From an uncultured Planctomycetota bacterium (GTDB taxonomy: Bacteria > Planctomycetota > Planctomycetia > Isosphaerales > Isosphaeraceae): a DNA stretch of 64,000 bases. Within the stretch, counting starts at the first letter, position 1. The number at the start of each line of letters is the position of its first letter. This document shows, piece after piece, positions 1 through 64,000 of the stretch. The position numbers and the translations under genes were made by a program. Below the pieces are notes generated by a model. It did not search any database, was not told the origin of the DNA, and saw only the letters and a program-made list of their open reading frames with translations. The DNA is taken from positions 96,001 through 160,000 of the forward strand of contig CAWJTV010000038.1 in NCBI GenBank assembly GCA_963845755.1. Direction: 5' to 3'.

Positions 1-3000
1 GACGGCAGCCACCTGATCTCAGTCGGCCGCGACATGACGGCCAAGCTGACCGAGGTCGCCACACAGCGGTTCGTCAACAACATCACGTCGATCACGCCCG
101 GGGCGCTCAAGGGAGGTCTGGCGGCCGTCGCCCGCCATCCCAAGCGCGATGAGATCATCATTGGCGGCTCCGATGGCGAGCCCAAGCTCTACCGCATCAT
201 CCGCCAGACCGTACGGGTCATCGGCGACGACTCCAATCTGATCCGCGAGTTCCCCGCCCTGCCGGGCCGCATCTATAGCGTCGCCATCAGCACCGACGGC
301 AAGCGGATCGCCGCGGGGAGCAGCCTCGACGGCGCCGGTGAGATCGGCGTCTATTCCTACGAATTCGACACCGGCTATCCAGACAAGATCAAGGCCATCA
401 ACTCGAAGGTCGTCACCGCGCGATCGGCCGCGGAAGTCGCCGAGCTGGACAAGTACCATAAGCAGGGGGTCAAGGAGATCGCCCGCGTGAAGCTGCCGCA
501 AGGCGGCGTCTATGCGGTCGCATTCCGCCCCGACGGCAAGGTCCTTGCCGCTGCCGCCGCCGACGGCATGATCCGGCTCCTCAACCCCGAGACCGGCTCG
601 TCGATCAAGGAATTCGCCCCGGTGACCGTCAAGACCTCCTCGGTCGCCCAGAACGCTTCGGTCACCATCATCCCGCCCAAGCAGGAAACCTCGCTCGAGA
701 CGGAGGTGCTTCCCAAGGGTACGAGCCTCTCGGCGCTGGAGGTCCAGCCGAAGGAGATTCGGCTGACCACTCCGTTCGCCTACGCCCAGCTTCTGGTCAC
801 GGCGCGGCTGGGCTCGGGCGAGACGATCGACGCGACCCGGATGGTCGAGGCGTCGCTATCGACGGCGATCGCCGAGGTCTCGCGGTCGGGCCTGGTGCGG
901 CCCCGTGCCGACGGCAAGGCCACGCTGGTCCTCCGCCTTGCGGGCAAGTCCGCCGAGGTCCCGGTGACCGTGCTGGGCCTGCACACGGCGCCGCAAGGTC
1001 GATTTCGTGCACGACGTCGCGCCGGTCCTCTCGCGGCTGGGCTGCAACGCCGGGACCTGCCACGGCTCGGCCCAGGGGAAGAACGGGTTCAAGCTCTCGC
1101 TCCGCGGTTATGACCCGCTCTTCGACACGCGCGCCCTCACCGACGATCAGGCCGCCCGGCATATCAACCTGGCCTCGCCGGACGACAGCATGATCCTCTC
1201 CAAGCCCACCGGCGCCGTACCGCATGTCGGCGGCGCGTTGATCCAGCCGGGCGAGCCGTACTACGAGATCATCCGTGCCTGGATCGCCGACGGCGCCCGC
1301 CTCGACCTGACCACGCCGAAAGTCAGCAAGATCGAGGTCTATCCGATCGACCCGGTCGTCCAGCGGCTGGGCACCCGGCAGCAGCTCCGCGTGCTGGCGA
1401 CGTATTCCAACGGCGAAGTCCGCGATGTGAGCCGCGAAGCCTTTCTCGAGAGTGCAAACTCCGAAGTCGCCGTGGCCGGCCGCGCCGGGCTGATCGCCGC
1501 CGTTCGCCGCGGCGAGGCCCCGATCCTCGCGCGATTCGAGGGGAACTATGCCTCCACCACGCTCACCGTCATGGGCGACCGCACCGGGTTCGTCTGGACC
1601 GAGCCCCCGGCCTACGGCGCGATCGACAAGCTGGCCGCACGCAAGTGGGAACGGATGAAGATCCTCCCCTCCGGTCTCTGCACCGATGACGAGTTCCTCC
1701 GACGCGTCACCCTCGACTTGACCGGCTTGCCCCCGACCGCCGAGGACGTCCGCAAGTTCCTGTCCGACACCCGAGATAGCCGGGTCAAGCGCGACGAGAT
1801 GGTCAACCGCCTGATCGGCAATCCCGACTTCGTCGACTACTGGACCAACAAGTGGGCCGACCTGCTCCAGGTCAATCGCAAGTTCCTGGGCGTCGAGGGA
1901 TCGGTGGCCTTCCGCAACTGGATCCGCGCCCAGGTCGCCGCCAACCTGCCGTACGACAAGTTCGTCCGCACGGTGCTGACGGCCACGGGCTCGAACCGGG
2001 AGAACCCCGCGGCGTCCTACTTCAAGATCCTCCGCGAGCCGGCGTCGACCATGGAGAACACGACGCAACTGTTCCTGGCGGTCCGCTTCAATTGCAACAA
2101 GTGCCACGACCACCCCTTCGAGCGCTGGACCCAGGACCAGTACTACCAGACGGCGGCCTACTTCGCGCAGGTGGACCTCAAGGCCGACCCGGCCAGCGGC
2201 GGCCGGATGATCGGCGGCACGGAAGTCGAGGCGGCCAAGCCGCTCTTCGAGATGGTCTCGGACACCAGCAAGGCCGAGGTGGTCCACGACCGGACGAAGA
2301 AGTTGACCGCACCGAAGTTCCCCTATCAGAACGTCTACCACCATCCGGGCGCCGGCGCCACGCGACGGGTCGAGCTGGCCGAGTGGTTGACCTCGAAGGA
2401 GAATCCCTACTTCGCCAGGAGCTACGTCAATCGGCTCTGGGGTTACATGCTGGGCGCAGGAATCATCGAGCCCCTGGACGATATCCGCGCCGGCAACCCG
2501 CCCTCGAACCCCGAGCTGCTCGATTATCTCACCAGGGAGTTCGTCAAGGGCGGCTTCGATGTCCGTCATGTGATGCGGCTGATTTGCAAGTCGCGAACCT
2601 ATCAATTGTCGGTCGAGTCGAACAAGTGGAACGCCGACGACAAGGTGAACTACTCGCACGCGATCGCACGACGGCTGCCGGCGGAGGTCCTGCTGGACGC
2701 GGTCTACCGGGTCACCGGTTCGGTATCGAAGATCCCAGGAGTGGCGCCGGGGACCCGCGCGGCGTCGCTGCCCGATTCGGGTGTGGAACTGCCCAGCGGC
2801 TTCCTGACGACCTTCGGCCGTCCGGCGCGAGAGCGCCTGCGAGTGCGAGCGATCCAGCGGCATGCAGCTCGGGCCGGTCATGGCCCTGGTCAGCGGCCCT
2901 ACGCTGGCCGACGCGCTGGCCGACCCGTCCAGCGAGCTGACGCGGCTGGTCTCCACCCAGGGGGATGATGTCAAGCTGATCGACGAGTTGTTCCTCCGGA

Positions 3001-4243
3001 TCCTCAACCGGAAAGCGACTCCCGCGGAGGTTGAGACGTGCCGCAAGGACATGCAGGCTGTCGAGGAGGACCACCGCAGAATGGCCGAGGAGTTGGGCCG
3101 CAACGAGGCCGAGTTCGCCATCAAGCGCCCCGATCTCGAGCGCAAGCGCATGGCCGCCATCACGTCGGCACAGACCGCGCTGGCCACCTACGAGAAGGAA
3201 TTGGCTCCCCGACTCGCCGAACAGGAGAAGAAGCGGGCCGAAGCGACCGCCAAACTCGAGGCCGACCTGAAACACTACGAGACCAACACGATCGCCAAGA
3301 AGATGGCCGACTGGGAGAAAGCCCATGCCGCGTCGATCGTCAACCGATGGGTCGTCCTCGAGCCCAAGACGACCGGCGCGACCAACCGGTCGGTCCTGAC
3401 CAAGGAGGCCGATGGCTCGATCTCGGTCTCGGGCCGCAACACCAACGGGGTGGTCACGATCGTCGCCGAGACCGAGCTGACCGGGATCACGGGATTGCGG
3501 CTCGAGGTGCTCCCCGACAGCCGGCTGCCCAGCAGGGGACCGGGGCGGGCGTCCGACGGCAACTTCGTGCTCAATGAGCTCCAAATGACCGCCGCTCCCA
3601 AGGCCGACCCGAAGCAGGCCAAGCCGGTAAAGCTGGAGAAGGCCATCGCCGACTTCAGCCAGAATGACTTCGATATCTCGAAGGCCATCGACGGCAGCGC
3701 CAACGACCAGGGCAACGGCTGGGCCATCTCGCCGGCCACCGGGACGACTCACTGGGCGACGTTCGAGACGGCCCAGCCGTTCGGCGCCGCCGGCGGCACG
3801 GTGCTCACCATCAAGATGTCTCATCTGTTCCAGAACGTCTGGACGCTCGGCCGGTTCCGCCTCTCGGTCACCCCAGGCGCAAGCCGGTCGGCCCGAGTCT
3901 CCCGGAGGACTTTCGCGCCATCCTGGCCGTCGCCCCCGAGTTGCGGACCGAGGCCCAGAAGAATGCCCTTCTCGCCTACTTCCGGGCCATGGATGCGGAG
4001 TTGCGGGCCAAGAACGACGCGTTCGCTGCGAGCAAGGTGCCGCTTCCGGTCGATCCCAAACTCAAGGACCTGCGCGACCAGCTCGAATACGCCAAGAAGC
4101 CGGTCCAACCCGACCCGGTCCTGCTGGCCCTGCGCCGCGATGTAGAGATCAGCGTCGGTCAGGCCGCCGTCCGGCGGCTCACCGCCGCCCAGGACATCGC
4201 CTGGGCCCTCATCAACAGCCCGGCGTTCCTGTTCAACCACTGA
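1..4243 (+). CDS. Large planctomycete DUF1549/DUF1553 (PSD1) protein with WD40 repeats, Ig-like domains and a discoidin-like insert; 5' end outside the window; frameshifted near 1000, 2830 and 3890
   Basis: Consecutive ORFs 34-1113, 1007-2968, 2862-4145 and 3941-4243 join into one protein: WD40 motifs ([31 protein letters not shown]), [64 protein letters not shown]-terminal [13 protein letters not shown]. Confidence 0.9.
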
Positions 4244-4259
4244 CAATGAGACGGACTGT

Positions 4260-4297
4260 GAGGGTCGTGCGGGTTGATCAGAATCCCGCCGACCCTC
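4260..4297 (+). terminator. GC-rich stem-loop just after the DUF1549 gene stop (3' stabiliser or terminator-like, no U tract)
   Basis: GAGGGTCG-T-GCGGG ... CCCGC-CGACCCTC inverted repeat starting 17 nt after TGA. Confidence 0.35.
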
Positions 4298-5184
4298 GAT
4301 CCGCCAAGCCCGGTCCGGTGGGTTGTCGCGCGGTCTCGTTCAATTGGAGAATTCCCCTTCCGACGCGGCCGTCGAAGTTTAGGATGACGCGTCGGATTCG
4401 TCTGACCGTTCCGATTCCGCGTGGCGTATTCGGCGAGGTGTCTCGAGAGCATCACGTGGAAACGAGACCGGCGGGCGCGGTCTAGGTCCGCGCCCAGGAT
4501 GCCCGGCCAGATTTGCGAATGTGGGATATGTTGCTATCGGCTGCTCTGAAAGATCAAGAGCCTTGAATCTGCGCTCATTTCTGGCCCCAGAGGACGGTGC
4601 GAAGTCGCACGCTCGCGGCGGGGTCGGCCTCGAGCAATCCCTCGTGGAACCAGCGCGTCCAGCCCCGCGGCCGGCGCGACTCACGACGGACTCCGTAAAT
4701 CTTGCGACGCTTCCTGGGACTCATGGTCATCTCCTTGAGAAAAGAAGCCATGGAGAAGAAGTGGAGGTCCGATGATCCCCTCATTAAGCAACTGGAATAC
4801 CGAACGCCCGAATCTCGCCCGGATGTTGCGTTTTTCCGATCGGCCGCGACGAACCTTCAACACAAAGTGATGACTCTCTTACGGATCAGCCGACCTGTCC
4901 TTTCGGGAGCAACGAACAGGTGCATGTGAACGGGCTCCGGGAATGGGTGCGCGGCTCACGCTGGTTTTGTAAGCATTGCCGCGAACGCCGTGTGCATTGT
5001 GGAAAACGCTTGGGCGCAACGTGAACGAGCGTGGATGCTGAGTCGGAGTTGGGTGGATCGTCGGCGTCCGCGGTGAAGTCACGAGGCTCTTCAAGCCGGC
5101 ACGAGGCCGCTTGATTCGAAGGGCCGCTTTGCGAGGCATCCGAATCTGGCCAACACCGATCTTCCACGACGGAGGACTCCGACG

Positions 5185-6090
5185 ATGGGTTCTGGGTTCC
5201 GCGAAATCTGGGACTCGATGCTTTCCTGGTTCCAGGGCATCGACGTCTGGCACGTCAGCCAGTTCCTCGCCGAGAAGCTCTTCGAGGGGCTGCTCCAGGC
5301 GATGGCCGTGGTGGTCATCGGCTGGCTGGTGCTGTATCGCCAGTGGCGTCAGATCACACAGGGGCGGTCGGACCAGGTCGTATTCTCGGCGAACTTGCTA
5401 ACGCCGATTGGTGAACCCGCGGCTGGCAGGAACGAGGCCGATCGGTACGTGCTCCAGCTCCGGACCGTGCTGCCGCCCCGGACGATCGACCTGCTCCTGG
5501 ACAACGTGGCGCTGCGACGGGTGACGCGCCACCTGGCCGAACAGGCCAGCCTCGCCGATCCGATCCTCGCGACCGAGGGGACCGCCGGCTTCGAGATCAT
5601 CAACGACATCGTCAACAGCGTGGCGGGGAGCCTGGCCGCCGCGCCGTTCCGGCGGGATCAGTGGCTCCTGGCGGTCACCTGCGAGGATCGGAAGGTCGTC
5701 CGCAAGTGCTGCATTCGCGTGCTCCTGATCCGTCGAATCGACCTCGAGCGCCTGGCATCGTGGGACTGGTGCCGCGAGCACGTGCTGGTCGAGGAATGGT
5801 ACCACTTCTGGAGGATTGTCACGCTCCATCAGATCGCTCTCCGGTTCCGGGAAGAGCAGGAACGGCAGAAGTCTTCACGCGTCCAGGATATCCAGGAGAA
5901 CCTCTTGCCTCTGGTGGATAGCCAGGCCCATCATCCGCGAGTCCGACCGCTATCTCTCGGCATCAACATCGAAGAGCCGATCATCAAGCCGCCCATCGCG
6001 GTCGACTGGGCACGTTATCTGCCGCAGATCGCGGCGATGGGTCTGAAGCTGCCAAATACAACGGCTCCGGCGAAGGATGCACCAGCCTGA
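5185..6090 (+). CDS. Hypothetical protein with N-terminal membrane anchor
   Basis: 301-aa ORF, GGAGGA RBS upstream, hydrophobic LLQAMAVVVIGWLVLY segment, GC3-biased codons. Confidence 0.75.
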   Translation: MGSGFREIWDSMLSWFQGIDVWHVSQFLAEKLFEGLLQAMAVVVIGWLVLYRQWRQITQGRSDQVVFSANLLTPIGEPAAGRNEADRYVLQLRTVLPPRTIDLLLDNVALRRVTRHLAEQASLADPILATEGTAGFEIINDIVNSVAGSLAAAPFRRDQWLLAVTCEDRKVVRKCCIRVLLIRRIDLERLASWDWCREHVLVEEWYHFWRIVTLHQIALRFREEQERQKSSRVQDIQENLLPLVDSQAHHPRVRPLSLGINIEEPIIKPPIAVDWARYLPQIAAMGLKLPNTTAPAKDAPA

Positions 6091-6117
6091 CTGTCGGGTT
6101 CCGATTCGCCGGGCTCG

Positions 6118-6942
6118 TCACATGCGACGCCTGCGCGGCTTGAGCAACGTCGAGGCCCATTCGGTTTGTTCCGGAGTCAGTCGGGGCACGATCGGATCCT
6201 TGACGTATTCAACCTCATGTTGAAACGGGCCGGCGTCATAGGCCTGGTTGAAAGCATTCTGGAGGTCGAGAGGTACGTCGGAGTCTCCCGGCAGCAGTGG
6301 GATGCCTATCCTGGGTAGACGCTGAGTCAGAGCCATTGGATAGACGAGGAACTCATTTGGTCGATGAAAGCGATGGATCGAGACCAGGTAATCGAACGGG
6401 ACGGCTTGCGCCCTGACGAGGTCTCTGGGAACGGCCAGCGTGTGCGTCCCGCCGCGCAGCAGGTCGATCTCGACCAGGTGAGTCTCACTTTCCAGAGTCT
6501 TCCGCTGCTTCTCCAGAAACTTCTCGCGTCCCGTATTGCCGATCTTCTTATTGGCCGGACTGAGGATCTCGATTGAGGTGACGATCTGGACTTCCTTGCC
6601 ACGGCGACGTCGTACCTCAAGGAAGGACTGCTTGAACGGCCCATGCTCGATCGTCTCAACCGTCACGACCAGGGGACCACCTTCCCGAGGCTCAGTTAGC
6701 AAGGCGAGACCGTCACCGCGCCGCTTCCTCCGCTTAGGAGCCGAATGGACGACTTCGACATCGGGTTCCATGTGGCGCTGCGTGTACTCGAGCCAGACGC
6801 GCCGGCTCGACTGTGCATAATAGGAGGCAGGCAGTCTCCGCTGCAGCACGCTTTTCATGAAGATGATGAGGCTGCCATGGAGATCCGGAAACCAGTCCGG
6901 GCTCTCCAGGTACGGGTCCATTCCGAGGAACGGCGAGGGCAT
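6118..6942 (-). CDS. DUF4058 family protein
   Basis: Characteristic MPSPFLGMDPYLE start, IEILSPANK and HLVEIDLLRGG motifs. Confidence 0.9.
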   Translation of the reverse strand: MPSPFLGMDPYLESPDWFPDLHGSLIIFMKSVLQRRLPASYYAQSSRRVWLEYTQRHMEPDVEVVHSAPKRRKRRGDGLALLTEPREGGPLVVTVETIEHGPFKQSFLEVRRRRGKEVQIVTSIEILSPANKKIGNTGREKFLEKQRKTLESETHLVEIDLLRGGTHTLAVPRDLVRAQAVPFDYLVSIHRFHRPNEFLVYPMALTQRLPRIGIPLLPGDSDVPLDLQNAFNQAYDAGPFQHEVEYVKDPIVPRLTPEQTEWASTLLKPRRRRM

Positions 6943-7141
6943 CGGGCGATTCCTCTCTTGGGAATTCTTGCTCTTGAGTCATTGTGGCCAGGGCGTTCGG
7001 GCCGGTCAATCGCGGGTGCCTCGAGCGACTTGCAGTCCTGATGGGTCGTTGCGGCGCCCGTCGGGACCGGGTAGCCTTGGGAGTCGGATTGAGGGCATTT
7101 CGTCGGGATCTCTTCGTATCCGGATCACAGGAGTATCTTCG

Positions 7142-8383
7142 ATGTCGCATCACGAGCATGCCGCGGACAGCCTCGGCCGTCGACAGTTCCTGGCCGCCGG
7201 CGCGGCGGTCCCCGTACTGGCCGGGATGTCCTTGACCTACGTCTCGGCCCAGGAGCCCAGGGCGGCCGCCGGCAAGGCCGAGGCGAGCCAGAAATGGGGC
7301 ATTCCTGGCCCCTACCCCGGCCGTGTCATCGAGGTCCGCAATCCCCGGATGATCAAGGACGACGTCAAGGATCGCGGGGCGATCCACGCGGCGATGGACC
7401 GCGGCATGAAGGAGCTGACCGGTTCCACCGACGCCGTCGAGGCCTGGCGCAGCTTCTTCGAGCCGGGCGACGTGGTCGGCGTCAAGATGAACCCGGTCGG
7501 CAGGCCGCTGGCCACAACCTCGTTCGAACTGATGCTCGAAGTGATCGATGGCCTCCAGGCCGCCGGAGTCAAGGCCAAGGACATCGTCGTCTTCGAGAGA
7601 TACCGCGACGAGCTCCTCGACGCCAAGATCCACCAGGCCGTACCCGACGGGATCGCCTGGACCGGCCTGGGCATCGCCTACAACGGCAAGCAGATCGATA
7701 TCAAGGGAGACGACGAGAATTCCGGCAACCTCGATCGGACCACCGGCTACGACCCCGACGAGTTCATGGTCATGGAGCTGGTCATGCCCGGCAATGATCC
7801 CCATGACGACCGCTCCCGGCGCTCGCACCTCGGGCTGCTGGTGACACGACGGGTCAACAAGCTCGTTCTCCTGCCGGTCCTGAAGGACCACGGCTCGGCC
7901 GGGGTCACGGGCGCCCTCAAGAACATGAGCCACGGACTGGTCAACAACGTCTGCCGATCCCACGGCACGCCCGATACGAACGTCTGCAACCAGTTCATCC
8001 CGCAGGTCGTCAACCACCCGGTCATCCGCCGCAAGTGCGTCCTCCAGATCATGGACGGCATCAAGGGGGTCTACCAGGGCGGACCGGGCGCATCGCGGCC
8101 GGAATGGACCTGGGAGAACAACGCCCTCTTCTTCGCCACCGATCCCGTGGCGATGGACCACGTCGCCTGGCGTTATGTCAACGCCAAGCGGAAGGAGAAA
8201 GGCCTGCCGCCGGTCGGCGCCGCCGGCAAGCTGGGCCTCGACCCCCTGAAGAGCGAGGGCTTCGATATCCGCCAACCCCAGCACATCCCCCTGGCCGCCA
8301 ACCTCGGCCTGGGTATCTTCCCCTTCGACTCGCCCAGGGGGAAACGGAACGAGATCCAGCATCGGGTCGTCTCGATCACGTGA
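7142..8383 (+). CDS. Tat-exported DUF362 domain protein
   Basis: GRRQFL twin-arginine signal after an AGGAG RBS; GDVVGVKMN, LPVLKDHGSAGVTGALKNM and DPVAMD motifs. Confidence 0.85.
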   Translation: MSHHEHAADSLGRRQFLAAGAAVPVLAGMSLTYVSAQEPRAAAGKAEASQKWGIPGPYPGRVIEVRNPRMIKDDVKDRGAIHAAMDRGMKELTGSTDAVEAWRSFFEPGDVVGVKMNPVGRPLATTSFELMLEVIDGLQAAGVKAKDIVVFERYRDELLDAKIHQAVPDGIAWTGLGIAYNGKQIDIKGDDENSGNLDRTTGYDPDEFMVMELVMPGNDPHDDRSRRSHLGLLVTRRVNKLVLLPVLKDHGSAGVTGALKNMSHGLVNNVCRSHGTPDTNVCNQFIPQVVNHPVIRRKCVLQIMDGIKGVYQGGPGASRPEWTWENNALFFATDPVAMDHVAWRYVNAKRKEKGLPPVGAAGKLGLDPLKSEGFDIRQPQHIPLAANLGLGIFPFDSPRGKRNEIQHRVVSIT

Positions 8384-8662
8384 GTTCGCCCTCAGGTCAT
8401 CGACCGGGAGGAGGAGAGGCCCCGACGCGAGTTCGCGCCCGCCCCCGCGACGCGAGTCGAACCGGCGCCTCCTGCCGGGACGGACACCCTGCGAGGAAAG
8501 CGGTCCGAAGAAATCCTCGTCCCCCTTGATCGAGCCGGAGGGACTCTCTACAATTGTCCGATGTCGGACAAATGCCGGAGGTCGGACGTTGCCGGACCCC
8601 GGCCTGCACAGGCCGTCGCGGTGTCGGCGGCATGGGGTCATTCTCCACGGGAGGTTCTCGCC

Positions 8663-9988
8663 ATGAGGGAAAGCGCTTCGGCGATAGCGCGTCGGCGGGT
8701 GGGCGTGGGGCTGTCGGTGCTGGTCGTGTCGTGGTTGTTGTGGATTCTCACTCCGGGAATTCCGGTGCTGAGCGGTCCGCACGCGAGTGCGGAGGTGCAA
8801 CAGGCAGGGCTGGCCCTGTTCGAGCACGAGTGGCAGCCGGGGGATTCGCTGGCATCGGGCGATGGGCTGGGCCCGGTGTTCAACGAGCGATCGTGCGTGG
8901 CCTGCCACTTCCAGGGGGGAGTGGGCGGAGGCGGCGATGCGCGGCACAACGTCGCGTCGTTCGAGGCCCGTCCGGTGCCGGGGCGACCCGAGGTCCAGGG
9001 AGGGGTGATTCATAGCTTCGCCGTCTCGAAGGACTGCCGGGAGAATGCGGGCGACCTCCACGACTTCTTCCCCGTCGTCAAGGGCGGTCTGAAGATCGTC
9101 GGCGGCTGCACGGTCGAGGTCCGCGACTTCGACCCGGTGCAGGTGCAGATGGTCAACACGACGGCCCTCTTCGGTGCGGGTTGGGTTGACCGGATCTCGA
9201 GTAAGAGCATCGTGCACCAGGGCCGGCAACAGTTGTGGCAGGTGGTCGGCAAGGAGATCCTGGCCGATCTGACGAGCATCCCGCCGGGCCGACCCCATGT
9301 GCTGGCGGATGGCCGGATCGGCAAGTTCGGCTGGAAGGCCCAGTTCGCCACGCTGGAGGAGTTCGTCGCCGCCGCATGCGCCAACGAGCTGGGGCTGGGC
9401 AATCCCATGATGGAGCAGGCTCGGCCGTGGACACACGGGACTCATGAGAAGGTGAACGCCGACCTGGACGCATCGCAATTCCGCGCGCTGGTCGCATTCG
9501 TTGACACCCTGCCCCGGCCGGTAGAGATCCTGCCGGAGGAGACGCGGGCGCGCGATCAGGCCGAACGCGGCAAGGTCCTGTTCGGGCAGGTCGGCTGCAC
9601 GATCTGTCATACGCCCGACCTGGGCGGAGTATCGGGTGTTTACAGTGACTTCTTGTTGCATCAGATCGCCGAGAGGAAGGCCAGCGGATACTCGGAGGAA
9701 ACCAGCGTCCCGTTGCCGGAAGATCACCCGCGGCCGGATGAATGGAAGACGCCGCCGCTCTGGGGCGTCGCCGACAGTGCCCCGTACTTCCACGATGGAG
9801 CGACGCCGAGCCTGGAGGCCGCCATCAAACGCCATCGGGGAGACGCGCAACTCGTCACGCATGCCTTTGAATCGCTCGACCATGCCGATCGCGCGGCGAT
9901 CGTCGGCTTCCTCAAGAGCCTCAAGGCTCCCGCCGAAGCCCGGCCCGCCGACGTCCGTTCGAGCAAGGTCATCGCCATGAGGCGCTGA
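8663..9988 (+). CDS. Di-heme oxidoredictase (DHOR/DUF1111-like) c-type cytochrome
   Basis: Two CxxCH motifs (CVACH, CTICH), GDGLGPVFNERSC, GKFGWKA, YSDFLLH, WKTPPLWGVADSAPYFHDG. Confidence 0.9.
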   Translation: MRESASAIARRRVGVGLSVLVVSWLLWILTPGIPVLSGPHASAEVQQAGLALFEHEWQPGDSLASGDGLGPVFNERSCVACHFQGGVGGGGDARHNVASFEARPVPGRPEVQGGVIHSFAVSKDCRENAGDLHDFFPVVKGGLKIVGGCTVEVRDFDPVQVQMVNTTALFGAGWVDRISSKSIVHQGRQQLWQVVGKEILADLTSIPPGRPHVLADGRIGKFGWKAQFATLEEFVAAACANELGLGNPMMEQARPWTHGTHEKVNADLDASQFRALVAFVDTLPRPVEILPEETRARDQAERGKVLFGQVGCTICHTPDLGGVSGVYSDFLLHQIAERKASGYSEETSVPLPEDHPRPDEWKTPPLWGVADSAPYFHDGATPSLEAAIKRHRGDAQLVTHAFESLDHADRAAIVGFLKSLKAPAEARPADVRSSKVIAMRR

Positions 9989-10009
9989 GTCTCGGCCCCG
10001 CGTCAACCA

Positions 10010-11528
10010 CTAATCACCGGCCACCTGGGAGCGCAGCTCGCGCCTTAGCACCTTGCCCATCGTGTTGCGAGGAAGACTCGGGACGAAGACGATGTCGGCC
10101 GGGCGCTGATAGTCGACCAGCCGTTCGGAGAGATAGGTCCGGAGCGTGCGTTCGGAGAGGCTCTCTTCGGACCGGACGACGGCCGCGACGACGCGCTCCC
10201 CGCGCTTCTCGTCGGGGACGCCGACCACGGCGGATTCCCGGACGCCGGGACACCCGTTGATCACGCGCTCGACGACCTGGGGATAGACGTTGAACCCATT
10301 GGTGATGATGAGGTCATGCTTGCGGCCGGCGAGCGTGAGGAACCCGCCCTCGTCGCGCGAGCCCAGGTCGCCCGTATCGAACCAGCCGGAGGCAAACGCG
10401 TCGCGCGTGGCCTCCGGCCTGCGAAAGTACTCGCGGAAGAGGTTCGGCCCGCGGAGCTGGACCGAGCCGACGGCGCCCGGTCCGGCGGGGGTGCCGTCGT
10501 CCTGGACCACGCGGACCTCGATGCCCTGAACGGGCAGGCCGACGGAACCCTGGGGCCAGGGCCCGTCGAGCGGCAGGCTGGTGATGACGTGCGCCTCGGT
10601 CATCCCGTACCGATTGATGACCGGCCGGCCCAGGATCGATTCCAGCTCGGGCAGCACCTCGGGCCGGATCGGCGCCGAGCCGCAGGTGAACAGCCGGACG
10701 TTCGTCCACTCGCGCACGACTTCCCGGAACTCGGGACGGTCAAGGAACATATAATAAAACGTAGGGATCGCCATGAAGACCGTACCGCGCCCGACGACCT
10801 CCAGCGTCCGTCGGGGATGGAACGATTCCTCGATGACCATGCAGCCGCCCGTCAAGAGACTCACGTGCGTGGCGAACGAGAGTCCGTGGATGTGGAACAG
10901 GGGCAGGACGTTGACCAGGACGTCGTCGGGAGTGAATCGCCAGCACGCCTGGATCGCGCGGCACGCTGGAGGCCAGGTTGGCGTGGCTGTGCAACACGCC
11001 CTTGGGCCGGCCGGTCGTGCCGGAGCTATAGAGCATCAGGCATCCGGCATTCCGGTCGATCGCGGCCTCTTCGATCTCGCCTTCGGGGGCCTCCCACGCC
11101 TCGGCGTCGAGCATCAGGGAGCGGAGCCCGGGCAAATCGGGCCGCATGGTGTCGACGACCAGGTACACGTCCGGGCCGGCCACGACGACCCGCGCGCCGC
11201 TGTCCTGGAGGAAATATCGCAGCTCGTCGGCCGTGAACCGCGGGTTCAAGGGGAGCGAGACGCCCGAGGCATAGAGTGTCCCCAGGTGAGCCGCGAGGAA
11301 CGGTAGCTTCTCGGAGGTCACGATCGCGACCCGGTCGCCGGGATTGACCCCCAGTTGGCGGAGCCGCGCGGCGCATCGGCGCGCCTTCGTCTCGATCTCC
11401 CCGTAAGTCCACGACCGATCCTGCTGAATGATCGCCGGCCGGTTCGCGCCATTCGCGAACGTCGCCCGCAGCTCGTCAAGGAAGTGCCCCGGCCGCTCGC
11501 CGTGTTCTCCCGGTGACGATCCACTCAT
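10010..11528 (-). CDS. AMP-binding acyl-CoA synthetase (MatB-like); frameshifted near 10960
   Basis: YSSGTTGRPKG in ORF 10740-11528; YGMTE, WFDTGDLG and PRNTMGKV in ORF 10010-10864. Confidence 0.9.
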
Positions 11529-12483
11529 GCTGTCCTCCTTCGCATGGCGTCAAGTGCTGGGCCGCGAACCGTGAAGACGTTTGGAAAGTTTGAGCGTTCT
11601 CGCCGATCGCCTCCCCCCGATGATGAGCGGAGCGGCGTCACCGGCCGTGGAACGCCCCGACCGCTCGGAACGTCCCCCGATCCCTCACCGGGGATGGGAT
11701 CGGGTCGCACGAGGTCATCACCCCGCGATGATCGGAACACGGGCTGACACTTGTTGGCATCTTTTTGGCGGGTCGCCATCCCCGATCCCTCTGGCCGGAA
11801 TCGGGTTGCGGCGAACTCGCGATTGGGTTGGCGCCGTCCGACGGCTCGTCTTCGAAGTGATCGCGCGTGGCTCATACTATCAGGATGCCGCAACTTTTCG
11901 AAAGCGTTAATGCACCTATCGTGGTTTTTGGGCCGCGAGCCCACCGAACTCTTGATGCTGCTGACAGATACGAAAATCCAAAAAAATTTTGAGGCGGGTG
12001 ATTGTCCGCCCTGCCGACAATCTCGGATTGATCGTTCGGAAGACGCCGCGAACTGTCCCCTCCGAAGCCGATCGATGTTCGGCTGGACTCGCTGCCGAGA
12101 GGAGCCGATTCGAGAGCGGATGGAAGTTGTTCTCCGGACAGTTGTCGGTCACAAAGGGATGTGCGATCTTGTAAGGACATCAGGTGGGACCTCAGCGCTG
12201 CGCGCGGAACTACCGACCGCATGATCGCAGCCGTGCGAGTCGCGAGTGGCGGTGGGAGGGTATCACCTGATAGAATATAGAGGAAGGTTCGCAGATTCTT
12301 TGCCCGCTACACGCATCTGGTAGCCTGGTGAACGCGAGATTCCGGATCCGAGATCGGAGATCCGGGATGAAGGACCTGCCGGGAATCCGCGAATGGGAAT
12401 CCCTTTTCGATTGTCGGCCATCTGGACGGCCTGAGTCCTTGGCGATTTCTCTTTCATCTGGATAAGTCGAGGGTCTCTCCGCC

Positions 12484-14046
12484 ATGCCCGATCTCGACGC
12501 CGAATCCTTGGTCAACCAGGTTACGATGCTCGGACTGGTCTCCCGCGAGCAGCTCCGCGAGGCGATGGCCGATGCCGAAGACGGCTCGCCGGACGCGGTG
12601 CTGCGGATGCTGCTCCGCAAGGGGTGGCTCACGAGCTGGCAGGTCGAGCGGCTCAAGAAAGGGGACCCTTCCGGCTTCTTCTACGGCGATGCTAAGGTGC
12701 TGTTCCACCTGGCCGAGGGCACGTTCGCGCGGGTCTATCGGGGCGTGCATACCGGCTCGGGGCAGCCGCTGGCGATCAAGGTGCTCCGGCAGCGATTCGC
12801 CATGATGCCCGATGCGGTCAACCGGTTCCACAAGGAGGCCGAGGCCGGCATCCGGCTCCGGCACGACAACATCGTCCGCATCATCGACGTGGGGCAGCAG
12901 GACAATCGGCACTTCATGATCATGGAGTATGTCGAGGGGATGAACCTGCGCGAGTTCTTGAAGCTCCGCGTCCGGATGAAGTCCCACCATGCGCTGCCGC
13001 TGATGATCGGGCTGGCCCATGGCCTGAAGTATTCGTTCGACCAGGGCGTCACGCACCGCGACATCAAGGGGACCAATATCCTCATCTCCAACACGGGTGT
13101 CGCCAAGTTGGTCGATTTCGGCCTAGCCACCATGGAGGGGGACCAGAACAAGCAGGGCGTCAAGAGCCAGCGCACCGTCGATTACTCGGCGCTGGAACGC
13201 ACGTGCAAGAGCCCCAAGGGTGACCCCCGATCCGACATCTATTTCCTCGGCTGCGTCTTCTACCAGATGGTGACGGGCCAACTGCCGATGGAGGAGTCGG
13301 AGAGCAAGGACATGCTCAAGAAGATGCTGGTGCGATCGTTCGGGGCGATCAAGCCGATCGCCGATCATCCCTATGCGCCCGACGAGGAGCTCGCCGCGAT
13401 CATCGAGAAGATGATGAAGATCGATCTCAAGGCCCGGTACCAGACGATGGACGCGGTCGTCCAGGACCTCGAGCGGTACAAGACATCGATGGAGGCGGCT
13501 GCGGGCCCGACGGCGGGTGCGTCTCCGGCCGGGCACCAGGAAGAGGACGATGGGTTCGACTCGATCTTCATCATCCCCCCCGAGCCATCGGTGGCCGAGG
13601 ACAAGCCCGCCGCGGAAGCGCCGTCCTTGCCGTTCGAGGTCAAGGCCGTGGTGCACAAGACCGTGCTGTGCGTCGAGGCCCAGGACGAGATCCGTGACGT
13701 CCTGCGCAAGACGCTCATCCGGATGGGTTATCGCCCCCTCCTGGTGGCCGACGCCGAGCTGGCCGCCGAGCGGTACTGCGAATCGCCGACCGACGCCGTG
13801 ATCTTCGATACCGACGGACAAGGCGACGACGCCCTCGACGCCCTGATCGAGATGCACGACAAGTCCCACGAAGATGAGCAGCAACTCGTCGCGCTGGTGC
13901 TGCTGGGTCCACGCCAGGGGGAGCTCAAGGAGAAGATCCCGCAGGACGACAAGATTATCGTGCTCACCAAACCGATCAAGATGAAGGAAGTCCAGGATTC
14001 AATCCATCGGCTCCTGCCCGCCGATCCGGGAAGTGTTGAAGGATGA
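12484..14046 (+). CDS. Hanks-type Ser/Thr protein kinase with C-terminal receiver-like domain
   Basis: AIKVL, HRDIKGTNIL, DFG, DIYFLG; C-terminal VLCVE...AVIFD...VLTKPI receiver pattern. Confidence 0.9.
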   Translation: MPDLDAESLVNQVTMLGLVSREQLREAMADAEDGSPDAVLRMLLRKGWLTSWQVERLKKGDPSGFFYGDAKVLFHLAEGTFARVYRGVHTGSGQPLAIKVLRQRFAMMPDAVNRFHKEAEAGIRLRHDNIVRIIDVGQQDNRHFMIMEYVEGMNLREFLKLRVRMKSHHALPLMIGLAHGLKYSFDQGVTHRDIKGTNILISNTGVAKLVDFGLATMEGDQNKQGVKSQRTVDYSALERTCKSPKGDPRSDIYFLGCVFYQMVTGQLPMEESESKDMLKKMLVRSFGAIKPIADHPYAPDEELAAIIEKMMKIDLKARYQTMDAVVQDLERYKTSMEAAAGPTAGASPAGHQEEDDGFDSIFIIPPEPSVAEDKPAAEAPSLPFEVKAVVHKTVLCVEAQDEIRDVLRKTLIRMGYRPLLVADAELAAERYCESPTDAVIFDTDGQGDDALDALIEMHDKSHEDEQQLVALVLLGPRQGELKEKIPQDDKIIVLTKPIKMKEVQDSIHRLLPADPGSVEG

Positions 14047-14090
14047 AGGATGAAGGGTGAAATCGATCGGTTGTGGTGAGGACGATCGCC

Positions 14091-15114
14091 ATGATGCCCA
14101 ATGGTCTGGCCCCCTGGCTGTTGGTGGCTCTCGGCCTGGCCGCGGCCGTCCTCGGCGCCGGACCTGACCCGAACCAGCCGACCCCGGAAGCCCGGGCCGT
14201 CGGGTTCTTGTCGCGTGAGGTGCCGCGTTGGTCACGCGAGAACCATTGCTATTCCTGCCACAACAATGGCGATGCCGCGCAGGCGCTTTATGAGGCGGCC
14301 CGCGCCGGATATCGCGTGCCCGACAAGGCTCTGGCCGACACAACCGGTTGGCTGAGCCAGCCCGCGGGCTGGGACCACAACGGCGGTGATGGCCCATTCA
14401 GCGACAAGCGGCTGGCCCGCGCGGTCTTCACGGCCACGCTGGCGGTGGCCGTGAAGACCGGGCGGGTTTCGGATCGTGCGGCGCTGGTGCGGGCGGCCGA
14501 GCGGCTGGTCCGCGACCAGGCCCCGGACGGCTCCTGGACCTTCGAGGGCGAGGAGACGCCGGGCTCGCCGGCCGCCCTTGCGCGCGCCACTGGCGACCTT
14601 CCTGGCCCGCGATAGCCTGGCCACGGCCCAACCCGACCGGTTCCGCGCCGCCATCGACCGCGCCGACGGCTGGCTGTTGCACTACAAGCTGGCGACCATC
14701 ACGGATGCCTCGGTCCGCCTGATGGTGGTCGCGGCACAGAGGTCCCCGGCGGCGTCCGAGCGCCGGCGCCCGGCCCTCGACTTACTCCGTCGCGGCCAGG
14801 ACGACGAGGGCGGCTGGGGGCCTTATGTCACCTCACCGCCCGAGCCGTTCGACACCGCGCTGGCCTTGCTCGCCCTGGCGAAATCCGGCGACTCGGACCA
14901 GGTCCGCCGCATGATCACCCGCGGCCGGGCCTACTTGATCGCCCATCAGCACGACGACGGAAGCTGGACCGAGACCACCCGGCCGCCCGGAGCCGAGAGC
15001 TACGCCCAGCGGATCTCCACCACCGGCTGGGCCACGCTGGCGCTGCTGGCCACTCGCGACGTTCCCTCCGCGACCGCGGGTCGCAATGGTGGATCGGACC
15101 GGAACGAAAACTGA
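14091..15114 (+). CDS. Secreted prenyltransferase/squalene-oxidase-repeat (QW-repeat) protein; frameshifted near 14580
   Basis: QAPDGSW, QDDEGGWG and HQHDDGSW repeats; signal peptide; CYSCH near the N-terminus. Confidence 0.8.
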
Positions 15115-15177
15115 CACGGCGCCGGAGTCCAGCGGCTTGGGCTATGCCCACCGCGGTCGTCGAAAGGACTTTCTCCC

Positions 15178-17876
15178 ATGCGCACGCAATTCGTCACGCT
15201 TGTGGCGCTCCTGGCCCTCGCAGTCGCGGCGGCCGAACCGCCTCGACAGGCGCCTCCACCGGCTGGGGCGTCCGACCTCAAACCGGTCACGGTGTCCGTG
15301 ATCGACCGCGGCAGCGGCGCGGCCGTCACGGTTTTCACCTACCAGGCCTGGTACGACGCGCCCGGCCGCAAGAGCCCCCCGAACGGCGACGTGTGGACGC
15401 CCGTGGCATCGCCCACTGGGACGTTCGAGATCCAGGCACCACCCGCGTGCCGGCTGAGGGTCATGGCGATGGCGCCCGACTACATCGGCGGCTGGCCCAT
15501 GGTCCAGGAGTTCGTGGTCAAGTCGTCCGACAACCCCAGGCGGGTCGTCGTCCGTCTGCGCCGGGGGATTACCGTCCGAGGGACCGTCCGCGACTCGCGG
15601 ACCAAGAACCCGATCGCCGGAGTGACCGTTGCCCCGCTCACCACCTTCCTCCCGGGCGGGGGACCCGACGAGGACAAGCAGGTCGAGACGGGCGCCGACG
15701 GGCGCTACGTGGTTCGCGGAGTCGATCCCGTGATGGGAGTATCGGCGTCCCACCCCGGTTACATTTACGACTCGGAGTTTCCGGATCGTAAGGCGGCCGG
15801 TGCAAACCGCGACATATTTCTGAAGCGTGAAGAACCGAGCGCGGTCAAGGTCAAGGTCGTCGACCCTGACGGCAAGCCGCTGGAAGGGGTGACCGTCGCC
15901 GATCTGAACGGCAGACTCGACACGTCAGGAAAGGACGGGAGGTTAGTGATCCAGCGCACCAGCCGATTCCTCGACCTGGCCTTCCGCAAGGAGGGGTTCA
16001 CCGAACGGCGGCTTCGATTTCGAAGAGATAGGCCAGGAGTTGTCGAAGCCCGAGAGGTTCGTCGTGGTGATGGCACCCACGATCCCGTTGACGGGTCGGG
16101 TCGTCGCGCCCGACGGCCGGAGCGTCTCGGCGTTCACCATCGCCGCAGGGCTGGGCAAGCTGCCCTCGAACTCGGACAGCTTCCGGCGCGAGGTCCAGGA
16201 CCGCGACGGTCGCTTCCGCCTGGACCTCTCGAAGGAGGGCACGACCTGGGTCGGCGTCGCCGCCGAGGGGTGCGCGGCGTGGGAAGGGTGGGTGGACGTC
16301 AAACGCGGGGGCGAGCCACTTGTGATCCGCCTATCGCCGGGCGTCGCCGTGTCGGCCAGGGTCGTGGCGCCCGAGGCGATGCGGAAACACGTCAAGGCGC
16401 GGCTCGTCCCTCGTCGCGACAAGTCGGAGATCGGCGGACTGTCTTCCACCCCCTACGCCGAGGAATTCCCCACTCGCACGGCGACCCTCTCGGCCGACGG
16501 CTCGTTGCGGTTCGAAAGCGTCCGACCCGACCGCTACCGGCTCATCATCGAAGGTCGTGGCATTCCGGAGACCGTCCTGGCGCTCGATGTGCCCGGAGGC
16601 GGGCTTGATGTGGGGATCGTCCGCATCGACGTCCCCACCACGATGGGCCGTGTCGAGGGCCGCGTCTGGTATCCGAAGTCCAGAGGAGGCGGAGTCTGGG
16701 CGTTCGCCGATGGTTACGTAGGGGGATTTCGCTTTAAGGGCCTCGGCGAGGACGACAGTCGCAGCATCGCGTTCCAGGCCGACGAGAACGGCCACTTCGC
16801 GGTCGACCGCGTGCCGGGAGGTATGACCACGGTCGGGTTCCCCTTTCAATTCTTTGATGTGATCGATTCCTACAGATGGTCGGCGCTGGTCGTCGAGGGG
16901 CAGACGACCGAGGTTGGTGCATTCGACCCCGAGGGGCATCGGGAGTTCACGCTGGCCTTCGCGATCGGAGACGGCTCGAAGGCGCAGTACCAGTCGGGCA
17001 CGGGCCTGGGCGCGTCGCGGAAGGTGGACAATGTCACGGTGAGCACGGACATGGCCTCGCTCTTGGAGAAGAAGGTCGCCGTGACGCCGCGCGAGCCGAT
17101 GTTCCGGGTCGAGCTGGTGCCCGTTTCGAAAGATCCGCTCTCGTTCGCCGAGCCCGACTGGGAGGACCTCGATGCGCAGCGGAAGATCGTGCTGCCCGAC
17201 GTCGGTCCCGGCACGTACCGACTCCGGGTCTACGACTGGCTCGGCGTGCGCGACCTCGACGGCGGGCCGTTGTTCGACCGGGACGTGGTCGTGCCGCCCG
17301 GAGGTCGGGGCGAGGCTGCGCATTGCGCTGGGTGCCGGGTGTATCACGGGCAAGATCCCCCCGCCGAAGGCGAATGCCCTGCGGTTCACGTTGGACCGGC
17401 CCGTGGAGGTGACCGCCATGGCGAAGGGGAGTCGTACGCCATCGCGACGGACGCGCTGCGACGACGACGGCAACTTCTGCGTCCGATACCTGTCGCCCGG
17501 CACTTACTCGCTGTTCATCAACGACCCGGAGTGGGGCTTCTGCCGGGTGGACGCCGTGGAGATGTCAGCCGGTGTGGTGGATATCGGCGAGCGCACGCTC
17601 TCGGCCGGGGCGAGGGTCAGCGGCAAGATCGAGTTCCCGAGGCCGTCGCGCGTGCCCGACGCGGTGGTGGCCGTCGGCCCGTCGGGCGTCTCGGTACGTC
17701 GGGCGTTCGCGGTCTATTCGAGTTTCGACCAGGTTGAGCTTGCCGGCCTCTGGCCGGGGCGCTGGACCGTCTCGGCCCGGAACGGCGACGAGGTCCTCGC
17801 GACTGCGGCGCTCGATATCGAAGGGACCGGAACATCTCACCTGACCCTGACCGTAGGCGGCGGCCAGGGACCGTGA
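15178..17876 (+). CDS. Secreted carboxypeptidase-regulatory-like (Cna-B-type) repeat protein; frameshifted near 16030 and 17310
   Basis: Signal peptide; repeated beta-rich modules (VRGTVRD..PIAGVTV, VVDPDGKPLEGVTV, DDDGNF...LSPGTY) across ORFs 15178, 16040 and 17172. Confidence 0.8.
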
Positions 17877-18020
17877 TCCAGGCTGGACGTCCAGACGACC
17901 TCATGGTCTGGCCCTCCCCCCGAACCACGCCTGGGATGAGCCCGCGGACGTGCTGTGCAGACCGAGGCACGGGCCGAAGGAGGAATCAAGGACAGTGACC
18001 GCCACGGAAATCGCCGAGAC

Positions 18021-19220
18021 TCAACGCGTCACGCCAATCCGGTAGGACCGGCCTTCCCGGCCCAGGATCTCGATCTTGACCCGCCGATCCGAGTCCACGA
18101 TGACGGGCCCCTTGAAATAGAGGGCGTTATAGAGCGTGACGAACTTATTCTCCAGTTCCCGGTTGTTGTCGTCGGGCTTGGAGGGGATGACCTGGATCGG
18201 TCCCTTTCCGTTCCCGACCGCGAGCGAAACCTTGTAGCAGAGCACGCCGGTCTCCGACCTCGGCTGACCGTCCAGGGTCCGGGCCTCGACGACGTAGGCT
18301 TCCACGGCGTTGATCGGCACGACGAGCGCCTTGATGCCTCCTGGCTCGTCGATGGGAGTGACCAGGCCGGCCGTCGAGGTATTCTTCGCGATCAGGACAT
18401 TCGGTTCCGAGAGCCAGCCAAGCTTGTATTTGTGCCAGGCCAGGTACTCGGAACCGGCCTTCTGGCAACCCATCAGGTCCCAGCAGCCGACATGTCTCTG
18501 GATGTCCTTGTACGGGACATGATCCACCTTGAAGTCGTAGAGATCCGGCAGGCCGAATATGTGGCCGGTCTCGTGGGCCAGCGTTTGCCAGCCCCAGTTC
18601 GCGGTCCGGGTGTCGTTGCCGAACGTGACGGCGTGCCGGATCTCCGCGACGCCGGCCCGGATCCCCTGCCCGGGCCGAGCGAGAAACGTCGGTGAATTCG
18701 GTGTCCCCTTGTTCTTCGAGCCGACAATATAGACGATATCATATTTCGTGAAGTCAACATCCCTCCCCGTCTTGCGCACGACCTCGGCGATGTACGACTT
18801 CTGCGTGGCAAACTTGCTGGCGTCGTAGCGACCCGAGGTCGAGGTATCGTCCATCATGATCCACCGGTGGCGCACGTCCACCGACAGGGTCATCTGCCCG
18901 TAGGACACCCTGTGGAAGTAGGCCGCGCCCTCCGGCACGAGCCGGTTGAAGAGGTCCTGGGTCGATTCGTCGGTCTCGGCATCCGGGAACCGTGCGAAGA
19001 GCATGATCGCCCTGATCGTGCCGGTCGGCCGGAGCAGAATCCGGTCGTTCGTCCGGCCCTCCCAGAAATCCGGCGCCGTCCCCGGGGCGGCCATCAAGCC
19101 GAGAAAGCTGCCGTCCTGGGTTTGCGCGGCGGCTTCCATCGCGAGGAGGCTCGCGGCCACACCCATCACGATCAGCCCACCGCGGCGCCGGTGTCGTCTG
19201 TCGCACGAGGAATACGTCAT
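18021..19220 (-). CDS. M6 family (immune inhibitor A-like) secreted zinc metalloprotease
   Basis: HETGHIFGLPDLY, WDLM Met-turn, AWHKYKLGW, signal peptide. Confidence 0.9.
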   Translation of the reverse strand: MTYSSCDRRHRRRGGLIVMGVAASLLAMEAAAQTQDGSFLGLMAAPGTAPDFWEGRTNDRILLRPTGTIRAIMLFARFPDAETDESTQDLFNRLVPEGAAYFHRVSYGQMTLSVDVRHRWIMMDDTSTSGRYDASKFATQKSYIAEVVRKTGRDVDFTKYDIVYIVGSKNKGTPNSPTFLARPGQGIRAGVAEIRHAVTFGNDTRTANWGWQTLAHETGHIFGLPDLYDFKVDHVPYKDIQRHVGCWDLMGCQKAGSEYLAWHKYKLGWLSEPNVLIAKNTSTAGLVTPIDEPGGIKALVVPINAVEAYVVEARTLDGQPRSETGVLCYKVSLAVGNGKGPIQVIPSKPDDNNRELENKFVTLYNALYFKGPVIVDSDRRVKIEILGREGRSYRIGVTR

Positions 19221-19514
19221 GGTGTCAACTCCTCCCAGAGCCGTTCTCGAACGGGGATAAATGGCGTCAGTTCCAAATGGAACACGTATTTTTCTAAAAT
19301 ATAATAAGAAAAATAATTATATAATAGATAGCAGAAAAGGGGGGCGGAACGAATCATTCAGTTTTTCGGCCCGCGGCCCTTTCGGCCCTCCAGTTCGAGG
19401 AGTGATGATTCGTTCCGTCTCCTTCTCGTCCCCCCCTCCGCTGACCCCAAGCTCCGCGACCTCTTCGACCTCCCACCAATTCTGGCCCGCGATCGACACC
19501 CTGTCCCAAAACCA

Positions 19515-20247
19515 TCATGGCAGGCTCTTCGACCTGTTTCGCCGGCGACACGCCACCACCAGGCCCAAGGCCCACCGACGCCGTCAGGCCCGTCAGGGAC
19601 ACGACGAAGCCATTGGGCTCGGGAACGACGAGAATCACGGTGCCAGCGGCCTTCAGCGTAGCCCCTGCCTTACTCAATGTGATCTTGGCAGAGTCGGTCA
19701 AGGAAAACGGCGGGGGCGCCAGCGAGATCGTGGCCTCCACAGATTCCATCTGCTGGTTGCCGTTCGACCTTCCCGAACACCGGTCCCACACCCGACATCG
19801 TGGTGCCGTTGTAGGTTCCGACGGCGAATTCGCTGTCCGTCTGGTTGGCGCCGCTGAACGTGCCAGTCGCGTCTGAAAGCTGCAGAGCCGAGTTTCCCGT
19901 GGGCTCCTTGAATCCACTTTCAGTAGCCGTGATCGTCAGCGGACCACCGCCCCCCTTTGCGCCCAACGCGACGTTGCCAACCACGTTTAGGAGCACACCG
20001 TTGGGCATCACAATATCAAACCCACCCCAGATTTGAACGTATATGCGGACCCTGCTGCTGCCAGATCCCCATTCAGCGTGGTCAGTTGGGCGGAACTCAA
20101 CGCGAGCGGGCTGGTGCCGGTGAATTGGAACAGCCTGCCACTCGTCGCAACCGTAGACGTGATGGTTCCGGCCCGGACCCCGCCGCCCAGCAATGCCATC
20201 ATGGCACAGGAAGCAACGGCCATCAAGACAAATCGATGGATTCGCAT
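19515..20247 (-). CDS. PEP-CTERM sorting-domain protein; multiply frameshifted
   Basis: Signal peptide (ORF 20008-20247), Thr/Ser/Gly-rich body, VPEP followed by a TM segment; removing one G near 19565 gives GLGLVVACRRRNRSKSLP-stop. Confidence 0.8.
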
Positions 20248-20568
20248 GTCGCCTGACTCCTGTTTTCCACTGAAGAACCGATCGAGCGGCGCCTCACGTA
20301 AGGGCTGCTTTCAGACGAGCCACCCAACACAGGTTGAAGACCTTTCTGGGGCGTAGCTCCGGAAAACTGCGGTTGGTTGAGATCGACATCGTGTCGCACC
20401 ATCGAGAGTGCGGGAGAACCGAGGATTCTCGACGGCCTGCGCGCAGGTGGACTCGAGGCTGCCCGATGGGCAAGGCCCGGCGATGCATCGCTGCATTCTC
20501 TGGTGTTATCACGAATCCGCAGAGGCTCGCGCCATTGCATCAGTACCTAAATTTTTTCTAATATTAAT

Positions 20569-20644
20569 ATCGATGCTGGACATCCACTGGGCACGTTGCT
20601 ACCTTGATCGATGCTGGACATCCACTGGGCACGATGCTACCTTG
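20569..20644. repeat. Tandem direct repeat, 2 x 38 bp, intergenic
   Basis: ATCGATGCTGGACATCCACTGGGCACG(T/A)TGCTACCTTG twice with one mismatch. Confidence 0.9.
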
Positions 20645-21489
20645 AAGGATCTCTCGTTTCTCAGGATCTTGGGCTGACGCATTAACCCGCTCGATTTGCG
20701 GGCGGCGACATCATCCACCATTCGAACAACGCTTGCATTCATTGTCACAACCAATTTATATTCATGAAATCGTCAACGAATCGGAATTATCGAGTCACAA
20801 AGTCGAGTCCACCGAGTACCGCTTAATGTATTCCGGCTAAGGCCATTCCAGGAATCTTCCCACACCTCAGTTCCAGCGGTCACTAAGCGAAGCTCTCTTC
20901 CATGCATGGCTGTGTCGAGTACGCCACTTGGTGAGGGCCCGCCGATCGCGGTCTCGCCGTGATGACATGCAGTTGTTCTACATGCCAGAGTGGCCTATGT
21001 ATGTAATAGAGGTAAAAGTGACCAAACGTCCTTCGAGGACCCGACCAGCAGCAGCCTCCCGCAGCGTAGATATCCGAATCTCAAGATGCAATTTTCATTA
21101 ACCCTATGAAGTTTTAGTCGCATGTGGCATGACACAGGCCAACTGCAGGCGACGATCGCGCTGCGCCTGCCGGACGACAACAGGATGGGAATCAGCCAGC
21201 GAGGGTTACGATGAGTCCGGAGTCCGCCGATCGCGATCTCCGGGTCGCCTGACTACGACCGGGCTGTCCATCGAGCCGTCCAGGGACCGGGCCCGTCCTG
21301 CCGGTCCATGCCCCCCCGAGTCGCCGTGCATGTAGGGATGTAAGCTTTGAAACACCCTTGCTGACTGGGTTCCTCTCGACCACTGGTTCGAGATGGCTGA
21401 AGTCTGCAAGTGCAGGCCCCGTCCCCTCTCCCGACCGAGCCGCCGATCCGGCTGGCTCCGACTTGAGATTCATCAGGAGATTTGCTTCG

Positions 21490-24400
21490 ATGCGTCACTT
21501 GATCACACGTTTTCCCCGCGTCGCGAGACTCAATATCAAGACCTCGAGGCGGGTCGATCGGCGAGGAGTCGCGCTCCGGCCGCGGTTCGAGTCCTTGGAG
21601 CCGCGACTGGTGTTGAGCACCTACTACGTCGCCACGACCGGGAACGACAAAAACAACGGCTCGAAGTCCAGCCCCTTCGCCACCCTCCAGCACGCCATGA
21701 TCTCGCTCGAGCCTGGAGATATCCTCGACGTCGAGTCCGGGTCCTATGCCGGCTTCATCTCCGGCTGGGATTCTTCCACCCCGGCCAGTTCCGGAGATCC
21801 CTACGGCTATATCGACGGCACCGCCGGCAACCCGATCACCATCCAGGCCGATCCCAGCGCACCCGCTGGCTCGGTCATCATCGACTCGCGCGACAACGAG
21901 ACGGCCGTCGGCATCGACCTGGAACCCGGTGATAACTACATCACCATTTCCGGCTTGACGATCGAGGACGGCGACGGCAGCATCACCAAGGACGGATTCA
22001 AAGTGACCGGGATCAACGACAGCCTTATCGATAACACCGTGACCGGGGTCGGAGGGTTCGGCATTATTGCCGACAACGCGAATAACGTGCTCCTCCAGGG
22101 CAATACCGTCTCCGGTACCACGGGAAGTGGCGATACCGGCCATGGGATCTACATCTCCGGCAGCACCAACGACGCGGTGGTCGAAGGGAACACCATCGCG
22201 AACAACGATTATATCGGCATCCATATTAATGGAGATGCGAGCGAGGGAGGCCTGGGACTGGTCACCAATGCCCTCATCGAGGACAACGTGATCTACGGCA
22301 ACGGCCAGAATGGCATCAACGCCGACGGCCTTCAGAACTCGGTCATCGAGAACAACCTGATCTACAACTATCAGGATTTCGGGATCTGTCTCTATCAGGT
22401 CGACGCGTCCGGGCCCAGCAAGAACAACATCATCGTTGACAACACCATCGATTACGGCACTTCCAGCGGCGCCGGTGCGGCGCTCCGTATTCTGGATGGG
22501 AGCACGGGCAATACCGTCTTGAATAACATCTTGCTGGGCGGCGGAGGGATCACGATCCGGATCAGCAGCGACAGCATGAGCGGCCTGACGAGCAACTACA
22601 ACGTCGTCGAGTCGCTGTTCCAGTCGGAGGACACCGGCAACACCGAGTCCCTCGCCCAGTGGCAGAGTTCGACCGGCCAGGACGCGAAATCGTTCACGGC
22701 GACGCCGTCGCAGCTCTTCGTCAATCCGTCGGGCAACAACTACCAGGAGCTATCGACCAGCCCGTCGATCGGTGCCGGGACCGCGACGGATTCACCGAGC
22801 ACGGACATCCTCGGCAATCCGCGCCCCAGCTCCTATGGCTATGACATCGGTGCCTACGAATATGAAGGCTCGTCATCCGGGGCGCCGACGGTGGTCAGCG
22901 AGAGTCCGGGACAGAATGCGTCCAACGTGAATGTGTCGACGACCGCGACTGCGACGTTCAACGAGGCGGTCCAGTCCAGCACGATCACCTTCACGCTGAC
23001 GCCCAGCGGCGGCAGCCCGGTCGCGGCCAGCCTCTCCTACAACACTTCTACCGACACGGTGACGTTGACACCCAAGTCGGCCCTGGCCTACAACACCAGT
23101 TACACGGCCACCGTCAGCGGGGCCAAGGACAGCGCCGGCGATCCTATGACCTCGCCGTTCTCGTGGTCGTTCACCACCGTCGCGTCAACGTCGGCCGCCA
23201 CGTTCCTCGAGCAGGACACGACCACTCAGGGCAGTTGGATCAAGACTTACGGCACTCAGGGCTACGACGTCATCGGCGACACGCCCAGCCTGTCCCCCTA
23301 CGCCACCGTCTCGCCCAGCGGCGAATTGACCCACGTCTGGTCGGCCAGCACGACCGCCCCCCAGGCGCTCCAGAACCCGGGCGGTTCCGGCCGGATCGAG
23401 GAGTGCTGGTACTCTCCCACCAGCTTCACGGTGAACCTGGACCTGATCGACGGACAACTGCACGATATCGAGCTGTACTTCCTCGACCTGCAAAGCTCGC
23501 CGAGTCGGGTCGAGCAGATCCAGATCAGCGACGCGGGGTCGGGGACGGTCCTGGACACCGAGACGGTCTCGTCGTTCACCGGCGGGGTGTATCTGGATTG
23601 GAAGGTGCAAGGCGATGTGACGATCACGATCACGCACGAGGCCGGCGTGAACGCGGTGCTCAGCGGGATCTTCATCGATCCGGCGGGCTCCTCGGCCACG
23701 TTCCTCAAGACGGACACGACGACGCAGGGCAGTTGGATCGGGACCTACGGCACTCAAGGCTACGACGTCATCGGCGACACGCCCAGCTTGTCTCCCTACG
23801 CCACCGTCTCGCCCAGCGGCGAATTGACCCACGTCTGGTCGGCCAGCACGACCGCCCCCCAGGCGCTCCAGAACCCGGGCGGATCCGGCCGGATCGAGGA
23901 GTGCTGGTACTCTCCCACCAGCTTCACGGTGAACCTGGACCTGATCGACGGACAACTGCACGATATCGAGCTGTACTTCCTCGACCTGCAAAGCTCGCCG
24001 AGTCGGGTCGAGCAGATCCAGATCAGCAACGCGGGGTCGGGGAAGGTCCTGGACACCGAGACGGTCTCGTCGTTCACCGGCGGGGTGTATCTGGATTGGA
24101 AGGTGCAAGGCGATGTGACGATCACGATCACGCACGAGGCCGGCGTGAACGCGGTGCTCAGCGGGATCTTCATCGATCCGGCGGGCTCCTCGGCCACGTT
24201 CCTCAAGACGGACACGACGACGCAGGGCAGTTGGATCGGGACCTACGGCACTCAAGGCTACGACGTCATCGGCGACACGCCCAGCTTGTCTCCCTACGCC
24301 ACCGTCTCGCCCAGCGGCGAATTGACCCACATCTGGTCGGCCAGCACGACCGCTCACCAGGCACTCCAGAACCCGGGCGGATCCGGCCGGATCGAGGAGT

Positions 24401-25026
24401 GCTGGTATTCCACGACCAGCTTCACGGTGAACCTGGACCTGATCGACGGGAAGGCGCACGATATCGAGCTGTACTTCCTCGACCTGCAAAGCTCGCCGAG
24501 CCGGGTCGAGCAGATCCAGATCAGCGACGCGAAGACGGGGACGGTCCTGGACACCGAGACGGTCTCGTCGTTCACCGGCGGGGTGTATCTGGATTGGAAG
24601 GTGCAAGGCGATGTGACGATCACGATCACGCACGAGGCCGGCGTGAACGCGGTGCTCAGCGGGATCTTCATCGATCCGGTCACCTCTTCGCCTTCGGCGA
24701 CCCCTGCCGTCGTGGAAGTCGGCCAGGACAACGCGCCTCAGGACATCAGAATGACAACCGTCAGCACGCCGACGACCTCCGCGATCGGCACGCTCGACTC
24801 TCGGAGCGGGAACACGGTCGCACTGCTGTCCGCGATGGAAAACTCGACATCGCCGCGCGTGCTGGTCCATGACGAGGCTCTCGAGCGGTTCACGGCGGAG
24901 TTGAGCACACCGCCGCGGCAGCCGGTCTATCAGCCCGCCGCGCTCGCGGGGCGATCGGCCTGGAGACCCTCACTGGCGCGTCGGGCTGGTGTGGCCCGCG
25001 TACAACCCGATCGTGAAGCGCTGTGA
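21490..25026 (+). CDS. Large planctomycete surface protein: LEPRxLL signal, right-handed beta-helix, Ig-like (Big_5-like) domain, three 166-aa repeats
   Basis: RPRFESLEPRLVLS; YYVATTGND..GS.SSPF beta-helix cap; Asn/Ile ladders; DILGNPRP..DIGAYEY; TATFNEAV..LTP..ALAYNTSYT. Confidence 0.9.
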   Translation: MRHLITRFPRVARLNIKTSRRVDRRGVALRPRFESLEPRLVLSTYYVATTGNDKNNGSKSSPFATLQHAMISLEPGDILDVESGSYAGFISGWDSSTPASSGDPYGYIDGTAGNPITIQADPSAPAGSVIIDSRDNETAVGIDLEPGDNYITISGLTIEDGDGSITKDGFKVTGINDSLIDNTVTGVGGFGIIADNANNVLLQGNTVSGTTGSGDTGHGIYISGSTNDAVVEGNTIANNDYIGIHINGDASEGGLGLVTNALIEDNVIYGNGQNGINADGLQNSVIENNLIYNYQDFGICLYQVDASGPSKNNIIVDNTIDYGTSSGAGAALRILDGSTGNTVLNNILLGGGGITIRISSDSMSGLTSNYNVVESLFQSEDTGNTESLAQWQSSTGQDAKSFTATPSQLFVNPSGNNYQELSTSPSIGAGTATDSPSTDILGNPRPSSYGYDIGAYEYEGSSSGAPTVVSESPGQNASNVNVSTTATATFNEAVQSSTITFTLTPSGGSPVAASLSYNTSTDTVTLTPKSALAYNTSYTATVSGAKDSAGDPMTSPFSWSFTTVASTSAATFLEQDTTTQGSWIKTYGTQGYDVIGDTPSLSPYATVSPSGELTHVWSASTTAPQALQNPGGSGRIEECWYSPTSFTVNLDLIDGQLHDIELYFLDLQSSPSRVEQIQISDAGSGTVLDTETVSSFTGGVYLDWKVQGDVTITITHEAGVNAVLSGIFIDPAGSSATFLKTDTTTQGSWIGTYGTQGYDVIGDTPSLSPYATVSPSGELTHVWSASTTAPQALQNPGGSGRIEECWYSPTSFTVNLDLIDGQLHDIELYFLDLQSSPSRVEQIQISNAGSGKVLDTETVSSFTGGVYLDWKVQGDVTITITHEAGVNAVLSGIFIDPAGSSATFLKTDTTTQGSWIGTYGTQGYDVIGDTPSLSPYATVSPSGELTHIWSASTTAHQALQNPGGSGRIEECWYSTTSFTVNLDLIDGKAHDIELYFLDLQSSPSRVEQIQISDAKTGTVLDTETVSSFTGGVYLDWKVQGDVTITITHEAGVNAVLSGIFIDPVTSSPSATPAVVEVGQDNAPQDIRMTTVSTPTTSAIGTLDSRSGNTVALLSAMENSTSPRVLVHDEALERFTAELSTPPRQPVYQPAALAGRSAWRPSLARRAGVARVQPDREAL
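23191..24680 (+). repeat. Three near-identical intragenic 498-bp tandem repeats
   Basis: Period 498 bp (matching antisense ORFs at 23298 and 23796); only scattered substitutions between copies. Confidence 0.95.
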
Positions 25027-25034
25027 GAGCGCCG

Positions 25035-25153
25035 AACGCGGCCTTCGGCCGCAACGCCAGAGGGATTCCTGATTCGAGATTCGAGATTCCGGATCCAGAT
25101 ATCGTTCCATCGGGAATCTCGAATCTCGAATTCCCCAGAGGCGCGCACGGCGC
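25035..25153 (+). repeat. Composite palindromic repeat, copy A (GCGGCCTTCGGCCGC hairpin plus inverted GATTCGA heptamer arrays)
   Basis: Matches the reverse complement of 40217-40343 at AACGCGGCCTTCGGCCGCAAC, GGAATCTCGAATCTCGAATT and GCGCGCACGGCGC. Confidence 0.85.
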
Positions 25154-25177
25154 AGAGATCCTACGGAGGATGACGCT

Positions 25178-25297
25178 AGAGCTCTGAACGATTAGCTTGC
25201 ATACGGGGTCGTAGGGTGCTCTGTGAGCACCAATGTCCCTCGGCGGCCCTCAAGCGGTGCTCACTACGGCCCTTGCGCATCCCAAGCGTTCAGCGCT
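25178..25297. repeat. REPIN-like imperfect palindrome with a GTAG-type REP
   Basis: AGCTCTGAACG...GTAGGGTGCTCTGTGAGCACC-spacer-GGTGCTCAC[9-nt deletion]TAC...CGTTCAGCGCT. Confidence 0.7.
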
Positions 25298-25299
25298 TA

Positions 25300-26628
25300 G
25301 TGGTCCATCTCGCAATTAACGGTAGGGTTAGCGACTCGTGGAGGCGGCCGCTATGCTGGGAGATTCGTCGCTGAAAACTCTCTGGCCGCACGTATTCGGA
25401 GTCGTCTCGTGCCTGGCCCTCCGCCTCTTTATCACCCGAGCTTCCCTGCTGAGTTCCTCGCCGAGGCCCGGCGGCTCTTTCTCGCTCGCACCGCGGCGTC
25501 GCATCTCCGACAGCGCGCTCACTTGGTCTTGCTCCTTCACGAATACCCCACCCTTTCCAACGCGGCAGCCGTAGCCCGCCTTGATCTCCATCCCCATTCC
25601 ATTCGCCGCTGGGCCGGAGGTCAGTTCACTCTCGAGGACGACCTCGGCCGGGGTCGCAAGCCGGTCTTTTCCCCCCCTCGACAGGGCCGTGATCACCTCG
25701 ATCGCCTGTGATGTGGCGGCCCGCACCGGAAAACCTCTGAGCCGCCAATCTTCGGCCGATCTCGCCCGCCGCGCCCGAGACGAACCCAACCAACCGATTA
25801 GCCGGAGCACAGTCTGGCGAATCCTCGACGAGGATGCCATCAAGCCTTGGCAATACGAACACTGGATCTTCCCCCGTGCCAGCAACTTCTTCGAGAAGGC
25901 CGCCGTCGTCCTGGATCTCTACGAAGGTTACTGACAAGGGGAACGCATCGATCCGTTCGACCGGATCATCAGCTCGGACGAGAAGATCAGCATCCAGGCC
26001 CGCATCCGCTGTCACGCGAGCCTCGGGCCGGCTTCCGGTCGGCGCCGGCGAGTCGAAGCGGAATACCACCGCGGCGGGGCGTTGCAATCCCTGGCCGCCC
26101 GGGACGTTCAGCAAGGGCGGGTCATGGGCCTGTGCGAGGCCAAGACCGGCATCGAACCGTTCGGGCGACTGGTCCGGCACGTCATGAAACGGCCGGAATA
26201 CGCTTCGGCGCATCGCGCAGTTCTGGGTGGTGGATAACGGTTCGTCGCACCGGGACGAAGCCGCGGTAAAGCGGATGAGTCGAGCGTATCCCCAGGCCAT
26301 CTTGGTGCATACGCCGGTCCATGCGAGCTGGCTCAACCAAGTGAAGTGGAAGTCTACTTCTCGCTCTTGCAAAGGAAGGTCCTTACACCCCATGGCTCGG
26401 CCGATCTGCAAGAGTTGGCATGGCGGATCAAGCTCTACGAAGAATTGACGAACAGCCAACCGAAGCCGTTCGATTGGAAGTTCACCAAGTACGACCTGTT
26501 TAACCTCCTGGAGCGGATCGCCCAGCGGGAAGCCGCCGCCAAGGCCACGGCGCACGACAACCTGGCAAGCTGCTCAGGATCTTGATCCGAGAGTCGGTAA
26601 CCCTACCATTAATTGCGAGATGGACCAC
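25300..26628 (+). mobile_element. IS630-family insertion sequence, 1329 bp, with TA target duplication
   Basis: 31-bp terminal inverted repeats GTGGTCCATCTCGCAATTAA(C/T)GGTAGGGTTA with one mismatch, flanked by TA at 25298-25299 and 26629-26630. Confidence 0.95.
25409..26585 (+). pseudogene. IS630 transposase, disrupted
   Basis: HTH N-terminus; DDE motifs SSDEK, VDNGSSH and HASWLNQV/EVYFS; in-frame TGA at 25932-25934 and frameshifts near 25670, 26220 and 26345. Confidence 0.9.
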
Positions 26629-27006
26629 TAAGGACCGCGGCCCCTCCGGGGCCTTCCGGATGCCTCATTCCCATGCTCGACCAACGTGTGAACGGCTACT
26701 CACAGAGGGCACAGAGAAGAATTTGTCGATGCCTTTTTTCGACCTAACCGCTTGCACCTCGAGACGTTATGAAATCGTGCACGGCGTACAAGATTCTCGA
26801 AGTTCGTAGTACAGAGCACCCGACCAACCGCCTGGGAAGGCTTCTCGTACACCCTTTCCATCCCGACGATCACCATTCGAACCCCCAGGCTCGCCGCCGC
26901 CTTCGAACTCCCGAACGGACGGGTTAGAATCGAGGCGGCGTCCCCGAGTGCCCGGTTGCCGACCGAATGGACGATTCGAGAAACTCGACCCTCTCCTGGA
27001 GAAGAC

Positions 27007-27381
27007 ATGGCGGACGAATTCTTCGCGGTGAACACGTCTGATCAACCCTGGGAAGAACGTTTCAACGAGAAACTGGGGAAGGTGATCCTCCGCAAGGACT
27101 TGTATACCGACCCGGAGACCGGGGCCGAGATCCGGCTGGTCCGCTATCCCGCCGGGGTCGTGAATCCGCATCATACGCACCCGTGCGGGCACGGTCTGTA
27201 TGTCCTCGAAGGCCGGCTCGTCACCCATAAAGGGACGTTCGGCCCGGGAACCTTCGTCTGGTTCCCGGAAGGAGAGGTCATGGAGCATGGCGCCACCGCC
27301 GACGCGGATGTCACCGTTCTCTTCATCACCAACAAACGCTTTCGCATCGACTACGTAGATGAGTCCATCCCTTTGGCGTGA
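27007..27381 (+). CDS. Cupin domain protein (ChrR/cupin_7-like)
   Basis: RLVRYPAG..NPHHTHPCGHGLYVLEG and WFPEGEVMEHG motifs; GGAGA RBS. Confidence 0.85.
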   Translation: MADEFFAVNTSDQPWEERFNEKLGKVILRKDLYTDPETGAEIRLVRYPAGVVNPHHTHPCGHGLYVLEGRLVTHKGTFGPGTFVWFPEGEVMEHGATADADVTVLFITNKRFRIDYVDESIPLA

Positions 27382-27558
27382 ATGCCGAGGAGCCGGGCAA
27401 GACCTGCGATGCCGGCGCACGAGCAATACAACCGGTTGATCGGCCGGATTCGGCGCGGTGCCCGGGGCTCTCCTGGGGGTGGCGGTCCCCCAGGCACGCC
27501 GACCGTCGTCCGCGACTGGATCTTATGCGGAGACGCTACCAAGTCTCATGCGGAGATT

Positions 27559-27909
27559 CTACGGAGGAAGACTCGATTCATCTTCGTCGGACTCCGCGAG
27601 CAAATCACCCAGCCGATCCAGCCGCCGTTCCCACATCGAACGCCGATCGCGGATCCACTGCTCCAGGACCGAAAACCCCGCCGTCTCGAGGCGGCACGTG
27701 CGAACCCTCCCGAGCTTCTCGGTGTGCACCAGTCCGCTTTCCTCCAACACTTGCAAGTGTTGAATGACCGCGGTCAGGGTGATCTCCAGGGGCGTCGCCA
27801 ACCGGGAGACCGAGAGGGGCCCTTCGCTGAGCTTCTCCACGATGGCCCGGCGCGTGGGATCGCCGAGAGCGTGAAACACACGGTCGATGTTCACTTTTGG
27901 GCTGGGCAT
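27559..27909 (-). CDS. ArsR/SmtB family transcriptional regulator
   Basis: VFHALGDPTRRAIVEKL...HLQVLEESGLVHTEKLGRVR. Confidence 0.92.
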   Translation of the reverse strand: MPSPKVNIDRVFHALGDPTRRAIVEKLSEGPLSVSRLATPLEITLTAVIQHLQVLEESGLVHTEKLGRVRTCRLETAGFSVLEQWIRDRRSMWERRLDRLGDLLAESDEDESSLPP

Positions 27910-27950
27910 GGCGCGTACCGTTTCCGTCACACTCGCGGATGGAATCGATG

Positions 27951-28096
27951 TGACCACGGGCGTGAGCCCGTGATTCGGTCGGGGAACCTCCAGCCTCGCA
28001 CGTCCGCGCGATCCGCTCAAGCCATCGGATGGGGCTGACGCCCGAGGTGGGTGGGCTGCGCCCGTCCGAACCACGCACTCACGTACCTGGTCACGG
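27951..28096. repeat. Dispersed ~146-bp MITE-like or structured repeat, copy 1
   Basis: Reverse-complement match to 56802-56947; self-complementary ends TGACCA..GTGAG / CTCAC..TGGTCA. Confidence 0.9.
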
Positions 28097-28129
28097 TCCG
28101 CTGCCACTTTCCCTCTTGCGTGGTTCGAC

Positions 28130-28603
28130 TCAGCGCGCGAGCTCATTCGCCAGTCGTTCGAGGAGTTGACGCCAGCCCTCCTCGCGCCTTTGAGGACCAT
28201 CCGCGCCCTCGAAGAATGCCCCCTGATGCGTGCAGATGAGGTCGGTCCCGTGGTCCGTCGGCAAGAACTCGACGCTGACCAGCGACGCCGAGATGCGCCG
28301 GTCGCCGAGGGTCATCGTCAACGCCTCGACAATCCGTCGGTTGGGCACGATGTCCTGATACCTTCCCTCGTTCGTCAAGGCGACGCCCGGGAACGGGGTG
28401 CCTTCCTTGAAACGATACCGCGCTCGCTCGGTACCTCCGACTCGAAAATCCATCGCAAACTCCTCGACGTCATGGTGCTCCCCTTCGATAAACCACCGGC
28501 GCTTCGTGGCTGCGTCGGCGAATGCCGAGAACACGCGTTCCAGAGGCTTCGGATAGCTCCGTTCGATGACGAAGGTACTGTGGATGACGGATGGCTCTTG
28601 CAT
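28130..28603 (-). CDS. SRPBCC (AHSA1/START-like) domain protein
   Basis: TFVIERSY..PLERVFSAF, MDFRVGG, YQDIVPNRRIV, EEGWRQLLERL. Confidence 0.92.
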   Translation of the reverse strand: MQEPSVIHSTFVIERSYPKPLERVFSAFADAATKRRWFIEGEHHDVEEFAMDFRVGGTERARYRFKEGTPFPGVALTNEGRYQDIVPNRRIVEALTMTLGDRRISASLVSVEFLPTDHGTDLICTHQGAFFEGADGPQRREEGWRQLLERLANELAR

Positions 28604-28622
28604 GGGTTTCCCTTTCTGCTGT

Positions 28623-28684
28623 TAGTGAAGTCGTCACTTCAGTATTAGCCCGCGGGCCCCGATTGTCAAGTCGCTACTTCAGTA
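28623..28684 (-). promoter_or_regulatory. Sigma70-type promoter with two candidate ArsR operators
   Basis: Minus strand TTGACA (28669-28664)-N17-AATACT; sites TAGTGAAG-N6-CTTCAGTA and TTGTCAAG-N6-CTTCAGTA 40 bp apart overlap the -10 and -35. Confidence 0.7.
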
Positions 28685-28915
28685 TTTTTCCGAGGGATCC
28701 ATTCCGGCTGGTTTCGACTGCTACGGGTGAGGTCGGGCGAGAATTCGGGGTGAGGGTCTCGGTTTCAGATTATGCTGTGAGTATGATGGATGCCCACGAC
28801 GATCCTCGGAGTCTGAGGCGTTGGCGTCGATCGCCGTTCTGTCGCACCCATCACAACACGTCCGCCGAATTCCGAGGCGCAAGGGGTTCTCGTCCCGTGG
28901 ATCAGGAGCCATCTC

Positions 28916-29950
28916 GTGAGCACACAAGCTGACAACATGCCGTCGCCGACCCTTACGGAATTGATACCTCCGAAAGACGACTACCTCTACTTCGAACATG
29001 CGCGAGACCAGCCCTTCCAACCGCTCGCCGACGACTTCTCCCTCGTCAACGCCCGGTGGCTGGCCGAGGTGTCCCTGCTGGCCTACGGGTCCGAATCGTT
29101 CATCCGGCCGCGACTCGAGGCCAGCGAAAACGCCCTGCCCTCGACGCTCGACCTCCGAGTCTTCACCGACGATGACCATGGCAACCAGTGCGTCGTCATC
29201 AGTGGAGACCAGTTCGCGATCGTCGCATTCCGGGGGACGCGCGTTAACCGATTCCCCGACCCGATCGACCTGTACCGGTTGCCTTTGGTCAACACCATCG
29301 ACCTGTGGACCGACATCGACTTCGCGATCCCGCCGGTAGGCCACATCCATCCGGGGTATCTGGCGTCGCTCGACGCCGTCTGGCAGCAGGGAATCGCATC
29401 GTATCTGGACGACACCCTCGGAGGCCGGGACGGTCGCCGCGCGATCTGGTTTACCGGGCACAGTATGGGGGCGGCACTCGCCACCATCGCGGCGGACCGC
29501 TATGGCAAGGATGCCGCCCGGGGCTTGTATACCTTCGGTTCACCCCGGACCGGGGACAAGACCTTCGCGAGCCAGTTCGCGATCCCGTGCTTCCGATTCG
29601 TGGACAATATCGATTTCGTGCCGCATCTGCCGCCGGCGGGCGGCTTCGAAGGGTACACGCATGTTCGTTCGACCTTAAAATTCATCGAAGCGGACGGGGC
29701 GATCACCGACGGCCCCGGTATCCTGGAGGCGATCGAGAGTGGGACGGATGAGAACGTCCGGGTCCTCCTGGGTACGGTCCGGGCGCTCAATCCCTTCACG
29801 ATCGCGGGCCGGCTCCTGGGGAGAACGATTCCCGGCGCCTCGGACCTGACCGGCAAACTGGGCCTGGATGTCGTGCCGGTTGCCCCGCTGGTGGACCATG
29901 CACCGATCAATTACGTGACGCGCATCCGAACCGCACTCGAACGATCCTGA
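28916..29950 (+). CDS. Lipase class 3 family protein
   Basis: IVAFRGT, IHPGY, WFTGHSMGAALA (GxSxG), YTFGSPRTGD, DFVPHLPP, DHAP. Confidence 0.92.
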   Translation: MSTQADNMPSPTLTELIPPKDDYLYFEHARDQPFQPLADDFSLVNARWLAEVSLLAYGSESFIRPRLEASENALPSTLDLRVFTDDDHGNQCVVISGDQFAIVAFRGTRVNRFPDPIDLYRLPLVNTIDLWTDIDFAIPPVGHIHPGYLASLDAVWQQGIASYLDDTLGGRDGRRAIWFTGHSMGAALATIAADRYGKDAARGLYTFGSPRTGDKTFASQFAIPCFRFVDNIDFVPHLPPAGGFEGYTHVRSTLKFIEADGAITDGPGILEAIESGTDENVRVLLGTVRALNPFTIAGRLLGRTIPGASDLTGKLGLDVVPVAPLVDHAPINYVTRIRTALERS

Positions 29951-30139
29951 CGCCCGATGGAACCCGGTGGGCCTCATGCCGCGTTGCCGTGTTCGACCCA
30001 CTCTACGGGGCTTCGCGTACACCTCTTCAGGGCAGGTACCCCGTAGCGTTGCGCCTGGCTCAGGAGTAAGTTCTGAGAGGTGGCCGCTCGAATGAGCGGC
30101 ATGACCTGACGACCGGCGACCTTCTGAGGATCTCACGAA

Positions 30140-31372
30140 ATGGAAGTGCGAAGCTGGCGAAGCGCGGCAATTGGCTTATCCGTGATCTTGCTGACGATGG
30201 CTCCCGCGCGTGGGAGCGACAAGGGCACGCCCGTTTCGTGGAAGAAGACCGTGATCGAGGGGAAGTTCCGGTCCGAGGGGGTGGCGATCGCCGACGTGAA
30301 TCACGACGGCAAGCTCGACGTGCTCATCGGCGATTCGTGGTACGAGGCCCCGTCGTGGGCCAAGCACGATATCCGGAAGCCCGGTGATTACGGCGACGGC
30401 CTGCACAAGTATAGCGATTGCATGACCTGCTGGACGGACGACATCAACGGCGACGGCTGGGCCGACCAGATCGTCATCGGCTTTCCCGGCGTACCGACAT
30501 ACTGGTACGAGAACCCCCAGGGAAAGCCGGGCTACTGGCCCCGTCACGAGGCCTGGCACAGTTCCTGCAATGAAACTCCGCTGTATACAGACCTCTTCGG
30601 GGACGGTCATCGCGTGCTGGTCATGGGCTGGCAGCCCAAGGGTAAGAAGGACGAGGGCCAGATGGCCTGGTTTACACCCGGCCCCGATCCCACCAAGCCG
30701 TGGGAGATGCACGCGGTCAGCGAGCCCAGCCAACCCGGCAAGGTCATCCCCGGCACCTCCCAATTCTCCCACGGCCTGGGTGTGGGCGACCTCAACGGCG
30801 ACGGCCGCAATGACGTGATCTGCACCGGCGGTTGGTGGGAACAGCCCGAGTCGGGCCGCAACAGCCCCACGCCGTGGTCGTTCCACCCCGCTCGCCTGGG
30901 CGATGCCGTGGCCGACATGATCGCCTACGATGTGAACCATGACGGAAAGGCTGACGTCATCGCCAGTTCCGCCCACCAGTACGGCATCTGGTGGTTCGAA
31001 CAGGGCGCGGCGAAGGATGGGTCGCCCGTCTTCACCAAGCACGACCTCTTCCCCGAACTCGTCTCCGAGACCCATGCCCTGATCGCCGCGGATATCAACC
31101 GTGATGGACTGAAGGACCTGGTCACGGGCAAGCGCTTCTGGTCGCACGGTCGGAGTGAGGCCGGCTCCGACAAGCCAGCCCGGCTCTACTGGTTCGAGGC
31201 GGGCCACGGCCCTGACGGCAAGATCGCCTTCACCCCGCGCGAGATCGACGACCAGAGCGGCATCGGCACCCAGTTCGTCGTGGCCGACTTCAATGGCGAT
31301 GGGCTGCTCGATATCGTCACGTCCAACAAGAAGGGCGTGTTTCTCCTCGAACAAATCCCAACGACTCAGTAG
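30140..31372 (+). CDS. Secreted FG-GAP/VCBS repeat protein
   Basis: Signal peptide; repeated DxNxDGxxD Ca-binding motifs (DVNHDGKLD, DINGDGWAD, DLNGDGRND, DFNGDGLLD). Confidence 0.9.
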   Translation: MEVRSWRSAAIGLSVILLTMAPARGSDKGTPVSWKKTVIEGKFRSEGVAIADVNHDGKLDVLIGDSWYEAPSWAKHDIRKPGDYGDGLHKYSDCMTCWTDDINGDGWADQIVIGFPGVPTYWYENPQGKPGYWPRHEAWHSSCNETPLYTDLFGDGHRVLVMGWQPKGKKDEGQMAWFTPGPDPTKPWEMHAVSEPSQPGKVIPGTSQFSHGLGVGDLNGDGRNDVICTGGWWEQPESGRNSPTPWSFHPARLGDAVADMIAYDVNHDGKADVIASSAHQYGIWWFEQGAAKDGSPVFTKHDLFPELVSETHALIAADINRDGLKDLVTGKRFWSHGRSEAGSDKPARLYWFEAGHGPDGKIAFTPREIDDQSGIGTQFVVADFNGDGLLDIVTSNKKGVFLLEQIPTTQ

Positions 31373-31374
31373 AA

Positions 31375-31490
31375 GGCTGTTTCAAAAGGGGGACAGGCAC
31401 CTCGAAGATTCGGAGCCAGTCCCCGTTTTGGTTTCAAAAGGGGGACAGGCACCTCGAAGACTCGGAGCCAGTCCCCGTTTTGAAACAGCC
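31375..31490. repeat. MITE-like element with 13-bp terminal inverted repeats and an internal 2 x 52-bp tandem duplication
   Basis: GGCTGTTTCAAAA...TTTTGAAACAGCC enclosing two GGGGACAGGCACCTCGAAGA(T/C)TCGGAGCCAGTCCCC units. Confidence 0.85.
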
Positions 31491-31507
31491 AGTAAGCGGC
31501 TGTCCTC

Positions 31508-31572
31508 GTAGGGAGGGTGCAACCGACCGAACCTCTGGGTTCCCTGGGACTGGTGGGTTTCACCCGTTCTAC
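31508..31572. repeat. Degenerate GTAG-type REP doublet
   Basis: GTAGGGAGGGTGCAACCGACC ... GGTGGGTTTCACCCGTTCTAC in inverted orientation between convergent genes. Confidence 0.6.
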
Positions 31573-31600
31573 GAATTGTCCTACCGGCCCAGCCTGTCAA

Positions 31601-33077
31601 TCAGCCGTTGATGACCTTCAGGATTCGCTGCCAGTATCCCTGGCGTTCCCGCTGGAGGTCGGTGATCTTCCGGGTCAGGTGGGCGTACATCTCCGGGCCG
31701 CTCATGGCGGGCATCGCCGCGGTCAGAGGGCCTTCCTTTTCCTCGGGCGCGGCGGCGGGCCGTTTCTTTCTGGGCTTCTCCGCCGGTTCCGGGGGTTTCC
31801 GTGAGGTCTCCTCGGTGGAGCGTTGGGCCGAGCGGGCACGAGGGCTCGATTCGGGCTTCGGTGAACCCGACGGGGAAGCCGGCTCGCCGCTGCTGGCCTT
31901 ACGGCTGGCTTCCGGGCTTGGGCGGGCGGGCCCTGGCGCCGGGAGATGTGCCAGTTGAGCATTCAGTCGGGTCAGCTCCTTGGTGAGCTGCTGCACCCGG
32001 CCCAGCTCATCGCGGACCGTTGCCTGATGCTCGCGATGCATGGCGACGAACATCTGGACCATCATCACCATGTCGTTATGGAAGCTCTCCATGAGTTGCA
32101 TCTGCTGCTGCCACATGGAGAAGAGGTTCGCGTTGGTAGGGAGCACCGGCTCCCATTCTCCGCGACTGGAAACGGCCGGCGCGATGGCAGGAACCGCAGA
32201 CCACGGAGCTTCCGCCTTCACCAGCTCGGTACGCGGGAACCCGGAGCGGATTGCCAGGGCGCGAGGCTGATGGTCGGGAGGGCTCGAGGAAACTCCGGGG
32301 ACAACGTCGGCCAGTGCCGGTGGGCTCGCGCCGGCCTCCAGCGGCACGTCCTCCCGGCGGATCTGTTCCGGTGGGTTTTCGTACCGGACGATCAGGGTGA
32401 ACAGGCCGAGCCGGACCACGTCGCCTTCGGCGAGCCAGGCCCATCGCACCCGTGTCCCGTTGACGTAGACCCCTTCCCGGGCCAGCAGGTCGACCACCCA
32501 GAGCCCCATCGGAGTGCGCACCAGGCTCGCATGCTGCCGTGAGACGCTCGGATCGGTGAGGACGAGCTGACATTGGTCGGCCCGACCTACCAGGGCCTGG
32601 AGGCTGTCCATCTCCCAGGTCGGCGATTTTCCTCCCACGCGAAACGGAAGTTCCAGCAGCGGTCGCGGCAGCGGATTCGCTTCCGACCCGGTCACGACCG
32701 GGCCGGTGGGCTCATCGGTCCGGCGATCCGTCCGATGGAGCCGGTAGGGGCCGACCTGAATGAAGTGTCCAGGATCGAGACACCCCTGGGACTGGGGCAC
32801 CTCCTGGCCATCCTCGAAAACTTTCGTCCGACTCTCCAGGTCGATCCAGTAAACTCGGCCCGCGACGGCCTGGAGAAACGCATGCCGCCGGCTGATCTGC
32901 GTGTCGTTCAATAACAGATCGGCCTCCGGATCCCGGCCGACGAGCATGAACGGACGGGGATAGTCCAGGGGCGTGTAGGCCCCGGTCGAACGAACTCACC
33001 TTCTGAGAAACCAGGGCGAGCGACTCGCCAAGGCCGCAGGCTCTTCGGAACAGCTCCATCGCTGGCTCATAGCTCAT
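31601..33077 (-). CDS. Tandem FHA-domain protein with C-terminal coiled coils; frameshifted near 32990
   Basis: LVGRD...ISRRHA and LVGRAD...VSRQHA...GVYVNG; N-terminus MSYEPAMELFRRACGL lies in another frame. Confidence 0.85.
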
Positions 33078-33269
33078 GGCGAACGTCGGTTGCCCGTCGA
33101 GTGTCGGCGAATCGCGGCTCGGCTGCAACGAACGAGTCTCGATCGCTTGGTCTACAATACCCAGTATACTATTGAAATCGCTTCTTGCGGATTACGCAAG
33201 GATTCCCGCCTTTCTCCGGGGAGAGAGCGGGAAGGCGACCCCGAAGATCGGTACCCCTCGCCCGCAAGA

Positions 33270-34541
33270 TCACGGCGACTTGGGGCCGATCCGGAACGGA
33301 CGGACGACGGTCTCGGTGGTGACGCGCCGAGAGATCGGGGTGACCGCATCGACCTCGAACGGCCGGGCGACACTGTTTCCCGAGGAGTCTTCGAGCTCGG
33401 TCCCGATCACCAGCCGGTAGTCGCCCGCCCGCCACGGATGCGGTGGCGTGAATCGCCATCGGGTCTCCTCGGCGGTCACGGAGATCTGGCCGGCGACAGC
33501 GTTTCCCGCGGCTTCCTGGACGATGACCAGGCGATCGAGCATCGCCCGGTCCAGCGGCTCGGGGAATCGGACTTCCAGCGGGTCGCGCGACTCGGCCGCG
33601 GGTGGCCGGATGTCCCAGTTCCTGGGGTCGGGCGAGGTCTCGTCCGCCGGGGCGGTCCGGAACGCCTTGCGGACCGGGCCGGCGAGCGGATTCCCCTCCG
33701 CGTCGGGCCAGCCGCCGTCGATGACCAACTGGTAGGACTTGCCCGCCTCCAGGATCGGCCCGACCTCCTCGCGGGGTTTCAGCCCGCGCTTGACCCGGCC
33801 CGGGTCGAATAGGAGCGTGAACCGCTTCCCATCCCGGGACCAGAGCTCCTCGTCCAGTTCCAGGAACGGGTCATCCACCGGCTTGCCCGTCGCATCGAGC
33901 AAACGGATCCGGCGGTAGGCTTCTCCCCGACTCATCGGGGCGGAGAAATGGATGTAGAGCCGGAGCAGGTTTTCCGGCAACATCGCTCGTGACGGATAGA
34001 TGTGAGTCACCGTCGCCGGGGGATGCGGGCGCGCTTCGGTGGGGAGAAATCGGCCGTAAGCCTGATCTGCAACCGGCTGGGCCGGATCCACCTGTCGCTT
34101 CGCGATCTCATCCAGATGGATCAGGTTGACCTCGGCCCGGTAACGAAGGCCCGGCTCCAGGGGAAATCGGGGCACAAATCGGATGACATGGTCGTCCACC
34201 TGGTAAGAGCCCAGCAGGGGCGGCGGGTCGGTCGCTCCGGATGGGGGTTCGGCGATCACGCGGACCGTCAAGAACGACGTGCCGCGCTCGCGCGCGATCC
34301 CGGTCTTGCTCAGTGCGGCCAGGGCGTCGCGATCGACACCCCGCAACTCGACCACGGCATCCGTTCCGTCGGTCTTTCGGAGGATCCACCGTAACTGCGG
34401 TACATCCGGCGAGGGAGAGTCCGCGGTATGCACCGTGGGGATGTCGGCTGGAGGGGAAGCGGACGGTGCGGGGGCGCTCCCCTCCAAGAGGGGAAACGCC
34501 CCCAAGATCAGCAACAGCAAGAAAACGGACCGGTCGGTCAC
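33270..34541 (-). CDS. Secreted hypothetical protein with Ig-like (Big_5-like) modules
   Basis: Signal peptide; FVPRFPLEPGLRY, PENLLRLYIHFSAPM, FTLLFDPGRVKRGL, FPEPLD; GTG start overlaps the upstream stop (GTGA). Confidence 0.8.
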   Translation of the reverse strand: MTDRSVFLLLLILGAFPLLEGSAPAPSASPPADIPTVHTADSPSPDVPQLRWILRKTDGTDAVVELRGVDRDALAALSKTGIARERGTSFLTVRVIAEPPSGATDPPPLLGSYQVDDHVIRFVPRFPLEPGLRYRAEVNLIHLDEIAKRQVDPAQPVADQAYGRFLPTEARPHPPATVTHIYPSRAMLPENLLRLYIHFSAPMSRGEAYRRIRLLDATGKPVDDPFLELDEELWSRDGKRFTLLFDPGRVKRGLKPREEVGPILEAGKSYQLVIDGGWPDAEGNPLAGPVRKAFRTAPADETSPDPRNWDIRPPAAESRDPLEVRFPEPLDRAMLDRLVIVQEAAGNAVAGQISVTAEETRWRFTPPHPWRAGDYRLVIGTELEDSSGNSVARPFEVDAVTPISRRVTTETVVRPFRIGPKSP

Positions 34542-35650
34542 GGCAGGTCAATCGTCTCGAGGTTCAGACCGTTCGCGTCCTGGACCAGAATGACGGCGTG
34601 GCTGTTGTCGAGCTGGTCTAACTGGACGACGCCCTTGAGGCTGGCAATCGTGTCATATCCCAGCCCCTTGGTGCCACCACCCCGCACGGGCTGGGTGATG
34701 CTCTCGGCCGTTCCGGCTCCCTCGGTGGTAATCTTCATCACGCCCCGGCTGCTGTTGGCCATCAGCAGATAATCCTTGCCGTCCTTCTGATAGACGATCA
34801 TGTCCAGCGGCCGGTTGCGGTTTCCCAGCTCGGCGATGGTCGTCCCCTTGACATGGGCGCCGGCCTTCAGCTCGGCGACGGGCATCTTGACCAGCGGGGT
34901 GCATTGATAGGCGGCCAGCAGATACGGCTCGTTCTGGATCTTGTAGGCCACGAACGTCCGGACCGGCGACTTGGTCTCGAACTGCCCATGTGCACCATGG
35001 TAGATCTCGATGGCCGCGCCATCGAAGCCCTCGGTGCTGAAGGGGAACGGGATGGCGATCAGCCGCGAGGAGAACTCCTCGTTCGACAGGCCCGCCAGGA
35101 AAACGCGGCCGTCCACGTAGGCCAGGTCGGTGATCGACGCAGTCCGGGGATCCTCCCGTGCCCCAGAACGGGGGGCCGGCGCGTTGGGGACCTCGGCCTT
35201 GGCGAACCGAACGTTCTCCAGCGCCAGTTCTTCGAGCTTGCCATCGCCGTGAATCCGGAAGATGACCGGGATCGCGTCGGGCCCGCGGCCGCGCGAGACC
35301 GAGACATACACGTTGCCCGACAAAGGATTAACGGCCATATCGTTGACCTGCACCTGGCGGGCATCGGTCCCGAGCATGCCGGCGATCTTGCCGGCCAGGT
35401 CCTTGACCGCGACTGGACGCTTCTCCGTCGCCGTCGCCCGGTCGCCGGTGTCGATGGCGAACAGCGCGGCGCCCTTGGTGTCGCCCACGAACAGGATGCC
35501 TTCCGGCCCGAACGTCAACGGGCCCGCCGACTTGATGTCGGGCTTCCCTTGCTTGAGACTCGCCGTGGGCTCCGCCGCCACCGCCATTGCTGCGGTCAAC
35601 GCGATCCCCGCCAGCGCCAAGACCGCTCCGCGAATTCCCATCCTCGACAT
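34538..35650 (-). CDS. Secreted hypothetical beta-propeller-like protein
   Basis: AAGGAGA RBS, signal peptide, blade-like motifs (LTFGPEGILFVGD, DMAVNPLSGNVYV, DLAYVDGRVFL, PLDMIVY). Confidence 0.85.
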   Translation of the reverse strand: MSRMGIRGAVLALAGIALTAAMAVAAEPTASLKQGKPDIKSAGPLTFGPEGILFVGDTKGAALFAIDTGDRATATEKRPVAVKDLAGKIAGMLGTDARQVQVNDMAVNPLSGNVYVSVSRGRGPDAIPVIFRIHGDGKLEELALENVRFAKAEVPNAPAPRSGAREDPRTASITDLAYVDGRVFLAGLSNEEFSSRLIAIPFPFSTEGFDGAAIEIYHGAHGQFETKSPVRTFVAYKIQNEPYLLAAYQCTPLVKMPVAELKAGAHVKGTTIAELGNRNRPLDMIVYQKDGKDYLLMANSSRGVMKITTEGAGTAESITQPVRGGGTKGLGYDTIASLKGVVQLDQLDNSHAVILVQDANGLNLETIDLP

Positions 35651-35879
35651 CGCTGGTTCTCCTTCGTTGTTGAACCGGTCGATTCCGAATTGATGCCACA
35701 CGCGTTCCGCCAAACTTCGCATTATCCTCGCACCGTCTCCGAAATCAACCGGGGTCCGGCGGGAAACTGAAGAGTCTATCAAAATTCGCGTGTGTTTTCC
35801 GTCGAAACTGTCGCCTACTTTTAATAGGATGATCTCATGGCGCACCGCGGAGACCTTGGGACATCGAGGGGGTGGGCTC

Positions 35880-38122
35880 ATGATCGGCGGGATGATGGTC
35901 TGTGTGGCGCTGGTGGGTGCATGCTTCGGCGACGAACCAACGCCTGTGGCCGGCGATCGGGCCATCGACCGCTCGACCTACGGGGCGGCCAAGAAAGAAG
36001 CGGGTCGCGACGCCAAGGCGCACGTCCGGCTGGCCCTCTGGTGCGAATCGCACGGCCTGCGGCTCGGAGCGGATGAAGCACCTGGCGATGGCCGTGCTCT
36101 ACGATCCCTCCAATGCCCTGGCGCGCGGGCTGATGGGCCTGGTCGACCTATCAAGGGAAATGGGAGCGGCCCGACGAGGTCAGCCGGCAAGTGCAGGACG
36201 ACCCCAAACGCAAAGCCCTGATGCAAGAATACCTCCAGCGCCGGGCCAAGACCTCCGACAGGGCCGACGATCAGTGGAAGCTGGCCCTCTGGTGCGAGCA
36301 GAACGAGCCTGAAGGATCAGGCGATCGCGCAGTATCACGCCGTCCTGCGTCGGGATCCGACCCGCGAAGCGGCCTGGAAGCGGCTCGGGTTCAAGAAGAT
36401 CCGGCGGCCACTGGACCAAGCCGGAATGGCTGGCGGCGCAGAAACAGGAACTCGAGCAGCAAAGCCGGGCCAACAAGCACTGGATGCCCCTGCTGGAGAA
36501 ATGGCATTCGCGGCGCTCTCGAGTCGTGACACAAGCGCGACGCGACTCAAGCGGAAGAGGGGAATGGCGCAGGTGTCCGATCCCCGGGCGGTGCCGGTGA
36601 TCTGGGCGGTGTTCGTGCCCAAGGGTGCGGAGGGTCAGGAGGTGGCCGTGCGGCTGCTGGGCCAGATCGATGCACCGGGCTCGTCGCGGGCACTGCCTGC
36701 TCCTGGCCTTGAGGAGTCGCAGCGCCGAAGCTCGCCGAGAGGCCGTCCAGATCCTGCGTCACCGTCGACCCGCGGGACTTCGCCCCGCTCTTGATCGCGA
36801 TGATCCGCGACCCGATCAAGTACCAGGTCAAGCCGGTCAGCAGGGGCCGGGTCCCAAGACTGGCGAGCTTGTGATCAACGAATAGGGATGCAACATCGAA
36901 GCGTCTGTACACGCCGCTGGCTCCGAGCCGAATCCCGTCCTGGCCAATGGTGACTCGACCATCATGGCGCCGCGGGTTTGCCCGTCATCATGCTCCCACG
37001 TGGGCCAGTCCGAAACGGGTTTCGATGCCGTGTCTCGTCCGTTGCTGTGGCCACCACGCCGATTCGGCTATGAACCCGGTCTCGCCCGCTCAGGTGACCA
37101 TATCATGGCCCAGGCAGGAATTCCCCTTCTGAGTCGAGGCCCAGAAGTTCGGCCGCCATCATCCGCCCAGGACGTCAATTCTCCTTTGAGTCCAGGACCT
37201 GGGAGGCCCATGCCAATACTCGAGTCCGCGCGGCGGGTGCTTGTATCGACCAGTATCTGGCGATTCCTGTCGGGCGGATGATGCTCGAACTCCCAGCGAT
37301 CGGCCCAGGTGGCGCGCAGCAGCTCGCCGGTGATGTTCAAGGCCGATCGAGGCCTACAACGCTCCGTCCAGCAAGCGAATCGGCTGGTCAGGCAGGTCCT
37401 CGCCGAGGAACGGTGGGCACCGACATGGGGGACGACCAGTTCAGCGTGGACAGAAATGGATGGTCGATCTCTTCGGCTATCGCCTTAGCCGCTCCGCCAG
37501 AAAGCTCGACCGACGAGCCACCACGGTCATCGAGCAGGTGCCCTCTGGCTTATCAGCCCCAGGCCCGCGATGCCGGTGATTGCCAGCCGGTCGCCGAGGT
37601 CCAGACGATCCGCTACCATTCTTGCTTTGCCGCGGGGACGCTCGTTCAGACGATCGAGGGCCACGCCCAATCGAGGGCCTCCTCGCCGGTGACGACGTCC
37701 TGACGCAGGACCCCAGGACCGGCGAGCTGAGATACCAGTCCCTGGTCGCGGTCTACCACAATCCGCCCAATGCGACGTTCCGCGTCGATCTGGCGGACGT
37801 CGATGAGCCGATCGTCGCGACCGGCATCCACCGGCTCTGGAAAGCGGGCAAGGGTTGGGCCATGGTCCGCGACCTCAAGCCGGGCGATGTGCTGCGGACC
37901 CTGGGAGGGACCGTCGCGGTGAAGTCGGTCAAGGAGGAGCGCGTTCAGCCGGTGTTCAACCTGCGGGTGGCCGACGGCGAGAGCTTCTTCGTGGGCCGGA
38001 CGGGTATACTGGCACACGACAACAGCACGATCAACCCCACGCCCGAGCCGTTCGACGCCGTCGAGGCCCTGCCGGAGCTGGAGACTCGGCCGGCCGCGAA
38101 ACGATCCATACTCGGCCGCTGA
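35880..38122 (+). pseudogene. Secreted TPR/HEAT-like protein with C-terminal HINT (PT-HINT/BIL-like) domain, paralogue 1; many frameshifts (pseudogene or poor consensus)
   Basis: Fragments match paralogue 2 (AHVRLALWCE, MKHLAMAVLYDPSNALARGLMGLV, DPRAVPVIW); HINT from SCFAAGTLV (Cys at 37623) through VATGIHRLW and VFNLRV to LAHDNS. Confidence 0.85.
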
Positions 38123-38156
38123 ACGACCGATCGATCCTGATCGAGGAGTCGGAATC

Positions 38157-40194
38157 ATGCTCTCGATAATCCTGGTGAGTCTCAGCCTGATCGCTGCCGG
38201 GGACGACGGCCGATCGTCAACTCCGGAGGACCACTCGGCCTACGAGGCGGCGAAAACCCAGGCGGGGCACGATGCCAAGGCGCACGTCCGTCTGGCCCTG
38301 TGGTGCGAGGCGCACGGGATGTCCGCCGAACGGATGAAGCACCTGGCGATGGCCGTGCTGTACGATCCCTCCAACGCCCTGGCCCGCGGGCTGATGGGCC
38401 TGGTCGCCTACCAGGGGAAGTGGGAGCGTCCGGAGGCGATCCAGCAGGAGATCCAGGATGATCCAACACGCCATAATTTGATCCGTGAATACCTGGAACG
38501 GCGGGCTCTCGCGCCGCGCAAGCCGGATGCCCAGGCCCGGCTGGCCACCTGGTGCGAGCAGAAGGGACTCAAGGAGCAGGCGATCGCGCACTTCACGGAG
38601 GCGGTGCGGCTGGACCCGTCGCGGGAGGCCACCTGGCGGCATCTCGGATACAAGAAGCAGGGGAGTCGCTGGATCAAGGCGGACGAACTGGCCGCCGATC
38701 GGCTGGCCGCCGATCGGCAGCGGCATGCGGATAAGCAATGGGAGCCGAAACTGAAACGGCTGCGCGAATCCCTGGAATCCAAGGACCCGGCGCGCGGGCC
38801 AAGGCAGAAGCGGAGGTCGCCGAGCTGACCGATCCCCGCGCCGTGCCGATGATCTGGGTCGTTTTCGTCCGCGGTCACGAGCGATCGCAGCGCGCCGCCG
38901 TGCAGATGCTCGGCCAGATCGACGGGCCGGCGGCGTCCAACGCCCTGGCCGCACTCGCCGTCTTCAGCCCTTCGGCCGAAGTCCGGGGGCGAGCGATCGA
39001 GACCCTGGCCCGTCGCGATCCCCGCGACGTCATCGGCCGATTGATCCAGCTCGTCCGCAAGCGCTTCAAGTACGAGGTCCGTCGCCCGGGGGGCCCGGGT
39101 ACGCGGGGCGAGCTGTTCGTCGAGGGCGAACGATACAACGTCGATCGCGTCTACCTGAACCCGGCGATCAACCCCGCGTCGATCCCACCCCGCCTGTTCG
39201 CGCCGTCGGTCCCATTCGATCCGTACAGGCGCAGAACCAGATCCTGGTCTCAACGGTCCTGGGAGGCATGACGTTCACGACATCTCGATCGGGGCCGAAT
39301 GTCGCGCAGGTCGGGCAGGCGCTGGCGGCCAATCCGCGGAATGCCCAGGAAATCCTCAAGAACGCCGCGAATGCGCCGCCGGCCGCGGCCTTCAATCCCG
39401 CCTCCAACCTGGTCTATGACACCCTGGCGGCCGCCGCATACCGCGATATGCAGATCGCTTCGAAGTACCAGGAGATCGCGCAGGAAAGCCGGAACTTGCA
39501 GCAGAAGGTCGCCCAGGACGTCCAGACGGTCGAGACGATCAACACCCAGATCGGCGAGCTCAACGGCCGGGTCCTTCCCGTGCTCAAACTGCTCACCGGC
39601 CAGGACCTGGGCGCGGAGCCCGAGAAATGGAAGGCCTGGTGGACCGACCAGCTCGGCTACGTCTATCAGTCGAACATCCCCGAGACCAAGCCGACGCTCA
39701 CCGACATCGTGGCCCCGTTCACGATCGGCACGAGCCACACGGCGTGCTTCGCGGCCGGCACGCTGGTCTCCACCCTGGACGGCCCGCGGGCGATCGAGTC
39801 GATCCAGGTCGGCGACCGCGTCCTGTCGCAGGATCCCACGAGCGGCTCGCTGACGTTTCAGCCGGTGATCGCCCTGCATCACAACCGACCCTCGGCGACG
39901 CTCCGGCTCTCGTTCGACGGCGAGACGATCGTCGCGACCGGCATCCATCGCTTCTGGAAGGCCGGCAAGGGTTGGATCATGGCCCGCGACCTCAAGACGG
40001 GAGATGAGATCCGCGCGATCGGTGGCATCGCCCGCGTGCAGTCGACGGAGACCGATACCACCCGGCCGGTCTATAACCTCGACGTGGCCGAGAACCGGGA
40101 TTTCTTCGTCGGGACCAAAGGTTTCCTGGTCCACGACTTCAGCTTCGTACAGCCAGTCCTGGCGCCGTTCGACCGCGCGTCCCCTGGGCGTTAG
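38157..40194 (+). CDS. Secreted TPR/HEAT-like protein with C-terminal HINT domain, paralogue 2; frameshifted near 38795 and 39230
   Basis: GAGGAG RBS, signal peptide, helical repeats, ACFAAGTLV (Cys at 39745), VATGIHRFW, VYNLDV, FLVHDFS. Confidence 0.9.
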
Positions 40195-40216
40195 TGTCTT
40201 TCGCCGTACGATGTCC

Positions 40217-40343
40217 GCGCCGTGCGCGCATCGGCCGAATTCCCAATTCGAGATTCGAGATTCCGGAATCGTCCTCATCCGGAATCTCGAATCCGGAATC
40301 TCGAATCGGCAAGCCCAATTGGGTTGCGGCCGAAGGCCGCGTT
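40217..40343 (-). repeat. Composite palindromic repeat, copy B
   Basis: Inverted homologue of 25035-25153, lying between the convergent HINT gene and hflX. Confidence 0.85.
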
Positions 40344-40376
40344 AGGAGGACGGATTCGCGATGCGGCTGCGGCGCG

Positions 40377-41741
40377 TCAGGACGCGTAGAGACGTTGTCC
40401 GTTGGACCGGACATTGACTCCGTGCTCGAAGAGGAACTCCAGGCAACGTCGCGGCAGATGGCAGTGCAAGCGGACGCGGTTGTCGTCGTAAGTCCGGTCA
40501 TGGATCTGCGCGTGCTGGGCCAGGTAGGCCAGGACGCGGCCATTGTCGACGCCGGTCTCGACCTCGGCCTCGAGGGCGCGATCGCTGAGGGCCTCGCGGA
40601 CGGCGGCTTCGAGGCGGTCGAGTCCGTCGTGCTGTGCAGCGCTGATGGACACGGATTCGGCGTGGTGGGCCTTGAGCACGTCGAGGTACGAGCGGTCGGG
40701 GACCTTGTCGGACTTGTTGAGCACTAGCAGTGTGGGATGGTTGTCGAGGCCGAGCTCGGCCAGGACCGACTTGACCGCGCGGATCTGATTCTCGGCCTCC
40801 GGGCTGGAGGCGTCGACGACGTGGAGGAGGAGGTCGGCCTGGCGGGCCTCCTCGAGCGTGGCCTTGAACGAGGCGACGAGGGTGTGGGGCAGGTCGCGGA
40901 TGAACCCGACCGTGTCGGACAGCAGGGCCTGGCCGCCGCCGCGGAACCGCCAGCGGCGGGTGCGGGTGTCGAGCGTCGCGAATAGCTTGTCCTCGACCAG
41001 GACGCCGGCCTCGGTCAGCGCGTTCATCAGCGTGCTCTTGCCGGCGTTGGTGTAGCCGACCAGCGAGAGGGTCGGCACGTCGCTACGACTGGCGACCTCC
41101 CTCTCCTTCCGCGCCTGGATCTTGGCGAGTTTCGCCTTCAACTCCTGGATGCGGTGCGCGACCAGCCGGCGGTCCTCTTCGAGCTGTTTCTCGCCCGGGC
41201 CGCGGACGCCGATGCCGCCCTTGTATCGCGAGAGGTGGGTCCACATCCGCTTCAGTCGAGGCATGGCGTATTCCAGTTGCGCCAGCTCCACCTGGAGATG
41301 GGCCTCGTGCGTCCGCGCATGGGTCGCGAAGATGTCGAGGATCACCTCGGTGCGATCGACGACCTTGACCTCGAGGTGCCGCTCGAGGTTGCGAGTCTGG
41401 GCCGGCCCCAGGTCATTGTCGAAGACGACCACGTCCGCCTCCTGGGCCTCGACGATCGCCTTGAGCTCTTCGACCTTGCCCGAACCGATGTACGTCGCGA
41501 TGTCGACCTGTTGCCGCTTCTGCAACAGGTTGCCCACGACCTGAAGGCCCGCTGTCTTGGCCAATCCCCGGAGCTCGTCCAGGGGATCATCCGGCGTCGT
41601 GTCGCTGTGGGGTAGGAGAACCCCGACCAGAATGGCACGCTCTCGACGCCCGATACGTTCGATGCGGTTGGTTTCGATCAAGGCGGGATTTGACCTCGTT
41701 TCCTCGAGTGGATCGAAATAGACCTGCACGCCGTTCGTCAC
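40377..41741 (-). CDS. hflX: GTPase HflX (true start may be TTG at 41681)
   Basis: GSGKVEE, QVELAQLEY, GPGEKQLEEDRR, VGYTNAGKSTL, LFATLD, DTVGFI, NKSD. Confidence 0.97.
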   Translation of the reverse strand: MTNGVQVYFDPLEETRSNPALIETNRIERIGRRERAILVGVLLPHSDTTPDDPLDELRGLAKTAGLQVVGNLLQKRQQVDIATYIGSGKVEELKAIVEAQEADVVVFDNDLGPAQTRNLERHLEVKVVDRTEVILDIFATHARTHEAHLQVELAQLEYAMPRLKRMWTHLSRYKGGIGVRGPGEKQLEEDRRLVAHRIQELKAKLAKIQARKEREVASRSDVPTLSLVGYTNAGKSTLMNALTEAGVLVEDKLFATLDTRTRRWRFRGGGQALLSDTVGFIRDLPHTLVASFKATLEEARQADLLLHVVDASSPEAENQIRAVKSVLAELGLDNHPTLLVLNKSDKVPDRSYLDVLKAHHAESVSISAAQHDGLDRLEAAVREALSDRALEAEVETGVDNGRVLAYLAQHAQIHDRTYDDNRVRLHCHLPRRCLEFLFEHGVNVRSNGQRLYAS

Positions 41742-41885
41742 GCTCGAATTGTAGAGTCTGGGTATTCAAGCGTCAACGAGGAATTCGAACCGCGGCGGGC
41801 CGGCGGGCCGTTGCCGGTCGCAATGTTGCTCTCAATCGACACGGTCATGGCCGCGGAGGTTCAGCCTCGGGCCAGGGATCGCCAT

Positions 41886-42518
41886 TCAGAACCGGTAAAT
41901 CCAGGGGATTACCCCCGTGAGGACGATCGCGGCGTAGCCGAGCGATCGCCCAATTGGGTCGATCCACCCTGGCTCGCGTTGCCATCGCCGGCTCAGGACC
42001 AGGGTGACCCAGACTATCGCCACGGTGCCACCGATCCCGGTGGGAACGCGGAGATACCCATGGCTCTTGAAGAAGAGAAAGTAGTCCAGGTATCCACTGA
42101 CCCCGACCCAGCCGAAGACGATCGCCAGTCCGGCCATCGTGCCGGGCTGCCGGAGCAGCTCGCGCAGGACAGGCCGAGGTCGTCTCAATCGAAGGACAAA
42201 AAAGGTGGGCGTAAAACCAAGCAATGAGAGTTGAACGAGCCGGCAGGAAAACCACAAGGTGTGAATCAGAGGAAAGCGAATGTTCGCGAAGAAAACTGGC
42301 AAGTGTTCAAACAAGTCCGAACGGTGAGCCGCGGCATTTCCACACAGCCGCGGGAGCCATTCGATCAGATGCACGATTGGATCAGAAAAGAACAACCGTC
42401 CGCTTGCCAGAGCGAGTGCCGACCCTGCGACCAGGATCATCCCATCGGCCAGTGTGAACTTCCGGCAGCGATTCGACTCCTCCCCTCGGTCGAAGACGGC
42501 GATGGTCCCGCATGCCAT
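41886..42518 (-). CDS. Hypothetical integral membrane protein
   Basis: KFTLADGMILVA start; several TM segments; RLRRPRP..LLRQPG and W..EPGWID motifs; GGAGGGAG RBS. Confidence 0.7.
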   Translation of the reverse strand: MACGTIAVFDRGEESNRCRKFTLADGMILVAGSALALASGRLFFSDPIVHLIEWLPRLCGNAAAHRSDLFEHLPVFFANIRFPLIHTLWFSCRLVQLSLLGFTPTFFVLRLRRPRPVLRELLRQPGTMAGLAIVFGWVGVSGYLDYFLFFKSHGYLRVPTGIGGTVAIVWVTLVLSRRWQREPGWIDPIGRSLGYAAIVLTGVIPWIYRF

Positions 42519-42802
42519 GGGCTTCTCCCTCCGGCTTGGGAGCCTTGGCGGCCTCGTACTTCAGACGACTGTAACACGTTAAGTTTTGGCTACGGAAGGT
42601 TCGGGGCCGGCGAGACGAGAGTTTCTCCCGTCGCGATCGCTCATCCATATACCTGGACTGCGGCACGCTGGCCAGTCTCCGCTCGACGTCCAAGCCCGAC
42701 AGCGCCCGCCTGTGAGCGGGTCGGCTCGCAACGATCCAGCAATCGAATCTCGGCTGGGAAGCTGCATGTTCGTGGTGAGATCAGGCTCAGTCTTGACCAG
42801 AA

Positions 42803-42833
42803 AGTTGACTTCAAAGTCAGCTCTGGTTATCGT
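42803..42833 (+). promoter_or_regulatory. Sigma70 promoter with palindromic operator upstream of the TA pair
   Basis: TTGACT (42805)-N17-TATCGT (42828); palindrome AGTTGACTT-CA-AAGTCAGCT overlaps the -35. Confidence 0.7.
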
Positions 42834-42870
42834 CGAAGTCAACAGGGCGGGGAGTCGGTAGATCAGCGGG

Positions 42871-43161
42871 ATGCGACCTGACCACGTGGATTGGGACGAG
42901 CCGGACGACTCCCAGGGGAATGTCTGGCAGATCGCCGCGGCGGACCTGTCCCGGCAGGAGGTGGAGGATGTGCTGGACAATCCCGACGCTGACGCCGTCC
43001 CGAGCGAAGGGGCGGCCGAGGGTACCGAGCGCTGGATCGTCTTCGGCCCGACGTCTACCGGCAAGCACATCGCCGTGGTCTTCGAGATCCTCTGCGACGA
43101 CCCCTACTCTGTCCGGCCCATCACTGCTTACGAGACTCCGGAATACGGGGAGGGGGACTGA
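42871..43161 (+). CDS. BrnT/DUF497-like putative toxin
   Basis: WD.....GN......LS..EVEDVL, RWIVFG.T..G..IAVVFE, VRPITAY. Confidence 0.75.
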   Translation: MRPDHVDWDEPDDSQGNVWQIAAADLSRQEVEDVLDNPDADAVPSEGAAEGTERWIVFGPTSTGKHIAVVFEILCDDPYSVRPITAYETPEYGEGD

Positions 43162-43164
43162 GGC

Positions 43165-43734
43165 ATGGGAGCGAAGAGCCAGCCGCGGGGATCAGGCTTG
43201 ACCCCGGAGCAGAGGGCGCGGATCGAGGCCATCCGGGTCGCGAACCGGACGCCGGAAGCCCGGGCGCGCCAGGCCGCCGTCCGGGAGGAGTATGCCGACA
43301 AGCCGGGGCTCGTTGAGTTGATACAGCGGGGACAGGCCGATTCCGAGCGCATCACGACGATGGGGGCGGTGGGGGCCTTGCTGAAGGCCACGGCGGTCGT
43401 GCGCCGGGCGCGTGAGGCCAAAGGGCTCTCGTTGACCGACGTGTCCCGCAGATCGGGGCTGCCGCTGCCGGCCCTGAGCCGGCTGGAATCGGGCAAGAAC
43501 CCGCGGCCTACTTTCGAGACCCTCGCCCGCTACGCGTCCGGCGTCGGGCTGGAAGTCAACGTCATCATCCGGGAAAAAGGGGAGAGCGAACACCGGACAT
43601 CGACCGCGGAGGACGAGGTTCTCACGGTCCGCTCGGCGGACCTCGATCGACTCGTCGCGACGATCCAAGGGCAGATCGACGCATTCCGGGCTTCCTCCCA
43701 CGGGGCCACTTCCGCAGCCGGCGGCGATTTGTGA
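43165..43734 (+). CDS. XRE/HTH_3 transcriptional regulator, putative antitoxin
   Basis: RRAREAKGLSLTDVSRRSGL...ALSRLESGKNPRPTFETLARYA; starts 3 nt after the toxin stop. Confidence 0.85.
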   Translation: MGAKSQPRGSGLTPEQRARIEAIRVANRTPEARARQAAVREEYADKPGLVELIQRGQADSERITTMGAVGALLKATAVVRRAREAKGLSLTDVSRRSGLPLPALSRLESGKNPRPTFETLARYASGVGLEVNVIIREKGESEHRTSTAEDEVLTVRSADLDRLVATIQGQIDAFRASSHGATSAAGGDL

Positions 43735-43880
43735 CAGGCATCCGGCTCAGAGCTTGGGAAAGGGTCGGATTCCCGATCCCGAATTCACGATTCAAGATTC
43801 CTAAGCCTCGGCTCCATCCGGGCTTAACATCCATTCGGAATCTTAAATATGTGGTCTTGAATCGATCCTTTCACAGCCTC

Positions 43881-44777
43881 TCAGATCAAAACCTTGCGAG
43901 GATGGATCCAACCTTCCGACGGATTCGACTCGGCCAGGGCCACGAGCCGGCCTTCAGGATCGATCAGCACCAGCTCGCCCGGGGGAATGACCGTAACGCA
44001 GAAGTCTCGAATGGCGAGTCTTCGTCCCGCCGCCACGGCGAGCACCTGCTCGGCATCGAGAATCTGTCGCGGCAGGCCGGTGAGGGCGTCCAGGGATGGG
44101 TGGAGATGTTGAAGGATCGACTCGGTCGAGAGTGCGTCCAGATCCACCGCCCGGTCGAGGGTGAACGATCCGATCCGGGTGCGGATCAGGGTCTCCACGA
44201 GGCCGCCGCAGCCGAGCGCCTCGCCGATGTCGCGGGCGAGTGAGCGGATGTAAGTCCCGCTGCCGCAGTCGATCTCCAACTCCAGGTAGGGCCAGTCGTA
44301 ACGGACCACGGTGATGCGGTCGATCCGGACCCGTCGCGGGGCCAGATCGACGGGTTGGCCGGCCCGCGCCAGGTCGTAGGCGCGCCGGCCCTGAACCTTG
44401 AGAGCCGAGTAGTCAGGCGGCGTTTGCTCGATCTCGCCGATCCAGGCGGTCGCAGCGCTCTCGACGTCCGGCGGCGCGGGAACTCTGGCGTTGGTCTGGT
44501 AAACGATCTGGCCGTCCGCATCGAGCGTGTCACTTCGTGCGCCCAGGAGGACAACGGTGCGGTACGACTTGGGCAGCCGTTGGATCCACTCGACCAGCCG
44601 GGTCGCCTGGCCGATGCAAACGATCAACACGCCCGAGGCCAGCGGATCGAGCGTCCCCGCATGACCGGCCTTCGCGCCGCCGGCCTGGCGAGCCACCCGA
44701 TCGACCACCGCACGCGATGTCAGGCCCCGCGGCTTGTTGACATTCAAGATCCCGCGGACTCCGTCCCGAGTCCCCAT
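43881..44777 (-). CDS. truB: tRNA pseudouridine(55) synthase
   Basis: GILNVNKPRGLTS, GHAGTLDPLASGVL, QTPPDYSALKVQG, CGSGTYIRSLARDIG. Confidence 0.97.
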   Translation of the reverse strand: MGTRDGVRGILNVNKPRGLTSRAVVDRVARQAGGAKAGHAGTLDPLASGVLIVCIGQATRLVEWIQRLPKSYRTVVLLGARSDTLDADGQIVYQTNARVPAPPDVESAATAWIGEIEQTPPDYSALKVQGRRAYDLARAGQPVDLAPRRVRIDRITVVRYDWPYLELEIDCGSGTYIRSLARDIGEALGCGGLVETLIRTRIGSFTLDRAVDLDALSTESILQHLHPSLDALTGLPRQILDAEQVLAVAAGRRLAIRDFCVTVIPPGELVLIDPEGRLVALAESNPSEGWIHPRKVLI

Positions 44778-45132
44778 GCGCCCCTCCCTTACTTGGCGGT
44801 TCACTCCTATCTCCTCTCGGCACAACGCCTTTACGACAGACCGAGATCCGACCGCACTTTCTTGCTTGACGCCAGCCGATCGGTTGACTTAACAATAACA
44901 ATTCCCAGCGAAGTGAGTCATGATGGTTGCTCGGCTGCACAATGGATGCACGCCGCTCTCCAGCAATACCACTTCGAACATTGAAGGATCTTCGCAGCCG
45001 CGCATCAGGAAACCGCTGGAGAAAGCCGTCGCTTTCGGGAAATCCCGGGGACCTGGTTTACAGTGGATAGAGGGGAGAACCGTCCCCGATCGTTTGGGTT
45101 GCGGCTCCGCCGCGTCAAGGTGTTCATTCACG

Positions 45133-45720
45133 ATGCCGATTCTGCCTGTCGAGCCCGATTGTCATCCGTTGAACCTCTGGGAAGAGCCGGACGCGCTGCC
45201 GGCCAAGGAGGAGGGAACCTGGTTGTGCTTGCATACCAAGCCCCGCCAGGAGAAGTCGACCGCCCGCGACCTTCGCGAACAGGGAGTGGTTTATTATCTG
45301 CCACAGGTTGTCAAAGAAAGTCGAACGCCCAACGGCCGCAAACTCCGATCGATTGTGCCCCTGTTCCCGGGATATCTGTTCCTTTACGGCGATGCGAACG
45401 ACCGGTTGGTGGCCTTGCGCGGAAATCGACTGGTGAACGTCCTGACGGTAGTCGACCAGGAAGGGCTGGTCCACGACCTGCGCCAGGTCAACACGATGCT
45501 CCACTCGGGCCTCGCCGTCTCGGACACGCCCATGGTTCCCGTGGGGGCGAAGGTCCGGATCATGACCGGCCCACTGACCGGAATCGAGGGCACGGTGATC
45601 CGCCGGGGAAATCGAGATCAGTTCGTGGCCGTGGTCCACTTCCTCGGCCGCGGAGCCATGGTCGACCTCGAGGATTGGCAGGTTGAACAGGTTCGGGGTC
45701 AGTCCGAATCGGACGGCTGA
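45133..45720 (+). CDS. Specialised NusG paralogue (RfaH/UpxY-like antiterminator)
   Basis: WLCLHTKPRQEK, YYLP, PLFPGYLFL NGN domain; VGAKVRIMTGPLTGIEG KOW motif. Confidence 0.9.
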   Translation: MPILPVEPDCHPLNLWEEPDALPAKEEGTWLCLHTKPRQEKSTARDLREQGVVYYLPQVVKESRTPNGRKLRSIVPLFPGYLFLYGDANDRLVALRGNRLVNVLTVVDQEGLVHDLRQVNTMLHSGLAVSDTPMVPVGAKVRIMTGPLTGIEGTVIRRGNRDQFVAVVHFLGRGAMVDLEDWQVEQVRGQSESDG

Positions 45721-47403
45721 GGCCCCAGGGTCGCGGATCGAGCGGCCTCGGCACAGCGGCGTGCCTTCTCCAGACGTTCGGTCGGGTCATAACGGTATCC
45801 GGCCACCCTCTGATAATGGACACGCGTCCGTTCCCAGACGGTCGCCCATCGCGAGGCGTCCATCGCGAAGTGCCGGGCACACTCGTCCGGGTCCAGCGGC
45901 AAGGCGATCGAACGCGATGGGCCGAAGATTTCTCGGATCGGCAGCTCTCGCAGCACGGCGCCGGCGAGGGCGACGTAGCCGGCGAGCGTGGGATGGTGCG
46001 TATCCTGGATGACACGGTCGCCGATCAATCCGTTCGGGCTGATCGCGGCGAGCTCGCGGCGGCCGTCGATGAGGAGGCATCGGGGATGCCTGCGGGCGAC
46101 CTCCTGGTAGGCCGCGCGGAAGGGGGCCGGGCAGCGGATGGGTAGTCCGTCGTGATCCAGGGCGGCGAGGTAGTGGCGGCCCGCATCGGCCAGTTCGCCG
46201 TCGCGTTCGCGCAGCCGCGCCAGGCGGAAGTGGGCCTCGGCGAAACTCGGGTGCCGGCTGAGGATGGCGGCGTAACCGCCGGCGGCCCGCGCCGGGTCGC
46301 CCGACTCCTCGGCGCGCGCGGCCTGGAACTCGGCGATCACGCGTTGACGCTCGGCCGGCGAGGTCGAGGGGGGGAGCGTGGACCGGCTGGGCTCGTATCC
46401 CGACTCATTGGCCGGGGGAACGATCAGGATCGGCAAGGCGCCGATCCGTTCGCAATAGCTGACGATGGCCTCGAGCCGCTGCCGGAAATCGGCCAGGATG
46501 TCGGCCGACTCCGACGGGCTGCACAGGGGCGGATCGATGAGCTGGTGACGGCCCGTCAAGGGCGGCGGACGATCGAGTCGGTTCTTGCTGATTCCTTCAT
46601 AGGCCAGCCGGCAGAACGGGGAAGCCAGGGTGGCGCGATAGATCCCCTGGAGCAGGCGATTGCCAGGCTCCTCGTCAACCCATGGGTCGCGCTCCTCCTC
46701 GAACCGGGACGCGAATTCGTTGTGCCCCGAATAGATGATCACGGCATCCGGGCGCCGTTTCAAGCCGGCCAACTTGTGATGCTGCTGCTCCAGCGAGTCG
46801 CCCAGCCACGCCAGGATCTCGCATTCGAATCGTCGCTCCGGGACCGCCTCCTGAAGCTGCCAGGCGACGATCTGGCCCACCGACAACCAAGGACGATACG
46901 GCTCTCCCAGCGCACTGGAGCCGCCGAGGACCACGATCCGGTATTCCTCGGGCGGCGATGGCGCGAACGAGGTCGGCAGCGCCGGAAATCGGTGCATCCA
47001 GCCGCGCCAGGCCGCCGAGCCGAGCTCGAGGACCACCAGTGCGAACAGACACACCAGGCAGACCGCGAACCCGCGAAGGATCGCCGGTCGAACCCTCGAC
47101 TGGCCCGCGCACCGCGACCGCGCCGCCAGATAGACCGTCAACGGCGTCCCGATCACGGCGGCCAGGACCAGCGCGCTATACCCGAAGAGTACGCCCCGCA
47201 ACGCGACCTCGATCATCCCCCGCAGGATCCCGCGGCAGGACGGGAATCCAGCCGGGGAGTACGATCGCTCCCATCACCAGCACGGCGACCGGGAGGGCCA
47301 TCGCCAGGAGTCGCAACGCCGTGAGAAGCCGTTGCCGTCGCGGCGGTGCCGGGACCGGCCCGGTGGCGGTCGTCGTCTCCTGGGTTGTGGCGTCTTGGTT
47401 CAT
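45699..47403 (-). CDS. Membrane-anchored SGNH/GDSL-like protein with TPR; frameshifted near 47220
   Basis: N-terminal TM helices; RIVVLGGSSALG, IYSGHNEF, FAEAHFRLAR, DTHHPT. Confidence 0.8.
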
Positions 47404-47406
47404 CGC

Positions 47407-48012
47407 TCAGGTCAGCCCGGCCGCTGTGACGACGGCCTCGCACGAGAATTCCAGACCGGGAAGCAGACGAGTGCGGTAGAGGACCGGAGGCTCGACGACG
47501 TTCTCCACCCATCGATTCCGTACGCGAGGCATCACAACCATCACATGCTTCTTGGGGTCGACGATCCAATACTCCTTCGCGCCGAGACGCAGGTATTCGT
47601 CGGGCTTCTCCTCGTAGTCGCGCTTTCGCGAACTGGGGGAAACGACTTCGATCACGAGTTCGGGGAACCAGTGACGCCAAAGACTCGCATTGTCAATCGG
47701 TGGTGATGCCTTTAGGTAGACCGCCAGATCGGGATGCCTTTCGGAGCTGAGGGTGGGGATCAACAGTTTGCATCCGCTGGCGGGCGCGATCATGTGAATC
47801 CGTCCGGGATGCATTATCTCGTAGGCGAAGAGTTGCCGGCAGATCGCGTAAGCCAGGATCGCATGGAGTCTGTTGGGTACGTCGGACACGGTGATGATCC
47901 CCCGGCTCAGTTCGTAAAGATACCCTTCCTGAACTTTGGCATGCTCGAATTCCTCGAGGCTCATCCGCCGGCCGTGGTCGGTCGGACCGATTCTGGTCAA
48001 GGTCTTGCCCAT
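47407..48012 (-). CDS. Uma2 family (DUF820) putative endonuclease
   Basis: YELSRG, PDLAV, PELVIEVVSPSS..RD..EK...Y...GAKEYWIVDP, LLPGLE. Confidence 0.92.
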   Translation of the reverse strand: MGKTLTRIGPTDHGRRMSLEEFEHAKVQEGYLYELSRGIITVSDVPNRLHAILAYAICRQLFAYEIMHPGRIHMIAPASGCKLLIPTLSSERHPDLAVYLKASPPIDNASLWRHWFPELVIEVVSPSSRKRDYEEKPDEYLRLGAKEYWIVDPKKHVMVVMPRVRNRWVENVVEPPVLYRTRLLPGLEFSCEAVVTAAGLT

Positions 48013-48042
48013 CGGATCGGTTTCCTCGCGTTCGGGGATTCT

Positions 48043-50454
48043 TCAGCGTGCGACCGAGATCTCCAGGGGGATTCCCAGACTGGCCGGGGCCAGGCAGAGG
48101 CGGTCGTTGCAGGCCTGATAGCTCAACTGGAGTTTCATGCGGATCGTGCCCGGCTTGGCGTCGGCGGCGAGCCGGATCCGGACGATCAACGGCACCTTCC
48201 CTTCGTAGAGCGGGACCTTCTCGGTGCCGATCGACCCGAGGACCTTGGCCTCGCCGGCGGGGTAGGTGACCTTGAGCAGCGTGGCCAGCGGCTCGGAGGT
48301 CCGGTCGAGATCAATCGTGGTGGGATTCAGCTCGGGGACGCCGGTGGGATTTGCGTAGAGATGCCAGCCGTCCTGGATCGTGAGCGAGACCACGGCTTCA
48401 CCTTCACCGCCGGGGACAATCGGTCCGGACGCGCGGGCCGTCGCCGTGACCACGCCGGACTTCGCGTGATCCGCGGCGACCGGCGCCAGCGGCGCGTTCG
48501 CGCCCGGTTCCTGGTCGAGCTCACGCTCCAGGGCCATCAGCATCATGGGCATCGCGAAGCCGCGCTCGGACATCAGTGTGCTGAAAGCGCCCAGCGCCTT
48601 GACCGCGTGATCTCGGTAAGACGATTCGCCGGTGGCACGGTAGAGCTCCAGCAGGTTGAGGATGGCGATGCTGTTGCCGCTGGGCAGGGCGTTGTCGAAG
48701 GGGTCTTTGGGTCGGGCCAGGAGGCTTTCATGTCCCTCGGCGGTGAAGAAGAACCCGCCTTCCTCGCGATCCTCGAAGTCGGCGAGCATGCGGTCGGTCA
48801 GGGCCCGGGCCTCGCGGAGCCAGTGGGCGTCGGCGGTCGCGGCGTGGAGCTGGAGCAGTCCGTGGGCCAGGAAGGCGTAATCCTCCAGGTAGGCCGCGAG
48901 CTTGGCCTGGCCCAGGCGATAGGTGCGCAGCAGGCGGCCGTCGGCTGTACGAAGTTTGGCCAGGAGGAACTCGGCGGCCTTCTCGGCGGTTCGCCGGTAT
49001 TTGTCAACGCGGAGGACCCGGTAGCCGTCGGCATAGGCCGCGATCATCAGCCCGTTCCAGCCGGTGAGGACCTTGTCGTCGCGCAACGGGGCGGGCCGCT
49101 TCTCGCGCGCGGCCAGTAGTCGGGCGCGCAAGGGCGCCAGCCGGGCTTCGAGGTCCTTCGGGGTGACCTGGAGCACCTCGGCCTGCTCGGCGCGGGTCTT
49201 TGGTTCGAGGAGGACATGGCGGCCGCCCTCGAAGTTGGGCTCGCCGGTCAGGCCGTAGACCCGGGCGAACGTGCTGGTCTCAGGACCCTCGCCCAGCACC
49301 GATTTCACCTCGTCTCGAGTCCAGACGTAATACGCGCCTTCCTCGCCGTGGGTCTCGGCGTCGAGGGCCGAATAGAAGCCGCCCTCTGGCGCGGTCATAC
49401 TCCGCTCGACATACGCGAAGGTGGCCTCGGCCTCATCGCGCCATCGGGGGTCCTTCGTGACCGCGTAGGCCATCAAGTGGGTGGAAGCGAGCTGGGCGTT
49501 GTCGTAGAGCATCTTCTCGAAGTGGGGCACGGTCCAGGATCGGTCGGTGGAATAGCGGTGATAGCCGCCGCCGAGATGGTCGCGGATCCCGCCGCGCACC
49601 ATGCGATCGAGCGTCATCTGGACCATCTCCAGCGGGCCGGGCTGGGCACCGGGGACTTTCCCGACGGACCTGCGGACCTGCTGATCGAGGAGGAACACGA
49701 GGTTGACCGGTTCGGGGAACTTGGGCCGGCGCGGGTTGCGGGGGTTGAAGCCGAAGCCGCCATGCTCGGGGTCGAACTGGCGCGTCAGTTCGGCCAGTCC
49801 CTCGACGGCCCAGGTCCGCGACAGGGGCAGCCGGCGTTGACCGCCAGCGGCCCGGAGTTGCCGGCGCGTCGCATCGGTCAGGAGGGCGGCCGACTTGTCG
49901 ATCTCGGCCCGCTGATCCCTCCAGGCGTCGCCGACCGCCTTGACGATGTTGAGGAACCCCGAAGACCCCTGGCGAGCGCGCGGCGGGAAATAGGTCCCGC
50001 CGAAGAAGGGCCGGCCGTCGGGGGTCAAGAACATCGACATCGGCCAGCCGCCGGGACCCATCGCCTGGAGGGCAGCCATGTAGACTTGATCGACGTCCGG
50101 GCGCTCCTCGCGGTCAACCTTGATGCAGACGAACCGGTCGTTGAGCAGCTTGGCGATCTCGGCGTCCTCGAAGCTCTCGCGCTCCATCACGTGACACCAG
50201 TAGCACGAGCTGTAGCCGATGGAGAGGAAGATCGCCTTGTTCTCGGCCTTGGCCCTGGCGAATGCCTCGGGTCCCCACGGGTACCAGTCCACGGGGTTGT
50301 GGGCGTGCAGGAGCAGGTAGGGGCTGGTCTCTTTGGCCAGGCGGTTGGCCGGCCGATCCTCGCCCTGGCCCCCGGCGCCGGACATCGTGCCCAGGCTCAG
50401 GATCATCAAAGCCAGGATCGGGAGACGTCGCAACGGGGGAGTCCGCAGGTGCAT
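48043..50454 (-). CDS. DUF255 thioredoxin-like (YyaL/SPATA20) protein with signal peptide and C-terminal DsbD-N/DsbC-like domain
   Basis: [56 protein letters not shown]-terminal GWHLYANP...YQACNDRLC. Confidence 0.92.
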
Positions 50455-50626
50455 CGCAAGGTCCTTCCGCGGGAGCGCGGTCGCGAGAGCGCGAGGCGTC
50501 CGCCGAGCCGCGCCGGCTCGCGATGACGCCCTCGCCTTGGGTCGGCTCGGCGCAGTGAAGCGGTCCCTCGTCCTTGATTCTACGCGGTCGCCCGCGGTAC
50601 TCCAATCGGGGAGGACGCTCCGCTCA

Positions 50627-52500
50627 TCACGGTCCACTGGGCCGGGCGCGGCCCGAGGGCATGACCTTGACTCGGGCCTGATCTTCCAGCGGCGGCCCGC
50701 TCGAGCCATCATGGGTCGCCGTGACCCTGCAGATCGCCACCTCGGGATCGTCGCCGGTGACCTCGACGACGATCCCCATGAGGAGCTCTTTCTGGGGTCC
50801 GAGACTCTTGATGCCCTTGCCCTGTTCGTCCACGAAGATCACTTGATTGCCGGTGGTCTCCCCGGTGATCCCTTCCGGGCAACCGGCCACCTCCATGGCC
50901 TTCAGGTTCTTGGAGAGGGTGGCCGTCAGCAAGATATTGGTAGCTTCCTTGGTGCCGTAGTTTCGCAGGCGAATCTGGAAGGTGGTCTTGCCGCCGACGT
51001 CCACGACGCGGAGGCGCTCGCTGACGACGAGGTCAACATCGGGCAAGCCGCGAACATCGGTGGTCACGCTCGCCCTGTCCTGGAGTCCCCCGTCGCCTCG
51101 GGCCTCGGCATTGATGTCGTAGAAGCCGACGCCCCCCATGCGCATCTGGAAGCCGAGGATCTGCGGTTTGCCACCGGGCTCGATCCGATCGATGAGCCAC
51201 TGGATGCGACGAGTCCCCTCATCATAGCGGGCCCCCGCGGGAAGCGGCTGGAGCAACCGCCCGCGGACCGGCAAGGTCGCGAGGACGCGGACCTTCCGCG
51301 CCGGCGCCGTGCCGGGGTTTTCGACCTTGATCACGAAAGGGGCGATGGTGTCGGTGTAGCGTTCCTTGGGCGCCGTGAGCGTGATCTTGAGGTTGGGCTC
51401 AACGACTTTGATCGATTTGATGCTCTGGGCCTTATCCTGTTCGTCCTTGACGTCGGTGATGACGTCGGGACTGGTGGCGGTGACCGTGCACGACTGGTCC
51501 CCGCCCTTGATCGCGTCAACCTCGAGCGAGTCGAGCTCCTCACGCTGATTGGGGGCCAGCGTGGGGAGCGTCAATTCGAGCGTCTGCTCCTCACTCTTCT
51601 CGCCCGAGCCATGCCGGAGTCCGTCGGTCAGCTTCGCCCGGATCGTAACATTCCGCGCGGGCCCGTCGCCGAGGTTGGTCACGGCGATCTTGAATGCGAC
51701 AGGCTGCCCTTTCAGGACATTGCTCGTGCTGACCTCCTGGTCAACCTTCAGCATCGGCTTGAAGACCTGGCTCCGCGCCTTGCTCGCGACCTGGAACAAG
51801 ACCTTCGCGACATGGTCGAAGGGCCCCGTCCGGACCGGCTTCACCGTCAAGGTGATGACGTTCTCGGAGCCGGCAGGCAGCTCGTTGATCGACCAGCTCA
51901 GGAGCGATTCCTTCGCGCTGTACGCCTCGGGCTGACTGGAGACATACTCGAGGCCGTCGGGCAGCGTGTCGAGGATCTTGACGTTGATCGCGTTGGAAGT
52001 GCCGGTGTTCCGGACGATGAGCCTGAGAGTCGTCTTCTGGTTCAGGTTCATGCTCGCGGGCCCCTGGACGTCAACCGTGACGGCGACCGACTGCTTACCC
52101 AGGGGGATCGGATCCGTCGCAGGGGCGTCACTGCCGGGATCGATCGACCGACCGCCGGCCGTGGGTAACGTGGCGCCTGCGCCGGCAGGCTTCGGATCGC
52201 CGGCCGGCACGGGGCTCGGCGGCTGCGCGTTCCCATCGGTGAGCCGGAGTGCCGGGTCGGATTTCACGGTATCGGGCCGTGATACGGGCCGGCTGACCTC
52301 CGGCTTGGGCTTATTGACGGATCCGGACGGATCGTCCGGGGACTTGATCTCATCCGAGATCTCGAGGGGCGAAATGGGCGGTCCAGGAGCATCGGTTGCC
52401 GGGATCGGAACCGGTTGAGCCTCATTCTGACCGCGCCAACCGGGATGGCCGGCGACGCCAACAGGATCATCCCCAGAATCAGCAAGAGTCGCCGGCCCAT
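50627..52500 (-). CDS. Secreted DUF11-repeat protein; frameshifted near 52430
   Basis: Signal [16 protein letters not shown] in another frame; VRNTG...[24 protein letters not shown] and [11 protein letters not shown] repeats. Confidence 0.85.
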
Positions 52501-52736
52501 GGATCGATCCCCTCCTTGGGAACGGCCCCGGTGGACACCACGCGAGCCACAATCGTTGGATCCTCGACGCCGCCTCGAGACAGGGCGACCAGGCGGCGAG
52601 CGACAACCCGTCCCGGTCGCAAGCGCACGTGAAGCGCGGACCGAGTGACTGGCAAACCAAGCCGTCGCGGATTGATAACAGATCGGCTCGGATCGAGGAA
52701 GGTCAAATCGCGGAATCGACGCCGGGAGGCATCGAA

Positions 52737-55085
52737 TCATCCCGGCAGGGCGGCCTCGATGGATCGGATCTCCTCGAGACGTTTCTGATTCCGATGATAC
52801 GCCTTCAGCTTCTCCTGATACGACACCATGGTCTTCGTGCAGACCAGCGTATAAGGTCTACCTTTTCGTTCGGTCCGAGAATTCAGGTCGAGCTTGCGAT
52901 CGCGGATCTGGCCTTCGAGATGGTTGCGCCGTTCTTCCGGGACGCCGAAACGATGCTCCGGCTGGCGCGGATCGTCGAGGAACCGTTTCATCTCGGCACA
53001 TTCCCGACATTTGCAGGTGATCGGGGCATCGCGGCGGAAGTCGGCGGGTTCCTGGGGTTCCTCGGCCGTGAGTGATTCTAACTGCTCCCGGCACGCGGCG
53101 ACCCATCGGGACAGGCCGTTGCAAGGTACCTTGACATGCTTCTTGAGCCAGGGCCGGAGGTTCTCCAGCGCCGGGACGTGGGCAGAGTTCAAGGGATAGA
53201 GGTTCGGCAAGGCCAGCGTGTGGGTGACGAACCGCGACAGCAGATCACATTGCTCGGTGGCCAGCAGCGATCGAGCCAGCCCGTCGAGCACATCGGTTCG
53301 CTTCACATCCCGGGCCTGCCAGTCGGTCTCGCCTCTCGCCTGATCGATGGTCTCGATCGCCGGGACGAGCGCATGCGCCAGGCGTTTGCAAAGCTCGCCC
53401 CATCCCGCCCTCTTCCGAGGTTCGGCGGAACTGATCGATTCGAGCAGCCGGATGTTCCGCTCGATCGTCTCCCGGGTCGTGCCCTCCATGACGGTCAGGA
53501 GTTCCTTCTGAAACGCCTTCCAACCGTACTTCTGGCAGACGGCGGCGATGGATCTGCCGGGGTCGGCGGTTGCATCCTTGACCAGGACATCGCCCAGGTA
53601 TTGATGGATCAAACCGGGCTCGCCGAGCCCGGCGAGCGTCTTCATCGGATCGCTCTTCTCCGTGGTCGGGTAGTACGTCCGAGCGTAACGTTCTTCGGGC
53701 CACGCCCCGAGGATGGCCGTGGCGAACGCGATGCATTGGGCTTTGAGAGCCGCAGCACCTTCCCCCTTCGTTTTTCGCCATTTCGCCACCATCTGCGCCA
53801 GTGCGGGCACGGCGTTCCGACTTCCGTTACTGCACAGGACCTCGAAATGCCGGCGCTCGGGCCAGAGGAGGATCGCCGCATAGCGATACCAGCGCTCGAG
53901 AGTCATGCCCGCATTGCCCGTGTAGCCTTCAAAGTCCTCCTCGGGCTCGCCTTCTCTGAGCACATCCGAGTCGAGGACCTCGTCTTCTTCGAAGTCCATC
54001 TCTCCGATCGGGAGCCCGTTGCCTTCGTTGTCGATGCACTGCTCCGCGGTGAGGCTGAACTCGAAGACCTCTCCCATTTCGTAATCGCTGCTGTCGTCTT
54101 CGTCTTCGTCGTCATCGTCGTCATACCAGCGCCCACGTCGCCCATATCTATGCCGGCCACCGACGTACTCCGCGTCGCCTGCTTCGTGGAAGGTGAGCAA
54201 GGCCAGATAGGCCCGGCAGCCCTCCTGGCGGGCGGCTCCTGCGAGGACCTGTGCCTTGACGCGATCCACACCTTTCAACGTATCCCAGGCGATCCCGTCC
54301 TTCGTGTATTGATGGTCGAGCGTGATGGCCAGCTTCTCCTGCGAGTCGTCCTTCGCCCATTCGCGAATGAGCGGACGGATCCGCTCGAGATGCTCCGAAA
54401 TCCGCGGAGCGGTGATGGTTTTCCTGGTCTTTCCGAGCGTCAAGTTGTAGACGAGACAGAGGCGATATCCCTTGCGCACCGGGCGAATCTCGTGTTCGCA
54501 GTCCGCGTAGAACGCAGCGAAGTGGTTGTGGAACAGGTTGTTCTCGACCTTGGTGAAGTCGATCGTCTGCTCCTGGCCCTCATGCCGGACCACGATCTCG
54601 CCGCCGTCGTAGGACGAAGGGAGCACGATGACCAGCGTCGCGACCATCCGATCGAGCTTCTCACCGTCGCGATGGGGCAGGAAGAAGCTCCCCGGCTCAT
54701 AGAGAAGCAGGTCATAGAGATGCGCTTCCAGCTTCTGACTCTCCAGGCCCAGCTCTTCTTGAACCTTCTTGACAGCCTGATCGAGGAACTGATGCCACTC
54801 GGGATTCTTCAGCGAGAATTGGCGCGGTTCCATCCGCCAGACGCTCCGGACCTTCGTATCGACCAGGGTCTTTTCGCCTTTGCCATAGGGCGCTTGATGG
54901 CATTGCTTTTTCAGGTCTTTGGCCGTCTGGGCGGTGAGCGGCAGACCGATCGGCCCCAGTCCCTTGACCTCCAGCCCGGGCGGCACAGCGGGGAGGCTGC
55001 CACTGACGCAGAACGAACCGGGTCGATCGATCTGGACCAATGCCTCGCTGAGTTTTTCCAAAGTCATTCTTGGCATCGAAGTCAC
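52737..55085 (-). CDS. 2OG-Fe(II) oxygenase-domain protein with long helical C-terminus
   Basis: LLLYEPGSFFLPHRD (HxD), ATLVIVLP...GGE, FYADCEHEIRPV (distal His), RLCLVYNL. Confidence 0.88.
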   Translation of the reverse strand: MTSMPRMTLEKLSEALVQIDRPGSFCVSGSLPAVPPGLEVKGLGPIGLPLTAQTAKDLKKQCHQAPYGKGEKTLVDTKVRSVWRMEPRQFSLKNPEWHQFLDQAVKKVQEELGLESQKLEAHLYDLLLYEPGSFFLPHRDGEKLDRMVATLVIVLPSSYDGGEIVVRHEGQEQTIDFTKVENNLFHNHFAAFYADCEHEIRPVRKGYRLCLVYNLTLGKTRKTITAPRISEHLERIRPLIREWAKDDSQEKLAITLDHQYTKDGIAWDTLKGVDRVKAQVLAGAARQEGCRAYLALLTFHEAGDAEYVGGRHRYGRRGRWYDDDDDEDEDDSSDYEMGEVFEFSLTAEQCIDNEGNGLPIGEMDFEEDEVLDSDVLREGEPEEDFEGYTGNAGMTLERWYRYAAILLWPERRHFEVLCSNGSRNAVPALAQMVAKWRKTKGEGAAALKAQCIAFATAILGAWPEERYARTYYPTTEKSDPMKTLAGLGEPGLIHQYLGDVLVKDATADPGRSIAAVCQKYGWKAFQKELLTVMEGTTRETIERNIRLLESISSAEPRKRAGWGELCKRLAHALVPAIETIDQARGETDWQARDVKRTDVLDGLARSLLATEQCDLLSRFVTHTLALPNLYPLNSAHVPALENLRPWLKKHVKVPCNGLSRWVAACREQLESLTAEEPQEPADFRRDAPITCKCRECAEMKRFLDDPRQPEHRFGVPEERRNHLEGQIRDRKLDLNSRTERKGRPYTLVCTKTMVSYQEKLKAYHRNQKRLEEIRSIEAALPG

Positions 55086-55330
55086 CTCACACCGACCGAG
55101 GAGCCGACTCGCCGTTGTCGTGTCGATGTCTCATAGATACCCGAACCGACGAGCGGTAGCTACCGACTCCTCTCTGATGTGAAATGATGGAGAGCCTGGT
55201 ATTGATGTCGTCGTCTTGACATGGACCTGGAGAAAACCGATCGCGAACTGACCGCGCGCGAAGGGAGTACAGAAGGGATGATATTGCCCTCCAATGTCTC
55301 GGCACGCTTCTCGCGGATATGGTGCTTGTC

Positions 55331-56283
55331 CTAGGAGTTTCTTGCCACTTGCCGTGCCAGCCGGCCGGCGACGGTCTCGGCATCTTCTCCCGGCGCGACG
55401 GGGAACGCGCGGACTTCCTCCAGCCCGCGGAACCAGGTGGCCTGGCGCTTGGCGAACTGGCGGGAGCGGGTCTGGATGCGGTCGATTGTCTCATCGAGGG
55501 TCGCTTGCCCGGCGAGCATCGCGGTGACTTCGCGGTAGCCGATGGCCTGGGCGGCGACGGGGCTCAAGGGTCGGGCGCCGGCCTGGAGGGCGCGCACCTC
55601 CTCGATCAGGCCGGAGTCGAAGAAGCTCCGCACGCGTCGGTTGATCCGGTCGTAAAGGTCCGGCGCGGAAGTTCCATCGCGAAGACCTGGACCGAACCCG
55701 GCGCCGGGTGTTGATGCTCGACCTGCAAGCTGCTGAGGGGCCGTCCGGTCAGCTCGATCACCTCCAGGGCGCGGACGATTCGCCGCCGGTCGTGGGAATG
55801 GAGTCGCGCCGCGGTCGTCGGGTCGAGGGCGGCCAGCCGGGCATGGAGGGTGGCGTCGCCCGCCGCCTCGGCCTCCTGCTCCAGCCGCCGCCGCAGTTCG
55901 GGATCGGAGCCGGGTCCCCCGAACAAGCCGCGCAGCAGCGCCTTGAGATAGAGCGGTGTGCCGCCGACGAACAGCGCCCGCCGGTCGCGAGCCTCGATCG
56001 CCGCGACCGCCGCGCCGGCCCATTGGCGATAGTCGGCCACGCTGGCCGACGCCCACGGCTCGATCACGTCGATCAGATGATGCGGAATCCCGCCACGCTC
56101 GGCCATTGTCGGCTTGGCGGTGCCGATGTTCATGCCCCGGTAGATCGTCATCGAGTCCATCGCGACGACCTCGGCACCCAGCCGGCGCGCCAGGGCCACG
56201 CCGACGGCCGTTTTGCCCGACGCTGTCGGGCCTGTCAGGTAGATCGCACGGTGAAATGGGTTTTCGTCCATCGACCGGTTCAT
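55331..56283 (-). CDS. miaA: tRNA dimethylallyltransferase; frameshifted near 55665
   Basis: GPTASGKT, DSMTIYRGMNIGTAKP, VGGTPLYLKAL, RRIVRALEV; QAIGYRE and RQFAKRQATWF in the second frame. Confidence 0.95.
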
Positions 56284-56384
56284 GACAAGGACGGGAACAG
56301 CCGTCTTTGGCTCGCACCTTTCCCGACAGTATGATCCTGATCTGGTCAAGAGGGGAAACTCACGCCCGGAGGGAGGGACAGGCG

Positions 56385-56720
56385 GTGCGATCGTTCCTGT
56401 GGTACAGCCTCGACGCCCTCGGCGAGATCGGCGGCTGCTTCGCCTTCTGGGCGTGGCTCCGCATGCAGAGAAGCCCGATCTGGCTGGTGCCGGGAATCGC
56501 GGCCCTGATCGTCTTCGCCCTCGCCCTCACGAGGATCGACGCGAGCCATGCCGGCCGGGCCTACGCGGCGTACGGTGGCATCTACATCGTCGCGTCGATG
56601 GGCTGGCTCTGGGCGGCCGAAGGCGTCAGGCCCGACGACTGGGATTGGATCGGTGCCGGCCTCTGCCTGCTCGGTACGGCCGTGATCCTCTTCGGCCGGA
56701 GAGTCTTCTCAGTCCCGTAA
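56385..56720 (+). CDS. ynfA: YnfA/UPF0060 small membrane protein (SMR superfamily)
   Basis: [41 protein letters not shown]. Confidence 0.93.
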
Positions 56721-56801
56721 GTCAGGTTTTCCAGCCGGACACGACCAGACCATCAGACTGGAAATCCTGACCTACCAACACGCTGGGATGACCGCAATTT
56801 T

Positions 56802-56947
56802 CCGTAACCAGGCACGTGAGTGCGTGGTTCGGACGGGGCGCAGCCCACCAACCTCGGGCGTCAGCCCCATCCGACCGGCTGAGGGGATCGCACGGACGTC
56901 CGAGGCTGGAGGTTCCCGTCCGGACCACAGTCTCACGACCGTGGTCA
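56802..56947. repeat. Dispersed ~146-bp MITE-like or structured repeat, copy 2
   Basis: Reverse-complement match to 27951-28096. Confidence 0.9.
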
Positions 56948-57292
56948 TAACAGTCGGGTTCACCAAGGCGTGTCAAAGTTTGCCCTCGTCCCCCAAACCC
57001 AACAGAGGCGAACGGATCGCCGGGCTCGAGCAGTCGGAAACCGAAACCCGAGAGAAAAATTGCGCTAAATTGGGCCCATTCCCGATCTCCTTGTTTGGGG
57101 CGAGTCGATTCTTGCTTGGCAGGACCCGTCCGGAAATCGCTAGCCCACCATATCTGTGAGTCTCGGCGATACGCTTCGTGGGCCACCGATGCTGGTCATC
57201 GTGGGAGAATCGCACCCATGGGACCACCCTTCTCTCGGCCTGTCGCGTTGCGAGCAGCATCACGAGAATGAGCAACTCTTGAAGAGGAGAGA

Positions 57293-58745
57293 ATGATGCG
57301 ACGATTGAAAGGAAGGACGCTCTTCCTGGGCATGACGCTCGTCGCCGCGTTCATGGCGCGGCCGTGGACTCCCGTGGTTATCGCCCAGGAGGGAGGGCCC
57401 AGCGCGGCGAGCGAGGCCGACTTCAAGCCGGTGCCGCTGCCCGACCCCGGCATCCCGGGCTTCGTCTTCCCGGAGAAGGAAGCCAAAATCCTTGGCTGGG
57501 TCCAGCACAAGAATCACGCGGCGATCGATCGACACGTCTGGGGGATCTGGACGGCGCTCACGGCCCCGTCGGGTGTCAAGTTCGAAGGTCAGGAGCTTCG
57601 CGTCTTCGAGACCTGGGACACGCCCGGCGACCTGCTCGACGCCGCCGCGAGCGCCCGCGGGGCGCCGCGAGCCAAGCGTAACCCGCGGCCGCTCACGTCT
57701 CTCCGGCAGCTCGGCCACGGCGGCATGAACTTTCGGAGCCTCCGCGCCGGCGAGTCGACCGTGACGGGCTTCGTGAAGTACGACCCGGTGGCGGCGAAGC
57801 ACATCACCGACAAGAAACTGCTCTCGATCTCGCAACTGAATTCCTTGCTCAGCTCGGGTGCGACGGAGGTCCCGACCTTCCCCGTGGCGGCCGTCTCGCT
57901 CAAGCCGGTCTTCACCACGATCTCGGCGTCCCAGCTCGTTCGACGGCCGATATTTCCTCCTGCCGGCATGGCCGGGGCCGCCGACCACGCCCCAACCGTT
58001 CCCGCCGAATGACTGGAAACAGTTCGTCTGGGTCAACATCAAGGCAACCGGCGACGGCACCGGTACGGGCAAGGTGGACACCGTCGGCAAGGTCGACGGG
58101 AGCTCACGGACCCCGCAGACAACCTACGGCGTCAATCGCTTCATTCACTTCCGCCTCTCCGCTGCCCAGGCCCAGGCGTTGAATGCCCTCAACGATGCGG
58201 TGCCCGCCGGTCGGGCCCCGCGCGCCGCGGAGGGGGATTTCTCGGTGCTCCTGGGGATGCACACGACGAGCCGCGAGATCACCCGATGGACCTGGCAGAC
58301 GTTCTGGTGGACGCCCGCCCCGGACGACCCTCCTGCCCCCAGCTCGAAGGCGATCGCGTCCCATCGACCCGCCGAACTCAAAGGGGCCCCGCGTAACTAT
58401 GCCGTCGCGATCGCGTACGACATGGTCTCGCCGCCGCAGCCCAACACCGGCGGCCAGAATGTCGGCGAGTCCATCTACGCCTACAATCCGTGGCTCGAGG
58501 CGGGCTTCGGGCCGGGGAACCTGCCGAGTTCCCAGCCGGGGACGTACAAGGGCAGGCCCGTTGCCAATAACGTCGGTGTGCAGACCAACTGCATGAGCTG
58601 CCACGCCCAGGCGTGCTATTCCACGACGGGGTCCCAGGACCCTTCGCTCTATACCGGCGACCAGTATATCGACCTCGGCGGTTCCCAGTTCCAGGGCAAG
58701 CTCCGCGTCGATTTCCTCTGGTCGCTGCCCGACCTCGCCCGCTAG
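57293..58745 (+). CDS. Secreted hypothetical protein with a C-terminal CxxCH (putative monoheme cytochrome c); frameshifted near 57940
   Basis: GAGGAG RBS, signal peptide, GMHTTSRE..RWTWQTFWW, YAYNPWLE, TNCMSCHA, DFLWS. Confidence 0.8.
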
Positions 58746-58882
58746 GGCGCGAACCGACGTTCACCGATATGGGAGGATCGGAGTTCGGATCCTCCCGAGA
58801 TCCTTGTCAGCCGATCCGGGGCCGCATCGCTCGTCCGACGTCGGCCGGTCGATGCGACGTCCCGCACCCCCTCAACCTGGAG

Positions 58883-59902
58883 ATGATCATGAAAGCAATC
58901 ACGATGATGGCCGTCTGCGCGATGATCCTGGCCACGGCGACGTTCGGTTGGAGCGCGCAGGGCCAGCAAGCAGGTACACACCCCCTCAACGCACCGTATC
59001 CCCAGGATGTGCCTAACGACCCGCAGAGCAAATTCCTGGTCAAGCTCGTCAGGCGGTGTGGGACCTCCGCGCCCGACGATCATCGACGTTCGGCCCTCCG
59101 CCTGCGGACCGCCCCATTTCGCGTGGCGAACCTCCGCGCGATGGCGACCGCGACGAAGCCGGTCACGGTCAACGTCTACTTCCACGTCATCCACAAGGGG
59201 ACGACCGGCAATGTCACCGACGCCCAGATCTCCAAGCAGATTGACGTCCTCAACGAGGATTACAAGTCCCACGGCTTCCAGTTCGCCCTGAAGGCCACCA
59301 GCCGGACCGACGTGGATGACCCGAGCATCAACAAGCCGGGTTGGTTCACCATGAGCGGCGGCAGCGCCGACGAGCTCGACGCGAAGACGACCTTGTCGGT
59401 GAACCCCGCGCAGAACCTGAACCTCTACACCGCCGAGCCGACGGACCCGGTCCTCGGGGGACTGCTGGGGTTCTCGACCTTCCCCTGGGACCTGGCGGGC
59501 AACCCGAAGGTTAACGGGGTGGTCATCCTCCACTCGTCGCTGCCCGGAGGGGTCGCACCGTTCAACCTCGGCAAGACGGCCACTCACGAGGTCGGCCACT
59601 GGTTGGGCCTGTACCATACCTTCCAGGGGGGCTGTACCCCGCCGGGTGACGAGGTGGACGACACGCAGGCCCAGCCCGATGGTGACAACATCTTCCAATG
59701 CGATCCGATGACCAATATTTGCCCCGGCGGCGACCCGGCGAAGGCCCCGATCCACAACTATATGAACTACGCCGACGACTCCTGCCTGACCGAGTTCACC
59801 CTGGGCCAGACGGAACGGATGAAGGTGGAGGTGAGCCTCTATCGCAAGCTCGTGGTGGATCCGGACGTGCGCAAGAATCTCCGCACGTTCGCGAGCCGCT
59901 AG
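58883..59902 (+). CDS. M43 family (ulilysin/pappalysin-like) zinc metalloprotease
   Basis: Signal peptide, RRCGT cysteine-switch-like prodomain, VYFHVI, HEVGHWLGLYHTF, NYMNY Met-turn, FTLGQTERM. Confidence 0.93.
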   Translation: MIMKAITMMAVCAMILATATFGWSAQGQQAGTHPLNAPYPQDVPNDPQSKFLVKLVRRCGTSAPDDHRRSALRLRTAPFRVANLRAMATATKPVTVNVYFHVIHKGTTGNVTDAQISKQIDVLNEDYKSHGFQFALKATSRTDVDDPSINKPGWFTMSGGSADELDAKTTLSVNPAQNLNLYTAEPTDPVLGGLLGFSTFPWDLAGNPKVNGVVILHSSLPGGVAPFNLGKTATHEVGHWLGLYHTFQGGCTPPGDEVDDTQAQPDGDNIFQCDPMTNICPGGDPAKAPIHNYMNYADDSCLTEFTLGQTERMKVEVSLYRKLVVDPDVRKNLRTFASR

Positions 59903-60022
59903 CGACGTCCCCGGCGGTCGCGGGGTATCATGAGAGTCGGGCGGATGACGCGTGATGTCGCCCGACCCCTCATGTCATGGGGGCCCGACCGCGGGCCGTG
60001 GCTTTTCCGCAAGGAGCCGGCG

Positions 60023-60626
60023 ATGTTCCGCATCCTGATCGCCCTGATCCCGTTCATGTTCCTCGCGTTCGCAGGTCTCGCACTCGGCGACGACCACGCG
60101 GCAGCTCGGCTCGCCGAGATTGCCCTCCATCCGGAGGTCCGTCGCGAGATCGGCCTGACACCCGCCCAGGGTCAACTCCTGGACCAGATTGTCGATCGCA
60201 TCAAGCAAGGCGAGGAGCCGCAGCCGAATCTACGCTCCGAGGTCACCAAGCCGCTGGAACCCGAGCAGCTCAAGCGCCTGGAACAGATCTTCGTCCAGGT
60301 CTACGACGCACGGACCCTGGGAAATGCGGGGATCGTCAAGGACCTGGGTCTCGATGAGGCACAGCGTCGAACGCCTCGCCGAGTCCATCAAGGCCATCGG
60401 GGAAGAGGAACGCAAGATGGCCGACGTCATGAAGCGGTCGCGGTTCCCGTCGGCCGAGGCGCGGCATCGTTTCGTGGAGAAGTACGAACAGGCGGCGAAC
60501 GCTCGCCTGCGGGGCATCTTGAACGACGCGCAGAAAGCCCGCCTGGAGAAGATGAAGGGCAACCCCTTCCCTGCCGTGTCCCAGCTCCGCTCGCAAACCA
60601 GCTCGACTCCCAGGATTCTTCCGTAG
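60023..60626 (+). CDS. Secreted helical hypothetical protein (LTXXQ-like repeats); frameshifted near 60370
   Basis: AAGGAG RBS, signal peptide, EVRREIGLTPAQ, LEPEQLKRLEQI, ILNDAQKARLEKMKG.PF. Confidence 0.75.
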
Positions 60627-60642
60627 GATGCGTGGCGGGAAT

Positions 60643-60819
60643 GCTGGTGACTGGAATCCAGGCCCGGATTGTCTTCGCCCTCGCACTCACGAGGATCGAT
60701 GCGAGCCATGCCGGCCGGACTTTCGCGGCATAGGGAGACATCTCCCTCGTCGCGTCGATGGGCTGGCTATGGGCGGCCGAAGACTCAGGCCCGACCGATG
60801 GGATTGGATCGGTGCCGGC
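60643..60819 (+). pseudogene. ynfA: Degenerate internal duplicate of ynfA
   Basis: Direct repeat of 56483-56660 with substitutions, an in-frame TAG at 60731 and indels. Confidence 0.9.
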
Positions 60820-60990
60820 ATTCTCGCCGCGAAAACCCTCTTGGGCGTCGCCCCGTCGCGGTGAAACGTTGGGTTTGACTTGTCGAAATCGCCTCCGGGG
60901 ATCTCTGGACTCCCATTTCGACTGGACCAGTTCTTGGGGAGCAGACCAGGGTGCGGAAGCCGTACTCAGCACGAAACGTGTGCAGGTCCA

Positions 60991-61860
60991 TCATGTGGAA
61001 CGGATGCTTGTCGCATCGCCAGTAAGGGCTTCCAACGGCTCGGTCTTCGTGGGAGCCAGGCAGCGGCATAAGGAGCTCAGCCGGGCCGTGAGGCGCAGAT
61101 GCAGCTCGTTGGACCGATCGAGGATCCAGTCGGGCATCGCCATCGATTCGTGCTCTATCGCACGATCGATGAATCCACTTCTAATGTACTGGGAGGTGTC
61201 ACCGCTGCCGAACGCTCCGGTCCTCCTCGTGAGGGAATACCGCTCGGTGAGGGGGGTATCCAGATCGAGAAAGTCCTCCAGCATCCTGAAGACCTCGGAG
61301 GTTCGGCCCATGAGCTGGTCGTGCGTCAGGAACACTCTGCGCCGGGTGTCATCGATGCCAAGGGCCTCCTGCTCCACCATTGGGAGCCGGGATTCGTAAT
61401 AGTTGAAGGCGGACGATTGGCGGTCCTCCGGCCCCATGTTTGGATGCGTGTTCCAAGCGACCATCTGCCGGATGTGGCTCTGGATCGCGCGGTCTGGCTG
61501 GCGCAAGAGGAAGATGAAGCGACAACGCTCGTCCCGGAGGATCGCGTCACAAAGGAGGTCGTTGTGGAGAACCTTGTCCAGGGCGTAGGGCCGCACGAGG
61601 ACGCGCCGATTGACCACGGACGTCGCGTGGACGAGCCGATTGAGGTCACGGGCCGACTTGTAGTGCATCAGGGTTTCGCCGTACCCGGTGACATTGGGGT
61701 GGCTCGAGAGGATATGTGTTAGCAGGGTCGACCCCGATCGCTGGTGACCGACGATGAAGACGAACTGGCAGGGCTTGCAGAACGTCTGCGCCTGTAGATC
61801 GGGGCCAGGGCAACCTTGAGAATTGACTTTAACATGAATATAATCCTTTAAATTGATCAT
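60991..61860 (-). CDS. Sulfotransferase family protein (start uncertain)
   Basis: 5'-PSB loop FIVGHQRSGSTLL..ILSSHP; 3'-PB motif FIFLLRQP...IQS. Confidence 0.85.
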   Translation of the reverse strand: MINLKDYIHVKVNSQGCPGPDLQAQTFCKPCQFVFIVGHQRSGSTLLTHILSSHPNVTGYGETLMHYKSARDLNRLVHATSVVNRRVLVRPYALDKVLHNDLLCDAILRDERCRFIFLLRQPDRAIQSHIRQMVAWNTHPNMGPEDRQSSAFNYYESRLPMVEQEALGIDDTRRRVFLTHDQLMGRTSEVFRMLEDFLDLDTPLTERYSLTRRTGAFGSGDTSQYIRSGFIDRAIEHESMAMPDWILDRSNELHLRLTARLSSLCRCLAPTKTEPLEALTGDATSIRST

Positions 61861-62257
61861 GTACGCATCACGATATTTGAATTGTCATTTCCTGGTGTGG
61901 CGCTGCTCAGAATGGTCGGGTACATCCTGCATGACTCGCGTATTCCGATGGGGCAGGCCGCGATGGCTTCGCGGTGGCACTCAAACACGCATCCCCACGC
62001 GATCCTCGCAACTCAGGGCCGGCGCGCGCTGCTCGTCGCACTCGACCGATGATTCGAGGGAGGTCCTGCGGGTGCTTGGCGACCCGTCGAGACTTCAGGG
62101 GAAGGACGTTTGCGAGAGTGGCTTCATTTCCCAACTTGTCGGCGGTTCCCGATGTCAGGCGCCGATCTAAGTGCAACCACCACGAAATCGTGCGAGTCGT
62201 ACGACGAACACGCGGATGCGGCGGTCCAGATCGTGGGAATGGAAGTGATGTGTTCTC

Positions 62258-62626
62258 TCAGCAAACGAGGCGACAGAGCATATGGGAGGGGCTAGCCGTT
62301 CCGAACACGAGGTGGCTTGGGAAATGCATGCCGCGGACGTAGTGTCCCAACCTGATCACGCCGAATCCGATCGGCGCGAAGTCGATGCTCCTACCCAGTT
62401 CTGTTACAGATCGGACGATCTGACGACACTCGAACCTAGCCGGACCGCAGAGCTCAGGCGCTACGTTACATGTCCGCGAGATGAGCCCCAAATCGAGGGG
62501 AACTGGATCGATCAGATAGAATCCCAGAGAGGAGGCAAGGCTGGAGGTGTCGGGTGTGATGGCCTGGATCGTTGTGGCGATCAGAAGAGCAGTCCAGATG
62601 GGCCGGAATGCAATCAGACGGTGCAT
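62258..62626 (-). CDS. Small secreted hypothetical protein
   Basis: GAAGAG upstream, signal-like N-terminus, IQAITPD..SLAS, Cys-containing C-terminus LCRLVC. Confidence 0.45.
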   Translation of the reverse strand: MHRLIAFRPIWTALLIATTIQAITPDTSSLASSLGFYLIDPVPLDLGLISRTCNVAPELCGPARFECRQIVRSVTELGRSIDFAPIGFGVIRLGHYVRGMHFPSHLVFGTASPSHMLCRLVC

Positions 62627-63305
62627 CTGCTCTTCATCTCCGGAGGTCCGGTCGAGAAGTTGGGAGAACCAGGTAGGTTCGTGCCACCGATTGTCTTCAA
62701 GTCCTTCAAACCAATCTCACTCAAGCGGAACACTGATGTCAAGTATCTAATCGTGTCATTTTCTCTTGGTCCCTGATGTCGCCTTTTTTGAGGTCTCTTG
62801 AAGGGTCTATTCTGAGGTTTCACAGTGCTGATCCCCATATGTGGATTTCTGAGAAAATGTTTATCTCGAAGGGGAATATTTGGGAATTGCCGGTAACGGC
62901 GCACAAAGCCGTCTCCGAAACGAAGACTGGCGTGTCGGTCTCTCGAGGAGCCGGCCCCTGACCGGCAAACGCTCTCGCCGTAGCCTGTGGCCTTATTTAG
63001 CACGCCAGGATGTTGTCGAAAACCAACGTGTGTTCTCGTGCCCAGTCAGCGGTCCGATCGAGGCATCAAGAATCGAGCCAAATCCAGGTCGAACCTGTCA
63101 CGATCGTATCGTGGAAGCAATCACGAACCCTTGGGGTCTTGCCCCCGAGGCGTGACCAGACACGCCGGCCCTCACCCGAATATTCACACTGATATCTATA
63201 ATCGTTTTAAGTGAACAGATGATTTATCATCGGAGTGCCGGCGGCGAGGGCGCCTGCCGGATGAACCCCGGTCCTCTCGCGAGGCCGGTCGATCCCGTGC
63301 CGCCC

Positions 63306-63800
63306 TCAAAGCTGGCCGCAGTCCTCGATGACGATCTTGCCTTGCGGCTTCCCGCTACCCGATCCCAGGGCTTCGATTGTCTTGACCAGGTCCATGCCAT
63401 CGGTCACCTCGCCGAAGACCACGTGCTTGCCATCCAGCCAGTTGGTCACGACCGTAGTGATGAAGAACTGCGAGCCGTTGGTGTTCGGGCCGGCATTGGC
63501 CATGGACAGGAGGCCCGGCCTGTCGTGCTTGAGCTTGAAATTCTCGTCCTTGAACTTATTTCCATAGATCGACTTGCCGCCGGTGCCGTTGTGGTTCGTG
63601 AAGTCGCCGCCCTGGAGCATGAACTGGGGAATCACGCGGTGGAACGAGGATCCCTTGTAGCCGAATCCCTTCTCGTGTGTGCACAAGGCGCGGAAGTTCT
63701 CGGCGGTCTCGGGCACGACGTCGTCGAACAGCTCCATGGTGATGCGGCCGGAGGGTTTGCCGTCGATGGTGATGTCAAAGTAGACGCGTGGCCTGGCCAT
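63306..63800 (-). CDS. Cyclophilin-type peptidyl-prolyl cis-trans isomerase
   Basis: [63 protein letters not shown]. Confidence 0.97.
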
Positions 63801-64000
63801 GTCCATGTCCTTCGATTGGGTGCCGATTGGAGATCCGGGTCACCCGCATCCGATCCGACCTCGTCGCGGAGCCGACGGAGGCATTCGAAGCCGAATGCGG
63901 GATGAACGATCCTCAAGGTAACGGCTTCAACCCCGCAACTCAAGTTGCCCCGGGATCTCATGCACCCCAGGCGGTCTGTAGATCGCCATGTGGCAACGAG

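Follow-up and report, generated by a model that had tools for sequence, protein, structure and literature searches.

The locus examined here raises the question of what a Hint domain does at the C-terminus of two tandem, likely exported proteins when it ends in His-Asp and is followed by only a short tail. Three things that Hint domains do are well worked out: they splice proteins, release toxins and, in Hedgehog, ligate a sterol. Both genes lie in a 64,000-nucleotide stretch of a planctomycete contig (family Isosphaeraceae), hereafter the window.

Two tandem genes and their planctomycete family

Both genes encode a hydrophobic leader, a TPR-like/HEAT body and a C-terminal Hint domain, with the motifs at the positions where an earlier note on this DNA had placed them (Table 1). 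The Hint of paralogue 1 opens with S/CFAAGT (Cys1 at 37623), carries His at Hint position 46 (37757-37759) and TGIH (37820-37831), and ends in LAHDNS (38009-38026; His-Asp at 38015-38020), while the corresponding motifs of paralogue 2 are A/CFAAGT (Cys1 at 39745), His45-His46-Asn47 (39877-39885), TGIH (39937-39948) and LVHDFS (40126-40143; His-Asp at 40132-40137). A Pfam search of the two paralogues returned PT-HINT above the cut-off (E 8e-18 and 7e-9); in the bodies HEAT_2 was above the cut-off and TPR matches were below it.

Table 1. Features of the two tandem genes in window coordinates
Feature	Coordinates	Strand	Basis or remark
Paralogue 1	35880..38122	+	ATG 35880, stop 38120-38122; heavily frameshifted in this assembly
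Hydrophobic N-terminal leader, paralogue 1 (likely signal peptide)	35880..35930	+	Sequence; family hydropathy
Hint, paralogue 1	37623..38020	+	Ser(-1)/Cys1 through terminal His-Asp; one frameshift near 37657
Tail, paralogue 1	38021..38119	+	P-F-D at 38048-38056
Paralogue 2	38157..40194	+	ATG 38157, stop 40192-40194; two single-base frameshifts
Hydrophobic N-terminal leader, paralogue 2 (likely signal peptide)	38157..38201	+	Sequence; family hydropathy
Two TPR-like units and linking helix, paralogue 2	38240..38790 (approximate limits)	+	
HEAT repeats and beta hairpin, paralogue 2	38795..39160 (approximate limits)	+	
Hypervariable insert, paralogue 2	39160..39430 (approximate limits)	+	Array-copy comparison
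Long helix and W-x-x-W-W capping repeat, paralogue 2	39430..39665 (approximate limits)	+	
Variable segment before Cys1, paralogue 2 (predicted new C-terminus)	39666..39744	+	
Hint, paralogue 2	39745..40137	+	Ala(-1)/Cys1 through terminal His-Asp
Tail, paralogue 2	40138..40191	+	P-F-D at 40165-40173

Relative to the nearest intact reference, there are two frameshifts in paralogue 2 (near 38794 and near 39228) and some 15 in paralogue 1. Paralogue 2 is 76% identical to an intact homologue (P0008), and in a four-copy array of a same-genus genome the first copy matches the 5' end of paralogue 1 and the third matches the remainder. Substitutions relative to the same-genus genome are biased to the third codon position (0.15/0.09/0.32), and all eight non-triplet gaps in 36360-36900 are insertions, a figure to be read beside the 4 and 9 balanced non-triplet gaps that the same aligner gave in two upstream control genes. 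This comparison favours error, and the frameshifts are probably faults of the assembly and not real decay.

Members of the family are present in 103 of 120 Isosphaeraceae genomes, in arrays of up to nine, and in cultured Singulisphaera, Aquisphaera, Tundrisphaera and Tautonia. A more distant planctomycete clade has the same body, the near and distant clades being about 25% identical overall. PADLOC and NCBIfam assigned no named family; in the ESM Atlas the body matched only unnamed planctomycete clusters, under 0.9, and the Hint matched PT-HINT clusters. Full-text literature searches listed no paper on an Asp-ending TPR/HEAT-Hint family, though supplements (e.g. those of PMC3482391) could name such proteins. 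No partner gene recurred beside family members at 66 loci, the commonest same-strand downstream non-family gene (weak DUF433 match) occurring at four of them. Fusion to an ECF sigma factor, seen in 5/148 representatives and 0/12 long-frame genome loci, was rejected as the main function; such fusions in planctomycetes have been described as fortuitous (PMC7671368).

The database label 'polymorphic toxin-type HINT' would make these proteins toxins or decayed toxins, which we regard as highly improbable even with a PT-HINT match above the cut-off, likely export and tandem paralogues with variable regions. The family has a median of only 17-25 residues after the Hint, where Asn-ending controls have 112. 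Its variable regions precede the Hint, PADLOC gave no match and no downstream immunity gene recurs at the 66 loci. At the locus itself neither a toxin nor an immunity gene was found among the window neighbours examined, and the next gene is hflX, convergent on the opposite strand and lying 183 bp past the paralogue 2 stop. The short post-Hint segment and the missing immunity gene largely refute the toxin reading, in agreement with the earlier claim that the paralogues, with no toxin domain and no adjacent immunity gene, are not a toxin system.

Residues kept and lost in the Hint domain

The domain belongs to the Hint superfamily by its fold, its block A nucleophile and its block-B T-x-x-H, and an intact homologue, when modelled, superposes on the A-type BIL structure 2lwy with Z 21.3 and an rmsd of 1.4 A over 134 residues. 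Cys1 is kept in 147/153 near rows and 120/120 distant sequences, the block-B His in 150/156 and 120/120, and the terminal residue is Asp in 147/156 and 119/120. The penultimate His, present in 18/18 Asn-ending control Hints, is replaced in 23/353 near rows and in 32/120 distant sequences (by Gln, Tyr, Phe or Cys), and one member (L005) ends in His-Gly. A block-F His occurs in 35/139 representatives versus 11/18 Asn-ending controls, and in 100/120 distant sequences; block-F position 4 holds Asn where inteins usually have Asp. The +1 residue, Asn in paralogue 1 and Phe in paralogue 2, is mostly Asn, Phe, Val or Leu over the family. Among distant sequences it is never Cys, Ser or Thr (0/120) and is Val, Leu or Ile in 56/120; a +1 Ser subtype exists among near forms (7/121 and 8/93 rows). 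At -1, Hint-bearing forms have Ser (95/126) or Ala (24/126) and the distant clade often has Asp (28/120) or Glu (26/120); in many inteins an Asp at -1 promotes cleavage on the N-terminal side (PMC11842431).

Because of the terminal Asp, the His replacements, the loss of the block-F His in much of the near family and the absence of a distant +1 nucleophile, the set of residues for C-terminal cleavage and splicing is not retained, while those for the N-terminal thioester are conserved across both clades, as had been proposed. With a terminal domain and +1 Asn or Phe, the paralogues are not class 1 inteins.

Among known systems, A-type BILs and PT-HINTs (PF07591; 2lwy) are closest in sequence (best match, E 2.7e-12) as well as fold, and have in common with the family the A-type/PT-HINT motifs of blocks A, B and F, including Cys1 and the block-F Asn, the lack of a homing endonuclease and, mostly, of a +1 nucleophile. 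They differ in their C-terminal His-Asn (PMC4031507), which is His-Asp in both paralogues with a penultimate His that varies over the family, and the family has a short clade-specific tail instead of a toxin domain and is tied to one TPR/HEAT body. This closeness, together with the nearly invariant terminal Asp, the block-F His of the distant clade and the +1 Ser of one near subtype, speaks for a reading in which the Hint uses A-type chemistry, Asp standing in for Asn, and would cleave after the Asp and free the tail, whose amine might attack the thioester and join the tail to the body of its own or another copy. PMC4031507 describes Asp- and Gln-ending inteins that can cleave and A-type BILs that ligate via a free amine. 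We nevertheless consider this reading unlikely, as the penultimate His is dispensable, L005 ends in His-Gly, the +1 residue is often Val, Leu or Ile, members in the host's family have mostly lost the block-F His and a Hint-less clade lacks the tail motif. The earlier note had taken the terminal Asp as a block to C-terminal cleavage; the route is indeed disfavoured, but inteins that cleave at a terminal Asp weaken the claim. Those inteins, a precedent for the terminal Asp, interrupt conserved host proteins and have Cys, Ser or Thr at +1, unlike the terminal Hint of this family.

B-type BILs and Vint are likewise Hint variants without a His-Asn end that cleave without splicing (PMC4031507 for the B type, PMC2362128 for Vint), and 8r2c matches the fold with Z 11.5. 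Unlike B-type BILs, the family keeps an intein-like block G (L-V-H-D aligns to L-V-H-N of 2lwy), and PT-HINT far outscores Hint_2, which covers the first 30 residues only, below or near the cut-off. C-type BILs, mentioned in PMC9185962, go with a PPS-1 N-terminal domain in predatory bacteria; the body here is TPR/HEAT.

The F-D of the tail is present in 350/353 distinct Asp-ending Hint rows versus 0/18 Asn-ending controls, the former figure being inflated by family sets retrieved with tail-containing queries; judged from these sequences, the association of the Asp-ending Hint with an F-D tail is not chance. Only about 14 residues of the tail are conserved, and it is mostly coil in the structure model. 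The notion of a conserved subfamily of Asp-ending Hints that has a conserved tail is supported. The tail motif differs between clades, the distant one having P-G-L and not P-F-D.

Variable segments and a Hint-less clade

Array copies are 14-15% identical in the internal insert and 17-31% identical in the segment before Cys1, both upstream of the Hint and not C-terminal to it. A conserved Lys before Cys1, of the kind seen in sortase-linked pilins, was considered and rejected, being confined to the near set and lacking in 69 diverse members.

A clade of 121 proteins has the Hint in none (0/121). Its members end in V-x-V-D-S/T (Asp at -2 in 115/121, final Ser/Thr in 95/121), where Hint-bearing forms have H-S/H-A, and do not carry the tail motif. 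Measured from a first shared motif, the median distance is 25 residues to the Hint-less end versus 27 to Cys1 (motif in 58 and 27 sequences), and from a second anchor it is 51 versus 46 (114/121 and 84/126 sequences), a register good to a few residues but not exact, with a segment of varying length. The clade is monophyletic (31 sampled, support 0.98) and nested inside Hint-bearing forms, the direction of Hint loss being read from a single FastTree tree, built on part of the body, whose deeper nodes have supports of 0.81-0.88. In a model of one Hint-less protein (pLDDT 90) the final residues (418-426) form a beta strand. Fold searches with this model returned generic TPR/HEAT matches only (best Z 8.5), Foldseek gave no match at E 0.001, and modelling of the body as a homotrimer was uninformative (score 0.00). 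The natural Hint-less clade likely marks the mature product of Hint-bearing forms, and it may have altered function. Since it ends genetically near the predicted cleavage position, a free C-terminus suffices in that clade. What is new here is this conserved clade ending near the Cys1 position, and the diversification of arrays at the insert and the pre-Cys1 segment.

Fate of the putative thioester

On the conservation of Cys1 and block B, the lost C-terminal chemistry, the Hint-less clade, the -1 preference and the lack of a recurring partner gene, we posit self-cleavage at the N-terminal side only, with water resolving the thioester, so that the TPR/HEAT scaffold would end in an unmasked strand of variable sequence; we give this about an even chance. 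The precursor would be exported with the Hint and short tail as a cap, and an N-S acyl shift at (Ser/Ala/Asp/Glu)/Cys1, aided by block-B T/S-x-x-H, would allow a cut only in front of Cys1, with neither splicing nor release of the tail. The role of the invariant Asp may be in the N-terminal chemistry or in holding the tail over the active site, and water would be the most likely agent to resolve the thioester. The released body would carry the hypervariable insert as well as this new C-terminus and may act in recognition, in adhesion or as an envelope scaffold, with array copies of different specificities.

Hydrolysis does not explain why the Hint, the invariant Asp and the tail are retained in hundreds of genes, and further points against it are the block-F His of the distant clade, combined with Asp-ending inteins that can cleave at Asp (PMC4031507), and His46 in the host's family, a residue suited to activating a nucleophile from outside. 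The earlier note had favoured such a nucleophile, and here the evidence points both ways, whereas its exclusion of a toxin system, its conserved Asp-ending subfamily with tail and its thioester residues stood.

As in Hedgehog, a lipid or sugar hydroxyl or a cell-wall or protein amine would attack the Cys1 thioester, the tail gating or recruiting the acceptor, and the variable TPR/HEAT bodies would be anchored or cross-linked in the envelope, to lipids, glycans or each other, without a sortase or partner enzyme; the thioester might be relayed through the Asp, and in Isosphaeraceae His46 would act as the base. We hold this bacterial ligation as a tentative alternative, one that would account for Hint retention. 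Like Hedgehog Hog (1at0; fold Z 18.0), the family has a likely exported precursor, a terminal Hint with predicted N-terminal chemistry and a conserved post-Hint extension. His46, in a register set by residue count from Cys1, a Pfam Hint match of equal length (157-210 to 10-63) and by-eye comparison with the sequence in PMC12054796, occurs in both paralogues, 116/139 representatives and 64/93 genome rows versus 0/18 controls. The Hedgehog base at this position is D46, and D46H is active with a wider substrate range (PMC9163320). The putative base is not family-wide, however, as only 33/121 closest homologues have His46 (67/121 have Arg) and none of the distant-clade rows listed does. In the alignment of model residues 534-666 with 1at0 258-402, the invariant Asp and Hedgehog C143 are at most about one position apart. 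C143 carries a branched intermediate, but C143D abolishes Hedgehog processing (PMC12054796). Identity to Hog is 15%, the clade-specific tail is far shorter than the helical sterol/adduct recognition region, no acceptor is known or recurs as a gene at the 66 loci, and proteins of the Hint-less clade persist although their end is free.

That the Hint is processed rarely or not at all in vivo, Cys1 and the Asp serving folding, redox or metal sensing in a structural or binding domain, seems a poor prospect. A lone Cys could become oxidised after export, and the block-F Asn in place of the intein Asp fits an inert domain, though 2lwy has it too. Strict conservation of Cys1 and the block-B Thr/Ser and His across such divergent clades, the restricted -1 residue and domain loss at about the scissile position argue against it.

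A large, conserved Asp-ending Hint subfamily bears a toxin-type database label despite having no toxin. Its occurrence in cultured Isosphaeraceae makes it directly testable, with the Hint-less clade as a natural control. Ligation, if true, would give bacteria a counterpart to Hedgehog processing, and planctomycetes a new route of envelope anchoring; hydrolysis, if true, would mean that an exported scaffold unmasks its variable C-terminal strand in a self-timed way, and would offer cleavage-only tags.

The tandem genes and their neighbourhood

Consistent with the earlier note, three-frame translation and Pfam confirmed two head-to-tail paralogues, each encoding a hydrophobic leader, a body of TPR-like and HEAT segments, and a Hint at the end. 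The Hint starts with Cys1, contains TGIH and finishes in His-Asp, after which comes a P-F-D tail. Compared with an intact homologue, to which it is 76% identical, paralogue 2 carries two single-base frameshifts; paralogue 1 carries about 15. At the corresponding locus a genome of the same genus holds four copies, and paralogue 1 matches copy 1 in its 5' flank and start and copy 3 in the remainder. Its substitutions still fall preferentially at third codon positions, and most of its frameshifts are insertions. The likeliest cause is a collapsed array in a long-read assembly, with real recombination and decay a possible alternative. The host genome encodes three more Hint-bearing members, two of them with no frame break throughout the match and one with a break close to its start.

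Features of the window around the Hint array
Feature	Coordinates	Strand	Remarks
Two likely secreted genes	33273-35644	-	One without Pfam hit, the other with a Big_5 hit
Paralogue 1	35880-38122	+
Paralogue 2	38157-40194	+
Inverted repeats	40218-40312		Between array and hflX; formed by repeated GAATCTCGAAT/ATTCGAGATTC motifs; a similar stretch lies near 43750; may be a REP-like element
Small gene, then HTH gene	42871-43734	+	Like a toxin-antitoxin pair; Pfam hit for HTH only
NusG-family gene	45169-45720	+	Beside truB/hflX, conserved so in 10/66 loci; likely a specialised antiterminator paralogue
Frame-broken gene, then M43 metallopeptidase gene	57332-59899	+	

Context was compared across 66 genome loci with flanks of up to 6 kb, with genes called by a codon model and some checked in Pfam. 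The array's 5' neighbour is a divergent gene without a Pfam hit; the secreted pair, directly upstream and divergent, is conserved in 11 and 6 of these loci. Recurrent neighbours include the hflX/truB cluster (13/66), the upstream gene without a Pfam hit (11/66), kinases and other common planctomycete genes. The claim that no immunity gene is present also held: convergent hflX lies downstream, and neither an immunity-like nor a transferase partner recurs within these flanks. In two recent arrays the copies are 61-78% identical across TPR/HEAT, Hint and tail, with only 14-15% identity in an internal insert and 28-31% in the segment before Cys1 (15% and 17% in an older array). The variable part precedes the Hint, whereas in polymorphic toxins, as described in PMC3482391, variation follows it, and we regard a toxin as very improbable.

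Conservation and spread of the Asp-ending Hint

Of 7996 candidates scored against the C-terminal 308 residues, 614 proved to be longer homologues, the best 120 of which were examined, as were the best 150 of 342 representatives (E 1e-30) from a 50%-identity library. Among the representatives listed (a few of the rows are fragments, and one is an Asn-type protein with four Hints), Cys1 is present in 147/153 rows, the block-B His in 150/156 and the terminal Asp in 147/156; tail P, F and D occur in 137, 147 and 145 of about 155, and almost all with enough upstream sequence share the TPR/HEAT body. The Asp-ending Hint is a real, family-wide feature. Matches occur in 103 of 120 genomes of the host's family, where arrays reach nine copies spaced at about 2 kb, and named records are Isosphaeraceae, including cultured Singulisphaera, Aquisphaera, Tundrisphaera and Tautonia. 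Two loci (L061, G330:C11; L062, G329:C5) hold eight or nine head-to-tail copies with a conserved scaffold and hypervariable insert.

A distant clade, labelled Pirellulales, Thermoguttaceae and Planctomycetales, occurs in 18/189 other-family genomes of the host's class. All four parts are present in 111 of 120 members, Cys1 in 120 and Asp in 119, with the penultimate His in only 88. Conservation of the tail, anticipated earlier, held across the near set (the host-like sequences) for P-F-D but not for this clade, which has P-T-x-x-x-V-P-G-L instead (P-G in 120/120); among the frames listed from other-family genomes, the Hint ends in Asp with a P-G tail in 23/23 (22 distinct). Eighteen Asn-ending controls from a phylum sample end in His-Asn, extend a median 112 residues beyond the Hint and have no tail of this kind. 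Terminal Asp, short conserved tail and TPR/HEAT body thus occur together. Separately, L030 (G019:C87) and P0133 carry four tandem His-Asn Hints with very short spacers, P0133 also having subtilase and PKD domains.

Catalytic residues and predicted chemistry

Judged by the defining tests, the family Hint does not qualify as an A-type BIL, an intein, a polymorphic toxin or a Hedgehog Hog domain; no publication on the family emerged from a literature search that did not reach the original BIL papers or any supplements. PMC4031507 states that Cys1 and block-B Thr/His drive thioester formation, that block-F and penultimate His aid Asn cyclisation without always being required, that canonical splicing needs Cys, Ser or Thr at +1, that Asp or Gln is the last residue of some inteins, and that A-type BILs end in His-Asn and ligate via a free amine. 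In the family the residues for N-terminal chemistry stay fixed and those for C-terminal chemistry drift: the penultimate His is replaced in 32/120 distant members, and the block-F His is found in 35/139 near representatives versus 100/120 distant members. The residue at +1, after the terminal Asp, is mostly Asn, Phe, Val or Leu, and the tail is modelled with moderate confidence (blocks 74 and 62). At -1, before Cys1, stands Ser or Ala (near) or Ser, Asp or Glu (distant); Asp(-1) favours N-terminal cleavage in many inteins, according to PMC11842431. In its predicted working the family Hint most resembles one that acts at the N-terminal junction only. Cleavage at Asp, or splicing of the tail, appears improbable, and an inert Hint marginally more so. 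One subtype, in which -1 is Glu and +1 is Ser (S-L-E|C ... H-D-S; L063:2015-2941, L064:4378-6489, P0082, P0105, P0107) has a formal +1 nucleophile and might splice with terminal Asp.

Hedgehog-like ligation, in our view unlikely though the foremost of these alternatives, draws on Hint position 46: in PMC9163320, Hedgehog D46 activates sterol and D46H is active, and His46 occurs in both paralogues and 116/139 representatives versus 0/18 controls, but in only 33/121 close homologues and in none of the distant-clade rows listed. Similarly, the invariant Asp lies at or beside Hedgehog C143, which forms a branched intermediate, but C143D is inactive (PMC12054796).

Body-only relatives and the probable working product

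A host paralogue (G000:C49:67743-69029; L165:5744-7030) has one TPR-like unit and the family body, no Hint and no Pfam hit. Its close homologues number at least 120, and a Hint is absent from all of them (0/121, paralogue included); they end V-x-V-D-S/T, with Asp at -2 in 115/121 and a last Ser/Thr in 95/121. Near-full-length matches in a short open frame occur in about two dozen of 120 family genomes. No separate Hint gene lies beside the loci examined, and in five loci the protein encoded by the next gene has a POTRA hit and is likely secreted. A tree was built from 123 TPR/HEAT segments, taking one in four of the Hint-less proteins together with Hint-bearing representatives and five outgroups; its 31 Hint-less sequences group as a single clade (support 0.98) nested in Hint-bearing forms. 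The predicted structure of the Hint-less form (pLDDT 90) shows a long beta hairpin in the insert, a helix of 48 residues and, at the end, a beta strand. A further Hint-less exported protein of about 430-470 aa (G000:C29:41273-42990; L144, L153, L154, L158, L159, L161, L162), with the family TPR-like unit and HEAT repeats split by an insert, is phylum-wide and apparently single-copy.

In 5/148 representatives (P0175, P0180, P0220, P0235, P0270) an ECF sigma factor and transmembrane stretch precede the whole TPR/HEAT/Hint module, which places it outside the inner membrane; Cys1, TGIH, His-Asp and P-F-D are intact in the two seen in full. These fusions hint at signalling, and predicted Hint cleavage could serve release or signalling, but the hint is weakened by the reported chance capture of downstream genes by planctomycete ECFs (PMC7671368), by 148 sigma-like frames in the host genome and by the absence of fusions from 12 long-frame loci.

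The Hint-less proteins stop close to where Cys1 would stand: a shared motif lies a median of 25 residues from the Hint-less end and 27 from Cys1 (58 and 27 sequences), and a second anchor 51 and 46 (114/121 and 84/126 sequences). This clade is the strongest clue, and its stop position suggests a working product made up of the body and terminating just before Cys1. The Hint may well remove itself hydrolytically from that body, the reading we favour over the others, at about even odds. Possible analogies for the family are phage tail-spike chaperone domains and strand-exchange pili.
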